From Gammaproteobacteria bacterium (GTDB lineage Bacteria > Pseudomonadota > Gammaproteobacteria > UBA4575), in the NCBI GenBank assembly GCA_965243395.1, contig CBDEUS010000001.1, forward strand, positions 448,001 to 512,000: 64,000 nt of DNA, read 5' to 3'. The notes under the pieces were generated by a model, which was given only the letters and a program-made list of their open reading frames with translations, did no database searches and had not been told where the DNA came from. Each line of letters starts with the position of its first letter. Within the stretch, counting starts at the first letter, position 1. Below are positions 1 to 64,000 of the stretch, piece after piece. A program made the position numbers and the translations under genes.

Positions 1-1142
1 CTCAAGTTGATACCTTGGATCAGAATTGTAAGGACTTTTCTTTAACACAATTCCCGATGCTGGACGTTCGTCAAGGCATTGTACATGTGATTGGCCCAGA
101 ACAGGGGGCGTCGTTGCCTGGTATGACGATTGTATGTGGCGATTCTCATACATCCACACACGGTGCGTTAGGTGCGCTGGCGTTTGGAATAGGAACATCA
201 GAAGTGGAGCATGTCTTGGCGACTCAATGTTTATTGATGAAAAAATCTAAAAACATGTTGGTAGATGTCAAAGGATTATGTGCTCCGGGTGTTACTGCTA
301 AAGATATTGTCCTCGCTATTATTGGTAAGTTAGGCACTGCTGGTGCGACTGGCCATACTATTGAATTTTCGGGCAGTGCTGTTCGTGCGTTATCCATCGA
401 AGGACGTATGACAATTTGTAATATGTCTATTGAAGCGGGCGGGCGTGCTGGCATGATTGCCGTAGACGATACAACCATTGAATATGTTTCAGGTCGTCCA
501 TTTGCTCCACAGGGAGAACTCTGGGAGCAAGCTGTCTCGCAATGGCGAACCTTACATTCTGATGATGAGGCTCAATTTGATTCTGTAGTTGAAGTGGATG
601 CTAATGAGTTGAAGCCACAGGTTACTTGGGGCACTTCACCTGAGATGGTAGTCAATATAGATGGGGCCATACCTACCGAATTAAATTCTGACCAACAACG
701 TGCACTTGAATATATGGATTTAGTGCCAGGAACACCTATAAAAGATATTAAACTTGATAAAGTATTTATTGGTTCTTGTACCAACTCGCGTATTGAAGAT
801 TTACGTGCCGCTGCTGACGTAATTCAAGATAAAAAGCTTGCTAACAATATAAAACTTGCCATGGTGGTGCCGGGTTCGGGTTTAGTTAAGCAACAAGCCG
901 AACAAGAAGGTTTAGATAAAATATTTAAAGCCGCAGGTTTTGAATGGCGTGAGCCCGGCTGTTCGATGTGTTTAGGTATGAATGCGGATCAACTTGCACC
1001 AGGTGAACGTTGCGCTTCAACATCTAACCGAAACTTTGAAGGTCGTCAGGGTAAAGGTGGGCGTACTCATTTGGTAAGCCCAGCGATGGCGGCCGCAGCA
1101 GCAGTAAATGGCCATTTTGTTGATGTAACAGAGGTGTTGTGA
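1..1142 (+). CDS. leuC: 3-isopropylmalate dehydratase large subunit (5' truncated by window edge)
   Basis: [31 protein letters not shown] and [12 protein letters not shown] motifs; upstream of leuD and leuB. Confidence 0.97.
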
Positions 1143-1143
1143 G

Positions 1144-1782
1144 ATGAGGGCGTTTACTGAAATTACATCGAGTTTATTGCCATTGGATCGTAGCAATGTT
1201 GATACGGATGCCATTATTCCACAGCAATATTTAAAATCGGTAAAGCGAACAGGATTTGGTGTCGTTCTATTTGATAATTGGCGTTACCAAGACCCAGGTG
1301 TTCTGGGGCAAGACCATAGTAAGCGCCGATTAAATCAAGACTTCGTATTAAACAAACCCGAACACAAGACAGCAAAAATTATTTTGGCTAGAGAAAATTT
1401 TGGTTGTGGTTCCTCGCGTGAACATGCTGTGTGGTCAATTTTGGATTATGGGTTTGAAGTTGTCATTGCGCCGAGTTTTGCAGATATTTTTTGCAGCAAC
1501 TGTTACAAAAATGGGTTATTACCTATCGTATTAAAAGAAGATGAAGTGGATTATTTGTTTGAACAAGTAAAGTTAAATTCAGATTTTAATTGTAAGGTTG
1601 ACTTGAACTCCCAGAAAGTTGTTGATGAAAAAAACAAAACTTTTGAGTTTCAAATAGACGAATTTAGAAAATATTGCTTATTAAATGGCTTTGATGAAAT
1701 TGATCTTACTTTGCAACACTCGGACAAGATAAAAAAATATGAAAATGAGTTGCGTAAGATATCCCCGTGGTTAATTAAATGA
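1144..1782 (+). CDS. leuD: 3-isopropylmalate dehydratase small subunit
   Basis: NVDTDAIIP and [11 protein letters not shown] motifs. Confidence 0.97.
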
Positions 1783-2849
1783 AAAAAATTTTATTACTAC
1801 CTGGAGACGGTATTGGTCCAGAAGTCGTAGCGCAAGCAAAAAAAGTACTTGAGCATTTACGTGCAGAGCATGGTTTAAACGTCGAACTAGAAGAAGCTTT
1901 GATTGGTGGTGCAGCCTACGACGATTGTAAGGATCCATTGCCTGAAACCACCTTGGCATTGGCAAAACAGAGTGATGCTGTTTTATTAGGTGCAGTGGGT
2001 GGACCAAAATATGAAGCTATTGAACGCGAATTGCGACCTGAAAAAGGCTTGTTGCGAATTCGGGCTGAATTAGATCTTTTTGCTAATCTTCGTCCTGCTA
2101 TTTTATACCCATCATTAGCAGGAGCATCTTCGCTAAAGCCTGAATTGGTGGCTGATCTAGATATTATGATTGTGCGGGAGCTAACCGGCGGCATTTATTT
2201 TGGTGAGCCACGCGGTATTCGCACTTCTGGCGATGGAATCAAGCAAGGATTCAATACGCTGGTATATGATGAGAACGAGATCAGTCGAATTGCACATGTT
2301 GCATTTCGAATTGCGCAAAAGCGTAGTGGTAACCTTTGTTCCGTAGATAAAGCCAATGTGCTGGAAGTTTCCGAGCTTTGGCGAGAGGTAGTTGAAACAG
2401 TACATGCAGAATATAAAGGAGTATCACTAAGCCATATGTATGTCGACAATGCTGCTATGCAGCTAGTGCGCGAACCCAATCAATTCGATGTGGTATTAAC
2501 AGGGAACTTGTTTGGCGATATTCTTTCAGATGCTGCAGCAATGCTAACGGGTTCGATTGGAATGTTACCCTCTGCTTCTTTAGATAGTCAGGATAAAGGC
2601 ATGTATGAACCTATACATGGTTCAGCGCCTGATATAGCGGGAAAGAATCTTGCAAACCCGTTAGCGACTATTTTATCCATAGCAATGATGTTACGTTTTA
2701 GCTTGAGCGAAATAGAGCTTGCTAACAAGGTAGAAGATGCAGTTAAACGCGCAATTGAAAAAGGATTGCGTACAGCTGATATTGCTGCGGGTGAGCAAGC
2801 CATTGGTACAAGTGAGATGGGTGATGCTTTAATTAATGAATTAAGCTAA
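1779..2849 (+). CDS. leuB: 3-isopropylmalate dehydrogenase
   Basis: [19 protein letters not shown] and [12 protein letters not shown] motifs. Confidence 0.97.
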
Positions 2850-2895
2850 ACCTAAAATAATAATTTTTACAAATAAACGATTAAAATTTTAAGCA

Positions 2896-3915
2896 ATGAA
2901 AAAATATGATGTTGCAGTAGTGGGTGCTACAGGTGCGGTAGGTGAACAAATGCTTGCGATCCTGGCGCAAAGAAATTTTCCTGTAAATAATGTTTATGCC
3001 GTAGCGAGTGCACGTTCGGCTGGAAAAAAAGTATTCTTTGGTGACACAGAATTAGAAGTACAAGATTTAGCAAAATTTGATTTTTCTAAATGCCAAGTAG
3101 GATTGTTTTCTCCAGGCGCGAGTATTTCAAAAGAATATGCTCCTAAAGCAGCGGATCAGGGTTGTGTGGTAGTAGATAATACTTCGCAGTTTCGCTACGA
3201 CGATGATATTCCTTTAGTTGTTCCAGAAGTTAATGCGCATCAAATCGCAAACTACAAAACTCGCGGCATCATCGCTAACCCGAATTGCTCGACTATTCAA
3301 ATGGTTGTGGCATTGAAGCCGTTGCAAGATGCAGTAGGCATTGAACGCATTAACGTAGCAACCTATCAAGCGGTTTCCGGTACGGGTAAAGAAGCAATTG
3401 ATGAGTTAGATGTTCAAACATCAAATATCATTAACAATGAGCCGATTAATTGTGACGTTTATCCGAAACAGATTGCCTTCAATGCCTTGCCACATATAGA
3501 TATGTTCATGGAAAACGGCTATACAAAAGAAGAAATGAAAATGGTCTGGGAAACGCAAAAAATTATGGAAGATGATTCCATTTTGGTGAATCCAACGACA
3601 GTACGTATTCCAGTCAAATATGGTCATTCTGAAGCAGTGCATATCGAGCTCAGAGAGAAGTTGTCTGCTCAAAAAGCACGCGAATTACTTGCACAAGCTC
3701 CCGGTGTAGAAATCGTGGATGAGCAGCAAGATGGGGGCTATCCAACTGCTGTAACCGAAGGAGAAGGTACGGATCCTGTGTATGTAGGGCGTATACGAGA
3801 GGATATTTCGCACCCACGTGGCCTGAATATGTGGGTAGTTAGCGATAATTTGAGAAAAGGCGCTGCATTAAACAGCATTCAGATCGCTGAGGTTTTGATA
3901 AACAACCATATTTAA
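2896..3915 (+). CDS. asd: aspartate-semialdehyde dehydrogenase
   Basis: GATGAVG Rossmann motif, NPNCST active site, DNLRKGAALN. Confidence 0.97.
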   Translation: MKKYDVAVVGATGAVGEQMLAILAQRNFPVNNVYAVASARSAGKKVFFGDTELEVQDLAKFDFSKCQVGLFSPGASISKEYAPKAADQGCVVVDNTSQFRYDDDIPLVVPEVNAHQIANYKTRGIIANPNCSTIQMVVALKPLQDAVGIERINVATYQAVSGTGKEAIDELDVQTSNIINNEPINCDVYPKQIAFNALPHIDMFMENGYTKEEMKMVWETQKIMEDDSILVNPTTVRIPVKYGHSEAVHIELREKLSAQKARELLAQAPGVEIVDEQQDGGYPTAVTEGEGTDPVYVGRIREDISHPRGLNMWVVSDNLRKGAALNSIQIAEVLINNHI

Positions 3916-4037
3916 TTTATAGTTGGCCGGTGAATTATTTTGATAACTCAAAGAATTTTCTAGAGTTTTTTGTTTAGCCCATATATAAATCACAATCAAT
4001 TTAAAAGCACATGTTGCAGTTAAGGTGGAGCACAAAA

Positions 4038-7000
4038 ATGGGGCGTAAATCATCTATTTATTTTCTCATTATTCCAATTTTATTTTTAATCCCTGGGCAT
4101 TTGTTGTCATTAGGGCTAGGTGATATAGAAGTTAATTCTGCGCTTAATCAGCCTCTAAATGCTCAGATAAATTTAATTGCTGCACGTGAAGATGAATTTG
4201 AAGAATTGCGAGTTGAGTTAGCACCTGCGAATGTATTTGACCGTGTTGGTGTTCCACGCCCGTATTTTCTTACTCAATTAAAATTTCAACCCATTAAACT
4301 TCCTAATGGTGGTACTGCAGTTCAAGTAACTTCAAAAGATCCGGTGCGTGAACCGTTTTTAACTTTTTTAGTAGAAGTTACCTGGCCCAAAGGAAGATTA
4401 CTAAGAGAATATACTGTTTTACTTGATCCTCCTGAGTTTGCACAACAACAAGCTCCACAAGTTGCCACTCCTGCTACAGCTCCAGTTGAACCTGTAGTAG
4501 AGACAGACCCGGTCGTTACCCCACAACAGAGTAGTCAACCTGAAATTGTCGACACTGAAGAAGACATTAATGCAATTCGTGAGCGCATGGATAGAGCACT
4601 CGGTATCGATGGCACTGAAGAAATTGAACCTGTTGTAGAAGAAGTTGCTGAAGTTGCTGAAGTTGCTGAAGAAGCTGAAGTGATAGAAGAGGAAGTTGTA
4701 GCAGATGCTGAACCTACTGCTGAAGAGCTTGAAGAAGCCGTCGCAGAAACAGTTGAGGAAGCTGAACCAGTTGTTGAAGAAAGCCCTGTAGTAGAGAGTG
4801 TCGAAGATGTTGCGGTTGCCGATGATGTTGTTGAAGAAGAAATAGCCGAAGTGGATGAGCGTGATCTTGAAACTATTCGAAAAGAAATGGATGAGGCGCT
4901 TGGTATTGATGGCACAGAACCTATTGAGAGAGATATTGAAGTAGTTGCGGAAACCACCGGTACCCAGGAACTTGTGACTGGAGAAGTGCTCGTCGAAAAA
5001 GGCGACACATTATATAACATCGCCAAAGCTGCAAAACCCAGTAGTGTAACGATGAATCAAATGATGTTGGCAATCCAAGAAGCCAATTCAGATGCATTTA
5101 TAAATAATAATGTGAACCTTTTAAAACAAGGTGCAGTGTTACGCATTCCTCAAGAGAATGAGGCGCAAGCTTTGTCTTCTTCCGAAGCACGTAAGTTAAT
5201 TTCAGAACAAAATGCATTGTGGAAAGAATATCGTGGCGTAGTGACACAAACCCCTGCCACCAACGTGGATGCTCCGGAGCTGGTTGAGGAATCGAGTGAT
5301 CTGGCAAAAGAAGCTAAGCAAGCGCTTAAAGAAGCTACAGAGAAACCAGCTGAAACAAAACAAGATCTCAACATTTTAGCTTCAGAAGATGCAAATCAAA
5401 GTCCAGATACACAGATTGCGGGTGGAGAAGAGGTCAAGAAGCTGCAAAATGAAGTCAATCTTAATAAAGAACTGGCTGCGTCACGCGCGAAAGAAAATGA
5501 AGAATTAAAGAGCCGTGTGGAAGCTCTTGAATCCATGCTGGAAAAGAAGGAGAAAATTCTCAATATACAAAACCAGCAGCTTAAAGAGTTACAAGAACAG
5601 TTAAGTACAGAAACAGATAAAGCCGCTGCCGCGGAAAAACTACTGAAAGAAAAGGCCCTTAAAGAGGAAACAGAACCAGAAGTAAAATCTGAGGCTAAAC
5701 CGGACCCAAAGCCAGTAGTTAAAGAAGAGATTAAAGAACCGGTAGTAGAGCCGCTTCCTGAATTCACCGAGCCTGTTGTAGCAGAACAGGCAATTGGTAA
5801 ACCGAAGTTAGAGCCGCTTCCTGATTGGGACTCATTGCCTGCAATAGAGGAAACCCTAAGCGAAGAAGTCGCAGAAACCCCGCCTGAAGAAAAGCCTGCT
5901 GAAGCAACCAAACCCGAAGAAAAACCTACTGAAATTAAAACCGCTGAAGCACCCACTGCACCTGAGGCAGAAGCTGGTTTCATGGGATTTGCGTTAAGTT
6001 TCTTGGAAAGCTTAAAAGAAAAAGCCTCCAATGCATTACTGCCTTTATTAGGAGGAGTTTTGTTATTACTTGGTGGTTTATGGTTCTGGAAGAAGAAGCA
6101 AGTTAAAACAGTCGAGTTGACTGGACTCGGTGAAATGCCTATGGAAGCCATTGAAGATGGCGAACATTTTGACGACATTTTGGACGAAACTATCATTACA
6201 CCCCAGGTGAGCGCACAAGCCAGCACCAGTGATGAGGATCTTGGTGGGGTAGCTGAGAACTTAGCAACTGAAGGTGAAAATGATTTCAGTGCAGAAGCAT
6301 CTGAAGAATCAGGCGACACGGAAGAGGGTGAAGATGTATTGGATGAAGCAGATGTCTACATTTCATATGGATTGCATCAACAAGCGCAGGATTTGTTGAA
6401 CGATGCTATTGCCAATGAACCTGGTCGTAATGACTACAAGGTTAAACTCGCTGAAGTGTACTATAGCCAGAAAGATCAGGAAGGTTTTGAGCAATATGCA
6501 GGAAAAATTAAAAATGAATTAGGTGAGTCAAGCAACGATTGGCAAAAGATTATGTCAATGGGTAAAGAGCTTGCTCCTGCTAGTGCTTTATTTGCGGGTG
6601 CCGCGGCGGCGGCTGGTACAGCAGCATCTGCTGCTTTTGATAAACCTGATGAAGCGGATGTCGATATTGGTTTGCAAACCGCTATTAACGAGCCATTGTC
6701 TGATGCAAATTTAGAAGACACTATGTTGGATAATGATGCTGAAGAGGATGATGGTGGTTTAGATTTCAATGTGGATGATTTTGTTGATGAGCAAATAGAA
6801 GATGATCCTGTTGCTAGTAAAATCATGGAAGCGAATGAAACATCAGATATTCTAAACTTTGATGTAGATGACATATCTGAAGATGCTATGACTGAGGACA
6901 GTGTGGATACTGAACTTGATGCTATCGCTACCGGTTTGCATGAATCCGCAAGTATGGATGACCTCACTCAAGAGCTAGAAGAAATTGGTATGCAAACTAC

Positions 7001-7454
7001 CATGAACGACCTTAAGCCTCTTGAAATTGATGAAGATGAAGACGATGCGAGTGATGAAGTTTCGCCCCAGGATACAACGATTGCTATGGAGCAAGACGAA
7101 ATAGGAATTGATACCGGTATTTCGGAGCCTGATCCTGAAGCCACTGCTGCTTATTCGTCTAGCTCGTTAAGTAATGAAATTGATCAGGTGACAGAACAGT
7201 TTGATGCTGGCGATATGGATACTGAGTTTTTAGATCCTGCTGAACAAACTGTTGCGCAAACACACACTGATCTAGAAGAATTAGGACCTCCTTCTTTAAT
7301 TGAAGAAGTTGGCACTAAGCTTGATTTAGCCAAAGCTTTTGTAGACATGGGCGACTCAGATGCTGCTAAAGAAACATTATTAGAAGTGATTAACGAAGGT
7401 GATGAATCACAAATTAAAGCAGCCAAAGATTTGATGGATAAACTTGGTAGTTAG
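4038..7454 (+). CDS. fimV: FimV/HubP-family polar landmark protein
   Basis: LGLGDIEVNSALNQPL N-terminal domain, LysM (GDTLYNIA...N.NLLKQGAVLRIP), coiled coil, one TM helix, acidic cytoplasmic region, C-terminal TKLDLAKAFVDMGD motif; between asd and truA; ATG 4038 follows GGAG. Confidence 0.93.
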   Translation: MGRKSSIYFLIIPILFLIPGHLLSLGLGDIEVNSALNQPLNAQINLIAAREDEFEELRVELAPANVFDRVGVPRPYFLTQLKFQPIKLPNGGTAVQVTSKDPVREPFLTFLVEVTWPKGRLLREYTVLLDPPEFAQQQAPQVATPATAPVEPVVETDPVVTPQQSSQPEIVDTEEDINAIRERMDRALGIDGTEEIEPVVEEVAEVAEVAEEAEVIEEEVVADAEPTAEELEEAVAETVEEAEPVVEESPVVESVEDVAVADDVVEEEIAEVDERDLETIRKEMDEALGIDGTEPIERDIEVVAETTGTQELVTGEVLVEKGDTLYNIAKAAKPSSVTMNQMMLAIQEANSDAFINNNVNLLKQGAVLRIPQENEAQALSSSEARKLISEQNALWKEYRGVVTQTPATNVDAPELVEESSDLAKEAKQALKEATEKPAETKQDLNILASEDANQSPDTQIAGGEEVKKLQNEVNLNKELAASRAKENEELKSRVEALESMLEKKEKILNIQNQQLKELQEQLSTETDKAAAAEKLLKEKALKEETEPEVKSEAKPDPKPVVKEEIKEPVVEPLPEFTEPVVAEQAIGKPKLEPLPDWDSLPAIEETLSEEVAETPPEEKPAEATKPEEKPTEIKTAEAPTAPEAEAGFMGFALSFLESLKEKASNALLPLLGGVLLLLGGLWFWKKKQVKTVELTGLGEMPMEAIEDGEHFDDILDETIITPQVSAQASTSDEDLGGVAENLATEGENDFSAEASEESGDTEEGEDVLDEADVYISYGLHQQAQDLLNDAIANEPGRNDYKVKLAEVYYSQKDQEGFEQYAGKIKNELGESSNDWQKIMSMGKELAPASALFAGAAAAAGTAASAAFDKPDEADVDIGLQTAINEPLSDANLEDTMLDNDAEEDDGGLDFNVDDFVDEQIEDDPVASKIMEANETSDILNFDVDDISEDAMTEDSVDTELDAIATGLHESASMDDLTQELEEIGMQTTMNDLKPLEIDEDEDDASDEVSPQDTTIAMEQDEIGIDTGISEPDPEATAAYSSSSLSNEIDQVTEQFDAGDMDTEFLDPAEQTVAQTHTDLEELGPPSLIEEVGTKLDLAKAFVDMGDSDAAKETLLEVINEGDESQIKAAKDLMDKLGS
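4575..4928 (+). repeat. intragenic repeats in fimV: two 54-nt copies (4575-4628 and 4875-4928) plus tandem GAAGTTGCT x3 (4641-4667)
   Basis: IRERMDRALGIDGTEEIE and IRKEMDEALGIDGTEPIE lie exactly 300 nt apart. Confidence 0.85.
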
Positions 7455-7613
7455 TCTCCAGGGCTAGTCAGAAATAATTTTTAAAATTTGTAATTTCCTG
7501 ACCCTTAACGTAATACGGTAATTTCTACCGTTTCAAATTCATAGTGAACCCTTAAACTTATTCCCTTATTGGTGCTTGAGTAAATTCTCTGCATCAATCA
7601 TAGTCTTGACATT

Positions 7614-8399
7614 ATGCGTATAGCGTTAGGAGTTGAATACAACGGTAGCCATTTTTGTGGTTGGCAACGTCAAACAAATGCTCAATCTGTACAGCAAGCT
7701 TTAGAGCAAGCTGTATCAAAAGTTGCCGATGCAGAAATACATGTACAAGCTGCAGGAAGAACGGATACAGGAGTGCATGCAACTGAACAAATTGTGCATT
7801 TTGATTGTGATAATTCGCGCGAATTAAAAGCTTGGGTAATGGGCGTAAATTCATACTTGCCGAATTCAGTTAGCGTTTTGTGGGCTAAACATGTTGACGA
7901 GGAGTTTCATGCTAGATTTAGTGCGCAGTCTCGACGTTATCGCTATGTAATCTACTGTAACGCAACTCGACCGGCATTATTAGATGGTTTGTTGACATGG
8001 GAATATGCAAATATAGATTTGGATAAAATGCTTAGTGCAGCTAAACATTTGGTTGGGACACATGATTTCACCTCATACCGAGCTGTAGCATGTCAGGCAA
8101 AAGATCCAACGCGTACGGTATATGAGCTCAATCTGAGTCAGCGAAATGAATTCATTTTTATGGACATTTGTGCCAATGGATTTCTACATCATATGGTTCG
8201 CAATATAGCGGGCGTTCTAATTTCTATTGGCAAAAATGATCAACATGAAGATTGGGCATTAAAAGTTTTAGAGAGTCGTGACCGAACACTAGGGGGTATT
8301 ACAGCTCCGGCAGCAGGCTTATATCTCGTTAAAGTACAGTATGATGAAAAATATGGTTTAAACTCGAAGATTAGATGGCCCGCGATTACAGCTATATAG
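7614..8399 (+). CDS. truA: tRNA pseudouridine(38-40) synthase
   Basis: GWQRQ, AGRTDTGVHA, FHARFSA and FLHHMVRNI motifs. Confidence 0.97.
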   Translation: MRIALGVEYNGSHFCGWQRQTNAQSVQQALEQAVSKVADAEIHVQAAGRTDTGVHATEQIVHFDCDNSRELKAWVMGVNSYLPNSVSVLWAKHVDEEFHARFSAQSRRYRYVIYCNATRPALLDGLLTWEYANIDLDKMLSAAKHLVGTHDFTSYRAVACQAKDPTRTVYELNLSQRNEFIFMDICANGFLHHMVRNIAGVLISIGKNDQHEDWALKVLESRDRTLGGITAPAAGLYLVKVQYDEKYGLNSKIRWPAITAI

Positions 8400-8414
8400 A
8401 CAAAAAACCTAATT

Positions 8415-9032
8415 ATGAAAACACGAGTCAAATTTTGTGGAATGACACGCATACAGGATGTGCAATCCGCAATTGCGTTGAATGTAGATGCTTTGGGATT
8501 TGTATTTGTAAAAAGTAGTCCTCGTTATCTTGATGTTGAAACTGCAGAAAAAATTATTCAAAAAATTCCGCCCTTTGTTGTGAAAGTAGCTTTATTTATG
8601 AATGCTCAAGCTTCGGAGATTGAAAATGTTCTCAAAATGGTCAGATTTAATCTGCTTCAGTTTCATGGAGATGAAGAAGAGCAATTTTGTACTCAGTTTG
8701 ATATGCCTTATCTAAAAGCTGTACCCATGGGGAGTGTTTCTTCTCTTAGTGATTATTGCCAGGCCTACTCCAGTGCCACCGGATTTTTATTGGATAGTCA
8801 TGCTAAAGGTGAAATGGGTGGCAGTGGTGAAAAATTTACCTGGACTAAGCTACCAGAAGATATCAATAAACCTATAATTCTGGCTGGTGGATTAAACCCG
8901 GATAATGTCGCTGAAGCCATACGGACAGTACATCCGTATGCCGTAGATGTAAGCAGTGGAATCGAGACTAGTAAAGGTATCAAAGACCCCGCTAAAATGG
9001 AGCAATTCATTAAGGAAGTACATAGTGACTAG
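8415..9032 (+). CDS. trpF: phosphoribosylanthranilate isomerase
   Basis: [26 protein letters not shown] and VDVSSGIE motifs. Confidence 0.96.
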
Positions 9033-10266
9033 GAATGCATCACAACTCGCTCCAGATAAAGAGCCCCAAACTGATCAATTATTGCCAGATGAGCATGGCA
9101 TGTTTGGGGAATACGGTGGGCGTTATGTTGCTGAGACCTTGATTGAACCACTTTCCGAATTAGAGCAGGCCTATTTTCGCTATAAAGAGGATCCGGAATT
9201 TATTCATGAGTTTGATGCGGATCTTGCTAATTATGTGGGTAGACCCAGCCCCCTTTATCATGCAAAACGTTTAAGCCAAAAGTGTGGTGGTGCACAAATT
9301 TATTTAAAACGTGAAGACTTAAATCACACAGGTGCACACAAAATTAATAATACGATTGGTCAGGCACTTCTCGCGAAGCGCATGGGTAAGCCACGTATTA
9401 TTGCCGAGACGGGCGCAGGTCAGCATGGAGTTGCAAGCGCGACGGTAGCTGCACGTTTAGGCCTTGAATGTGTGGTGTATATGGGTGAACAAGATATTCA
9501 TCGTCAAGCACCTAATGTTTACCGTATGCGTTTACTGGGTGCAGAAGTCGTACCTGTTACTTCAGGTTCAAAGACACTCAAAGATGCGCTTAATGAAGCC
9601 TTGCGTGATTGGGTAACAAATGTCGACAATACTTTTTACATTATTGGTACCGTTGCAGGACCACATCCATATCCATTGCTAGTGCGTGATTTTCAAGCTG
9701 TAATCGGCCGGGAAGCAAAATCACAAATGCTGGAGCAAACAGGCAGCTTGCCTGATGCGTTAGTGGCTTGTGTTGGCGGCGGTTCAAATGCCATAGGACT
9801 GTTTTATCCTTTTATTGAGGATGAAAATGTAACTATGTTTGGTGTGGAGGCAGCAGGTTTAGGAATTGATACAGATAAGCATTCAGCCCCCCTTAATGCC
9901 GGACGTCCTGGTGTGCTGCATGGTAATCGTACCTATTTAATGGAAGATGATGATGGACAAATCATAGAAACCCATTCAATTTCTGCGGGACTAGACTATC
10001 CAGGTGTGGGTCCGGAGCATGCATGGTTAAAAGATATTGGTCGTGTGGAGTATGACGCGGTTACTGATGAAGAGGCGCTTTCTGCATTTCATGAATTGAC
10101 ACGTGTAGAAGGAATTATACCCGCCTTAGAAAGTAGTCACGCCGTAGCTTATACCTTGAAGCTGGCACGTACTATGTCGAGTGATAAAACGATATTAGTA
10201 AATTTATCCGGAAGAGGTGATAAAGATATTAATACAGTTGCTGATATTGAAGGTATAACAATATGA
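9025..10266 (+). CDS. trpB: tryptophan synthase beta chain
   Basis: [16 protein letters not shown] (PLP lysine), [21 protein letters not shown]; GTG 9025 after AAGGA preferred over 8956. Confidence 0.97.
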
Positions 10267-11102
10267 GCCGTATAGAATCTTGTTTTGCTGCACTCGAAAA
10301 AGCTAATCGCAAAGCATTAATATCTTATATTACTGCAGGAGACCCACATCCAGATCTAACCGTTTCTCTAATGCACACTTTAGTTGAGGCGGGTACTGAC
10401 ATTATCGAATTAGGTGTACCTTTTTCTGATCCCATGGCAGATGGGCCCGTTATACAAGCTGCATGTGAACGTGCATTGTCACATCATACTAGTTTGCAAG
10501 ATGTGTTAAACATGGTTAAAGAGTTTCGTAGTAAAGATAATCAAACCCCAATTGTGTTGATGGGCTATCAAAATCCAATTGAAGTAATGGGTATAGAAGC
10601 ATTTGCTGAATCCGCAAAACAAAATCAAGTAGACGGTATTTTAACGGTAGACGTACCTATTGAGCAGGCAGATGCAACCGTCTCAATATATAGTAAAAAT
10701 AATCTTGATAATATTTTTCTGATTGCCCCGACAACCAGCACTGAACGTGTAAAAAATATCTGTCAACAATCATCAGGATTCGTTTACTACGTTTCTTTAA
10801 AGGGGGTTACAGGTGCCGGGCACCTTGATACATCTGAAGTTGAAAATAAAGTTCTAGAAATCAAGCAAGCTACTTCATTGCCAGTAGGCGTGGGATTTGG
10901 AATAAAAGACGCGGAAAGTGCAAGTAAAGTAGCCATGATCGCAGATGCCGTTGTTGTGGGAAGTGCAATTATTCGTGAAATTGAAACCCATGCTAGTAAT
11001 AAAGATAAAATGTTGAAAAATATTAAAACTTTGCTTTCTGAAATGCGTATAGCAATGAATAATGTTTCGAGTGAAGAGCAAACGAATAAAGAAGTCGCCT
11101 AA
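10263..11102 (+). CDS. trpA: tryptophan synthase alpha chain
   Basis: [27 protein letters not shown] and VGFGI motifs. Confidence 0.97.
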
Positions 11103-11116
11103 ATGAGTTACGAATT

Positions 11117-12040
11117 ATGAGCTGGTTAGAAAAATTAATGCCGTCGCGGATTCGTACTGAGGGTACGAGCAAACGTAAAGTGCCGGAGGGGTTGTGGGAT
11201 AAATGCCAAAATTGTGGCGCAGTGCTGTATCGATCTGACTTAGAGCGAAATTTACATGTATGCCCAAAATGCAATCATCATATGCGAATTGGTGCGCGAG
11301 AAAGATTAAATTCATTTTTTGATCAAGAAGGACAAGAAGAATTGGGTGCAGAAATCGAGTCCATGGATTTTCTAAAATTTAAAGATAGTAAAAAATATAA
11401 AGACCGAATAAGTGCAGCTCAAAAAGCGACTGGAGAAAAAGACGCTTTGATAATAATGAAGGGCACTTTGAAGGGTATGCCGATAGTAGCGGTTGCATTT
11501 GAGTTTAAGTTTATTGGTGGATCAATGGGATCAGTGGTAGGCGAAAAATTTCTACGTGCTGCAAAATTTGCGCTGAGTGAAGAAATACCAATGATTTGTT
11601 TTTCTACCAGTGGTGGTGCACGTATGCAAGAGGCGTTAATGTCACTATTTCAGATGAGTAAAACGAGTGCAGTGTTAGCGCATATGCGAGAGAAGGGCAT
11701 ACCTTATATTTCAATATTAACGGACCCAACCACGGGTGGTGTATCTGCGAGCTTCGCGATGTTGGGCGATTTAAACATAGCAGAACCCAATGCATTAATA
11801 GGTTTTGCGGGCCAAAGAGTGATTGAGCAAACTGTTCGAGAAACTTTGCCAGAAGGATTTCAAAGAAGTGAGTTTTTACTTGAGCATGGAGCGCTTGATA
11901 TGATTGTTGATCGTAAAGATATGCGTGATCAACTGTATGAATTGCTAAGTATATTGACTCATAAAGAGATTGCTGAACAAGATACAACCATAGAAGATCA
12001 AATTGTTATTGAAACAGATAGCAATGAAAGTCAGAGCTAG
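11117..12040 (+). CDS. accD: acetyl-CoA carboxylase carboxyltransferase beta subunit
   Basis: C4 zinc ribbon (CQNC...CPKC), [18 protein letters not shown]. Confidence 0.97.
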
Positions 12041-12198
12041 TATATAAATTTATAATAAGAATAATAAACACTCAGTTATACAAAGTTATATAACTAATTA
12101 TTCACTAATATAACTATTCATATTTAAATTTTTAAATTCGAGATATTTGTATCTCTAAATTATTACTTTGGATGGTTTATTTAGCTAACGTAGCCCTT

Positions 12199-13464
12199 AT
12201 GAGATTTAATAGTTTAAAAGAATGGTTGAATTGGCAACAAACTCTGCATTCGCAAAAAATAGAGTTGGGTTTAGAGCGTATTGCCGAAGTAGCCAACACT
12301 ATGGGGGTAGCAAGGCCAAAATATAAAACCATAGTGGTGGCAGGCACAAATGGTAAAGGCTCCATAGTAAGCGTTTTAGAATCTATTTATCTACGAGCGG
12401 GTTATCGTGTAGGCGCTTATACTTCACCACATTTGCTGCACTACAACGAACGTATTCGTGTTCAACAAAAAAATACAGATGATGAAATTTTATGTAATGC
12501 ATTTGATATAGTGGATCGTACTCGTGGGGAAACAAGCTTAAGTTATTTCGAATTTGGCACATTAGCTGCAATGCAAATTTTTAGTGAATCCAAATTGGAT
12601 GTCGCGATTTATGAGGTAGGTTTAGGTGGAAGGCTTGATGCAGTCAACATTTTAGATTCTGATTTAGCTTTCGTTTCTAGTATTGGGATTGACCACGTTC
12701 AGTGGTTAGGACCCACACGCGAATCGATTGGCTATGAAAAAGCAGGTGTATTTCGATCCAATCATATTGCAATTTGTGGAGACATGGACCCGCCCAGCAG
12801 TTTGACTAAATATGCAAAAGAATTAGGGACGAATCTGCTAGTAATAAATAAAGATTTCTCCTATGAAAAACAGAATAGCAAGACATGGTCATTTGATAGT
12901 GAAAAAATGAGTTGGGATAATTTGCCTATGCCAAGCTTGTATGGGGATGTTCAATTAAGAAATGTGGCTACAGCTCTGATGGGTGTGGTAAGCATGGATG
13001 AAAAATTACCGGTCACACGCGAGAGTATTGATCATGGTTTGACTAATATTAGTTTGCCTGGACGCTTCCAGCGTATCCAAGGGCCATGTGAAATCATTTT
13101 AGATGTGGCTCACAATGTGGATAGTGCAAAAGTATTGGTGAATAATCTAAACGAACTAGAACCTGTGACGAAGACCATAGCCGTTTTTGCTGTATTAGCA
13201 GATAAAGATATCTCCGGTATTATTGAATGTGTTGGTGAAGTCTTTGATGAATGGCATATTTCCCAGCTTAAATCTGAGCGAATGCTTGGGAAAGAGAAAT
13301 TAAAACAACAGCTCGAAAACTATTGTAACGAGTGCCTAGTTTATACACATGACTCAATTTCTGCTGCCTATAAAGCGGTAAAAAATAAGGTCGACGAATC
13401 AATGCGAATAGTAGTTTTTGGTTCGTTTTTAACAGTAGCAGAAGCACTGAGCCAAGAAGTATAA
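12199..13464 (+). CDS. folC: bifunctional dihydrofolate/folylpolyglutamate synthase
   Basis: VAGTNGKGS, YTSPHL, EVGLGGRLDAVN and LDVAHN motifs; ATG 12199 is the likely start. Confidence 0.96.
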   Translation: MRFNSLKEWLNWQQTLHSQKIELGLERIAEVANTMGVARPKYKTIVVAGTNGKGSIVSVLESIYLRAGYRVGAYTSPHLLHYNERIRVQQKNTDDEILCNAFDIVDRTRGETSLSYFEFGTLAAMQIFSESKLDVAIYEVGLGGRLDAVNILDSDLAFVSSIGIDHVQWLGPTRESIGYEKAGVFRSNHIAICGDMDPPSSLTKYAKELGTNLLVINKDFSYEKQNSKTWSFDSEKMSWDNLPMPSLYGDVQLRNVATALMGVVSMDEKLPVTRESIDHGLTNISLPGRFQRIQGPCEIILDVAHNVDSAKVLVNNLNELEPVTKTIAVFAVLADKDISGIIECVGEVFDEWHISQLKSERMLGKEKLKQQLENYCNECLVYTHDSISAAYKAVKNKVDESMRIVVFGSFLTVAEALSQEV

Positions 13465-13563
13465 TTTGGTCTCTAGGCAAAGGGATGCTAAAAAATTGAT
13501 TTTTTTGTTAAACGGACTTAAAGGTTGATGGTCTAAGTTTTTCCTATACTTAAGATATATATT

Positions 13564-14172
13564 ATGGAAACTACATTAAAACAACGCCTGATTGGAGCCG
13601 CAGTCATTATTGCGCTAGCGGTAATTTTTGTACCTATGATATTAGATGGTTCTGGTCGTGAAGAATCCGTCGCGCTGGATATGGAAGTACCGCCCGAACC
13701 TACTTTTACTTTTGAAAGTGAATTACCCGATCCAAAAAAATTAGATGAACTACCACCTATTGATGCAGAAGTGGTCGAAGAACAAGAGGAGCCCAAAGTA
13801 GAAAAGTCTGCTGATCAAGAGTCCAATGAAACTGTAAAGACAGAAAATCCAGACAAAAAAGAGGAACAAAAGATTGCAACCGCGACTCAAGTGGTTGAAG
13901 CCACGGAAGACCATATTGAAACTAATCCTGCATTGAGTGCTTGGGCAGTACAGGTTGCCGCCTTTGGTGAGAAAAACAAGGCGGTAGCATTACAAGAAAA
14001 ATTGATAGCCAAGAATTTACCGGCCTTTACTGAGCAGTCTGAAAAAGGCAATAAAATACTTTACCGAGTAAAAGTTGGTCCTGAGCTACAACGTGAAAAT
14101 GCCGAAAAATTACGTGATAAAATTGAAAAAGAGCATGGTTTAAAAGGTAGTTTTGTAACTAAACATCCTTGA
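13564..14172 (+). CDS. dedD: SPOR-domain cell division protein DedD
   Basis: LKQRLIGA..TM..PMILDG N-terminus; C-terminal SPOR domain (WAVQVAAF, YRVKVGP); folC-dedD-cvpA-purF synteny. Confidence 0.9.
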   Translation: METTLKQRLIGAAVIIALAVIFVPMILDGSGREESVALDMEVPPEPTFTFESELPDPKKLDELPPIDAEVVEEQEEPKVEKSADQESNETVKTENPDKKEEQKIATATQVVEATEDHIETNPALSAWAVQVAAFGEKNKAVALQEKLIAKNLPAFTEQSEKGNKILYRVKVGPELQRENAEKLRDKIEKEHGLKGSFVTKHP

Positions 14173-14228
14173 TGAAAATTAAATTACTGTGCTGAGAAAA
14201 TATTTTATTTAACCGCTAGAAGTCACAT

Positions 14229-14795
14229 ATGGAATTTTCTTGGATTGATATAGGAATTATCATCATTCTTTTGATCTCGATAGCTGTGGCTATCTTTCGT
14301 GGCTTTGTGAAAGAGGCAGTATCACTTGCGAGTTGGGTAATTGCAATTTGGTTGGCGATGACGTTCTCACATCAGGTGGCATTATTTTTACCTTCAAGTA
14401 TCGATGAAGCTTCTATCAGCTTGTCTCAAAGCGAAGTAGAGGTGAGTAAATTACGTATTGGTATTGCCTTTGTGCTGATTGTTATTGGAACTTTGATTGC
14501 AGGAGCATTGTTAAATTATATTCTTAGTCATTTAACTAAAAATCGTGCTATTAAAGGTATAGATAGAATCTTGGGCGGTTTTTTTGGTTTCTTTCGTGGA
14601 ACCGCAATTGTAGTGTTATTAATTTTGGCAGCTTCTTATACTAATTTTCCGGTATCTGAAACCTGGAAATCTTCACAAGTTTTACCCCCATTTGAAGAAG
14701 TCGCAAAAAAAGCTATTGAGATGATGCCTCCAGAATTTTCTAAATATTTCTCACTAGATGAGAAAGAATTAACAGCTTCTTCTTTTCACTTATAG
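14229..14795 (+). CDS. cvpA: CvpA-family membrane protein
   Basis: RGFVKEAVSL and DRILGGFFG motifs; precedes purF. Confidence 0.92.
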   Translation: MEFSWIDIGIIIILLISIAVAIFRGFVKEAVSLASWVIAIWLAMTFSHQVALFLPSSIDEASISLSQSEVEVSKLRIGIAFVLIVIGTLIAGALLNYILSHLTKNRAIKGIDRILGGFFGFFRGTAIVVLLILAASYTNFPVSETWKSSQVLPPFEEVAKKAIEMMPPEFSKYFSLDEKELTASSFHL

Positions 14796-14813
14796 CGAAA
14801 TCGAATCTAAAAG

Positions 14814-16319
14814 ATGTGTGGAATAGCAGGAATCGTTGCAAACAGCGCGGTTAATCAAGACTTATATAACGCTTTATTGATGTTGCAACATCGAGGGCAA
14901 GATGCTGCGGGCATTGTTACATACGATAACGGGAGATTGTATCAACGCAAATCGATTGGATTAGTAAGTGATGTTTTCCAAAGCCGTCACATGGAGCGTC
15001 TAAAAGGGAATATGGGTATCGGTCATGTTCGTTATCCTACTGCTGGCACATCATCTTCGGCAGAAGCACAACCGTTCTATGTAAATTCACCTTTTGGTAT
15101 TTCCCTGGCGCATAACGGAAATTTAGTGAATGCTGAGCAACTTAAAAAAGAATTGTTTTTAGAGGATCGGCGACATCTTAACACCGATTCAGATTCGGAA
15201 ATTCTATTAAATGTATTTGCACATGAATTAGCTAAACAGGAGTCTTTGCAACTACACCCGGATGATGTCTTCGCTGCGGTAAGGGGTGTACATAGACGCT
15301 GTAAAGGTGCTTATGCAGTTGTAGCTATGCTCACGGGTCGTGGAATTGTTGCATTCAGAGATCCTAATGGAATTCGACCTTTAGTGTACGGTGTGCGTGA
15401 ATCTAAACATGGTATGGAATATATAGTTGCATCCGAAAGTGTAGCCTTGGATGTTTTAGGTTATAGCTTAGTGCGAGATATTTCCCCGGGTGAAGCAATA
15501 TTTATCGATGAGCATGGCAAAATTTCTACCCAGCAATGCGCAAGTGATGCATTACACACGCCGTGTATTTTTGAATACGTCTATTTCGCAAGACCTGATT
15601 CGGTAATTGAAGATGTTTTTGTGCAGAAAGCGCGTATGCGCATGGGGCAGTGCTTGGCAAAAAAAATTCTTCAGGAATGGAAAGATCACGACATTGACGT
15701 TGTGATGCCTATACCAGATACCAGTCGCACGACTGCAATAGAAATTGCCTATCTGTTGGGTGTGAAGTACCGTGAAGGTTTCATTAAGAACCGCTACATT
15801 GCACGAACATTTATTATGCCAGGTCAAAAGAAACGTAAGAAATCAGTACGACAAAAATTAAACCCTGTGGGTTTAGAATTTCGCGATAAAAATGTTTTAC
15901 TGGTGGATGATTCGATTGTTCGTGGAACGACTTCTCGAGAGATTGCTCAGATGGCACGAGATACAGGCGCAAAGAAGGTTTACTTTGCTTCTGCATCACC
16001 ACCTGTTCGTTATCAAAATATTTATGGTATTGATATGCCTGCGCGTAAAGAGCTAATTGCTTACAATCGCGATGTTGATGAAATATGCAAAGAAATTCAA
16101 GCGGATGGGCTGATTTACCAAGATCTAGACGATCTTATATGGTCAGTACAGCAAGGCAATTTACGTTTAGAAAAATTTGATACTTCAGTGTTTAATGGAG
16201 ACTATATAACAGGAGTTGAAAAAGGATATTTTGAGAACCTTGAAAGTACTCGCAATGATAAATCTAAACAAGAGCGTGAAAAAGAGTATGTAGGAATTGA
16301 TTTGCATAACAGTAATTAA
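14814..16319 (+). CDS. purF: amidophosphoribosyltransferase
   Basis: N-terminal [28 protein letters not shown] motif. Confidence 0.98.
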
Positions 16320-16330
16320 TACTTACTACC

Positions 16331-16903
16331 ATGTCAGACAATAAAACAGCTGAAGAACTGTTACCCATCTTGCAGCAGACCTGTGAAAAATATCCATTGC
16401 ATGCAGGTTTTCCAGCAGCAATAGTTAAAGTAAATGAACAAAACTTATTTTTATTTGAAAAAAATAAACTGATCGCGGAATATCCTGTCTCGACATCGCG
16501 ATATGGAGTAGGACAAATAGAGGGTTCGTATATGACCCCTTTAGGTGTGCATTATGTTCAAGAAAAAATTGGTGCGCAGTCCAAATGTGGTGAAATATTT
16601 TTATCACGAGAACCGACCCATACTATGGTTAACATAGAGCATAATGCAGTTAGCACGGATAAAGAATGTATAACTTCCCGAATCCTTTGGTTGAGTGGGA
16701 TGGAAGAAGGGTTTAATAAGGGAATTAATTCAGCGGGCGAGTGTGTAGATAGCTATGAGCGATATATTTATATACATGGTACGCATGAAGAAGGACTTAT
16801 AGGGCAAGTTGCTTCAATAGGCTGTGTACGAATGAAAAATATTGACGTAATTGATCTTTTTGATCGTCTCGTACTTTCTTCCTTAGTTATTATCTTGAAC
16901 TAG
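16331..16903 (+). CDS. YkuD-family L,D-transpeptidase-like protein
   Basis: YPVSTS..G, TPLG and IYIHGT...SIGCVRM (His...Cys catalytic motif). Confidence 0.85.
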   Translation: MSDNKTAEELLPILQQTCEKYPLHAGFPAAIVKVNEQNLFLFEKNKLIAEYPVSTSRYGVGQIEGSYMTPLGVHYVQEKIGAQSKCGEIFLSREPTHTMVNIEHNAVSTDKECITSRILWLSGMEEGFNKGINSAGECVDSYERYIYIHGTHEEGLIGQVASIGCVRMKNIDVIDLFDRLVLSSLVIILN

Positions 16904-16911
16904 ATTAATAA

Positions 16912-17706
16912 ATGCTTAGTTTGTTTCAGTCAGCATTAGATTGTTTGTTGATTACCGATCCGCGAGATAAGTGCAAATCTGTATTCGCATTACAGAAACA
17001 TTTTCATATAGATAATAATGCCCTGGTTAATTCAATTGATGTTAGCTCAATCATTACTCCAGGCCGTCCTGATTTGCCTAAACTAGTTCCTCCGCAACAG
17101 GTTCCCAAGCGCAAGTTAGCCACAGAAGAAGGACGCATTGCACTTATACATGCAATTGCTCATATAGAGTTCAATGCTATCAACTTGGCATTGGATGCGA
17201 TGATGCGTTTTCAAGATATGCCCATTGAATATTATCAAGACTGGATGCGAGTTGCGTTCGAAGAAGCGCAACATTTCACAATGCTGCAAAAACGACTGCA
17301 GCAATCAGGTTACAACTATGGTGATTTTGATGCACATAATGGCTTGTGGGAAATGGCAATGAAAACACGTGATAGCGTGATCGCACGAATGGCATTAGTG
17401 CCAAGAGTGCTGGAAGCCAGAGGCTTGGATGTTACGCCGGGAATGATAAAGCGATTAGAAAGCTATAAAGATTTTGAAACCGTTGAGATTTTAAAAATAA
17501 TTTTTGAACAGGAAATAGGGCACGTTGCAATCGGGAGTCGCTGGTTTAAATATGCCTGTGAACAAAAACATCTAGAACCAGAAAAAACATTTCAGGACTT
17601 GCTAAAAGAGTATATGTCGGGTGAGCTTAGAGGCCCCTTTGAAATAGATGCACGAAAAAAAGCAGGCTTCAGCCATGCAGAGCTGCAAGCTTTACAAAAT
17701 GTGTAA
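16912..17706 (+). CDS. ferritin-like domain protein (DUF455 type)
   Basis: HAIAHIEFNAINLA, EEAQHF, LEARGLDVTP and EIGHV di-iron ExxH motifs. Confidence 0.85.
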   Translation: MLSLFQSALDCLLITDPRDKCKSVFALQKHFHIDNNALVNSIDVSSIITPGRPDLPKLVPPQQVPKRKLATEEGRIALIHAIAHIEFNAINLALDAMMRFQDMPIEYYQDWMRVAFEEAQHFTMLQKRLQQSGYNYGDFDAHNGLWEMAMKTRDSVIARMALVPRVLEARGLDVTPGMIKRLESYKDFETVEILKIIFEQEIGHVAIGSRWFKYACEQKHLEPEKTFQDLLKEYMSGELRGPFEIDARKKAGFSHAELQALQNV

Positions 17707-17741
17707 ATTACACATCGTTAAATAGCAATCAAGAACAATGA

Positions 17742-17969
17742 TTATTTTTTAAATAACCCTTTAACGACTTTAAGTGATTTGTCTATGCTTTTTGCGTCAG
17801 ACTCTCTTCGTTTCATCACTCTTCTTTCTTTCATCACTAGTTTGTGATCATCATCGATAAAAGGAAACCGTGTCTTGGAATTTGAAATTCTTCGATCACC
17901 ATATTTTCTTCGCTCAATTGAGTCGTCATTACTTTCTGTGCTGTGTGATTTTTTCGCAGGATTTAACAT
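17742..17969 (-). CDS. small basic hypothetical protein with ERRxxxDRR-type motifs
   Basis: 75-aa ORF with AAGGA upstream; ERRKYGDRR...FPFID...ERRVMKRR. Confidence 0.65.
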   Translation of the reverse strand: MLNPAKKSHSTESNDDSIERRKYGDRRISNSKTRFPFIDDDHKLVMKERRVMKRRESDAKSIDKSLKVVKGLFKK

Positions 17970-18156
17970 ATCCTTAATCTATATTTACAAAAAATAAAAT
18001 TATAGACTCACAAAATTTGACTTGAGCAACAGTTGAATAAGAGGATTAATTGGATACCTGAACGGTTAAACACTTATATAAAACGTGATTGAGTACTCAA
18101 TTTAAAATGCTTTCTGATTTGCTCCTATCCTCTTAGAAAACAAGCATCGGAATCTG

Positions 18157-18879
18157 TCAGGTGCGTAGGGTTTCAAGATGTGAACTATCAGGAGTGCAGC
18201 GGAGAACACTGCCTTGGTCATACCAGTCTCCTAGCACGGTTCGTTGATGGGGTTTGCCATTTAATATGAATTCATGCTCGGCAGGGCGGTGAGTGTGGCC
18301 ATGAATCAAGTGCGTGACATTATGTTTTTGCATTACTTTTTCGACAGTTTGTTGGTTTACATCCATGATTTCTTCTGGTTTCTCTTGAATAGCTGATTTG
18401 CTCTTATTGCGTAAACCATCCGCAATTTTTAGGCGTTGCTTTACGCTAAGTAATAGCACGGCTCTTCTAATTAACGGGTTGCGTGCTTTCGCGCGATATT
18501 TTTGATAAGCAATATCATCGGTGCATAACGTATCACCATGCATAATGAGCGTAGGGGTGCCATATAAATCGATTACCGTTTCTTCCTGTAATATTTTGCA
18601 CTGTATTTGTCTAGCAAACTTTTTGCCTATTAAGAAATCACGGTTTCCATGAATTAAAAAAACGGGCGTTCCCGAAGCACTGAAAGTGCGAAGAGAATCA
18701 ATTACTGGTTCAAGTCCTACTGCAGGGTCGTCATCACCAATCCAGTATTCAAATAGATCGCCTAAAATATATAGCGCATCTACACCAGAATTACTTTCTA
18801 AAAAACGACAAAAAGCCGCAATGATATGCGGCCTTTTGGGATCGAGATGTAAATCAGATACAAATAGTGTTTGAGTCAT
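18157..18879 (-). CDS. lpxH: UDP-2,3-diacylglucosamine diphosphatase
   Basis: SDLHL, GDLFEYWIGDD, HGNRDF, HGDTLCTDD and HGHTH motifs; downstream of ppiB. Confidence 0.96.
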   Translation of the reverse strand: MTQTLFVSDLHLDPKRPHIIAAFCRFLESNSGVDALYILGDLFEYWIGDDDPAVGLEPVIDSLRTFSASGTPVFLIHGNRDFLIGKKFARQIQCKILQEETVIDLYGTPTLIMHGDTLCTDDIAYQKYRAKARNPLIRRAVLLLSVKQRLKIADGLRNKSKSAIQEKPEEIMDVNQQTVEKVMQKHNVTHLIHGHTHRPAEHEFILNGKPHQRTVLGDWYDQGSVLRCTPDSSHLETLRT

Positions 18880-18904
18880 TCCTCAATACTTGTTTGATAT
18901 CGAA

Positions 18905-19483
18905 TTATTCTACAACGGTGACTTTCTCAATCACGACCGTTTCAGAAGGTACGTCCTGGTAAGGGCCTTTAGTTGTTGTAGGGACATCTTTGATTTTATT
19001 TACAACATCCATGCCTTCAGTAACTTTACCAAAGACAGCATATCCCCATCCTTGTGGAGTTTCACTGCTGAAATTCAAGAAATCATTGTCTTTAACATTA
19101 ATAAAAAATTGTGCAGTAGCGGAGTGTGGGTCTCCTGTTCTTGCCATAGCAATTGTGCCTACATCATTTTTAAGCCCATTATTGGCTTCATTGTTAATAG
19201 GATCATGTGTAGTTTTTTGGCTCATATCTTCAGTAAAACCGCCACCCTGTATCATGAAATTTGATATCACACGATGAAAAATCGTGCCATCATAAAAACC
19301 TTCTTTTGCATAAGTTAAGAAGTTCGCAACAGTGTTTGGAGCATTATCAGCATCGAGTTCGAGCATGATTGTTCCGTGATTAGTGTCCATTTTTACCATT
19401 GTAGTTTCTGCCTGAGTGTTAGTGGTTATCATGAAAAATGATATGAATACGAACAGAAGAATTTGCTTGCGCAATGATTTCAT
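18905..19483 (-). CDS. ppiB: cyclophilin-type peptidyl-prolyl isomerase with N-terminal signal peptide
   Basis: [24 protein letters not shown] and WGYAVFG motifs; ppiB position, but a PpiA-like signal peptide. Confidence 0.85.
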
Positions 19484-19636
19484 TTCGCCTCCAATATGTT
19501 TGTGAATATTAATAATTTCATATATTTGTCAGGAAAACCACCTCTAAAGTTCAGAGTATGGCGTGTGGATTCGAGCTGATTAATCAGTAAAACTAAGTTA
19601 AATAGCATTCAAGATGTGGATGGATCCCGTGTGGCA

Positions 19637-19666
19637 TTGACCTATGGAATCACTAGCACGTATGAT
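19637..19666 (+). promoter_or_regulatory. sigma70-type promoter for tRNA-Pro
   Basis: TTGACC-N18-TATGAT followed by GC-rich CCGC discriminator. Confidence 0.6.
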
Positions 19667-19720
19667 CCGCAATCGGTTAAGTTTGATGGTTCTTCCGCCA
19701 TCGATATAAAATCAAGAGAT

Positions 19721-19797
19721 CGGGGCATAGCGCAGTCTGGTAGCGCATCTGCTTTGGGAGCAGAGGGTCGGGGGTTCAAATCCCTCTGCCCCGACCA
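19721..19797 (+). tRNA. tRNA-Pro(TGG)
   Basis: CGGGGCA/TGCCCCG acceptor stem, TCTGC-TTTGGGA-GCAGA anticodon arm, GGTTCAAATCC T-arm, CCA end. Confidence 0.97.
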
Positions 19798-19861
19798 CTT
19801 TCGCGACGGGTACTAGTCGCAGGATAAGTGTTTCGAAGCTATTCAAATATTTTAATAAACC

Positions 19862-20164
19862 TCAAGGATCTGTAAACGATCCTTTCTTATATATATAGAC
19901 GTATGAGACATGGGTGTCTCTAACAAACCCGCTTTCCAATCCCAATTGATTTATGAAATGACGCTCCACTGCGCGAGCTTCTGCATCTTTTATTGGTTGT
20001 GCGTTAAATAAATGAGGTATTGATCTACTGACATGATGTTCCTGATAAAGCCGACGATATAAGTTATCTGAAACACCTACATACCAACTGTTGCTTAGCC
20101 CGCCATTCTCAGCAATGTATGTATTGAACTCTAAAATTAATTTATTGACTATGCTTGTATTCAC
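19862..20164 (-). CDS. hypothetical protein, putative circularly permuted GIY-YIG nuclease-like domain
   Basis: WYVGVSDNLYRRLYQEH, ARAVE and C-terminal YVYIY. Confidence 0.7.
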   Translation of the reverse strand: MNTSIVNKLILEFNTYIAENGGLSNSWYVGVSDNLYRRLYQEHHVSRSIPHLFNAQPIKDAEARAVERHFINQLGLESGFVRDTHVSYVYIYKKGSFTDP

Positions 20165-20246
20165 TCTCTTAAAATTGCGTTACCAGCACTGGGAAGTTGT
20201 GGAATAACAAATACTGGCAACGCGGTCCCCGAAACTTATTAAACAT

Positions 20247-20702
20247 GTGTCACTAGCGCCAACTACGTGCTTTGTGATAACAACTACACTTTTCCTAAAA
20301 AACTGTATATCAGAAATACGAGGTATGTACGATATAGTTGGACTATCAACAATAATTCATGAACCTAGAATCTGGACTGTTAGAAATGACCTTGTAATTG
20401 GAGGCCAGCCTGTAGGCGCAGTAATCATTCATGTTCCGCCAATTGTTAATGACACTGAAGTGTCAAAGTATGTAGGGAACTGTTGCTTGTATGGAGATGT
20501 AAAAGGAAAACTTGTTCTTTCATCAAACGTCGTTTACAAACATTATGAAATACCCGAATGTAACTATATTGGATTTGAGCATTTTAGAAAGTTAAGTGAC
20601 GAAGTTTACGATGTTAGTGGTACTATTATTGATGATCGATCAACTGTACTCCAGTGGGAATACCAGCTAGAAAGAACTGAGAGCAGTGTTCCTGTTTCGT
20701 AA
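20247..20702 (+). CDS. hypothetical protein (start uncertain, possibly ATG 20325)
   Basis: 151-codon ORF in AT-rich DNA; no recognisable motif. Confidence 0.4.
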   Translation: MSLAPTTCFVITTTLFLKNCISEIRGMYDIVGLSTIIHEPRIWTVRNDLVIGGQPVGAVIIHVPPIVNDTEVSKYVGNCCLYGDVKGKLVLSSNVVYKHYEIPECNYIGFEHFRKLSDEVYDVSGTIIDDRSTVLQWEYQLERTESSVPVS

Positions 20703-20870
20703 CTTGCGTCTTCTTACGCATTTACGCTGTGAGTAGTCACTAAATAATGTCTATGCCATTCCAGCTGCATCATTAATTATAAAGTCTACTTTTCTCAAAA
20801 TTGTAAATTTTCAGGGTCTATTCAATTCAGAAAGCCCTTTGAAATTAATAACTTGGAATTCAAAATGCCG

Positions 20871-20917
20871 CTATTTGGAGTAAAGGGTCGGTGGGATTTA
20901 ACACCTTGCTTCAACCA
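20871..20917 (+). repeat. degenerate direct copy of the 3' part of tRNA-Pro (possible old att site)
   Basis: Ungapped hand alignment to 19751-19797 gives 28/47 matches, including AGGGTCGG and terminal ACCA. Confidence 0.5.
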
Positions 20918-21022
20918 GTCTTTTTGAGTACTTCTAGCAGCTAACTGACTTCGAAGCGATTTTTTGCAACCTATTTTCTTTGTCATATAAACAACTCGAT
21001 AATGTTCTACTAAGATAGAACT

Positions 21023-22318
21023 ATGTCGAAAAGCTCATTACCACCCGGACCTGAACAAGCATTTAGTCTAAATGCTGATGAACAATCCTTTGAATTGATT
21101 GGGAGTTTACTGAGTGAGTATGGAGATATTGTTAGCCTGCCAAGCCCTGAAGGGAAACCCGCACAAATAATCATTAATCACCCTGATTACATTAAAGAAG
21201 TATTTGTAACCGAACATAAAAGTATGCAAAAGGGCACAGGATTTGATCGTGTGAAAATTTTGCTTGGTAATGGGCTTATTGTGAGTGATGGGGAATTTTG
21301 GCAGCGTCAAAAACGCATGATTCAACCGATGTTTCATAAAAATGTATTACAGAAAGTGCACACCATTATGTGTGAATGCAATATTCGTTTGGTTGAAAAC
21401 TGGAAAACCAAAACAGAACAGGGGAAGAATATCAATGTAACTAAAGATACTTGTTATCTTGCTTTAGAAATTATCCTGCGCGCACTATTTAGTGAAGACT
21501 ATGATGAAATGTCCTATAAAGGCGTTAACCCGTTTTTCGTCTTAGCCGAACATACGGAAAGGGATTTAGACTTAGTAGTTAAATTTCATAATTTAGGTAA
21601 GTATGTCACACGTTGTATGCAAGATCGTATTGAGCATGAACGTTATCCTGATGACTTACTGTCTATGCTGATGTTGACGGAGGATAAAATCACTCAAGAG
21701 CGAATGACAGAAAAGGAAGTATTAGATGAAGTGATGACTCTGATCGTTGCGGCACATGAAACGACAGCAGCTACGGTTAATTGGATTTGGTATTTTCTTT
21801 CTGAATATGATCAGGTTCTTGCCGGTATCAGAGATGAAATTGACCGCTTAGAGTCAAATCCGCCCAATTTTGAAGCCTTGCAAAAACTGCCATATATTCG
21901 ACAAGTGATTGATGAGGCATTGCGCATGTACCCACCCGGATGGTTACTAAGTCGAGAGGCAATTGAGGACGTTGAGTTAGGAGGTTATCAGCTAGAGGCA
22001 GGCACAAATATTTTTATTTCTCCCTATTTTGTGCACCGACACGAGAAATTTTGGCAACAGCCAGAACAGTTTGATCCACATCGTTTTTCTGAGAGCAATG
22101 CCAAGCAGATCAATCGTTATGCCTATTTTCCATTTTCTATGGGGCAAAGAAGATGCCCAGGCGAAATATTTGCATTGATTGAAATGCAAGTGCATTTCGC
22201 TTATGTTTGCAAGCACTTGGATATGAAATATATTAAAGACATGCCAATTACTTTAGAACCTTTGATAAATCTGCGTACGCAACAAGATTTTTACATGCAA
22301 GCACAGCCTCGCCATTAA
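21023..22318 (+). CDS. cytochrome P450
   Basis: I-helix AAHETT, ExxR (EALR), FDPHRF, heme motif FSMGQRRCPG. Confidence 0.96.
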   Translation: MSKSSLPPGPEQAFSLNADEQSFELIGSLLSEYGDIVSLPSPEGKPAQIIINHPDYIKEVFVTEHKSMQKGTGFDRVKILLGNGLIVSDGEFWQRQKRMIQPMFHKNVLQKVHTIMCECNIRLVENWKTKTEQGKNINVTKDTCYLALEIILRALFSEDYDEMSYKGVNPFFVLAEHTERDLDLVVKFHNLGKYVTRCMQDRIEHERYPDDLLSMLMLTEDKITQERMTEKEVLDEVMTLIVAAHETTAATVNWIWYFLSEYDQVLAGIRDEIDRLESNPPNFEALQKLPYIRQVIDEALRMYPPGWLLSREAIEDVELGGYQLEAGTNIFISPYFVHRHEKFWQQPEQFDPHRFSESNAKQINRYAYFPFSMGQRRCPGEIFALIEMQVHFAYVCKHLDMKYIKDMPITLEPLINLRTQQDFYMQAQPRH

Positions 22319-22346
22319 TTCTTGGCAATTCAATTAAAATTAAATA

Positions 22347-24344
22347 ATGCAATTTCAAACCTTAGTCGCTGCACTCGAGTACAATCGAAGTGATGATCGT
22401 TTTGTGGGCTTTATCAATGGTCAAGACCAAGAAAAGATTATTACGTTTAACGAGCTTTACCAGCGTGCATTAGGCTTACTAAATTTTTTGCAAGAAAAAG
22501 ATGTTAGTCAAGGCGACTATCTAATATTAAATTTAAATGATAATGAACAAATGGTGGATGTGTTTTGGGCATGTCAGTTCGGTGGCATTGTCCCTGTGCC
22601 GTTGGCAATTGGTATAAGCGATCAACATCGTCAAAAAGTTTTTAATGTTTATCAACAATTAACCTCTAAAGAATTAAAAAAAGCATATTTGTATACGGAC
22701 CGTAAAACTTTTCACAAGTTACAAGCGAGTGCTGCTGATCAATCTGACAATATGGTATGGCAGTCATTATCGGCAAATACAATTCTTACGGATGATGTTG
22801 TTGATGTTTCTCACCCTGGACAAATTGCGAACGTTCTACCCGAAGATATTTCATTTATTCAGTTTTCCTCTGGCTCCACAGGCAGTCCTAAAGGAGTGGT
22901 GCTAAAACATCGTAATCTGTTGGCAAATATTGATGGAATACAACAGGCTGCACAATTTACAACAAACGATACCAGCTTAAGTTGGATGCCGCTTACGCAT
23001 GATATGGGATTGATTGGATTTCATTTGAATCCAGTCGTGTGTAATTACAACCACTATATTATGCGAACAGATTTATTTGTACGCAGACCTTTATATTGGA
23101 TGACTGCGGCAAGTGATAAAAAAGCTAACGTCTTATGTTCGCCCAATTTTGGCTATAAGCATTTTTTAAATGCGTATCGTCGCAAAGGGTTGCAAGATAT
23201 TGATCTTTCCCATATGCGTTTAATTTTTAATGGTGCTGAGCCCATTTCTGTAAATCTGTGTGAGCAATTTACTAACGAATTGGCACAGTATGGTTTGCCA
23301 AAGAACAGCATGTTTCCTGTTTATGGTCTAGCTGAGGCAAGCCTGGCCGTAAGCTTTCCTACTATAGGAGCAGAATTGGAAGTGCTTAACGTAACACGGG
23401 AGTCAATTGCTATTCATTCAGCAGCAAACTTAGCATCAGATACTGAAGCGGCTTCAACCCTGGTGGGTGTTGGTCAAACTATTCCTCACTGTTATGTCAG
23501 AATAAGTGACGAATTGGGTAAAGAACTTCCAGAAAACATGGTTGGGCATATACATATTGGAGGTAAAAACGTTACAGAGGAAATTATTGGAGATGACGGC
23601 ACAATGTTTTTTGACGGAGGTTGGGTAAATACGGGGGATCTTGGTTTTGTTTCTAATCAGGGTTTGTTTATTACGGGAAGATATAAAGAAATTCTGTTTG
23701 TGAACGGACAAAATTTCTATCCGCATGATATTGAAAATTCCTTGCAGAACATTGCAGGATTGGAACAAACACTTGAATTAGGTAAAGCTGTCGTTACTGG
23801 TGTGACTTCTAATAAAGATGATTTAGAGCAGGTGCTTATTTTTGTTTTACATAAAGGTGCAGTAGAAGAATTTAAACCAATTGCTGCAAAGATTAAAACT
23901 AATGTAAACGAACAATTTGGCATAGAAGTACATCATGTTATCCCGATACGAAAAGTTCCAAAAACAACAAGTGGGAAAATTCAACGTTCGGCTTTAGCTG
24001 ATGCTTATCTTGATGATGAATTTAGTGACATACTGCAAGAGCTTTCTCCCCAGCCAATTTCTGAAGTGAATGATGAGCAGCCAGGTGAAGAAGAAGACAA
24101 TCAAGATGAGGTCGTTAATGCAATTCGTAAAATTTGTTTAGAGGCTTTGCCGGATAAGACTTTCAGCGTGAATGATAGCTTATTGGAATTAGGTGCAAGT
24201 TCGCTTTCTCTAGTAGAAATTCACTCGGGTTTAGACGAGCTCTATCCTGGTCAAATTGAAATTACAGACTTGGTGGATCATCCGACGATTACCGACCTCG
24301 CAGCGTTTATAAAGAATAAAGAATCATTGGCTGTGAGTGGTTAG
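22347..24344 (+). CDS. fatty acyl-AMP ligase-type adenylation domain fused to a C-terminal carrier (ACP) domain
   Basis: FIQFSSGSTGSPKGV, SWMPLTHDMGLIG, NGAEPI, YGLAEA followed by a FAAL-like insertion, TGDLGF, PKTTSGKIQR; acidic linker; carrier motif LLELGASSL. Confidence 0.9.
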   Translation: MQFQTLVAALEYNRSDDRFVGFINGQDQEKIITFNELYQRALGLLNFLQEKDVSQGDYLILNLNDNEQMVDVFWACQFGGIVPVPLAIGISDQHRQKVFNVYQQLTSKELKKAYLYTDRKTFHKLQASAADQSDNMVWQSLSANTILTDDVVDVSHPGQIANVLPEDISFIQFSSGSTGSPKGVVLKHRNLLANIDGIQQAAQFTTNDTSLSWMPLTHDMGLIGFHLNPVVCNYNHYIMRTDLFVRRPLYWMTAASDKKANVLCSPNFGYKHFLNAYRRKGLQDIDLSHMRLIFNGAEPISVNLCEQFTNELAQYGLPKNSMFPVYGLAEASLAVSFPTIGAELEVLNVTRESIAIHSAANLASDTEAASTLVGVGQTIPHCYVRISDELGKELPENMVGHIHIGGKNVTEEIIGDDGTMFFDGGWVNTGDLGFVSNQGLFITGRYKEILFVNGQNFYPHDIENSLQNIAGLEQTLELGKAVVTGVTSNKDDLEQVLIFVLHKGAVEEFKPIAAKIKTNVNEQFGIEVHHVIPIRKVPKTTSGKIQRSALADAYLDDEFSDILQELSPQPISEVNDEQPGEEEDNQDEVVNAIRKICLEALPDKTFSVNDSLLELGASSLSLVEIHSGLDELYPGQIEITDLVDHPTITDLAAFIKNKESLAVSG

Positions 24345-25198
24345 TTATAAAGAGATTTTTTCTTTTTCCATCTTTTGTGAATCCATAACCAGTCTTCCGG
24401 TCTTTTTAAAATTTGTTGCTCAACCGCGTCCACATACGCTTGGGTGATTGGTGTTGTATCTTTTTGGTAAGGTGGTACAGCGAGCAGCTTGAAACTTGCA
24501 TGGTACTTACCCCGACTGATTCTTTCTAAATCCATGAAAAATACAGGATACTTAAATAAGGCTGCTATTTTTTCTAAACCTAAATAAAACGGCGTATCCT
24601 GATTTAGAAAAGTAGTCCAGTAAGCATCATCGCGGCGACGCGGAGCTTGATCAGGTGCGATAGCAATAATTCGCGTTTGCTTGGAACGTTTAATTAAATC
24701 TGTAATGCAGGTTTTAGCAGGAGTAAGAGTGATCCCGTATTGTGAACGCGATTCGAGGGCTAGTTCATTAATCCATTTTTGATGCAAAGGTTTATATATG
24801 CCGTCAATGGGGTGTTTAAAAAACTGACTTGCAGCCAGTATCGCCCATTCCTGATTACACTGATGAGCTAAAGCTAAAATTATTGTCTGGTTGTTGTTTA
24901 GTGTTTTTTCGATAGCTTCAGCATTGCTGTAAGTAACATATTCACTAATCTCATTTGGTTTTAAGTCAATGGTCTTAAGTATTTCCAATAAAATTTGAGA
25001 AAAATTACGATAATTTTTTTTCACTAATTTTCGTTGTTCTAGTTTGTTAAGATCAGGAAATGAATTGCGGATATTTTTTTCTGCAACATCGCGCCTAAAC
25101 CTAATAATATAAAACATCAAAAAATAAACTGGCCACGACAGTCCATACAAAACTGGCAGCGGCAAAGTTGCAATAAGTTTTAGAAAAGTTTTACGCAA
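24341..25198 (-). CDS. LpxL/HtrB (LABLAT)-family acyltransferase
   Basis: N-terminal membrane helix, HQCNQE (Hx4E), PDQAP, FLNQDTP, WLWIHKRWK. Confidence 0.92.
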   Translation of the reverse strand: MRKTFLKLIATLPLPVLYGLSWPVYFLMFYIIRFRRDVAEKNIRNSFPDLNKLEQRKLVKKNYRNFSQILLEILKTIDLKPNEISEYVTYSNAEAIEKTLNNNQTIILALAHQCNQEWAILAASQFFKHPIDGIYKPLHQKWINELALESRSQYGITLTPAKTCITDLIKRSKQTRIIAIAPDQAPRRRDDAYWTTFLNQDTPFYLGLEKIAALFKYPVFFMDLERISRGKYHASFKLLAVPPYQKDTTPITQAYVDAVEQQILKRPEDWLWIHKRWKKKKSLYN

Positions 25199-25226
25199 GA
25201 AATGTATGTTTTGTTATTTAAAAAGT

Positions 25227-26096
25227 TTAATTTTGCTCAACAGGTTTTTGTAGTTTCCATCTACGATAAGCCCATAACCAATCTTTTGGATTATTGTTTA
25301 TTTGTGCTTCTAATTCAGAGATATATGCACGCATGATTTGGTTAGGATCTTCAGAAAAGGGCGGCTCAGCAAGAAACTTAAAGTTTGCTTGATAATACCC
25401 TTTTCGCTTTCGTGCCAGTGACATAAAAACTATCGGGTACTTAAATGCTCGTGCAATTTTTTCTGTACCAGTATGAAATGCCGTATCGCGATTTAAAAAA
25501 TGTTGCCAATAAGGCGTATCATTTTTTTTGGGTGATTGGTCTGCTGCCATCGCGAGCATGCGGGTGATTTTGGCGCGTTTTAGAGAATCAGCAACAAATG
25601 TTTCCATTGGTAATGGTGTGACATCAAAACGAGTTCTTAAATGATAAAAAATTTCTTCTAAGCTTTCTGTACGCTGTTTACGGTACACGGTATCCACTGG
25701 AAAATTTAAGTACTGCGCACAAGCTAAAAGTGCCCACTCAAAATTGCAGTAGTGCGCTGTAACAACGATGACTGATTGCCCTTGTTTCAGGTAATCTTCC
25801 AATAAATGTAAATTTTTAAACTCAACGCGTTTTTTTATCTCTTCTTTACTGAATCTAAGCGCTTTTATAGTTTCTGCCAGCACCATGCATGTGCTCTTGT
25901 AATGGTTTTTAGCCAACTCAAGGCATTCTGATGCAGAATATTCAGGAAAAGATGCTTTAATATTATTTAGCGTAAGTGCTCTACGTACTTTGAAGACATG
26001 AAAAAGTAATACATAGCACACCCAGGAAATACCGTGCAGTAACCAAAGTGGTAATAAAGATAAAAGTTTGATTACAAGAACAATGATTTTCTGCAT
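25227..26096 (-). CDS. LpxL/HtrB (LABLAT)-family acyltransferase
   Basis: HYCNFE (Hx4E), ADQSP, FLNRDT, GTEKIAR, WLWAYRRWK. Confidence 0.92.
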   Translation of the reverse strand: MQKIIVLVIKLLSLLPLWLLHGISWVCYVLLFHVFKVRRALTLNNIKASFPEYSASECLELAKNHYKSTCMVLAETIKALRFSKEEIKKRVEFKNLHLLEDYLKQGQSVIVVTAHYCNFEWALLACAQYLNFPVDTVYRKQRTESLEEIFYHLRTRFDVTPLPMETFVADSLKRAKITRMLAMAADQSPKKNDTPYWQHFLNRDTAFHTGTEKIARAFKYPIVFMSLARKRKGYYQANFKFLAEPPFSEDPNQIMRAYISELEAQINNNPKDWLWAYRRWKLQKPVEQN

Positions 26097-26264
26097 ATTT
26101 TGGATTGCTTTCTACACTTGTGCTCAGATATCAAATTTACTAATAAGTAATATAAATTACCAGTTTCAGCGCTGTTTCGAAGAGAAAGCTGACATATGGT
26201 AGCGGTCTATATTGGTAATTTGAATTCAGTCAAAACTTTTTAAAATTTTAATAGTCACAATAAC

Positions 26265-26594
26265 ATGGACTTAGATGACATGGATGTTCAAGGAAGACAA
26301 ATAATGAAATGGATTATCAATACAGTATTGAGTCTTGCCAAGTTAATTATCATTAGCGGTTTAGTTCTGCTTTCTGTTTTTGTATTGCCCGTCATTGCAT
26401 TGATACTTGGATTAGGCATATCGCTTAGCTATGTGCGTGATAATGAATCTAAGTTCTATAATTTTAAATTACCTTTGATAAAACTAAATGCTCCAACCTT
26501 AAGCTATTTTAAACACTTCGAGCTTTTATTACCTCCAAGACTTATTACTCGAGTTCAGCATATTCGTATTTCACGAAATAAATCTATTTACTAA
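26265..26594 (+). CDS. hypothetical membrane protein (start uncertain)
   Basis: Long hydrophobic segment followed by a basic tail. Confidence 0.5.
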   Translation: MDLDDMDVQGRQIMKWIINTVLSLAKLIIISGLVLLSVFVLPVIALILGLGISLSYVRDNESKFYNFKLPLIKLNAPTLSYFKHFELLLPPRLITRVQHIRISRNKSIY

Positions 26595-26690
26595 TAAGAT
26601 TTATTGTTGGCTTCTACATTGCCTTACAAAAAGTTATTTCGCCCAGTATTAACGGATTTTCAATCCTGATGCTACAATTGCGCGCATTAT

Positions 26691-26767
26691 GCGCCCGTAG
26701 CTCAACTGGATAGAGCACCGGCCTTCTAAGCCGGGGGTTGCAGGTTCGAGTCCTGCCGGGCGCGCCA
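26691..26767 (+). tRNA. tRNA-Arg(TCT)
   Basis: GCGCCCG/CGGGCGC acceptor stem, CCGGC-CTTCTAA-GCCGG anticodon arm, CCA end. Confidence 0.97.
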
Positions 26768-26879
26768 TTCATGTTATCGATGAGTCGCAAGTTAGTTTAT
26801 AGCTATAAAATTTAGACGTACCTCTATAGGTAGCGTGGCCATCGCTTGATCAAATGCGTTAATATTCATTCCCCGTTAT

Positions 26880-26956
26880 GGTGAGCGTAGCTCAGTTGGT
26901 AGAGCGCAGGATTGTGATTCCTGTGGTCGTGGGTTCGATCCCCATCGCTCACCCCA
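26880..26956 (+). tRNA. tRNA-His(GTG), including G-1
   Basis: GTGAGCG/CGCTCAC stem, CAGGA-TTGTGAT-TCCTG anticodon arm, C discriminator plus CCA. Confidence 0.97.
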
Positions 26957-26958
26957 CC

Positions 26959-27058
26959 TTTGCGTGTAGGTACTACACGTAAATCAAACTGTCACGTAGT
27001 GACGCAAGTTTATAAGGCTATTACTCGCAAATGAAATGGTCGCGTAGCGACACAAGTT
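26959..27058 (+). repeat. cluster of three GTA-loop hairpins, two of them forming a 20-nt direct repeat
   Basis: TTTGCGTGTAG-GTA-CTACACGTAAA (26959-26983); GTCAC-GTA-GTGAC-GCAAGTT (26991-27010); GTCGC-GTA-GCGAC-ACAAGTT (27039-27058). Confidence 0.75.
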
Positions 27059-27076
27059 CTTTAAGCAGAGTGTTTA

Positions 27077-27277
27077 TTAAAGTGAAATCTTATTTTTAAT
27101 ACACCACTCGATAACTTCTGTTGTATCAAAAATGTAATCTTTTGAGGTAGTAGGCTGAGAGGAATTTTTTTTAGGTTTAATAGAGTAGGGTAGACCTTGG
27201 TCAGCCCAGGCATCAATTTTAGTTTGGCTAACACCGAAGATAGCCGCTAAGTCAGTACAATTTACTTTGAGGCCCAC
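27077..27277 (-). CDS. stand-alone winged-helix protein resembling the DNA-binding domain of lambda terminase small subunit Nu1
   Basis: VNCTDLAAIFGVSQTKIDAWADQGLP...FDTTEVIEW compared with Nu1 VNKKQLADIFGASIRTIQNWQEQGMP...YDSAAVIKW (recalled); GGAG 5 nt upstream of GTG 27277. Confidence 0.75.
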   Translation of the reverse strand: MGLKVNCTDLAAIFGVSQTKIDAWADQGLPYSIKPKKNSSQPTTSKDYIFDTTEVIEWCIKNKISL

Positions 27278-27455
27278 GCTTACTCCATATGCTTTAACTG
27301 GGATAAAAACAGAGTGCAATTTATAACAAATATTTGGAATTTTTGCTCAAATTTGCAAAGGCTTAACTGCTTCTCTATGCAGGGATCTTGAATTGGTCGA
27401 TATTTGTTCGATTAACGCTATACTTGTCAATAATAATTGAGCAATTTTATTAATA

Positions 27456-28073
27456 ATGAAGTCATTTCTCTCGATGTTTCTGTTGACTCTGCTGCTAGGT
27501 CAAACTTATGCAAATGATTTACAAAATATTCCCCCTCAGTGCCTTACTGATTGCGAATCTGATTATGGTGTGGTGTTAGGTGTTTCACCTGCCGACATTC
27601 CTGCTTATTCAAATTGTAATGCTAAGTGTGTCGTGTTTGAGCCGAATCATCATGATGACGTCTACACAGGTATTAAATGGCAGTGCGTTGAATATGCGCG
27701 GCGTTGGCTGCTGCAACAAAAACAAGTTGTTTTTGGAGATGTCGATATTGCTGCCGATATATGGGCGTTAGAGCAAGTCACGAATCCTATTAATAAGAAA
27801 ACGTTTACATTTGAATCCATTACAAATGGCGCGCTAATGCTACCTAAACGTGGAGATCTTTTAATTTATAGTGAAGAATATCTTGGTACGGGTCATGTTG
27901 CAGTAGTTGTTTCTATTAATGAAGAGCAAAAATCAATTAACGTGGCAGAACAAAATTTCGAAAATAAATTATGGGAAGATAAGTATGCTCGAAGCATAAA
28001 ATATATTATTAACGAAGACAGAATTTGGTTATTAGACCAATTTCTAGTAGGTTGGAAACGTGCCAGAAATTAA
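27456..28073 (+). CDS. secreted CHAP-domain amidase, glutathionylspermidine-amidase-like
   Basis: Signal peptide; KWQCVEYARR (Cys), TGHVAVV (His), VAEQN. Confidence 0.85.
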   Translation: MKSFLSMFLLTLLLGQTYANDLQNIPPQCLTDCESDYGVVLGVSPADIPAYSNCNAKCVVFEPNHHDDVYTGIKWQCVEYARRWLLQQKQVVFGDVDIAADIWALEQVTNPINKKTFTFESITNGALMLPKRGDLLIYSEEYLGTGHVAVVVSINEEQKSINVAEQNFENKLWEDKYARSIKYIINEDRIWLLDQFLVGWKRARN

Positions 28074-28948
28074 TGGCTAGACTTATTCTGGTAATTTAAA
28101 TAAATAATAATAAAAATTGCCAAACAAATTGCTGCTAGATATCCGATCACTTTGTCATAATTACCTGTTAAAAAAGCATATTCAGACTGCACATTCGTAT
28201 CCGTCACGCGTTTAAATACTTTAATTACAACTACCCATCCAGCGTGTATACCCATACAAAGTGCTATACGATTACTGCGAATTCTAACGAAAGCAAGTAA
28301 TACACCTGCTAAAAAAAGTGCAATGAACGAATCAAAAATAAGGCTTACTTGTGTAAGCGCTTGTAACGCATCTTTCAACAACACAAATCCACTGCTCCAA
28401 TTGAGTGAATTTGGGTTCAATTCAATTGTAGGTTGTAAAAAATGCACCAATGCATAAATAAAACTGGTTGTGATAACAGCAAAAGCGACCGTGCTTTGGT
28501 TTTTGACTGCCGTTAACAATGCGCCACGAAATAATGTTTCTTCTATTAATGCGACAATTATTCCTGCACTAAGCCCTGTGAGAAATAAGCCTGCTATATT
28601 TACAAAGGATATTTCCCAGTCTTTATCTATTACACGGTTTTGGGTAATTAATAATCCCGCAATTACAGGTAACATAATCAAAATTCCGTAGCCTAAACCT
28701 TTTGCGAAATCTCGGAAAAACTGTTTTTTATTGTTGCTAAAACCGAGTTCTTGCCATGATTTAAATTTGAGTAACTTAAATAATCCAAAAAACAAAATTA
28801 TCGCCATAAGAAGCACACTTCGACTCACGACACGATCAAAATCCAAATCCATCCAGTTGGTTAAAAATTGATGCAGGGGATATGCGATAGCTGCTCCTAG
28901 CATGAGGGCTAAAGCAAAATAAATGACAAATACGATGAGTGTTGGCAT
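28070..28948 (-). CDS. CPBP (CAAX/Abi)-family intramembrane metalloprotease
   Basis: EETLFRG, ALVHF and GIHAGW motifs; multiple TM helices. Confidence 0.9.
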   Translation of the reverse strand: MPTLIVFVIYFALALMLGAAIAYPLHQFLTNWMDLDFDRVVSRSVLLMAIILFFGLFKLLKFKSWQELGFSNNKKQFFRDFAKGLGYGILIMLPVIAGLLITQNRVIDKDWEISFVNIAGLFLTGLSAGIIVALIEETLFRGALLTAVKNQSTVAFAVITTSFIYALVHFLQPTIELNPNSLNWSSGFVLLKDALQALTQVSLIFDSFIALFLAGVLLAFVRIRSNRIALCMGIHAGWVVVIKVFKRVTDTNVQSEYAFLTGNYDKVIGYLAAICLAIFIIIYLNYQNKSSH

Positions 28949-29081
28949 TGATAAATTTCTGATTAAATATATAGATGGGGTAAGATTTTTTAGGAAGTTA
29001 TTTCGGTTATAATTCTGGTTGATTCATATTAAAGTCACAAGCTCATATGGTGAATTAGGATCGCCATATGCTGTTATGTAT

Positions 29082-29167
<86 letters not shown>

Positions 29168-29352
29168 ACCGCCAAGCACATTAATGAGTTAGGCGTAAAA
29201 GCTGAGTTCGGCACGATTGATTGATAAAAATGTAGCCTCTCCAAGGCGGTGTATAATTTCGCTGTAGACAAATTTTTAGCATGTTAAAGCTGAATGTAGG
29301 ATAGAGATAACTATAATCAACCCTTAATTTTTAAAATAACCAAGAAAACCCC

Positions 29353-30660
29353 ATGCAAGTATCACTCGAAACAACTGATGGATTAGAACGCAAAATGACA
29401 GTAGAAGTGCCTGCTGAGAAAATCAGTAGCGCCATCGAAGAAAAATTAAAAAACTTAAGCAAACAAGTTAAGTTGTCTGGGTTTAGGCCAGGTAAAGTTC
29501 CCATGAATGTTGTGCGTCAACGATTTGGCAAAAAAGTTTCTCAGGAAGTGATTGCAGATACTATGCAAATGAGTTATCAAGAGGCCATTATTCAGGAAAA
29601 ACTCAGACCTGCGAGCAACCCAAGTATTGAACCTTTGAATTTAGAAGCAAATGAAGATTTAAAATATATTGCTACATTCGAAGTTTACCCGGAAATCACA
29701 CTAGTGGATTTGAACGCTCTGGAAGTTGAGGTAGCCGAGGTCGAGATTGAGGAAAGTGATGTTGAGGATATTGTGCAAAAGCTTCTTCAACAAAAAATGA
29801 TCTGGACAGAGGTTGAACGAAAATCTAAAACAGATGATCAGATAACGATTAACTTCATTGGTAAAATCGATGGTGAAGAATTCCAGGGTGGAAGTCAGGA
29901 GAACTTCGTTACCGTAATTGGCTCGAGTAATTTATTACCTGAGTTTGAAAAGCAACTCGAAGGCGTCAAAAAGGAAGATAAAAAAAGTTTTGAGATAACA
30001 TTTCCAAAAGATTATATGCAGAAAGACTTAGCTGAAAAAGTTGCTACTTTTGAAATAGAAATATTAAAAGTTGAAGAAGGAGAGCTGCCCGAACTCAATG
30101 AGGAATTAATCAAAGAGTTTGGAATAGAAGACGGCAAAGAAGAAAGTTTTCGTAAACAGCTCAAAGATAATATGACACTTGAACTAGAGCAGCGAAAGAA
30201 AGCTTATGCAAAGAACAGCGTTATGCAAAGTTTGTTTGATGCAAATGAAGTTGAAACCCCTAAAGCGCTCTTGCAGCAGGAAATTCAGACATTACGTCAA
30301 CAGATGATTGATAACATGCAGCTTCCTGAACAACCCAAACCTATTGAGGAGATGATGCCTGATAATCTGTTCGAAGATGAGGCTAAAAAGAGAATCTCGC
30401 TCGGTTTGTTGATCGGTGAAATTGTCAATAAAAACGAAATTAAGCTAGATCAAGAAAAAGTAACTCAGCAATTACAAATGATTGCTGCGGGTTATGGTAA
30501 GCAGGATGAAGTTATTCAATACTACCGCAATAATCGCGAAGCAATGGCGAATATAGAAATGTCGGTTATGGAGGAACAAGTGGTAGACTATGTACTTGAA
30601 GCCGCAAAACAAACCAAAAAAACTTTTAACTTTGATGAATTTGTAAATAAACAATCTTAG
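29353..30660 (+). CDS. tig: trigger factor
   Basis: GFRPGKVP signature, FKBP domain; upstream of clpP. Confidence 0.97.
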   Translation: MQVSLETTDGLERKMTVEVPAEKISSAIEEKLKNLSKQVKLSGFRPGKVPMNVVRQRFGKKVSQEVIADTMQMSYQEAIIQEKLRPASNPSIEPLNLEANEDLKYIATFEVYPEITLVDLNALEVEVAEVEIEESDVEDIVQKLLQQKMIWTEVERKSKTDDQITINFIGKIDGEEFQGGSQENFVTVIGSSNLLPEFEKQLEGVKKEDKKSFEITFPKDYMQKDLAEKVATFEIEILKVEEGELPELNEELIKEFGIEDGKEESFRKQLKDNMTLELEQRKKAYAKNSVMQSLFDANEVETPKALLQQEIQTLRQQMIDNMQLPEQPKPIEEMMPDNLFEDEAKKRISLGLLIGEIVNKNEIKLDQEKVTQQLQMIAAGYGKQDEVIQYYRNNREAMANIEMSVMEEQVVDYVLEAAKQTKKTFNFDEFVNKQS

Positions 30661-30669
30661 GAATCGTAT

Positions 30670-31317
30670 ATGGCAAACTCTAACTCTAAAGACAGCGCAT
30701 TACATACTCAGGCATTGAATCTTGTGCCTATGGTTGTAGAACAATCTGCGCGAGGCGAGCGAGCTTATGATATTTATTCACGTTTATTAAAAGAACGGGT
30801 GATATTCATCGTAGGCCCGATTGAAGATCAAATGGCTAACCTTGTGGTAGCACAATTATTATTTCTGGAATCTGAAAATCCAGATAAAGATATTTCTGTT
30901 TATATTAATTCCCCTGGAGGTTCGGTAACGGCAGGCATGGCGATATACGACACTATGCAGTTTACGGGTCCTGACATTAGTACTTTATGTATTGGTCAAG
31001 CCGCAAGTATGGGTGCATTACTTCTTGCCGGAGGAGCAAAAGGTAAACGTTATTGTTTGCCACACTCGCGAGTCATGATTCACCAACCATTAGGTGGTTT
31101 TCAAGGACAAGCTACAGACATCGATATACATGCGCGTGAAATTTTAAAAATTCGTGAGGAATTAAATAACATACTTGCTAAGCACACTGGTCAATCTGTA
31201 GATCGCATTGCAGAAGACACGGAGCGTGATAATTTCATGGATAGTGAAACGGCAAAGGAATACGGCTTGATTGATGAAGTGTTGAATAAACGTAAGGAAA
31301 AGGTTCAGGAAGAATAG
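30670..31317 (+). CDS. clpP: ATP-dependent Clp protease proteolytic subunit
   Basis: YINSPGG, GQAASMG and MIHQPLGG motifs. Confidence 0.98.
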
Positions 31318-31590
31318 AGCCACCTCACAATTATCAAAATAGCTGACTCAAGTTTTAAGGCTTTTTGACGATATAGTTCAAATAAGAACCATCTTTGAAT
31401 CAATGAGTTGTAAAATTGCTCAAATTTTGTTCAAAAAGTGTGCTTTGTATACGCTGCATATTCTAGGAAATAAGCGTATAGTTAATATAACTAGAGGGGG
31501 TTATCTATATAGATAATCGACATTTCCACGGAAAACTTAATTCATATTTAAGTATCTAAATGTGCATCAAAGGATGTACGATAATCTTCG

Positions 31591-32874
31591 ATGAGTGACG
31601 ACATAACAACCAAGGATCAGGAAAGCGGAAAACTACTGTATTGCTCTTTTTGTGGAAAGAGTCAGCACGAAGTTCGTAAACTCATAGCGGGACCATCTGT
31701 ATTTATATGTGATGAATGTGTCGAGCTTTGTAACGACATAATTCGTGAGGAGATGCAAGATCAATCTCCTACCGGTACCACAAAACTTCCAAAGCCTGTA
31801 GAAATCAATTCGATTCTAGATGAATACGTAATTGGGCAAGACCGTGCCAAAAAAGTTTTATCTGTTGCGGTGTATAACCACTACAAACGTTTAGATGCAA
31901 AGACTGCAAGTAAGAATGCTGTTGAACTTGCAAAGAGTAATATACTTTTAGTTGGTCCAACCGGTTCTGGTAAAACGCTTCTTGCAGAAACCTTAGCGCG
32001 TTTATTAAATGTTCCTTTTACCATTGCAGATGCTACGACACTTACTGAAGCAGGATATGTTGGTGAAGATGTAGAGAATATTATTCAAAAGTTATTACAA
32101 AAGTGTGATTACGATGTAGACAAAGCACAAACTGGAATTGTTTACATAGATGAAATAGATAAGATTTCACGCAAGTCAGACAATCCATCGATTACCCGAG
32201 ATGTTTCAGGCGAAGGTGTGCAACAAGCGTTGCTTAAATTAATTGAAGGAACGATCGCGTCGGTACCTCCGCAAGGTGGTAGAAAACATCCACAACAAGA
32301 ATTTTTGCAAGTTGATACCAGTAATATTTTATTTATATGTGGTGGTGCATTCGCTGGATTAGATAAAGTTATTCGTGATCGAACTGAAAAAGGCGGTATT
32401 GGTTTTTCTGCGGAAGTTCGCAGTAAAGAAGATGCCGAAAATATTGGTGAGATTTTGCATAATGTAGAACCGGAAGATTTAATTCGTTACGGACTTATTC
32501 CTGAATTTGTTGGCCGCTTACCAGTCGTAGCAACATTAGAAGAACTTAACGAAGAAGCATTAGTACGTATTCTCACCGAACCTAAGAATGCCATTACAAA
32601 ACAATATAAACGTTTGTTTGAAATGGAAGGCGTAGACATTGAATTCCGAGAAAATGCATTGTATGCAGTTGCACGTAAAGCGATGGATCGCAAAACAGGA
32701 GCTCGGGGTTTGCGTACTATTTTAGAAAACGTATTGCTTGATACGATGTACGACCTGCCTTCACAGGACAGCATTAGCAAAGTGGTCGTAGACGAAGGTG
32801 TGATTATGGGTGATTCCAAGCCTTACCTCATCTATGAGGGCAGCGAATACGAAAAGGCCGCTTCTGACGACTAG
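31591..32874 (+). CDS. clpX: ATP-dependent Clp protease ATP-binding subunit
   Basis: C4 zinc finger, [19 protein letters not shown] loop. Confidence 0.98.
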
Positions 32875-32884
32875 GTGTTCAAAA

Positions 32885-32913
32885 ATTGAGCAAATACCCC
32901 TATTTAGCTCAAT
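32885..32913 (+). terminator. hairpin downstream of clpX
   Basis: ATTGAGC-AAATA-CCCC-TATTT-A-GCTCAAT inverted repeat; no clear U-tract. Confidence 0.4.
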
Positions 32914-32938
32914 AATATGTACAGTCAGCCACGCTGGC

Positions 32939-32967
32939 CTTGAATTGCCGGTGAAATATCCCCATAT
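32939..32967 (+). promoter_or_regulatory. sigma32 (RpoH) heat-shock promoter of lon
   Basis: CTTGAA-N15-CCCCATAT matches the RpoH consensus and lies upstream of lon. Confidence 0.85.
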
Positions 32968-33054
32968 TTTGGGCAATCAGACAAATTTCTCTGAACTTCA
33001 CAATCAATCGATTTATCCAACTAAATCATGACCTCAGTTAGGTGAACTAGAAAT

Positions 33055-35505
33055 ATGAGCGAAGATTCAATATCAAAGGATGAAGTAACCATGTCGAATC
33101 AGACCGTACCGGTATTACCCCTGCGCGATGTTGTGGTGTATCCACACATGGTCATTCCTTTATTTGTTGGCCGTGAGAAATCCATTCAAGCATTGGATGC
33201 GGCAATGTCTGATAACAAACAAATTTTATTAGTTGCACAAAAAAGTGCTGATATTGATGATCCGCAAATCAATGAGATTCATCAAATAGGAACACTCTCA
33301 ACCATTTTGCAATTGCTTAAGTTACCTGATGGCACCATCAAAGTACTGGTAGAAGGCGTAGAACGTGCTGAAGTTAAAAATTATCTAGAAGATCAAGAGT
33401 TTTTTACAGCAGATATAACATTAATTGAAAATGATGAAGCTGAAGATGAAAAAGAACTTGAAGTACTTGCACGCTCGGTAACAAATTTATTTGAGCAATA
33501 TGTCAAGCTTAATAAGAAAGTACCACCAGAAGTATTAACTTCTTTAGCAGGTATCGATGAGCCTTCGCGTCTTGCGGATACCATTGCAGCACACATGTCA
33601 TTAAAGTTGGATGAAAAACAACATGTATTGGAAATTAGAACTGTACAACTGCGATTAGAACATCTGATTAGCTTAATTGAAGGCGAATTAGACGTTTTAC
33701 AAATCGAAAAACGTATTCGTGGTCGTGTAAAACAGCAAATGGAAAAATCTCAACGTGAGTACTATTTGAATGAGCAAATGAAAGCCATTCAAAAAGAACT
33801 TGGTGAGATGGAAGAAGCGCCTAATGAAGTAGACGAGCTTGCTGAAAAAATCGAAAAAGCTGGCATGTCTAAAGAGGCAAAAGAAAAAGCTGATGCTGAA
33901 CTGAATAAACTAAAAATGATGTCGCCTATGTCGGCTGAAGCGACAGTAGTGCGCAACTACATTGACTGGTTAGTAGGTGTTCCTTGGAAGAAAAAGTCTA
34001 AGGTACGAAATGATCTTGTAAAAGCAGAAGAAATTCTAGAAGAAGATCATTATGGTCTGGAAAAAGTTAAAGAACGTATTCTTGAATATTTAGCTGTCCA
34101 GCAACGTGTCAAGAAGTCTAAAGGACCTATTCTTTGCCTAGTAGGACCACCGGGTGTTGGTAAAACATCTATCGGTAAATCGATCGCGCGTGCAACGAAT
34201 CGCAAGTTTTCTCGCATGTCTTTGGGAGGTGTGCGCGATGAAGCTGAAATTCGTGGCCATCGCAGAACCTACATTGGTTCCTTGCCAGGCAAGATCATTC
34301 AGAATCTTTCCAAGGTGGGTGTGCGCAATCCATTATTTTTGTTAGATGAAATTGACAAAATGGCAATGGATTTTCGTGGAGACCCTGCTTCTGCAATGTT
34401 AGAAGTGTTAGACCCTGAACAAAACCATACCTTTGCTGATCATTATTTAGAAGTAGATTACGATCTATCTGATGTAATGTTTGTAGCTACAGCGAATACC
34501 TTAAATATTCCTGGACCATTGTTGGATCGTATGGAAGTGATTCGACTTCCCGGTTATACCGAAGACGAAAAGAAAAATATTGCTATCCGTTATCTTATTC
34601 CAAAGCAATTTAAAGCGAATGGTCTTAAAGAAGATGAGATTCTTATTTCGGAATCAACGGTGCGAGATATTATTCGATACTACACCCGCGAAGCAGGTGT
34701 GCGTAATTTGGAAAGAGAAATTTCTAAAATTTGTCGTAAGGTTGTTAAGTCTATTGTACTTAATAAAGATAAAACTAAAGACAAATCAAGAATTACGATT
34801 ACACCGAGAAGTTTAGAAAAATATCTTGGTGTAAAACGATTCCGTTATGGCTTGGCTGAAGATAACGATCAAGTGGGCCAAGTTACTGGCTTGGCTTGGA
34901 CCGAGGTTGGCGGTGAGCTGCTTACTATCGAGGCTGTTGTGGTCCCTGGTAAAGGTAAGACGAGTCGCACGGGTCAATTGGAAGATGTTATGCAGGAATC
35001 CATTCAGGTTGCGCATACTGTCGTACGAAGCCGATCTTCTGTTCTTGGTATTGACCAGGATTTCTATGAAAAAGCCGACATCCATATCCACGTTCCGGAA
35101 GGTGCAGTGAAAAAAGACGGTCCTAGCGCGGGTATCGGCATGACCACGGCAATCGTTTCATCGCTCACAAAAATACCTGTTCGTGCAGATGTTGCAATGA
35201 CGGGTGAAATTACTTTACGCGGTGAAGTGCTGCCCATTGGTGGTCTTAAAGAGAAACTTTTGGCCGCTCACCGAGGTGAAATTAAAACGGTTCTTATTCC
35301 TAAAGAGAATGAAAAAGATTTAAGTGAGATTCCGAAGAATATCAAGCAAAAGCTTGAAATCATTCCAGTTCAATGGATTGATGAAGTACTTCAAGTAGCG
35401 CTGGTAAAGATGCCAGAACCTCTGGATGATGCGGATACGGTCGATAGTATTACTGCAAAACGTAAAAAAACGACAGCAAAAAACAAGCCCGTACAGGCAC
35501 ATTAG
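33055..35505 (+). CDS. lon: endopeptidase La
   Basis: [25 protein letters not shown] catalytic Ser, IGGLKEK. Confidence 0.98.
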
Positions 35506-35552
35506 TCGCAAACTCTCAAGTAAATTTGTTGTAAATAAAGGCGTTTCCGTAG

Positions 35553-35582
35553 TTGACTTGCTTCGGAAGCGCTTGGTATAAC
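35553..35582 (+). promoter_or_regulatory. sigma70 promoter upstream of hupB
   Basis: TTGACT-N18-TATAAC with extended -10 TG. Confidence 0.65.
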
Positions 35583-35756
35583 ATCTGCGTTTAATGATCT
35601 AAACAACTACGCGATCAACATCAACATACAACGACCAAACTTGTTCTTTTCTGCCCATCTCGTGTGGTGTGAGATTATCGAACTAATGTCTCTACAATTT
35701 ATTTCAACGTACAGCCTTAACAGGTTGTATCAACCTATATAGGGGAGCATGGCTCA

Positions 35757-36029
35757 ATGAATAAATCGGAACTTGCAGACGCCGTAGCAGCAGCGGCAGA
35801 TCTTTCTAAAGCAGATGGTGCCAGAGCACTGGATGCAGTTATAGATTCCATCACCAATGCGCTTAAAAGCGGTGATACTGTCTCACTCGTAGGTTTTGGA
35901 ACCTTTCAGGTGAAACAGCGTAATGCGCGCCAAGGCCGTAACCCTCGTACGGGCGAAACAATCCAAATCGCGGCCTCTAAAGTACCTAGTTTCAAAGCTG
36001 GCAAAGGCCTAAAGGATGCCGTAAACTAG
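35757..36029 (+). CDS. hupB: DNA-binding protein HU
   Basis: MNKSEL, VGFGTF and GRNPRTGE motifs; lon-hupB-ppiD synteny. Confidence 0.96.
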
Positions 36030-36040
36030 CGCGCCTTTTG

Positions 36041-36116
36041 GGGTGCTTAGCTCAGCTGGTAGAGCGTCGCCCTTACAAGGCGGATGTCGGGGGTTCGAAT
36101 CCCTCAGCACCCACCA
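36041..36116 (+). tRNA. tRNA-Val(TAC)
   Basis: GGGTGCT/AGCACCC stem, CTTACAA anticodon loop, CCA end. Confidence 0.97.
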
Positions 36117-36124
36117 AGCATGAC

Positions 36125-36201
36125 GGAGTGGTAGTTCAGCTGGTTAGAATACCGGCCTGTCACGCCGGGGGTCGCGGGTTCGAATCCCGTCCACTCCGCC
36201 A
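36125..36201 (+). tRNA. tRNA-Asp(GTC)
   Basis: GGAGTGG/CCACTCC stem, CTGTCAC anticodon loop, CCA end. Confidence 0.97.
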
Positions 36202-36302
36202 TTTATTTCCCGAAAAATAAATAGCGCACGAAGCTATGCATAACTGAAGCGTACAAATGGAAAAAAGTTGAACGGTAAGAAGTACTAAAGAAAAACTAAA
36301 TC

Positions 36303-38228
36303 ATGCTTCAAGATATTCGAGATCGAGCCACGAGCTGGGTGGCTTACATTATTATTGGCTTACTAATATTGTCGTTTGCGTTATGGGGCATAGGGGAATA
36401 TTTTGGTGGCGGTCCTGCTCGACCCGTTGCCACTGTAAATGGCAATGACATCACCTCGCAACAATTTAATCAGCAAGTTCAGCAGCGTAAGCAAGTATTG
36501 CAATCTATTCTCGGTGAAAATTACCAGCAACAATATCCGGATGAAAGCATTGTGCGCCAACAGGTTATTCAAGACATGGTGCGCACTGAATTGTTACGAC
36601 AGGAAGTGAATGATGCGGGTTTTGAAATTAGCGATGCAAATCTTGTTAGACGTATTCAGCAAATTCCACAATTCCAACAAGATGGAAAATTTGATCCTGA
36701 GCTCTATAGACGCTTATTAGAATCACAACGATTGAACAAAGCGCAGTGGGAAAATGAGTTGCGCGAGCAAGATAAACTAAATCAGTTTGAAAATACGGTT
36801 GCAGCTTCATCCTTTATCCCCAAAGCAGAATTACAACGCTTTCAGTCTATTTCAGAACAAACACGCGATTTCAAATATGCCTTAGTAAGCGTGCAGACTG
36901 ATAATGTAAGCGTCTCTGATGATGAAATAGAAAAATACTTCGAAGAAAACAAACAGTTCTATCAAACTCCTGAACAAATCAAATTTTCATATATTGAATT
37001 AAAAGAACAGGATATTGCAGATAGTACAAATGTAAGTGATGAAGATGCGAAACAAATTTATGAATCGCAGCTTGAGCGTTATATGTCTGCAGAATTACGC
37101 AAAGCACGTCATATCATGTTTAAAGTTCCAACAGAGCTTGGCGCAGACGCTCTGGAGTGGGATGAAGCCATGGAAAAGGCCAATGATCTGGTCCAGCAAC
37201 TAAAGGACGGTGCTGATTTTACGGAGCTCGCCAAACAATATTCTGAAGATACCCTGTCTGCCGAAAAAGGTGGTGATATGGGCTTCATCGCCCCGGGAGA
37301 TTTCACCAACAAAGGGCTAGAGGATGCGTTGTTTGCACTTGAAGTAGGTGAAAACAGCAAGGCAATACGTACCGAGCAGGGAGTGCAGATTTTACAGCTC
37401 ACCGAGATCCAGGAATCTGAACAGGAATCTTTTGAATCAGTGCGTGAAAAAATCATTAACGAACGTAAGAGCCAGATTGCACAAGAACGTTTCATTGAGG
37501 TTGCAGATGAAATTGCAAATTTAGTCGTTGAGCAACCTGATGATCTACAGGAAGCATCGGAAAGTTTTGATTTGAGCATTAAACAAACCGGGTTTTTAAA
37601 CTCTGGTAGTAATGATGAAATCTTTGCTTATCCTAAAATCAAAAATGTCGCTTTTTCTAATGATATTCTGGTTGAAAGACTCAACAGTGATCTTATTCAA
37701 GTCGCTGATGGTCATGTCATTGCGTTTCGCGTGTCCGAACATAAAGAATCTGAACAAAAGCCACTGGCTGATGTAAAAAATGATATTCAAACATTGTTAA
37801 GTGTGCGCAAAGCGGCAGATAACGCATCTAAGCAAGGTTCAGAACTGTTTCTAAAACTCAAAGGCGGGGCAAGTCTGGATGCACTTGCAAGTGAAAATGA
37901 TTTAGAAATAATCAGTCATGGCTCAATTCGTCGTGATGATAATCGTGTGCCTTTTCAGATTAGTGATCGTGCATTTTCATTAGAGAAGCCAGCAGAGGGT
38001 AAAACCAGTGTGGATGGTGTCGCTCAACCTGATGGAAGTTATGCGCTTATTGAATTAAGTGCTGTCACACCGGGATCTACAGAAGTGGATGACACGCAAA
38101 TGCAACAACTTTCTCAACGTGTGAATTATGGGCGCCGGGAGTTTTCCGCAATTATTGATGCCATTCAAGAAAATGGCGATGTAGTCATTTATGAAAGTCA
38201 GGTGTCAGAGTCGAGTGCTAATTATTAG
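36303..38228 (+). CDS. ppiD: membrane-anchored periplasmic chaperone PpiD
   Basis: N-terminal TM helix, SurA-like N domain, parvulin motifs (ARHIM, FTELAKQYSED, KGGDMG). Confidence 0.93.
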   Translation: MLQDIRDRATSWVAYIIIGLLILSFALWGIGEYFGGGPARPVATVNGNDITSQQFNQQVQQRKQVLQSILGENYQQQYPDESIVRQQVIQDMVRTELLRQEVNDAGFEISDANLVRRIQQIPQFQQDGKFDPELYRRLLESQRLNKAQWENELREQDKLNQFENTVAASSFIPKAELQRFQSISEQTRDFKYALVSVQTDNVSVSDDEIEKYFEENKQFYQTPEQIKFSYIELKEQDIADSTNVSDEDAKQIYESQLERYMSAELRKARHIMFKVPTELGADALEWDEAMEKANDLVQQLKDGADFTELAKQYSEDTLSAEKGGDMGFIAPGDFTNKGLEDALFALEVGENSKAIRTEQGVQILQLTEIQESEQESFESVREKIINERKSQIAQERFIEVADEIANLVVEQPDDLQEASESFDLSIKQTGFLNSGSNDEIFAYPKIKNVAFSNDILVERLNSDLIQVADGHVIAFRVSEHKESEQKPLADVKNDIQTLLSVRKAADNASKQGSELFLKLKGGASLDALASENDLEIISHGSIRRDDNRVPFQISDRAFSLEKPAEGKTSVDGVAQPDGSYALIELSAVTPGSTEVDDTQMQQLSQRVNYGRREFSAIIDAIQENGDVVIYESQVSESSANY

Positions 38229-38316
38229 CCGGAATTAATCCTCAATTTATTTATTCTACAAAGAATGAATAAATTAATTTTCTCTATCCTTACTAAGTAA
38301 AGTATACTAGCGCCCC

Positions 38317-39582
38317 ATGCAGCTTAAGCTACATTGGCAAATTCTTATTGCACTGTTGCTAGCAGTGTTGGTTGGTTGGCTGGTCAGTCCTGATACCAGT
38401 TTCCTGGGTGTTTCTTTAGTTTCCGTTTTTGATTTTGTAGGCAAGCTTTTTCTCAATGCCTTGAAGATGATCATCGTGCCGTTGATTGTTTCCTCCATCA
38501 TTATGGGAGTGAGCAATTTAGGTTCAGGTGAATCCTTTGGGCGTTTAGGTGGAAAAACGCTTGGTTATTATGTGGTGACGAGCACCTTCGCGATTTTAGT
38601 TGGCATTACTGTAGTCAATATCATTCAACCAGGCATCGTAGATGGTGAACCTGCGAAAGACATGTTGGGATTGAGTACAGATACCAGTGAAGTTATGCAA
38701 AAAGTAGAAGGTAAATCTGCAGGAGACGTTGTCGGTATATTCTTGCGCATGATCCCAACCAACGTTGTGCATGCTGCGGCTCAAGGACAAATGCTCGGGA
38801 TTATCTTTTTCAGCTTATTGTTTGGTTTCTTCATGACCAAAATTAAAATGGATTTGGGGAACACCTTAAGAGGTTTTTGGGAAGGTGTGTTTGAAGTGAT
38901 GATGCTCATTACAGATTTGGTAATGAAGTTTGCGCCTATCGGAGTGTTTGCATTGGTGGCAAAAGTGGTTACCGTTTCAGGCTTTGACGCGTTTAAGCCA
39001 TTGCTGACATTTTTCTTTACCGTCATTATCGCGTTGCTCATTCACATTGTTATTATCATGCCGTTGTTACTACGTTTTGTAGGCAGAGTAAGCCCGCTCA
39101 AGCACTATCAAGCCATGGCACCGGCATTACTCACGGCATTTTCTACTGCATCATCTTCTGCGACCTTACCCGTTACTATGGATTGTGTTGAAGACCGTGC
39201 AGGTGTATCCAACCGCGTAACCAGTTTTGTTTTGCCATTGGGCGCTACGGTTAATATGGATGGTACGGCTTTGTATGAATGTGTGGCTGCAATTTTTATT
39301 GCACAAGCCTATGGGTTGGATTTAACACTTGGTACTCAAGTGACAATTGTTATTCTTGCACTGATGACATCCATTGGTGTTGCAGGTATTCCTTCCGCAA
39401 GTTTAGTCGCAATTGCCATCATATTAGCTGCCATTGGTTTACCAGCAGAAGGTATCGGTTTAATTTTGGCAGTCGATAGGGTGTTGGATATGTGCAGAAC
39501 CGCAGTGAACGTGTTCAGTGATTCATGTGGTGCAGTTATTATTGGGCGCACAGAAGGAGAGAAGGGTATTCTCCAAGCTTAG
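38317..39582 (+). CDS. dicarboxylate/amino acid:cation symporter (DAACS, GltP/GltT-like)
   Basis: AFSTASSSATLP, GATVNMDGT and DMCRTAVN motifs. Confidence 0.93.
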   Translation: MQLKLHWQILIALLLAVLVGWLVSPDTSFLGVSLVSVFDFVGKLFLNALKMIIVPLIVSSIIMGVSNLGSGESFGRLGGKTLGYYVVTSTFAILVGITVVNIIQPGIVDGEPAKDMLGLSTDTSEVMQKVEGKSAGDVVGIFLRMIPTNVVHAAAQGQMLGIIFFSLLFGFFMTKIKMDLGNTLRGFWEGVFEVMMLITDLVMKFAPIGVFALVAKVVTVSGFDAFKPLLTFFFTVIIALLIHIVIIMPLLLRFVGRVSPLKHYQAMAPALLTAFSTASSSATLPVTMDCVEDRAGVSNRVTSFVLPLGATVNMDGTALYECVAAIFIAQAYGLDLTLGTQVTIVILALMTSIGVAGIPSASLVAIAIILAAIGLPAEGIGLILAVDRVLDMCRTAVNVFSDSCGAVIIGRTEGEKGILQA

Positions 39583-39648
39583 GTTGCAGGTTGGTTTCTA
39601 AATAGCAGTGTTTTACTACTAAATCCAGTTTATTAGTTATACTTAAAA

Positions 39649-40371
39649 GTGAAACCAACAATCGTCTTACTGCCTGGCTTTGATGGTTCAGGGCGTTTGT
39701 TCTCACCACTTCATAAAGAATTATCTGAATCTGTTAATACAATTGTTCTTTCTTATCCAAGTGATAAGGTCATGACGTATTATGATTTGTGTCATTACTT
39801 AAAAAATGAGTTACCGGATTCACCTTATGTCATTTTAGGTGAATCTTTTGGTGGGCCGTTGGCCTTGATGCTTTCAAAACATGCAGGAGAAAACTTAAAA
39901 GGCATTATTTTGTGTGTCTCGTTTGTGAAAAACCCTCAAGTGTTATTCTCGAAGTTTATCCGACCCTTTCTAAAACCAAAGCACTTGCAAAAAGAAACAC
40001 CCGCCGTGTATATCAAAACCATGCTCACTAATGGTGTAGCGGATGCGAAACTGATTAAAAATATTCAGGCTGCCACGCGTGAATTAACGCGTGATGTGTA
40101 TTTTTATCGGCTACGAGAAATTGCAGATGTAGACGTAACCGATATTCTGGAAAAATGTGAGTTACCTATTTTATATCTTCGAGCAAAAAAAGATCGCTTG
40201 GTATATGAAAGCTCCATGAAATGGATTCAAGAAAAGGGAAAAAACGTAGCAGTTGAATATTTCGATGCGCCACACATGTTGCTACAAACTCAACCCAAGC
40301 AAGCAGCTAGGGTTATTCAAAAGTTTTTGGGTGAATGTATAAAAGATAAAAGGGCCAACTTAATGAGTTAG
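39649..40371 (+). CDS. alpha/beta hydrolase
   Basis: LPGFDGSG, GESFGG nucleophile elbow, C-terminal APH. Confidence 0.88.
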   Translation: MKPTIVLLPGFDGSGRLFSPLHKELSESVNTIVLSYPSDKVMTYYDLCHYLKNELPDSPYVILGESFGGPLALMLSKHAGENLKGIILCVSFVKNPQVLFSKFIRPFLKPKHLQKETPAVYIKTMLTNGVADAKLIKNIQAATRELTRDVYFYRLREIADVDVTDILEKCELPILYLRAKKDRLVYESSMKWIQEKGKNVAVEYFDAPHMLLQTQPKQAARVIQKFLGECIKDKRANLMS

Positions 40372-40382
40372 CCCTTATTATC
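40345..40382. terminator. possible bidirectional hairpin between convergent genes
   Basis: GATAA-AAGGGC-CAACT...AGTTA-GCCCTT-A-TTATC imperfect inverted repeat. Confidence 0.45.
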
Positions 40383-40400
40383 CTCGCTTGCTAGTTTAGG

Positions 40401-40880
40401 TTACTCAATAGATCGCATATGTCGATGCCTCACATCATCATGCTGCATCATTTGTTCCATCATCTTATGCATGGTCTCCATGCGATGCTCCATACGATCC
40501 AGACGAGCATGTTCATCCATCTTTCCTTTGACTTGCTCATCGCTTTTATTTCCTCTGTGCATCATACCCATTCTTCCATTACCGTCTCTACCATGCATCA
40601 TACGCATGCCTTCATGCATGCTTTGACGATGCGCCTGCATGAGTATCCTGCGTTTTTCAGGGTCTTTTTCTGCATGAATAGCTTGCATTTGAGCATGCAT
40701 TGCCTCCATATGATTACTCATCTCTTCAGAATCCCAAGAACCCATTCGGCATCCCTGACGATATGAATCAGACTGTTTTTCATCTCTATCATCTTCTGAT
40801 GCATATACGGTTAATGTAGCTGCGGACAATGCACTGATGGAAAATATTAGAACTGCTATCGTTAATTTTTTCATCTTCAT
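40401..40880 (-). CDS. secreted Met/His-rich helical protein (putative metal-binding)
   Basis: Signal peptide; about 24 Met and 13 His in 159 aa by hand count; DPEKRRILMQAH motif. Confidence 0.8.
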   Translation of the reverse strand: MKMKKLTIAVLIFSISALSAATLTVYASEDDRDEKQSDSYRQGCRMGSWDSEEMSNHMEAMHAQMQAIHAEKDPEKRRILMQAHRQSMHEGMRMMHGRDGNGRMGMMHRGNKSDEQVKGKMDEHARLDRMEHRMETMHKMMEQMMQHDDVRHRHMRSIE

Positions 40881-40935
40881 CTATTCCACATGATTTAGTA
40901 ATGGTTCATGTTTGCATTTCCCATAACGGATTCGC

Positions 40936-40949
40936 TTGATGTAAATCAA
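40936..40949. promoter_or_regulatory. FNR/ANR/DNR-type binding site
   Basis: Perfect TTGAT-GTAA-ATCAA upstream of the Met/His-rich gene. Confidence 0.8.
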
Positions 40950-41001
40950 AAAAATTACGTTTATTCGTATCTACGAAAAATTAGAGAAATTTAAAGCTTT
41001 A

Positions 41002-41328
41002 CTACGAAAAAATGATAGTAAGCAGAATGACGGAGTCTTCAACGGCTTTCACCGAATGGGGTTCACCCGGCATAAGGTGTATTAATTGATCGTAATTAAT
41101 TTCCTGCGTAAGTCCCATTGCTGTTATAGCTATTTTTCCGGCAATACAATGTATGGTTATAGGGCCAACCACTTTGTGATTGGGAATACCTTTGCCGGAA
41201 GGCAACACCATTCTAATCAACTCCATTTCGTCTGTTTTGACAATGGCTTTAGTATGTTCTTGGGGTAAGTCTGCAGCCCACGTTTGTAAGTCTACAACTT
41301 CACCCGGTTCTGCATGGTGTGTTGCCAT
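41002..41328 (-). CDS. cupin-domain protein
   Basis: IPNHKVVGPITIHCIAG and GEPHSVKA cupin motifs. Confidence 0.85.
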   Translation of the reverse strand: MATHHAEPGEVVDLQTWAADLPQEHTKAIVKTDEMELIRMVLPSGKGIPNHKVVGPITIHCIAGKIAITAMGLTQEINYDQLIHLMPGEPHSVKAVEDSVILLTIIFS

Positions 41329-41362
41329 ACGCTTTAGTGTACGCCTGTTTTAGTCTTTTACA

Positions 41363-41376
41363 TTGATTTAAATCAG
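41363..41376. promoter_or_regulatory. FNR-type binding site (one mismatch)
   Basis: TTGAT-TTAA-ATCAG centred 41.5 nt upstream of the cupin ATG; TACACT -10 on the minus strand at 41341-41336. Confidence 0.7.
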
Positions 41377-41440
41377 AATGCCCCAATACTAATAAATATA
41401 GTATTTAAAGTTCATTAAATTTGTAATGTAGGAGATGGTT

Positions 41441-41806
41441 ATGTTTGAAGTAGTGAGAAATGGTACGAATCGACTGGACATCAACTTTGGCGGGAAACTT
41501 GGCAAAGATGAGATGAAAGTTGCTCTGGATGAACTTTTTAATAGTGGGAAAGACATCGAAAATGGTCGGATGTTATATCGCATAGATGATTTTGAGCTGC
41601 CAACCTTGGGTGCGATGGGTGTTGAATTTTCACGCCTGCCTGAAGCATTCAGATTTATTAAGAAATTTGATCGTGCTGCGGTATTAGTCGATAAAAAATG
41701 GGTTAAGAAAGCAAGTGAAATTGAAGGTGCGCTCATCCCGGGTTTAAAAATTAAAGCATTTGATTTAGATCAAGAGCCTGAAGCTGAGGCATGGCTTGCA
41801 AGTTAG
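41441..41806 (+). CDS. STAS/SEC14 (SpoIIAA-like) domain protein
   Basis: GKL...M, FDRAAVL.DKKW, IKAF...EAEAWL pattern; GGAG upstream of ATG 41441. Confidence 0.8.
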   Translation: MFEVVRNGTNRLDINFGGKLGKDEMKVALDELFNSGKDIENGRMLYRIDDFELPTLGAMGVEFSRLPEAFRFIKKFDRAAVLVDKKWVKKASEIEGALIPGLKIKAFDLDQEPEAEAWLAS

Positions 41807-41815
41807 TGAAACTTA

Positions 41816-42022
41816 ATGAAGCAGGGAATTGTTGGGTATCATTTGGATGAAGAGGATCACTGGGTTGCAGAATTGGAGTGTGGCCATTTTCAGCATGTTC
41901 GTCATAACCCACCCATGGTAATTCGTCCTTGGGTGTTAACAAAAGAAGGGCGTGAAGAAATGTTGGGCTATAGGCTTGAATGCAAAAAGTGCGATGCAGG
42001 TGCACCCAGAGATTCACAATAA
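41816..42022 (+). CDS. DUF3565-family small protein
   Basis: HWVAELECGHFQHVRHNPP...CKKCD. Confidence 0.85.
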   Translation: MKQGIVGYHLDEEDHWVAELECGHFQHVRHNPPMVIRPWVLTKEGREEMLGYRLECKKCDAGAPRDSQ

Positions 42023-42025
42023 TAT

Positions 42026-42343
42026 TTAAGGTAGCTGCATAATCTCCGCAACTTCGATTGTTGCAGTTTCCATGTTTAGAAAAGGGCAGGTCTTTGCAAT
42101 CTCAAGCACGACATCCATGCTTTCGGCTTTTATAACGGAATAACCCATTAGTGGATTTGCACCACCGTGGTCTTCCACCCCATCAATACTTACAGTTTTG
42201 GACATACCAACCGGTGATCCGGGATTAATCATTTGATCGCCAAGGTCTGCGATCCATTTATTCCATTTTTCCATTTCTTTGGCACCTTCTTCAGGGGATT
42301 CCGGTGCTTTCCCGCCATGATAAGCAAATATATATTCAGGCAT
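42026..42343 (-). CDS. YciI-like protein
   Basis: W.KWI..LG...G.P, GYSVIKAES...A..CP, IEVAE; GAGGAGG SD. Confidence 0.8.
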   Translation of the reverse strand: MPEYIFAYHGGKAPESPEEGAKEMEKWNKWIADLGDQMINPGSPVGMSKTVSIDGVEDHGGANPLMGYSVIKAESMDVVLEIAKTCPFLNMETATIEVAEIMQLP

Positions 42344-42444
42344 GGTAATTCCTCCTCTTTTAATTATATTTTAGTATTTACTATAGTACTCTTTTATTAA
42401 TTTTCAATTACGAACTCAATTTTATTCTTCTATTTTATTCCTCT

Positions 42445-43290
42445 ATGAATTTCAGAATCATTTTATTTTCTGTTTTTGTTATGTTTGTGTCGACTTCTTG
42501 TAGTCCTACGGCAATCGTCAATTTTATTAGCCCCGATGAACATTACGAAAAAATCGAAGATCTATCTTATGGTAAATTGAATAGACATAAATTAGATATT
42601 TATGTACCAAATACTGAACAAAAAAATATTCTAATAATATTTTTCTATGGTGGGTCTTGGGATTCCGGAAATAAAGAAAAATATAAGTTTATAGCTTCAT
42701 CACTTACCAAATATGGTTATACAGTGGCTATTCCTGATTATCGACTGTATCCGGAAATCATGTTTCCATTATTCATGGAGGATGCTGCAAAAGCAGTTGC
42801 ATGGCTTCAAAATGATAGTGAGCATATAGAAAACATAGAGCATGTTTTTTTAATGGGCCACTCTGCAGGCGCACAAATTGCGAATTTATTAGTTTCAGAT
42901 GAAAAATATCTAACAAATGAAAATGTAAAGGTTGCAAGTTTGACTGGATCTATAGGAATAGCAGGACCTTATAATTTTTTACCACTAAAATCTGATCGAT
43001 TGAAAAGTATATTTCCAGAAGACATCCGTGAAAACAGTCAACCGATTAATTTTATCAATGGTGATGAAGTGCCATTTTTACTGCTTCATGGGCTATCTGA
43101 TAAAACTGTGTTGCCAAAAAATAGTGAGTCTTTTGCAGAAAAAATAAAGTCCGTAAATGGTGAAGTGGTTGTAAAGTTTTATGAAGATGTGGGACATATA
43201 GGGATTATCAAGCCATTTATTAATGGCTTTGATGGTTCAGTTCCAACTATTCAGGACATTAATGTATTTATTGGCGATACTGCTAAATGA
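42445..43290 (+). CDS. lipoprotein esterase/lipase (alpha/beta hydrolase)
   Basis: Lipobox-like STSC, FYGGSW, DYRL, GHSAG, HG..D..V, GH. Confidence 0.88.
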   Translation: MNFRIILFSVFVMFVSTSCSPTAIVNFISPDEHYEKIEDLSYGKLNRHKLDIYVPNTEQKNILIIFFYGGSWDSGNKEKYKFIASSLTKYGYTVAIPDYRLYPEIMFPLFMEDAAKAVAWLQNDSEHIENIEHVFLMGHSAGAQIANLLVSDEKYLTNENVKVASLTGSIGIAGPYNFLPLKSDRLKSIFPEDIRENSQPINFINGDEVPFLLLHGLSDKTVLPKNSESFAEKIKSVNGEVVVKFYEDVGHIGIIKPFINGFDGSVPTIQDINVFIGDTAK

Positions 43291-43298
43291 TTATTCGT

Positions 43299-43733
43299 TT
43301 AAGTGAGAATATTTCGTGCTCTCATTTTTTTAGCATATAAATATAAAAATATCGCAATGAGTATTATTGCTGCACTGAACGCTAACGATAGTGGATCACC
43401 CATAAATTCCATTCCGTTCATAAATCCATAAATGTAAATCGTGTTTATAAACACGCACACAAGAGAGATTAAGAAGACCTGAACGGCTAGATGTTTGCGT
43501 AACAATAATAGCAAGCATCCCAATAAACCTCCCCAAACAGCAATGGCCCATAGTGCGACAGACCAGGATGGGAAGCTATAAAAAAAATCGAGCTGTTCGG
43601 GGGTGAACATGCTCATATAGGCTTCATTTTTAGTTTGAGACATATAATAGTCAAGCGCACCCATGGCGTTCCATAGAAGTGCAATAGTACCGACGAGCCA
43701 AAGGTGCCATGGTGTTTGATTTGATTCAGACAT
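43299..43733 (-). CDS. hypothetical 4-TM membrane protein
   Basis: PWHLWLVG..ALLWNAMG; four hydrophobic segments; AAGGAG SD. Confidence 0.75.
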   Translation of the reverse strand: MSESNQTPWHLWLVGTIALLWNAMGALDYYMSQTKNEAYMSMFTPEQLDFFYSFPSWSVALWAIAVWGGLLGCLLLLLRKHLAVQVFLISLVCVFINTIYIYGFMNGMEFMGDPLSLAFSAAIILIAIFLYLYAKKMRARNILT

Positions 43734-43830
43734 GTGACATCTCCTTAAAGTAGGATTACAGTATTGTACTCCTTACAAAATGCTGAAATAACAACAAAGC
43801 AGTAATAAATTTTTAAAAAAGGCTAAGACA

Positions 43831-44178
43831 ATGAATAATAAAGTCGAATTTTTGAAATCCAACACATCAACGAATGACTATGAGCCTTTTATGGTGGGCG
43901 ATAAGCAGGCTGGAGAAGTGCATTGGTTAGGGCAAGTTAATTCAAGTGGTGCACCTACTTACTCAGGTTTATGGAAATGTGAACCATTAACGTTTGATTA
44001 TGAATTTCCGGGTGATGAATTTATTCATGTTTTGGAAGGCAAGTTATTAATTGAGTTTGCGGATGGTGGTGAAGTTACTTTACAAGTAGGTGATATTGCT
44101 TCATTTGACAAAGGCATTAAAACTACATGGACCATTCAAGAAAGTTTTAAAAAAGCCTTTGTGATTTCTAATTGTTAG
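43831..44178 (+). CDS. cupin-domain protein (DUF861/EutQ-like)
   Basis: [25 protein letters not shown]. Confidence 0.85.
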
Positions 44179-44960
44179 TTATACCCGCTCATTCCAATAA
44201 TATTGAATCCGGCATCTACGTACGTAATTTCGCCAGTAATTCCACTGGCTAAATCACTGCATAGAAAAGCAGCGGTGTTGCCTACTTCTTCAATGGTGAC
44301 GTTTTTACGTAATGGGGCATTCTCCTCAACATGGTCTAGCATTTTTCTAAAGTCACCAATTCCTGCGGCTGCAAGTGTGCGTATTGGGCCCGCTGAGATG
44401 CCATTTACACGAATGCCGTCTGGACCGAGGGCATAGGCCATGTAACGTATATTGGCTTCTAAACTGGCTTTAGCCAACCCCATGACGTTGTAGTTTGGCA
44501 TGGCGCGTACAGAGCCCATATAAGTGAGCGAGACGATGGCACCATTAGTCCCTTTCATCATGGGTCTTGCTGCTTTAGCAAGCGCGGTGAGGCTGTAACT
44601 ACTGATGTCATGTGCAATTTTTGAGCCTTCGCGTGTGGTGAGCTCAACAAAATCACCGGTTAATTCTTCTTTCGGGGCAAATGCCGCAGAGTGAACCAGT
44701 ATATCGAGTGTGTCCCAGGACTTTCCTAATTCTTCAAATAATTGGGTGATTTCGCTATCCACTCCCAAGTCACAAGGCAGAATGATTTCTGCTCCACATT
44801 CAGCAGCGAACTTCTCAACCCTTGGTTTGAGTTTTTCATTTTGATAGGTAAAAGCTAATTCTGCGCCTTCGCGCTTCATAGCTTCTGCAATGCCCCAGGC
44901 GATAGAGCGATTACTTGCAATGCCTACAATTAAGGCACGTTTTCCTGCTAAAAATCCCAT
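44175..44960 (-). CDS. fabI: enoyl-ACP reductase
   Basis: [22 protein letters not shown] and [10 protein letters not shown] motifs. Confidence 0.97.
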
Positions 44961-45121
44961 GCGATTTTCCGTAAATTATTAGTATTAAAGTTAAACTATA
45001 TTAGTAGATAAGCCTAGATTGAACTACTTTTTTTATTAAACAGTCTATAATAGTGTTGCTTATGAATTATATTTCAGGGAAGAATAATCTTTCTCGGCTA
45101 GATTATACATTAAACCATCCT

Positions 45122-47281
45122 GTGAACAGTCGTTCGATAATATTCATTTTTATTTTAGTAATTTTTATGCTTCATGCATGCAGTGACAGTGCATGGAATA
45201 ATCCTTATCCAAATAATAATGCAGATGATGGTGCTGAAGTAATTTATTCCTCTTTCAAAGAGCGACCTAAGCGATTGGATCCAGTGAGCTCATACAGCGC
45301 AAACGAATATCAATTTATTGCACAGATTTATGAACCGCCTTTACAGTATCATTATCTCTTACGCCCTTACACATTAATTCCTCTAACTACAAGTCGTTTG
45401 CCTGAGGTGCGTTATTTTGCAGAAAACGGTGTTCTTGTAGATGAAGATGCAGTGGACAGTATTCTCTATTCTGAATACACCATCGAAATTAATAAAGGCA
45501 TTATGTTTCAACCGCATCCGGCATTTGCAAAAAATGATCAGGGTGAATCAATCTATTTAAATCTGACTGAAAACGATTTAGATAATATTAATATTTTAAG
45601 CGATTTCGAGAAAACCGACACACGTGAACTTACCGCAGAAGATTATGTTTACCAAATAAAAAGAATAGCTAATCCTTATCTTCATTCGCCAATTGCTGGA
45701 GTAATGCGTAAATATATTTTAGGTTTTGATGAGTTTCGTAAAAATGTTTCGGAGACTTATCCAAACTCAAATGAAGGTTGGCATGACTTGAGAGAAGTTA
45801 AGCTTGAGGGTGTGAATGTAATCGACCGATACACGTACCGGATTAGAATAAAAGGGAAGTATCCGCAGCTTGTTTATTGGATGGCTATGCCATTTTTTTC
45901 ACCCATGCCTTGGGAGGCTGAAAAGTTTTATTCCCAAAAAGGTATGGATGAACGAAATATTTCGTTGAACTGGTATCCGGTGGGTACAGGTCCTTATATG
46001 TTGACAGAAAATAATCCTAATCTGCGAATGGTGATGGAAAAGAATCCAAATTTTCATGGTGAGCGTTATCCATCAGAAGGAGAACAAGAGGATAAAGATA
46101 AAGGATTGCTAGATGATGCTGGAAAAGTATTACCTTTAGTTGATAAAGCGGTTTACAGTTTGGAAAAAGAAACTATTCCATATTGGAATAAGTTTTTGCA
46201 AGGTTATTATGATGCATCAAGTATTAGTTCCGATAGCTTTGATCAAGCCATTCAATTTGGATCAGGGGGCGAAGTATTACTTACCGATTTGATGATAGAC
46301 AAAGGAATAAAGTTAGAGACCGCGGTAAGTACTTCTATTTTCTATATGGGTTTCAATATGTTAGACCCTGTTGTAGGAGGAACAAGTGAATCCGCGCGTT
46401 TGTTGCGTCGAGCCATTTCTATTGCGGTTGATTATGAAGAATACATTTCCATCTTTGCTAATGGACGCGGGATTGCTGCACAAGATCCAATTCCTCCGGG
46501 AATTTTTGGAAATATCGAAGGCGAAGAGGGCGTTAATCCGTTTGTGTATGACTGGATTTCAGAAAAGCCTAAAAGAAAAAGTATTGAAGTAGCCAAACAA
46601 CTTATGGAGCAAGCAGGTTATGCGAATGGCATTGATCCTAAAAAAGGAAAACCTCTGATCCTGTATTTTGATACTCCCGCAGCTGGGCCCGATGCAAAAG
46701 CGCAACTAAATTGGATGCGTAAACAGTATCAAAAACTCGGTATCGAACTTGTTATACGCGCGACAGACTACAATCGCTTCCAGGAAAAAATGCGCAATGG
46801 AGCCAGTCAAATTTTCCAATGGGGTTGGAATGCAGACTATCCTGATCCTGAGAATTTCTTTTTTCTTTTGTATGGTCCTAATTCAAAAGTGAATCATCAT
46901 GGAGAAAATGCTGCAAACTATTCAAATCCAGAGTTTGATCGCCTATTTGAAAAGATGAAGAACATTAATAATAGTCCCGAGCGATTAGTAATTATCAAAG
47001 AAATGATAAAAATATTACAAGAAGACGCCCCATGGCTTTGGGGATTTCATCCTAAAGGGTTTTCGCTTTTCCATGACTGGTACGAAAATGTTAAGCCGAA
47101 TTTAATGGCAAATAATCTTTTGAAATATAAACGAATTGATAGTGACAAAAGAAAAATCATGCGTGAGGAATGGAATAAACCAAACTACATGCCTTTAGTG
47201 ATCCTGCTAGTATTGATTGTTGTGTCCTTCATTCCGGCAATCATCGCATTCAGGAAACGAGAACGGAGCGCATACAAATGA
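45122..47281 (+). CDS. peptide/nickel-type ABC transporter substrate-binding protein (family 5) with C-terminal TM helix
   Basis: LDP..SY, IYEP, PVGTGPY, WNADYPDPENF; lipobox-like LHAC; in-frame GTG 45122 preferred over 45053. Confidence 0.9.
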   Translation: MNSRSIIFIFILVIFMLHACSDSAWNNPYPNNNADDGAEVIYSSFKERPKRLDPVSSYSANEYQFIAQIYEPPLQYHYLLRPYTLIPLTTSRLPEVRYFAENGVLVDEDAVDSILYSEYTIEINKGIMFQPHPAFAKNDQGESIYLNLTENDLDNINILSDFEKTDTRELTAEDYVYQIKRIANPYLHSPIAGVMRKYILGFDEFRKNVSETYPNSNEGWHDLREVKLEGVNVIDRYTYRIRIKGKYPQLVYWMAMPFFSPMPWEAEKFYSQKGMDERNISLNWYPVGTGPYMLTENNPNLRMVMEKNPNFHGERYPSEGEQEDKDKGLLDDAGKVLPLVDKAVYSLEKETIPYWNKFLQGYYDASSISSDSFDQAIQFGSGGEVLLTDLMIDKGIKLETAVSTSIFYMGFNMLDPVVGGTSESARLLRRAISIAVDYEEYISIFANGRGIAAQDPIPPGIFGNIEGEEGVNPFVYDWISEKPKRKSIEVAKQLMEQAGYANGIDPKKGKPLILYFDTPAAGPDAKAQLNWMRKQYQKLGIELVIRATDYNRFQEKMRNGASQIFQWGWNADYPDPENFFFLLYGPNSKVNHHGENAANYSNPEFDRLFEKMKNINNSPERLVIIKEMIKILQEDAPWLWGFHPKGFSLFHDWYENVKPNLMANNLLKYKRIDSDKRKIMREEWNKPNYMPLVILLVLIVVSFIPAIIAFRKRERSAYK

Positions 47282-48255
47282 TTGCTTATATTATTCGTCG
47301 TATTTTATATGCAATTCCTATTTTAATCGGCGTAAATATTCTTACTTTTCTATTGTTTTTCGTCGTGAATTCACCTGACGAAATGGCGTATATGTTTTTA
47401 GGGGATAAGAACATAAAACCGGAACAGGTTCAGGAGTGGAAAGAAGAAAGAGGCTATCACTTGCCATTGTTTTATAACGAACAAGAAGATGGAATAAAAA
47501 CAGTTACAAAAACAATTTTTTATACGAAATCAATTCGTTTATTTGTGTTTGATTTTGGGCGCTCGGATAGTGGTCGTGATATTGGCTATGACATCAGCCA
47601 AAGAATGTGGCCAAGTTTAGCAATTGCAATACCCGATTTAATTATTGGTTTGCTGATAACGATAACTTTCGCACTATTGATTGCATTTTTCCGTGCTACT
47701 TATATTGACTACTGGGCAGTAGTATTTTGTGTAGCATTAATGTCGATATCGAGCCTTTTTTATATTATCGGCGGGCAGTTTATTATGGGCAAGATTCTGA
47801 AAGTTGTGCCAATTTCTGGATTTGAAGAAGGCGTTTTTGGAATCAAGTTTTTAATACTTCCGGTTGTGATTGGAGTTATTGGCGGTATTGGCGCAAGGAC
47901 AAGATGGTATCGCACAATATTTTTAGAAGAAATTAATAAAGATTATGTTCGTACAGCGCGTGCAAAAGGAATATCTGAACAATTAGTATTGTTTAGACAT
48001 GTTCTACGTAATGCATTAATACCAATATTGACTGGTATTGTGGTCATACTTCCATTGCTATTTATGGGAAGCTTAATTACCGAGTCTTTCTTTGGTATAC
48101 CTGGTTTAGGTAGTTATACCATTGATGCAATTCAAAGACAGGATTTTGCCATAGTGCGTTCTATGGTATTTCTTGGTGCTGTTTTATATATCGTCGGTTT
48201 ATTACTCACGGATATTTCATACACCATAGTCGACCCAAGAGTGAGGCTAAACTAA
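47278..48255 (+). CDS. ABC transporter permease (DppB/OppB-like)
   Basis: DYVRTARAKG...HVLRNALIP EAA loop. Confidence 0.93.
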   Translation: MIAYIIRRILYAIPILIGVNILTFLLFFVVNSPDEMAYMFLGDKNIKPEQVQEWKEERGYHLPLFYNEQEDGIKTVTKTIFYTKSIRLFVFDFGRSDSGRDIGYDISQRMWPSLAIAIPDLIIGLLITITFALLIAFFRATYIDYWAVVFCVALMSISSLFYIIGGQFIMGKILKVVPISGFEEGVFGIKFLILPVVIGVIGGIGARTRWYRTIFLEEINKDYVRTARAKGISEQLVLFRHVLRNALIPILTGIVVILPLLFMGSLITESFFGIPGLGSYTIDAIQRQDFAIVRSMVFLGAVLYIVGLLLTDISYTIVDPRVRLN

Positions 48256-49671
48256 ATGTTTGGTAAGCCGGTTTTCTTACTTACTGATATTCTTATATTT
48301 TTTGTTACGTTTTGTACGGTGGCGTTTTTTCTTTATGCGCGCACTAAACCTCATATCATCAAACCATGGAAACAAGTCATAAGGAGTAAAGTTGGTGTAA
48401 TTTCTATCATGGTTCTATCGCTTTACGTGGTTGTAGCGTTGCTTGATTCAATGCATTTTCATCCGAAATTGTCTCAAGAAAATCAAACAGATAATTCTGC
48501 TAAATATAGTGGTGAAGTAGTTAGTTTATTCGATCAACTCGTTGTCAATTTACGAGATAGTTCAGAGAAGACGTATTCGGCGCCATTTGCTGCTTATTTG
48601 TATGCAAAAGAAACTGTGAATAACCCTGATGGTACCCAACAGCGGATTTATCCTAGGTTAACTTGGGGTGGATCACATTTGGAGAATCCAGAAACTGAAA
48701 AAAGTGCAGATATATTCAAGTTAGCAGTTTATGGAGCAGTAGAGGCATTAGTTTTTTGGTTGGTGATTATGGCACTTATTTGCTTTGTTATTTCTTTGCG
48801 GGCAAAAACTTCATTTTCAAACGCTATAAAAATGATTACTCAAGCCAAAACAGATATTCCATGGCGAACATTTGCAGTTACGTTAGCTGTTATTTTGTTG
48901 GTTTTATTTATCGGTGGGGAATGGTCAACTAAGTATCACGTTTTAGGCACGGATAAGGTGGGAGAGGACGTTTTATATCAAGCGTTAAAGAGTATTCGCA
49001 CAGGTGTATTAATTGGAACACTTACCACAATACTCGTTCTTCCGCTTGCAATCGTGCTTGGAATTATGGCGGGATTTTTTAAAGGTTGGGTGGATGACAT
49101 TATTCAATATATATATACAACCTTAAATTCAATCCCGGGAATTTTATTGATTGCAGCCGCTGTTTTAATGCTGCAGGTTCATATGAATAATAATGCAGAT
49201 CAATTTTCTAGTTTAACAATACGATCTGATTATCGATTACTTTTTTTATGTTTGATTATGGGTTTGACAAGCTGGACAGGGCTATGTCGGTTATTGCGTG
49301 CTGAAACTTTAAAATTACGCGAAGTTGAGTACGTGCAAGCAGCCTCAGCATTTGGTGTAGGATCAATGCAGACAATCTTTAAGCATATCCTTCCGAATGT
49401 AATGCATATTGTTCTCATTACGGTCGTAATAGATTTTAGTGGATTGGTCATGGCAGAAGCAGTCTTGGCGTATGTAAATATTGGTGTCGATCCGACGATG
49501 AATAGTTGGGGGAATATGATCAATAGCGCTCGGCTTCAACTGGCACGTGAACCAATTGTGTGGTGGTCACTAGCCGCTTCATTATTTTTTATGTTTACTT
49601 TAGTTTTATTTGCAAATTTATTTGCTGATGTTGTGCGTGATGCATTAGATCCAAGAATTGCTAAAAAATAA
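48256..49671 (+). CDS. ABC transporter permease (DppC/OppC-like) with large insertion
   Basis: HVLGTDKVGEDV, EYVQAASAFG...HILPN, RDALDPR. Confidence 0.93.
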   Translation: MFGKPVFLLTDILIFFVTFCTVAFFLYARTKPHIIKPWKQVIRSKVGVISIMVLSLYVVVALLDSMHFHPKLSQENQTDNSAKYSGEVVSLFDQLVVNLRDSSEKTYSAPFAAYLYAKETVNNPDGTQQRIYPRLTWGGSHLENPETEKSADIFKLAVYGAVEALVFWLVIMALICFVISLRAKTSFSNAIKMITQAKTDIPWRTFAVTLAVILLVLFIGGEWSTKYHVLGTDKVGEDVLYQALKSIRTGVLIGTLTTILVLPLAIVLGIMAGFFKGWVDDIIQYIYTTLNSIPGILLIAAAVLMLQVHMNNNADQFSSLTIRSDYRLLFLCLIMGLTSWTGLCRLLRAETLKLREVEYVQAASAFGVGSMQTIFKHILPNVMHIVLITVVIDFSGLVMAEAVLAYVNIGVDPTMNSWGNMINSARLQLAREPIVWWSLAASLFFMFTLVLFANLFADVVRDALDPRIAKK

Positions 49672-49693
49672 ATTGTATTGATATTTTACAAAG

Positions 49694-51382
49694 ATGAGTG
49701 AAGAAAATAGTAAAGGATTAAACCAGCCGTTATTGCGGGTCGAGGGCTTGTCTACCGTCTTTGAAACAGGGCAGCGAAAGGTTGTCGCTGTCGATGATAT
49801 CAGTTTTGAAATACAAGAAGGTGAAACATTTGCTTTGGTGGGTGAGTCAGGAAGCGGTAAATCGATTTCTGCTTTGTCGGTAATACGTTTATTACCAGAT
49901 GCTGCGCGTGTTACATCAGGTTCAATACATTTTGGTAATCAAGATTTGCTGGCCTTGTCAGAACGCGATATGCGAAATATCCGCGGTAGTGGTATTTCAA
50001 TGATTTTTCAAGAACCGATGACATCTTTAAACCCGGTTGTAAAAGTCGGCAAACAAATTTCTGAGGTGCTTATTCGTCACAAGAATATGAGTAAGAACGA
50101 GGCACGACAGCGTGCTTTAGATTTACTCGATGCCGTAAATATTAAAAATCCTTCACACACAATCGATACTTTTGCACATGAGTTGTCAGGTGGTATGAAA
50201 CAACGTGTGATGATTGCAATAGCGTTAGCATGCGAGCCGAAACTTTTAATCGCAGATGAGCCAACGACTGCGTTAGACGTCACTATTCAGGCACGAGTAC
50301 TGGATTTGATTAATGAATTACAAGAAAAATTTAAAATGGCTATTCTGTTCATTACGCATGATTTAGCGGTAGTAAAACAAGTAGCAGATCATGTGGCAGT
50401 AATGAAACAAGGAAAAATTGTGGAGCAATCGAGTAATGAAATCTTCTTCTCGTCTCCGCAGCATGAATATAGTTGGGATCTATTTGCGGCATTGCCAGCA
50501 ATGGAAAAACGCGGCCAACCATTACTAGCAAGGAATGGAAATGCGATATCTCAAAATTCCATCACCCATGATCAGCAGGATTCTTTGAAGGTAGATGATC
50601 TAAAAGTTCATTTCCCGATTAAGAAAGGCATATTTAAACGCACTGTGGGTCATGTTAAAGCCGTTGATGGTGTTTCTTTAGAAATACCTCCTGGTAAGAC
50701 GGTGGCATTAGTGGGTGAATCGGGAAGCGGTAAAACTACCGTTGGTAAAGGTATTTTACGACTGGTTCAGCCCACCTCAGGTGAAGTGCATTATCTAGGT
50801 TTGCCTATTCATCAAATTGATAAACAGCAGTTATTGGAGCAAAGAACAAATTTACAAATTGTTTTTCAAGACCCTTATTCTTCAATGAATCCTCGGATGT
50901 TGGTCGGCGATATTATAGAAGAAGGCATGAAGGCACTGAATGTTAATCCGGATACAAACCAGCGAAAAGAAAAAGTTCTAGAGCTTTTAGAGCAGGTGGG
51001 TCTTTCTAGAGATGCACACTTAAGATATCCGCATGAGTTTTCAGGTGGGCAACGGCAGCGTATCTGTATAGCCAGAGCTTTAGCGGTAAACCCAAAAATT
51101 ATAATTTGTGATGAACCAACGAGTGCACTGGATGTGTCAGTACAGGCGCAAATTTTAGACTTATTAAATGATTTGCAAGCACGTTTTGGAATAAGCTATT
51201 TGTTTATTACTCATAATATGTCTGTAGTCGCATATTTTGCAGACCGCGTGGCAGTGATGTATCAGGGTAAAATTGTAGAACAGGGTGAGGTCGAGCAAGT
51301 ATTGAAAGATCCTCAACACGAATATACAAAAAAGTTGTTAGCTGCAGTGCCCAAGTTGGTGCCGCCAGTGAAAGCAGCATGA
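49694..51382 (+). CDS. fused dual-NBD ABC ATPase (DppD/F, YejF-like)
   Basis: Two GESGSGK Walker A motifs; LSGGMKQR and FSGGQRQR; two DEPT motifs. Confidence 0.94.
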   Translation: MSEENSKGLNQPLLRVEGLSTVFETGQRKVVAVDDISFEIQEGETFALVGESGSGKSISALSVIRLLPDAARVTSGSIHFGNQDLLALSERDMRNIRGSGISMIFQEPMTSLNPVVKVGKQISEVLIRHKNMSKNEARQRALDLLDAVNIKNPSHTIDTFAHELSGGMKQRVMIAIALACEPKLLIADEPTTALDVTIQARVLDLINELQEKFKMAILFITHDLAVVKQVADHVAVMKQGKIVEQSSNEIFFSSPQHEYSWDLFAALPAMEKRGQPLLARNGNAISQNSITHDQQDSLKVDDLKVHFPIKKGIFKRTVGHVKAVDGVSLEIPPGKTVALVGESGSGKTTVGKGILRLVQPTSGEVHYLGLPIHQIDKQQLLEQRTNLQIVFQDPYSSMNPRMLVGDIIEEGMKALNVNPDTNQRKEKVLELLEQVGLSRDAHLRYPHEFSGGQRQRICIARALAVNPKIIICDEPTSALDVSVQAQILDLLNDLQARFGISYLFITHNMSVVAYFADRVAVMYQGKIVEQGEVEQVLKDPQHEYTKKLLAAVPKLVPPVKAA

Positions 51383-51401
51383 GATCCAGTTATGGTGAAG
51401 C

Positions 51402-52271
51402 TTATTCGACGAAAAATTCTAACTTGATTCCAGCAACATCAATGATGTCGTGATCTTCAATAGGCTGCGCCTTACCTACTATTTTTTCGCCGTTAAGTTT
51501 TGATGGTGTGTCAGGATTACCGTCTATATGAATAATGAAATAACCTTCATTACGTTTTGTAATGCCTACTACTGCAACGTCTGGTTTTCCAACAGTGGTG
51601 AGGGATTTATCTAATGTGATTTCTTTGCCGCTATTTTTTCCATTTAAAATTTGAATACGGCCAATACTTGTTGAAGGTGATTGAGTGTTAATTTCAATAT
51701 CATCAGCAAGATCGTCTTTATTTTGATCATCACTCTTAGCTTTCATATATGAAGTAGTATCTATTGGATCAGAATTTACTTCTTCTGCTTTTTCTTTTGC
51801 TAAATCTGGAAGTTCTGTTTGTTCAGTATCATTTGTTGCGTCGACTATATCATCTTCTAGCGAGTTAATTTCTTTTTCTAAACTACTTATGTCTTCTTCT
51901 TCAGTGAGATTATTTTTTTCTGAATTAGCAGTCATAATTAATGTTTTTTCAAATTCACTGTTTGCAGAACTTGTTGCAAGATGGTTTACATATTTAATTC
52001 TATGATTGCCAATGTCGATGACATCACCATCTCTGAGTGCGTGTTTTTTGACAATTTTAGAATTAACAAATGTGCCGTTAGTACTGTTTAAATCTTCCAA
52101 AAAACAGTCATCTAGCACTGTGCTGATTTGAGAGTGGTATCCGCTGATCGCAAGATTATCTAGACAGATATCGTTATCTGTGCGTCTTCCAATAGTGATG
52201 ACTTCCTTTTCAATAGGAATTTCATCAACAATTTTTTCTTCGATACTAACAATTAATTTGGGCGCGCTCAT
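51402..52271 (-). CDS. FHA-domain protein with a second degenerate FHA-like C-terminal domain
   Basis: IGRR.DNDI, ISG.H, DLNSTNGTFVN; acidic linker with EKT; C-terminal TTVGKP...LNG...DHDII. Confidence 0.9.
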   Translation of the reverse strand: MSAPKLIVSIEEKIVDEIPIEKEVITIGRRTDNDICLDNLAISGYHSQISTVLDDCFLEDLNSTNGTFVNSKIVKKHALRDGDVIDIGNHRIKYVNHLATSSANSEFEKTLIMTANSEKNNLTEEEDISSLEKEINSLEDDIVDATNDTEQTELPDLAKEKAEEVNSDPIDTTSYMKAKSDDQNKDDLADDIEINTQSPSTSIGRIQILNGKNSGKEITLDKSLTTVGKPDVAVVGITKRNEGYFIIHIDGNPDTPSKLNGEKIVGKAQPIEDHDIIDVAGIKLEFFVE

Positions 52272-52274
52272 AAT

Positions 52275-53102
52275 TTATTTAGCCAACAACTTTCCAAATT
52301 TTGATTTCCAATTTTTTTTAGCAGGAAACTCTTTATTTGGTTGTGCTAACAAAACCGAAACGTTGTCTCGGCCTCCATTATCGTTGGCTTGTGCAATGAG
52401 CTTGTCAGCCAACTGGTCGAGATTATCTCTAAATGCGGTAACAGTCGCATGAATTTCCTGATCATCGACCATATCTGTCAGACCATCGGAACATAAAAGA
52501 TAGATGTCTCCAGGCATCGCTAAATCTTCTTTAATATCTACGGCAATACTGCCTTCTATGCCCAAAGCTCGTGTGACTAAGTTTTTATTTAGCGAAGAAT
52601 TCGCTTCTTCTTGTGTATAAAATCCACGATCTACAAGTTCTTGTAACAGAGTATGATCAACAGTGATTTGTTGTAGTGTACTGTCTCGAAACCGATACAT
52701 TCTTGAATCGCCAACATGTGCAATGGTGATCTGATTATCATAAAAAATGCCCATTACCAGAGTAGTACCCATACCGCGATATTGAGCTTCGCTACTACTC
52801 ATAGAAAAAATTGCTTCATTCGCTTTTACAATAGAATTTCTTGCGGCTAAGCTTTCTCTGGTATAACCCGTTTGTTCATCTATTTCGCCAGGGACTAAAT
52901 CAGGTATATCTTTACGTAACTCTTCAAGGATGGTGTTGACAGCTATTTCACTTGCAACCTCACCGCTTTTATAACCCCCCATGCCATCTGCAAGAACGAC
53001 TAATCCGATTTCTTGGTCTTCGCCAATTTTGTCTTCATTGTTAGTGCGTACCAATCCAGTATTGGAACGACCTGCAATATCTAGAATGCCTTTTAGATCC
53101 AT
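52275..53102 (-). CDS. PP2C/Stp1-family Ser/Thr phosphatase
   Basis: R..NED, ADGMGG, HVGDSR, LCSDGL and GGRDN motifs. Confidence 0.95.
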   Translation of the reverse strand: MDLKGILDIAGRSNTGLVRTNNEDKIGEDQEIGLVVLADGMGGYKSGEVASEIAVNTILEELRKDIPDLVPGEIDEQTGYTRESLAARNSIVKANEAIFSMSSSEAQYRGMGTTLVMGIFYDNQITIAHVGDSRMYRFRDSTLQQITVDHTLLQELVDRGFYTQEEANSSLNKNLVTRALGIEGSIAVDIKEDLAMPGDIYLLCSDGLTDMVDDQEIHATVTAFRDNLDQLADKLIAQANDNGGRDNVSVLLAQPNKEFPAKKNWKSKFGKLLAK

Positions 53103-53103
53103 A

Positions 53104-54615
53104 TCAACTATCTATCATCATTTCGCATTCGCGTAATTTGTTAGCCATGCTTGCTGCAGATTGAAAACGTTTGTCTGGGTCTTTTTCTAATGCTTTATTT
53201 ACAGTCCAGGCAATGCAGGAAGGTGTACCAGGATTAATTTCTGCAATATCTTTATGTTGTTCATGTGTGATAGAGCGCATTAACTCAGCCATAGTTTTAG
53301 GGCGGAACGGCGGTGAGCCTGTTAGCAAATGATATAAAGTTACCCCCAGTGAATAAAGGTCGGAGCGTGCGTCTAACCGATCACCTGCTAATTGTTCAGG
53401 AGACATATATAAAGGTGTTCCCAAAATTGATCCAGCTCGGGTTCTTGTTGAATCGGGAATCCTAGCTATTCCAAAGTCCGTAAGCTTAACGTAATCGTCG
53501 GTTTTGTTATATATGATATTTGCCGGTTTGATATCCCTGTGTATTAAATCTTGTTTATGGGAGTAAGCAAGTGCATCGGCGCATTGGGCGATAATTTTCA
53601 ATACTGTTTGAGGGTGAAGTAATTGATCAGCACGCGCATAGTTACGTAGATTTATGCCGTCTACATATTCCATGGCAATATAGGCATAGCCATCTGTTTC
53701 GCCACTGTCCAGTATTTTAACAATATTTGGATGGTTTAAATTACCCGCTGTTTCAATTTCTCGGTAAAAACGGAATTTGTACTCATCTAGATGATTTTCT
53801 TCTAATTCGTCTGAAAGGTTGAGTACCTTGATGGCTACAATTTGATCAGTAACGATATCTTTACCTTTAAATACAGCTCCAGTAGTTCCTTGACCAAGTA
53901 CACTGTCGACTTTATAGCGACTGCCATAAAGAGCAGGATATTCGCTTAATTCGCCACTTATACTGTCTTCATTTTCAATAGCATCATCTGATGTAACAAG
54001 TGTTTTCTCAGAAGCGAGTGCTTTTTCAATTATGGTCGACTGATAACCAGTAACTTGTGTATCAATAGGTGAAATATTTTCTTTGGTTTGAACTTCCGTT
54101 GTATCTATTGATTCTTCATCCTGTGTTTGAATTTCACTACTGAAAGATGCGATACGATTATTAATGTCTTTGAAGTTAGGTTCAAAATCTGCAATGTATA
54201 AAAATGCATTTTTAGCATTTTCAGGATCGCCTTTAATTTGAAAGTCAGTTGCTAAGTTATAAATTAAATTAGCGGTATCGTGATTTCTTGGACAAAGTTT
54301 AAATTTTTCAAAAGCAAGATTGAGTTGTCCCAAGCCTTGTAATTTAAGACCCACACTACGATTATTATTTCGTGACTGGAATCTATCTGCCGCTGTTATT
54401 GAGCGTTGTTTTTGATTAGAAGAAGCACCAAAGAAAGCCCAGCCAAGTGAAATAATCGAAATTAATGTGATAACGGTAACTTGAGTGATCCAGGCCGAAA
54501 CGCGCATATCCCAGAGTAATACTGTAAGGGCTATTAAACCGAATAGGCTTAATGCAAACCATTTATTATCGATTTTATTATCTCTTAACATAGATGCCTT
54601 GGTTATTTCCGCCAA
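53104..54615 (-). CDS. membrane-anchored Hanks-type Ser/Thr protein kinase
   Basis: Two TM helices, TPR-like segment, GQGTTG, VAIK, HRDIKPAN, DFG, GTPLYMSPE. Confidence 0.94.
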   Translation of the reverse strand: MAEITKASMLRDNKIDNKWFALSLFGLIALTVLLWDMRVSAWITQVTVITLISIISLGWAFFGASSNQKQRSITAADRFQSRNNNRSVGLKLQGLGQLNLAFEKFKLCPRNHDTANLIYNLATDFQIKGDPENAKNAFLYIADFEPNFKDINNRIASFSSEIQTQDEESIDTTEVQTKENISPIDTQVTGYQSTIIEKALASEKTLVTSDDAIENEDSISGELSEYPALYGSRYKVDSVLGQGTTGAVFKGKDIVTDQIVAIKVLNLSDELEENHLDEYKFRFYREIETAGNLNHPNIVKILDSGETDGYAYIAMEYVDGINLRNYARADQLLHPQTVLKIIAQCADALAYSHKQDLIHRDIKPANIIYNKTDDYVKLTDFGIARIPDSTRTRAGSILGTPLYMSPEQLAGDRLDARSDLYSLGVTLYHLLTGSPPFRPKTMAELMRSITHEQHKDIAEINPGTPSCIAWTVNKALEKDPDKRFQSAASMANKLRECEMMIDS

Positions 54616-54949
54616 GATGCTTAATCAACTCAGCGAGCCGTAAAAGATGGATAAATGACATCTGAACAACTTCATGTATAGGGCCTATTTGTTTCATGGC
54701 GTATGGCGACAATTCCAGGTCTTTCACCCAACCTAATTTAGAGGTGATATCCACAGCTGTAATATTGGTATTTCAAGGTTTCGGAGGATACTACAGACAT
54801 GCTCAATGCCACCATAAAAGCAGGCAAAAAGCGCGACGAGTTATCTAATTTTAGGGATGTATTGCCATTAAAATCAGTGGATTATGTAATGAATCAGGGA
54901 TTTTCTGAGCGTGAGGACCAACAGAGTAAATGCGGTGGGGATAATCTGA

Positions 54950-56380
54950 TTAGTCAATAAGAATAGTTTCGCCTGGATACAGTGGCTGGTCTGCACTGCG
55001 GCCATTGATTTCGTATAGGCGTTGAACCGTAGTGTTGTTGCGATTAGCGATTTTCCAAAAGCTGTCACCCATTGCTACAACATAAAAGTAGGGTTCTGTA
55101 ACTGAAGTTTTGTTTAATGCTGTATGAATATACTCGTGACTTTGTTTTGCAGAAGGTCGTTTAATTTTTGTTCCCGGCTCAGTCGGTACGAGTAGAGATC
55201 GACCCGCAACAATCGTGTTGCCAGTCAAATTATTGGCATCTCGTAATGCATTTATGCTTGTTCCATAACGACGTGCAATAGTACTTAAGGAATCGCCACG
55301 ATTCACTTTATGTATTGCTAATTCAGGTTGACTTTCTTCTGGCAGGCTTTGAATCGTTTGAGTTAATAACTTCGCATCTTCATTGGGTACAAGTAATTGG
55401 TAACCTGCATGAATTGGGATAGTAAGGTTTCGTAAGGCAGGGTTGAGAAGTTTTATTTCACTTTTACTCACATCTGCTTCACGAATTAATTTCGCAGGTG
55501 AAATTCGTTTAGTTAGCTGAATAGTTTCAATATACGAATTATCCGCGACAGGAAATAGCAACGTATTGTTCAACTTATTATCATTTACAATTGCACAAAG
55601 TGCTAAAAGTTTAGGCACGTATTCACGAGTTTCACGTGGTAAGTGTAAATCCCAATAACTATTTTCATCATACGTACTGTTTGAATGTTTGAGTGCACGT
55701 GCAACTCGTTGTGGTCCAGCGTTATAAGCTGCAAGTGCAAGCAGCCAATCTTTATCAAAACGTTTATACATTTGTTCTAGATAATCTAAAGCTGCCGATG
55801 TAGAAGCATAAACATCATGACGCCCGTCATAGCTATAGGTACGTTTAAGTCCCAATTCTTTTCCAGTCATAGACATGATTTGCCATAGACCTTCCGCTCT
55901 AGCACGTGAACGTGCTCGTGGGTAATAGCCACTTTCAACAATAGGTAATATCGCTAATTCAGCTGGCATTTGCCGTTTTTTAACTTCTGATAGAACGAAG
56001 TGTATAAATGGCTCAGAACGTTTAGTTACGCTAGATAAATATTCGCTTTCTTGTAGATATTTTTCTTTTCGTTTCGCAACACGTGGATGATCATAAAACT
56101 GTGTAAGTTCTAGATTCTCACTGATGTGCTCCCATATGAGGCGGTTCTTTGTTGTTTTGTTATTTGGGAAATGTTGAAATGAATCGCTTAACAGGGGGCT
56201 AATCAGATCAGGAGTTTCCGACGAATCGGAGGGTATAAATTTGTGACGATTCGATTTTTCTGTAAGTTCGGGATTTATGGGCGAATGCGTGCAGGCAGTG
56301 ATAAAAAAACCTAAGATCAGTACGGTGAAACCGTATTTAATACACAACCTCTCCTCCATGGCCGCGAAGGATAAATTCAC
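54950..56380 (-). CDS. mltD: membrane-bound lytic murein transglycosylase D (SLT + LysM); true start probably TTG 56347
   Basis: LPIVES catalytic Glu, GLWQIM, ALAAYNAG, ETREYVPK, two C-terminal LysM domains; lipobox ITAC. Confidence 0.9.
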   Translation of the reverse strand: MNLSFAAMEERLCIKYGFTVLILGFFITACTHSPINPELTEKSNRHKFIPSDSSETPDLISPLLSDSFQHFPNNKTTKNRLIWEHISENLELTQFYDHPRVAKRKEKYLQESEYLSSVTKRSEPFIHFVLSEVKKRQMPAELAILPIVESGYYPRARSRARAEGLWQIMSMTGKELGLKRTYSYDGRHDVYASTSAALDYLEQMYKRFDKDWLLALAAYNAGPQRVARALKHSNSTYDENSYWDLHLPRETREYVPKLLALCAIVNDNKLNNTLLFPVADNSYIETIQLTKRISPAKLIREADVSKSEIKLLNPALRNLTIPIHAGYQLLVPNEDAKLLTQTIQSLPEESQPELAIHKVNRGDSLSTIARRYGTSINALRDANNLTGNTIVAGRSLLVPTEPGTKIKRPSAKQSHEYIHTALNKTSVTEPYFYVVAMGDSFWKIANRNNTTVQRLYEINGRSADQPLYPGETILID

Positions 56381-56494
56381 CGCAAAAATAGATCAACAAT
56401 TAAATTTACATTGATCAATGAACTCAAGCTTGTAATCTTTATCTATTGTAGAAAGTTTGCATTACAAATTACTGTTTTAAGGTAGAATAAGATT

Positions 56495-57283
56495 ATGAAA
56501 GAATCTGCTTTGTTTAATTCTGCTAAATATGCACAACAATTGCAGGAATGGTATACAACACCAGCAGGACAAATTTTATACAGTGAATTATTAAATAAAT
56601 TAGAAAAATTACTGCCGAGTTTATTTGGCTATCACGCTTTACAAATTGGTGGTTTAACTGAAGAACTGGATTTAATTTCGAGTAGTGCAATTCAACAAAA
56701 AATATATATGACTTTAGACAGTACCCAAGGTACTGTTACCGCTTCTCCACTGGCTTTGCCTTTTCCGCAAGACACACTGGATCTAATTGTCTTGCCGCAT
56801 ACTTTAGATTTTTCACCAGAACCACACCAAGTCTTGCGTGAGATTCATCGGGTACTGATCTCTGAAGGTCATGTCGTTATGATAGGTTTTAATCCAATTA
56901 GCATGATGGGGGTGAGCAAATTGATTTTTACCCGTAGTCGACGCGCACCTTGGGTGGGTCATTTTTATACTGCTAAACGATTAAAAGACTGGCTTTCATT
57001 GCTAGATTTTAAAGTCATGGGCATTGAACATGTTGGTATGCGTCCACCTATTCAAAATTTACGCTTACAACAACGCATAAAGTTCATTTGCAAAGCTGAG
57101 AAAATTGGCTTGAGTCGCTTGGGAGGCATACAACTGTTTGTTGCGAAGAAGCGGGAGCTCACATTGACACCATTACCACAACCTTGGCGTACACGAAGAC
57201 GTATGATCCCTGTAAATGTAACGGAACCTACCGCGAGACAAAGCAAATATGGCAGTAGCACAACGCGTCGAAATTTTCACTGA
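56495..57283 (+). CDS. YafS-like class I SAM-dependent methyltransferase
   Basis: [12 protein letters not shown]...D...LPHTLDF, GFNP.S; precedes rnhA. Confidence 0.85.
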
Positions 57284-57695
57284 CGGTGCCTGCAGAGGAA
57301 ACCCTGGTCCTGGGGGATGGGGTGCAATTTTGCGTTACGGAAACAAAGAAACGTTATTGCAAGGTGCTGAAGAACATACAACAAATAACCGTATGGAGTT
57401 GCAAGCAGCTGTTTCCGCACTTGAGAAGCTCACGCGTCCCTGTGATGTAAACATCACAACGGATTCACGCTATATGATGGATGGAATACAGCAGTGGTTA
57501 GCCAATTGGAAACTTAATGGTTGGAAAACTTCAGCTAAAAAACCTGTTAAGAATGAAGACTTATGGAAACAATTAGATAAATTAGTTGAAAAACATAATG
57601 TGACATGGACTTGGGTCAAAGGGCATAGTGGGCATGTTGAAAATGAAAAAGTTGATCAATTAGCGAATGAAGCAATTGATAATTTGTTATTGTAG
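57249..57695 (+). CDS. rnhA: ribonuclease HI
   Basis: [22 protein letters not shown] and WVKGHSG motifs. Confidence 0.98.
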
Positions 57696-57734
57696 GCAAA
57701 ATAAGTAAATCGAATTTAAATCAGGAAAAATTTA

Positions 57735-58451
57735 ATGCGCCAAGTAGTGCTTGATACAGAAACAACCGGTCTTGAAGTGTCACAAGGACACCGAATAATT
57801 GAAATTGGATGTGTTGAAGTTTTACATAGACGCACCACTGATCAAATTTATCATCAATTTCTTAATCCAGAACGTGAAATTGATGCGGGAGCTGAAGAAG
57901 TGCACGGGATCACCACACAATTTCTTGCAGATAAACCAAAATTTCACGATATTGCTACTGACTTTATTGGGTTTATTACTGATGCAGAGGTAATAATTCA
58001 CAATGCGAGTTTTGATGTTGGATTTATTAATCATGAATTAGAACGAGCTGGTTATAGCATTACGGATATTAATCAGTGCTGCAAAGTAATTGATTCACTC
58101 GATCTCGCGAGAAAGATGCATCCAGGGCAAAAAAATAGCCTAGATGCTTTATGTAAGCGATATGAAATCGATAATTCACATCGTGAGTTGCACGGAGCAT
58201 TACTTGATGCTCAGATTCTTGCAGATGTGTATTTAGCTTTGACGGGTGGTCAAGCTACTTTGAGTTTGGCTGGTAAAGCAGATAGTTTAGAGAAAAGTAG
58301 GAAGGCAAATACTGCCCTAGATGCAGATAGAAAGGCATTGAAGGTGGTTTATGCGGATCAGGATGAATTGCAAGCACATGAGGCTTTTTTGAACAAAATT
58401 CAGCAGGAAAGTGACTCTGGTTGTCTATGGTTGAGCAAAAAAACTGAATAG
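57735..58451 (+). CDS. dnaQ: DNA polymerase III epsilon subunit
   Basis: LDTETTG, HNASFD and HGALLDA DEDDh motifs. Confidence 0.97.
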   Translation: MRQVVLDTETTGLEVSQGHRIIEIGCVEVLHRRTTDQIYHQFLNPEREIDAGAEEVHGITTQFLADKPKFHDIATDFIGFITDAEVIIHNASFDVGFINHELERAGYSITDINQCCKVIDSLDLARKMHPGQKNSLDALCKRYEIDNSHRELHGALLDAQILADVYLALTGGQATLSLAGKADSLEKSRKANTALDADRKALKVVYADQDELQAHEAFLNKIQQESDSGCLWLSKKTE

Positions 58452-58567
58452 CTTTGTTACTTATATGCCTTAATGGTTGCCGAGTTGATGGAATTTCGTT
58501 ACATTTTGATCTTACTTTTAACCCAGCTTTAGCGCGAGGGGACTGCGCCTAATTGTGGAGATTATTC

Positions 58568-58792
58568 ATGTTATATAAGCTTCTTATTTGCGTTTTTTTT
58601 GCCTCAACACTATTGATATCAGGTTGTGGTGATGATGGTGGTGCAGCAGGTGGTAAGTGGGTCGGTGAAGTATATGACACCCCTAACTCAACAACGTCTA
58701 AAGAAATCGGTGAATTTGGGTCTTATGATGAATGTGTCGCCGCTACACAAAAAGAAGCAAAAATTGGCGTTTTTAATTGCGGGGTAAAATAG
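58568..58792 (+). CDS. small hypothetical lipoprotein
   Basis: GGAG SD, signal peptide with ISGC lipobox, two further Cys. Confidence 0.7.
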   Translation: MLYKLLICVFFASTLLISGCGDDGGAAGGKWVGEVYDTPNSTTSKEIGEFGSYDECVAATQKEAKIGVFNCGVK

Positions 58793-58877
58793 TTTCAAAT
58801 AAAGCCAGGTAATTTAATTTTTATCTTGGACTCTCGACGAACTAGATAAGTATATTCAAAGCTGAAAGTGCACAGTA

Positions 58878-59351
58878 CTATCTATTTTGTTTTAGAATTC
58901 TCTGCTTATCGCGTTGCCAATCCCGTTCTTTAATGCTGGCGCGTTTGTCTTGTTTTTGTTTACCTTTAGCAAGCCCGATTTCAAGTTTCGCTTTACCTTT
59001 TTTCCAATACATTGACAAAGGAACAAGTGTGAAACCTTTTCGCTCAACAGCTCCTATTAATCTGGCTAGTTCAGTCTTATGTAATAAGAGCTTGCGAGTT
59101 CGTGTAGGGTCAGTTGATTTATGTGTAGAGGCAGAGGGTAAAGGACTAATATGTGCGCCTAATAACCAAGCTTCCATGTTTTTGACTAAGACATAGCTTT
59201 CTTTAAGTTGTACACTTTTTGAGCGTAAACTTTTGACTTCCCAACCTTCTAAAACAATACCGCACTCAATTTTTTCCTCGATAAAATAATCATGTCGAGC
59301 TTTTTTATTAACGGCGATAATGTTATCTGTTTTATGCTTAGGCTTAGCCAT
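58878..59351 (-). CDS. smpB: SsrA-binding protein
   Basis: [24 protein letters not shown] and DKR motifs. Confidence 0.98.
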
Positions 59352-59457
59352 GTCTGTATTATCGTGTATTTGTTCAAAGCATTCGATAATAATTAATAGA
59401 TGTCAACGATTTACGATAAGAAGTTAAAACTTTTTAGATGAGCAAATTTAAATAAAT

Positions 59458-60855
59458 ATGGCAACAGTCAGAACTTCTATACACGGTTATTGGTCATCTC
59501 GATTTGCATTTGTCCTTGCAGCTGCAGGGTCAGCTGTAGGTTTGGGTAATATTTGGAAGTTTCCCTATATGGCTGGTGAAAATGGTGGTGGGGCATTTGT
59601 ATTAATTTATCTAATAAGCATTGCCTTGTTTGGTATTCCAGTCATGATGTCAGAGGTGTTACTTGGTAGACGTGGAAGAAGTAGCCCGATTCACACCATG
59701 TCAATTTTGGCAAATGACGAAGGACGAAGTAGGGCTTGGCAACTTCTTGGGTTGATGGGTGTACTTGCGGGATTTTTAATTCTTTCTTATTACAGTGTAA
59801 TAGCAGGTTGGGCACTTTCTTATGTAGTGGATACTGCAAGTGGCACTTTTTCAGGCGCTACAGCCGAACAAGCAGGAGAAGTATTTAATAATTTAGTTTC
59901 TAATCCTCAGCGATTACTTTTTTGGCACACCTTGTTCATTGTGTTAACAATGTTTGTTGTTGTAAGAGGAGTAAGTAAAGGTTTAGAGAGTGCCGTGCGG
60001 ATTTTAATGCCGGCCTTATTTTTGTTGATCATAATTATGATTGGCTATGCAATTATGCATGGTGATTTTTTTGCTGGGTTAAAGTTTTTATTTGAACCTG
60101 ATTTTAGCAAGCTAAGCCCTGAAATGGTTTTAAAAGCAATGGGACAAGCCTTTTTCAGCTTAAGTTTAGGAATGGGTGCGATCATGATGTACGGTTCCTA
60201 TCTGCCAGAAGATGCATCTATAGCTACCACAAGTTTTCAAGTTGCATTTGCTGATACCTTAGTTGCAATTTTAGCTGGACTTGCCATTTTTCCTATCGTT
60301 TTTGCTAACGGCTTGGAAGCTGGACAAGGGCCAGGATTAATTTTTAATACATTACCCATTGCATTTGGCCAAATGACAGGTGGGTTGCTTTTTGGCACGA
60401 TATTTTTCGTATTACTTGTATTTGCAGCGTGGACTTCAGCAATTTCGTTGATTGAACCAGCAGTTGCTTGGCTAATTGAAAAATTTTCTATTTCTCGTTT
60501 AGTTTCTTCAATTATTTGTGGTTTCGTCACATGGTTCGTTGGGTTAGGTACCGTTTACTCATTCAATAATTGGAAAAAAATAGAAGTATTCAATGGAACT
60601 TTCCTGGAAGGAAAATCATTTTTTGATTTATTGGATTATTTAACTTCCAATATTATGTTGCCGTTGGGTGGCATATTGATTTGTATTTTTGCTGCCTGGT
60701 TGATGACTGAAAAATCTCGGCACGATGAACTAAAAATTAAGCACGAAGGTGCATATAAACTTTGGCGCTTCTTGGCTCGATACGTTACCCCGATTGGTGT
60801 CATATTTATCTTTTTACATGTGTTGGGTCTTTTAGAAAAACTTAACCTAACTTAG
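59458..60855 (+). CDS. sodium-dependent transporter (NSS family)
   Basis: GSAVGLGNIWKFPY, GGGAF and QAFFSLSLG motifs. Confidence 0.95.
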   Translation: MATVRTSIHGYWSSRFAFVLAAAGSAVGLGNIWKFPYMAGENGGGAFVLIYLISIALFGIPVMMSEVLLGRRGRSSPIHTMSILANDEGRSRAWQLLGLMGVLAGFLILSYYSVIAGWALSYVVDTASGTFSGATAEQAGEVFNNLVSNPQRLLFWHTLFIVLTMFVVVRGVSKGLESAVRILMPALFLLIIIMIGYAIMHGDFFAGLKFLFEPDFSKLSPEMVLKAMGQAFFSLSLGMGAIMMYGSYLPEDASIATTSFQVAFADTLVAILAGLAIFPIVFANGLEAGQGPGLIFNTLPIAFGQMTGGLLFGTIFFVLLVFAAWTSAISLIEPAVAWLIEKFSISRLVSSIICGFVTWFVGLGTVYSFNNWKKIEVFNGTFLEGKSFFDLLDYLTSNIMLPLGGILICIFAAWLMTEKSRHDELKIKHEGAYKLWRFLARYVTPIGVIFIFLHVLGLLEKLNLT

Positions 60856-60862
60856 TTGTTCA

Positions 60863-61294
60863 ATGACTCATATACAGCGCAGTGCCTTGCTGCCCTATAG
60901 TGCGGCACAAATGTTCCAATTGGTGAATGATATTGACTCTTATCCCGAGTTCGTGCCTTGGTGTGTGCAATGCTCGGTTCACAAAGAAAGTGAAAATGAA
61001 AAAGAAGCGACAATGAGCTTTGCTAAGCGAGGGATCAGTGCTTCGGTTACTACCTGTAATGAGTTGCAAGAAAATAAGCAAATCATAATGCGCTTAGTCA
61101 AAGGACCATTTAAAGATTTAGTAGGTACTTGGAATTTTCAAGATCTGGATGGAACTTCATGCAAGGTAGAATTAGATATGAAATTTTCCTTTTCAAATCG
61201 ACTTTATTCTGTAACGTTTGGCCCTATATTTAATCAAGTAGCTAATAAATTAGTAACTGCATTTACAGAAAGAGCTCAACAAATCTATGGCTAA
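60863..61294 (+). CDS. ratA: RatA/PasT (Coq10-like START domain)
   Basis: YSAAQMFQLVNDI.SYPEFVPWC and GPFK.L.G.W.F. Confidence 0.92.
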   Translation: MTHIQRSALLPYSAAQMFQLVNDIDSYPEFVPWCVQCSVHKESENEKEATMSFAKRGISASVTTCNELQENKQIIMRLVKGPFKDLVGTWNFQDLDGTSCKVELDMKFSFSNRLYSVTFGPIFNQVANKLVTAFTERAQQIYG

Positions 61295-61577
61295 TGTAGG
61301 TAAGATTAATATTTGGGTGAGTTACGCCTTAGCTGATAAACAAGATCTTATTGCAATTCAAATTCCTGAAAACAGCACTGTTAAGCAAGCCATAGAAATG
61401 TCTGGCTTTTTGCAGAAATATGAACAAATAGATCTTTCTAAAAGCTCATTTGGTATTTATGGAAAAGCCGTACCGCTCGATCAAACGTTAAATAATGAAG
61501 ATAGAGTAGAAATTTACAGACCATTGATAACGGACCCGATGCAAGCCCGGCGTAAACGTGCAAATTTACAAAAATAA
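61287..61577 (+). CDS. ratB: RatB/RnfH ubiquitin-like protein
   Basis: GIYGK and DRVEIYRPL..DP..ARR.RA. Confidence 0.9.
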   Translation: MANVGKINIWVSYALADKQDLIAIQIPENSTVKQAIEMSGFLQKYEQIDLSKSSFGIYGKAVPLDQTLNNEDRVEIYRPLITDPMQARRKRANLQK

Positions 61578-61637
61578 GTTTAAAAGCTATTGGTTATCAA
61601 TATAACTTGTTAAAAATTATTAAAAATGAATAAATCG

Positions 61638-62120
61638 TTATTGTTGTTCAGGATTCTTGTTCGTATCTAATGCTTCCTTTAAAGTTTCTGCTTGTTCTTC
61701 TACTTCTTCCAGTTCTTTTTTCTCTTTTTCGCTAAGATTATCTTCCTCTTTTTCTTCTTTATCATTATTTTCTTCTGTTCTGGCAATATCATCTTCTACG
61801 ATATTGTGTTTAACAATATCAATCACTTCGTCGCGATCAAAAGTAAGCGTGAGTTGGCGGCGTTGTTGATCTCCATAACCTGGTGTGAATAAATAGATAT
61901 AATCCCAGCGATCGGGATGAAAGCTATCCGTAATTAAAGGGCTGCCTAAAACGTATCTTACTTGTTCCTTGTTCATCCCAAGCGTTATTTTTTCAACCAT
62001 TTCCGCGTCTAACGCATTACCTTGTTGTACATCAATTTTATGAACCGTGAGCAAGCGGCTTCCACAAGCAGATACGCATGCTAAGCAAATGATATAAACT
62101 GTGATTTTTAAATAATTCAT
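61638..62120 (-). CDS. bamE: outer membrane protein assembly factor BamE with acidic C-terminal extension
   Basis: Lipobox VSAC, IDVQQGN, GM.KEQVRYVLGSP, RWDY; ATG 62120 just after the recN stop. Confidence 0.93.
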   Translation of the reverse strand: MNYLKITVYIICLACVSACGSRLLTVHKIDVQQGNALDAEMVEKITLGMNKEQVRYVLGSPLITDSFHPDRWDYIYLFTPGYGDQQRRQLTLTFDRDEVIDIVKHNIVEDDIARTEENNDKEEKEEDNLSEKEKKELEEVEEQAETLKEALDTNKNPEQQ

Positions 62121-62121
62121 C

Positions 62122-63795
62122 TTAAAGTTTACTCTGCCGAAGCATCTCTTTTGCATGTTCTTGGGTATTTTTAGTAAGTTCAACACCGCCTAACATGCGT
62201 GCTAGTTCATTAATACGATCATCTTCAGCTAAATGTGAGATGTTAGTTATAATCGATTCATCTTTTTCTAATTTGTCAACTTTATAGTGGTGATGAGATT
62301 GCGCGGCCACTTGGGGTAAATGTGTCACACAAAATACTTGGGCGCTATTCCCTAATTTGCGCAAATGTTTACCTACCATTTCTGCAGTAGCTCCGCCTAC
62401 ACCAGTATCAACTTCGTCAAATATTAATGTCGGGATTTTGAGATTATTTGAAGTTGCCATTTGTATGGCCAAACTTAATCTTGAAAGTTCTCCACCTGAG
62501 GCTACTTTGTTTAAGGGCCTGAGTGTTTGACCAGGATTAGTATGCACTAAAAATTGAATTTCATCTAAGCCGTTTAAAGACAACTCTGTTGATTTTTTTG
62601 CTTCCACATTGATATAGAAACGACCACCCTGCATACCCAATGACTGCATTGATTCTGTGATACTTTCATTTAACTCATTTGCAGCTTTCTTGCGGGAGGT
62701 GCTAATTTTTTTGGCAATTGTTCGGTAGGCTTGCTCCGATTCTTCCATGGATGATTTAATTTTTTCAGGGTCTTCGTGGCCATTTTCAAGGTTATTTAGT
62801 TCTTCTTTGATAGATTTTCGCATGGTCACTAATTGTTGTGGTTTAACTTTATGTTTTCGAGCAATATCTTCAATAGCCGTTATTCGATCTTCGAGTGTTT
62901 TTAATTCTTGCGGGTTAGAGGAAATTTTTTCAGAATATTTTCGTAAACTGTTGGACAATTCTTTGGTTTGAATATGGATGCTTGATAAAGATTCTAGAGA
63001 TTCCTCTAGGTTATCATCAATTTCGACATATTTTTCCAAATCACTTATAGATGTACTGAGTATGTCGTAAATAGAGCCTTCATTATCGCCCGCAAGTTGT
63101 TGTGAAATACGCATACTGGTTTCGTTTAGCTCCTTAGAATTGTTTAAACGAGTAAACCTATCATTAATTTCTTCATATTCAGATTCTTGTAAATTCAGCT
63201 CATCTAATTCTTTAGACTGGTAGCGTAGTAAATCTATCTTTGCGCTAGTATCTTCTTGATTGCTTTCTGCGATTTCTAATTGATTCTTAAGACTTTGCCA
63301 AAGGCGAAAAACCGAAGCTAAATTTTCAATGTTTGTTTGATTTCCGGCAAAATCATCCAGCAGTTGACGTTGCATATCTATCCGCATTAAGGATTGATGC
63401 TCATGTTGTCCATAGACATCTACTAATAAATCTCCGAGGCTGCGCAAAGCTGTAACAGAGGATGGAGTAGCATTGATGTAAGCTTTAGATTTGCCGTCTG
63501 TATTGATAACGCGGCGTAAAACACACTCATCACCATCTCCGAGATCGTGTTCTATTAGCCAGTTTGATGCTTCAGTTGAATTGCTGGAATCGAGTGTTGC
63601 GATAACTTCCACATTTTCATTTTTATCACGTGCTATTGAACGATCAGCACGATTACCAAGTGCAAGATTTAATGCATCAATGATGATGGATTTTCCCGCT
63701 CCGGTTTCTCCAGTCAACACGCTCATGCCATCAAAAAAATCTAACTCTAATTCATCAATGATGGCAAAGTTTTTTATGAAGATAGATTTCAGCAT
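62122..63795 (-). CDS. recN: DNA repair protein RecN
   Basis: TGETGAGKS, GQHEHQ, ASGGELSR, FDEVDTG and VTHLPQVA motifs. Confidence 0.97.
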   Translation of the reverse strand: MLKSIFIKNFAIIDELELDFFDGMSVLTGETGAGKSIIIDALNLALGNRADRSIARDKNENVEVIATLDSSNSTEASNWLIEHDLGDGDECVLRRVINTDGKSKAYINATPSSVTALRSLGDLLVDVYGQHEHQSLMRIDMQRQLLDDFAGNQTNIENLASVFRLWQSLKNQLEIAESNQEDTSAKIDLLRYQSKELDELNLQESEYEEINDRFTRLNNSKELNETSMRISQQLAGDNEGSIYDILSTSISDLEKYVEIDDNLEESLESLSSIHIQTKELSNSLRKYSEKISSNPQELKTLEDRITAIEDIARKHKVKPQQLVTMRKSIKEELNNLENGHEDPEKIKSSMEESEQAYRTIAKKISTSRKKAANELNESITESMQSLGMQGGRFYINVEAKKSTELSLNGLDEIQFLVHTNPGQTLRPLNKVASGGELSRLSLAIQMATSNNLKIPTLIFDEVDTGVGGATAEMVGKHLRKLGNSAQVFCVTHLPQVAAQSHHHYKVDKLEKDESIITNISHLAEDDRINELARMLGGVELTKNTQEHAKEMLRQSKL

Positions 63796-63819
63796 AAAGG
63801 TGCTTCAAGCTACTGAAGA

Positions 63820-64000
63820 CTAATTGTTATTATTATTGGGAGGGGTGCTCCAGCGTAACTTTTCACGTAATACATCAAAGTAGTCATAATCTTTAGGTTG
63901 AATTAATCGTAAGGCGCTTTTTCCTTTTTCAATTACAATTTTGTCCCCCGGTATGAAATCCATATTGATTTGACCGTCCACAGAAGCTAGAGCGGTATGA
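63820..64000 (-). CDS. nadK: NAD kinase C-terminus (truncated by window edge)
   Basis: Hand translation ...VDGQINMDFIPGDKIVIEK...LRLIQPKDYDYFDVLREKLRWS; nadK-recN synteny. Confidence 0.88.
   Translation of the reverse strand, partial: HTALASVDGQINMDFIPGDKIVIEKGKSALRLIQPKDYDYFDVLREKLRWSTPPNNNNN

Follow-up and report, generated by a model that had tools for sequence, protein, structure and literature searches.

In Vibrio cholerae, AlmE, AlmF and AlmG glycylate lipid A by way of a phosphopantetheinylated carrier, and the three genes are co-transcribed (PMC4278540). Rhizobia use AcpXL, FabZXL, FabF1XL and FabF2XL together with LpxXL for the very-long-chain acylation of lipid A, with an (omega-1)-hydroxylated chain (PMC5613085). 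A proven lipid A late acyltransferase of a second family, LpxJ (DUF374), occurs in Helicobacter, Campylobacter, Wolinella and Rickettsia (PMC6148475); the characterised LpxJ enzymes are not known to have a private carrier. Didomains of a fatty acyl-AMP ligase (FAAL) and an acyl carrier (ACP) are known mainly as loaders of PKS/NRPS pathways, including HapA, NocH, AmbG and the olefin synthase (PMC11837247).

The window (the whole 64-kb stretch of DNA analysed here) holds a cytochrome P450 gene, a FAAL-carrier didomain gene and two PF03279 acyltransferase genes, labA and labB (Table 1). All four are open and full length. As an earlier note on this DNA had described, 28 nt separate the P450 stop from the FAAL start, the stops of the FAAL-carrier gene and labA overlap by 4 nt (24341-24344), and the set lies between tRNA-Pro and tRNA-Arg. 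The note had cautioned that the acyltransferases are on the opposite strand. They are, and because the genes are convergent, labA and labB are not co-transcribed with the FAAL-carrier gene. A Raetz-pathway gene, lpxH, lies 2.1 kb upstream of the P450 and was counted as context; the order lpxH-ppiB-[P450]-FAAL-carrier is retained in much of the window's family. Pfam scans of pruned ORFs of at least 70 aa across the 64 kb found no ketosynthase (KS), condensation or reductase domains, no PPTase or ferredoxin genes and no FabF- or FabZ-type genes. The sole thioesterase-like signal was a weak PF00975 match in an alpha/beta hydrolase 15 kb away, so the note's account of the pair's surroundings and its caveat on the missing PPTase and ferredoxin both agree with the scans.

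Table 1. Features of the locus and its landmarks (positions in the window).
Feature	Position	Strand	Details
lpxH (UDP-2,3-diacylglucosamine diphosphatase)	18157-18879	-	TIGR01854 299.9 bits (cut-off 190.35)
tRNA-Pro(TGG)	19721-19797	+	ARAGORN; left landmark
Small ORF between tRNA-Pro and P450	19862-20164		No Pfam family
Second small ORF between tRNA-Pro and P450	20247-20702		No Pfam family
Cytochrome P450, soluble type, 431 aa	21023-22318	+	PF00067 263.1 bits
FAAL-carrier didomain, 665 aa	22347-24344	+	PF00501 154.7 bits; PF00550 35 bits
Carrier domain of didomain, aa 594-655	24126-24311	+
Ser619 of carrier	24201-24203	+	Presumed phosphopantetheine serine
LabA, hydrophobic N-terminus, 285 aa	24341-25198	-	PF03279 131.1 bits
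LabB, 289 aa	25227-26096	-	PF03279 131.5 bits
Membrane-like ORF, 109 aa	26265-26594	+	Between labB and tRNA-Arg; divergent from labB
tRNA-Arg(TCT)	26691-26767	+	ARAGORN; right landmark
Alpha/beta hydrolase	39649-40368		PF00975 33.8 bits

As in the Vibrio system, an adenylate-forming ligase would charge a dedicated carrier from which a lipid A-modifying enzyme esterifies lipid A. There, however, an amino-acid carrier ligase loads glycine onto a small, separate carrier protein (PMC4278540), whereas the window has a FAAL-type ligase-carrier fusion, a presumed fatty acid cargo, convergent acyltransferases and an attached P450. The rhizobial system likewise has a special carrier and a special late acyltransferase encoded by clustered genes, but its dedicated FabF and FabZ enzymes build the chain on the carrier, and neither an adenylating enzyme nor a P450 takes part (PMC5613085). 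The window's FAAL domain would instead load a ready-made chain.

From this gene context we infer, with a probability of roughly 55 per cent, that the module is a private-carrier acyl donor for the secondary acylation of lipid A, with optional oxidation of the chain. The FAAL domain would adenylate a free fatty acid and load it onto the phosphopantetheine arm at Ser619 of the C-terminal carrier in the same protein. This private carrier, and not AcpP, would then supply the acyl group to the membrane-anchored LabA and LabB, which would attach it by an ester bond to an envelope lipid; the most probable products are secondary (acyloxyacyl) chains on Kdo2-lipid IVA. A P450, where present, would oxidise the chain; hydroxylation towards the omega end is the likeliest reaction, and the enzyme's substrate could be the free acid, ahead of activation, or the acyl group already bound to the carrier. 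Legionella lipid A, whose ester-linked long chains include hydroxy, oxo and dioic types, provides a precedent for such a product (PMC7867332). Our literature searches found no description of a P450/FAAL-carrier/acyltransferase module of this kind and no P450 tied to lipid A acylation. Kept together in several distant bacterial groups, the four-gene set is probably an undescribed route for building outer-membrane lipids. The interpretation in the earlier note is supported in part; the sequence of its reactions, an oxidation that takes place on the carrier and the choice of lipid A as acceptor are best read as proposals.

The didomain's best NCBIfam match is PRK09192 ‘fatty acyl-AMP ligase’ (353.1 bits), and it consists of an AMP-binding part (aa 24-411) and the carrier, with no other domain. 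Its best solved relatives are the McyG A-PCP (4r0m), the E. coli FAAL (3pbk) and the L. pneumophila FAAL (3kxw). Within the carrier, G616 and S619 are invariant across 41/41 orthologs. The window's genome (G000) contains only two PF00550 domains, one in an 89-aa AcpP-type frame and the other the didomain's own, and on these sequence grounds the carrier appears to be both real and private. Against the proposal, the only PPTase found in G000 is of the AcpS type (a 133-aa frame), with no Sfp-type enzyme found. In its favour, PPTase-like matches fall within the module at 9/71 distant loci, and the copy at L032, checked against Pfam, is PF01648.

Like canonical LpxL, LpxP and LpxM, which are similar in length, LabA and LabB are PF03279 proteins with the HX4E motif and a hydrophobic N-terminus; AlmG is also a PF03279 member. 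LabA and LabB nevertheless fall far below the curated LpxL/LpxP and LpxM cut-offs. LabA scores 92.7 bits and LabB 99.5 bits on TIGR02207 (cut-off 297.8), and they score 50.6 and 53.7 bits, respectively, on TIGR02208 (cut-off 336.05). FAAL-linked acyltransferases score 67-99 bits on TIGR02207. Of six LpxL-type paralogs scanned, five from relatives' genomes pass the model (301-327 bits) and L107 falls just under it (296.5); the two others scanned, L110 and L115, have PRK08905 as their best match and score 136.3 and 132 bits. LabA and LabB are 20-28 per cent identical to canonical paralogs of related genomes. In our tree, a long branch separates the FAAL-linked acyltransferases from canonical LpxL; they form a clade with 100/100 support, with H111 in 31/31 members and E/D116 in 29/31. 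LabA and LabB are paralogs at the family level, with about 40 per cent identity, and their clades are sisters (support 99/99). The two proteins belong to a separate PF03279 clade that travels with the FAAL-carrier gene. The earlier note had asked whether the genome has separate lpxL/lpxM genes. G000 has no PF03279 genes besides labA and labB, but these are not ordinary lpxL or lpxM, and the LpxL/LpxM role seems to have passed to the module in the window's family.

When LabA was modelled in complex with the carrier (residues 583-665), the median score was 0.49 (runs 0.42, 0.49 and 0.57), compared with 0.00 for the best of three controls; contact agreement between the runs was at least 100 per cent and partner pLDDT at least 81. 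The mark for such predictions was passed by 58/80 solved complexes and 2/110 mismatched pairs, counts that calibrate it only roughly here because the alignments were custom-made. At scores of 0.60 or under, it was passed by only 7/80 solved complexes and by both of the passing mismatches. The predicted complex hints at a hand-over from the private carrier, though its score is uninformative on specificity, since the modelled carrier might dock on any ACP-dependent acyltransferase.

The P450 has the heme-cysteine loop FSMGQRRCPG, and its closest solved structures are CYP97A/C, CYP3A4, CYP4B1 and CYP102 BM3. This CYP97/CYP3/CYP4/CYP102 group includes chain-end fatty-acid hydroxylases; no reductase is fused to the window P450, which is not a close relative of BioI. 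P450 BioI, which oxidises acyl-ACP, is a precedent for on-carrier oxidation, and LpxO, a non-heme dioxygenase that 2-hydroxylates lipid A, is one for oxidising a secondary chain of lipid A.

The earlier note had proposed a search for co-occurrence of these genes in other taxa, and we find it in a distant set of 71 loci whose FAAL-carriers are 44-48 per cent identical (denominators vary with the flanking DNA available). A P450 ortholog lies directly upstream of the FAAL-carrier gene at 58/65 loci with enough upstream DNA, abutting or overlapping its start (-15 to +72 nt). A convergent PF03279 gene is found within 1.1 kb at 21/67, and the full trio at 16 of the 61 loci with enough flank. A PF03279 or LpxJ-family gene occurs in the flanks of 44/45 fully flanked loci. 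The pair formed by the FAAL-carrier gene and a convergent PF03279 gene, mostly with the P450 directly upstream, is found again in members of the window's family, two MAGs labelled Burkholderiales and MAGs of Steroidobacteraceae type. Counted by lineage, it is seen in the family, at L037, at L053, at L083+L094 and in the Steroidobacteraceae types, amid differing genes. Most distant loci belong to one large clade and family synteny is broadly kept from lpxH to clpP, and these results therefore represent about five or six independent lineages rather than 80 loci. The P450 is an optional tailoring part that has been lost in some relatives. Only 5/19 family genomes with the FAAL-carrier gene have it, and since the other 14/19 keep the remaining genes, oxidation is not essential to the module. 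The slot itself is functional, given the abutting or overlapping P450s and a radical SAM gene that occupies it at L087.

It is possible, though somewhat unlikely, that the same donor logic serves another acceptor, either an envelope lipid or an exported glycolipid or aminolipid, and that lipid A in this family lacks secondary chains. No curated model of lipid A late acyltransferases accepts LabA or LabB, and PF03279 includes enzymes that do not act on lipid A; the PIM acyltransferase model PRK07920 weakly matches LabA/LabB-type proteins. Five Steroidobacteraceae-type genomes have the linked copy (115-124 bits, PF03279) on top of a canonical LpxL (about 225-243 bits), and at 18/49 fully flanked distant loci an MFP-RND exporter pair separates the FAAL-carrier gene from the acyltransferase. 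Both observations fit such an acceptor equally well. Against this, G000 retains the Raetz pathway (LpxH, LpxC, LpxK and KdtA) and has no other candidate for secondary acylation, with no LpxJ/DUF374 gene found genome-wide. Moreover, an LpxJ-family (DUF374) gene faces the P450 at 52/56 distant loci of the Steroidobacteraceae-type set, which ties the P450/FAAL-carrier pair to a second family of lipid A late acyltransferases. The partners proposed earlier recur as convergent PF03279 genes, but in other lineages LpxJ-type enzymes are alternative or additional partners. Two family genomes that are 100 per cent complete (G018 and G020) lack LpxC, KdtA, LpxK, the FAAL-carrier ortholog and any PF03279 gene, a co-loss that is weak evidence because the genomes are reduced (1.5-1.6 Mb) and the genes adjacent.

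A rather unlikely reading is that LabA and LabB are ordinary AcpP-dependent late acyltransferases whose position is inherited synteny with no direct hand-over, the P450 and FAAL-carrier making or salvaging something else, for example by supplying an exogenous or oxidised fatty acid to another enzyme. The genes are convergent and form no operon, the lpxH-clpP order is conserved family-wide whatever the function, 18/49 fully flanked distant loci have no PF03279 gene within 10 kb downstream, and in the variant G024 a linked-clade acyltransferase adjoins a different AMP-binding fusion (MFS-PlsC-AMP-binding). However, of 17 genomes without one in the 10-kb flank, 12 carry a linked-clade copy elsewhere, which in six cases shares the contig and is no more than about 20 kb away; the other five have no linked-type copy anywhere. 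The lineages in the FAAL-carrier tree, namely the family, L083+L094, L037, L053 and the Steroidobacteraceae types, are also those in the acyltransferase clade, and where lineages have no other neighbours in common the two genes remain closely spaced tail to tail (-11 to about +100 nt). Among family genomes with a Raetz pathway and an assembled locus, none has one part alone except G024.

That the P450 and FAAL-carrier come from a PKS/NRPS pathway for natural products, as a fragment or as its loading module, is highly improbable: the didomain shares its architecture with the FAAL-ACP loaders and McyG, its closest sequence relatives (best solved structures 4r0m, 7r7e-g and 6ulw), and the only ortholog-level match in a 400-genome phylum sample sits in a 1938-aa frame, but the window ORFs have no assembly-line KS, condensation (C) or thioesterase domain in Pfam, no megasynthase flanks the six Pfam-scanned loci (L032, L043, L053, L064, L069 and L111), and G000, with only two carrier domains, offers no KS or C acceptor. 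In those loaders and McyG the acyl group goes on to a domain of the ketosynthase or condensation type, whereas the conserved neighbours of the window didomain are membrane acyltransferases.

At E values up to 1e-5, Pfam gives no family for the 109-aa ORF beyond labB. It is kept next to labB in the family (L018, L020, L021, L022, L024, L028 and L112), with counterparts in the equivalent position at 34-79 per cent identity by tblastn.

The four genes of the module proved to be open reading frames with the Pfam identities that the earlier note had read from the sequence. A cytochrome P450 gene ends 28 nt before a FAAL-carrier didomain gene, whose stop overlaps by 4 nt the stop of LabA, the first of two convergent PF03279 acyltransferase genes, and tRNA-Pro and tRNA-Arg bracket the whole block. 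Pfam scans of the window's ORFs found no PKS/NRPS domain, PPTase or ferredoxin in the 64 kb, so the absence of the latter two was also borne out; the remainder is housekeeping. Between 19500 and 27000, promoter-like sites numbered 19 (24.3 +/- 5.9 in shuffles) and terminator-like sites 11 (5.3 +/- 2.6 in shuffles), and no site of either kind delimited the transcription units.

Features of the P450/FAAL-carrier/acyltransferase block, and of the related locus L111 in relative G024
Feature	Position	Strand	Length	Remarks
lpxH and ppiB	18157-19483			just upstream of block
tRNA-Pro	19721-19797			one flank of block
Cytochrome P450	21023-22318	+	431 aa	p450 PF00067, aa 18-408, 263.1 bits (cut-off 22.8)
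FAAL-carrier didomain	22347-24344	+	665 aa	AMP-binding PF00501, 154.7 bits; PP-binding PF00550, aa 594-655, 35 bits (cut-off 20.8)
LabA	24341-25198	-	285 aa	Lip_A_acyltrans PF03279, 131.1 bits (gathering score 22.3)
LabB	25227-26096	-	289 aa	Lip_A_acyltrans PF03279, 131.5 bits (gathering score 22.3)
tRNA-Arg	26691-26767			other flank of block
MFS-PlsC-AMP-binding fusion	L111:3765-7202		1146 aa	lysophospholipid transporter/Aas type
PF03279 gene of G024	L111:7800-8675

The boldest form of our reading, to which we give roughly one chance in three, is that several gammaproteobacterial lineages take the secondary acyl chains of lipid A not from AcpP but from a private FAAL-carrier protein, through PF03279 (or LpxJ-type) acyltransferases of a clade dedicated to it; that in the window's family this system has fully replaced LpxL and LpxM; and that the enzyme encoded upstream (a P450, replaced in one relative by a radical SAM protein) oxidises the chain. 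The existence of a conserved module is well supported, and its predicted chemistry is unproven. In our main reading, the FAAL domain would adenylate a free fatty acid and charge its own carrier, LabA and LabB would pass the chain on, most probably as secondary chains of Kdo2-lipid IVA, and the P450, where present, would oxidise it. The very need for a FAAL argues that the chain passes through a free-acid stage. Such an acid might be exogenous, or it might be released for oxidation and afterwards activated again on a carrier that shields it from phospholipid synthesis. The P450 is about as likely to act on the free acid as on the carrier-bound chain, and less likely to act after transfer.

One main rival holds that the acceptor is something other than lipid A, and here the gene content of the host genome (G000; 2.58 Mb, two contigs, 100% complete) matters. 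The earlier note had allowed for separate canonical lpxL and lpxM genes, and the genome holds none: its PF03279 matches are exactly two, LabA and LabB, and there is no match to DUF374/LpxJ (PF04028). It encodes LpxH, LpxC, KdtA and LpxK and so makes lipid A. Since LabA and LabB are the sole PF03279 genes of a DUF374-free genome that carries these four genes, they would indirectly be assigned a putative LpxL/LpxM role, the secondary acylation of Kdo2-lipid IVA.

Family models and phylogeny bear on the same question. LabA and LabB failed the LpxL/LpxP model TIGR02207 (cut-off 297.8) with 92.7 and 99.5 bits and the LpxM model TIGR02208 (cut-off 336.05) with 50.6 and 53.7 bits; PRK08419, the best match for both, was likewise below its own cut-off. 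As controls on these NCBIfam models we used eight other PF03279 paralogs from related genomes. Five passed TIGR02207 (L106 324.1, L108 302.5, L109 301.1, L113 324.6 and L114 326.5 bits) and L107 narrowly missed it (296.5), while L110 and L115 matched PRK08905 best and scored 136.3 and 132 bits on TIGR02207. FAAL-linked copies of other lineages (n = 7) gave 66.9-98.4 bits on that model. Forty PF03279 proteins, after removal of matches under 240 aa or containing stops, went into a maximum-likelihood tree, which placed all FAAL-linked copies in one clade (100/100) on a long branch apart from the eight canonical-type rows, with LabA and LabB as sister clades in the family (99/99). The HX4D/E motif of this linked clade has H111 in 31/31 and E/D116 in 29/31 proteins, both window copies included. 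By these measures, LabA and LabB are not ordinary LpxL/LpxM enzymes and belong to a separate clade.

The other main rival takes LabA and LabB to be plain AcpP-dependent acyltransferases that adjoin the didomain gene through inherited synteny. In the family set (G000 and 24 relatives), a FAAL-carrier ortholog (61-91% identical, E up to 1e-249) was present in 19 genomes and PF03279 matches in 20. Every readable family locus has a LabA-type gene tail-to-tail after the FAAL-carrier gene or a LabB-type gene within about 0.9 kb. The usual order is DUF455, lpxH, ppiB, the P450 if present, FAAL-carrier, convergent LabA and LabB, then CHAP, CPBP, tig and clpP; synteny is thus broadly conserved, which weakens the evidence from within the family. 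At five family loci (L018, L019, L024, L025 and L030) lpxH is absent from the flank and the pair was kept in 5/5. Upstream Pfam families at four of these are an autotransporter, a glycosyltransferase, a Mur ligase and a bicarbonate transporter, and two upstream ORFs at L019 have no Pfam family. L025, from a family-level relative, also has, 3.7 kb upstream of its FAAL-carrier gene, a gene for the cytochrome c subunit of a photosynthetic reaction centre (PF02276, 304 bits; L025:18-626).

Two relatives of 1.5-1.6 Mb, G018 and G020 (both 100% complete), have no FAAL-carrier ortholog. Neither whole genome has a match to LpxC, KdtA, LpxK or PF03279, and for this reason LPS synthesis seems to have disappeared entirely from both. 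Other relatives that looked like counter-examples were rejected as contig ends or unassembled sequence. G003 and G004 have the Raetz genes and no module; a ppiB match is missing from both, and the CPBP neighbour from G003, so in these 190-contig genomes the region is probably unassembled, and we do not count them as losses. In G002, likewise without the ortholog, a contig end cuts the LabA-type gene and matches to the LabB-type gene fall in two frames, and in G021 a contig end truncates the FAAL-carrier gene. G024 has no FAAL-carrier ortholog, and its linked-clade PF03279 gene is convergent with an MFS-PlsC-AMP-binding fusion (see table).

Beyond the family, a scan of one genome per species found 560 relatives, and we examined the best 80 of 560 by tblastn. 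These comprised nine family loci and 71 distant loci, 44-48% identical over the whole length and labelled mostly as Steroidobacteraceae or unclassified Gammaproteobacteria. Among the 71 distant loci in these best 80 of 560, counting in each case those with enough flanking DNA, a P450 lies directly upstream on the same strand in 58/65, a PF03279 gene is convergent within 1.1 kb in 21/67 and present anywhere in the 10 kb downstream in 31/49, a DUF374 gene is divergent within 3 kb upstream in 52/56, and one or other acyltransferase gene (PF03279 or DUF374) occurs in the flanks of 44/45. Locus assignments were Pfam-confirmed in five loci. The co-occurrence of P450 and FAAL-carrier genes with PF03279 genes that the note's proposal called for therefore recurs across several lineages of this best-80 set. 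Among 17 genomes without PF03279 at the locus, 12 hold a linked-clade copy elsewhere (324-429 bits on the clade profile), six of them no more than about 20 kb away on the same contig; the other five have weak, canonical-type PF03279 matches only. Steroidobacteraceae-type genomes (n = 5) carry three PF03279 genes each: a canonical gene at about 225-243 bits, a linked gene at 115-124 bits and a third with a weak match.

A FAAL-carrier tree of 79 proteins plus an outgroup (from which we omitted three duplicate loci and six rows that contained stops or were short matches) resolved the following lineages: the family, L032, L037, L083 with L094 (labelled Betaproteobacteria and Burkholderiales), L053, and a large Steroidobacteraceae-type clade. 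The trio of P450, FAAL-carrier and convergent PF03279 gene occurs in the family, in L083 with L094, and in the large clade, and the acyltransferase tree has the same lineages. The linkage thus represents about five or six independent observations. L032 (genome G443), itself one deep lineage, has a Pfam-verified PPTase between its DUF374 and P450 genes; PPTase-like matches were found at 9/71 distant loci among the best 80 of 560, with L032 alone Pfam-checked. L032 and L078 (genome G454) are flagged as unpublished, and L078 makes up one row in the counts.

In 18 of the 31 loci with a downstream PF03279 gene (18/49 fully flanked distant loci among the best 80 of 560), that gene lies on the same strand beyond an MFP and AcrB-type RND pair, as at L043:12658-17077, L064:15187-19888 and 16 further loci. 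From its position, this pair could serve in export of the product. A gene of the inositol-monophosphatase family (PF00459) adjoins the module at two unrelated loci, after the FAAL-carrier gene in L032 (L032:12148-12954) and beside the acyltransferase in G024 (L111:8682-9482).

We also predicted the complex of LabA with carrier residues 583-665. The median score was 0.49 (runs 0.42, 0.49 and 0.57), and the best of three controls scored 0.00. The prediction mark was reached by 58/80 solved complexes and 2/110 mismatched pairs, and scores of 0.60 or under by only 7/80 solved complexes and by both passing mismatches, figures that are approximate for our custom alignments. The runs share at least 100% of contacts, with partner pLDDT of at least 81. 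The model is compatible with docking of LabA on the didomain carrier and would add a little weight to it; such a prediction cannot separate this carrier from AcpP.

The didomain itself scored best on PRK09192, 'fatty acyl-AMP ligase' (353.1 bits, cut-off 600), and reached 229.5 on PRK05850 (cut-off 775). As these scores are under the curated cut-offs, it is a divergent FAAL member outside the named subfamilies. The top solved relatives of its adenylate-forming domain are FAALs and FAAL-type loaders. On the translation, about 69 residues separate YGLAEA (aa 326-331) from GHIHIGG (about aa 400), a stretch that is probably longer than in CoA ligases and may hold the FAAL-specific insertion that blocks CoA ligation. 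The carrier motif is GASSL (G616-A-S-S619-L), and S619 is invariant in 41/41 orthologs. G000 has one PPTase, a 133-aa AcpS-type frame, and no Sfp-type PPTase was found in this genome, a caveat for carrier activation there. A weaker rival, that the didomain is a fragment of a natural-product (PKS/NRPS) cluster, as its FAAL-type loader relatives might suggest, is contradicted by the whole of G000, which holds only two PF00550 domains, one in an 89-aa AcpP-type frame and the other the didomain's own. A FAAL-carrier profile (E up to 1e-90) matched 1/400 other genomes in a phylum-wide sample, and that match lay within a frame of 1938 aa. We conclude that the family is rare and that broad random sampling is unsuited to counting co-occurrence.

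The P450 translation contains the loop FSMGQRRCPG, matching the heme-thiolate motif FxxGxRxCxG. Among solved structures it is nearest in sequence to the carotenoid hydroxylases of the plant CYP97 group, to CYP3A4, to CYP4B1 (an omega-hydroxylase) and to CYP102 BM3, which fits, without proving, a long hydrophobic chain as the predicted substrate; a fold match would not separate free from tethered substrates. Within the family, a P450 ortholog (68-93% identical) was found only in G000, G012, G009, G001 and G022. In a further relative, G006, a C-terminal remnant of 66-72 aa, 56-59% identical, sits between ppiB and the FAAL-carrier gene, directly upstream of the latter (L011:3534-3731; G006:C138:15038-15250). 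Because G006 retains this remnant, the P450 was lost, not gained, within the genus. Among the best 80 of 560, seven distant loci also lack it (L037, L053, L075, L087, L090, L092 and L093). At L087 a 457-aa radical SAM protein (PF04055, 72.9 bits; L087:8613-9983) ends 18 nt before the FAAL-carrier match, filling the slot that a P450 occupies at most loci, its sister L082 included; a search of the 10-kb flanks of L087 found no acyltransferase gene. The P450 is an optional, exchangeable part of the module. Outside the window, G000 has two other P450 genes, about 30% identical (G000:C1:970328-971602 and G000:C1:570185-570715), and the type at 970328-971602 is conserved in most relatives.

Lipid A acylation determines outer-membrane stability and the strength of endotoxin sensing. 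To our knowledge, its textbook form is always AcpP-fed, and the two known exceptions are AcpXL (very long chains) and AlmF (glycine). If the main reading is true, the module would be a third exception to AcpP donation and the first to use a FAAL domain together with a P450. It would account for the completion of lipid A in bacteria without LpxL, LpxM or LpxJ, provide a candidate genetic basis of oxidised secondary chains, and offer a portable cassette for placing chosen fatty acids on the lipid A of laboratory strains. Orphan FAAL-carrier proteins, which genome-mining tools would otherwise class as natural-product loaders, would gain a function.

As described in the available text of PMC4278540, AlmE/AlmF/AlmG follow the same logic, and an adenylating ligase, a dedicated carrier and a PF03279 transferase are adjacent in the window, a linkage kept in several lineages. 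The Alm system differs in its amino-acid cargo, separate carrier and single operon, whereas the window has a FAAL-type ligase fused to its carrier and transferases on the opposite strand. AcpXL/LpxXL, from the available text of PMC5613085, also share the logic, with FabF/FabZ elongation genes; ketosynthase and dehydratase families are absent from the window in Pfam scans. LpxJ (DUF374), the lipid A late acyltransferase described in the available text of PMC6148475, is a partner of the module in other lineages and absent from G000. Set against AlmEFG and AcpXL, the module's own parts are the fusion of FAAL and carrier, the separate PF03279 clade, and the P450/radical SAM tailoring slot. Chemical work has shown ester-linked, oxidised chains in the lipid A of Legionella, according to the available text of PMC7867332; if the boldest form of our reading is true, the secondary chains here would be of this kind (hydroxy, oxo or dicarboxylic), made by a route unrelated to the rhizobial AcpXL system. 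Literature searches of full texts, main articles only, returned no description of a module joining FAAL-carrier, lipid A acyltransferase and P450, and in the available text of a 2025 FAAL review (PMC11837247) 'lipid A' occurs once and 'P450' nowhere.

Several other features of the window deserve mention. A 109-aa hydrophobic ORF (26265-26594) is divergent from LabB, and its position is conserved across the family, with counterparts of 34-79% identity in L018, L020, L021, L022, L024, L028 and L112; a Pfam scan with E up to 1e-5 assigned it to no family, and its one match, to DUF6574, was sub-threshold. A stand-alone alpha/beta hydrolase with a weak thioesterase-domain match (PF00975, 33.8 bits) lies 15 kb from the module at 39649-40368. 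Finally, three neighbouring minus-strand genes at 51402-54612 encode an FHA-domain protein, a PP2C phosphatase and a eukaryote-type Ser/Thr protein kinase.
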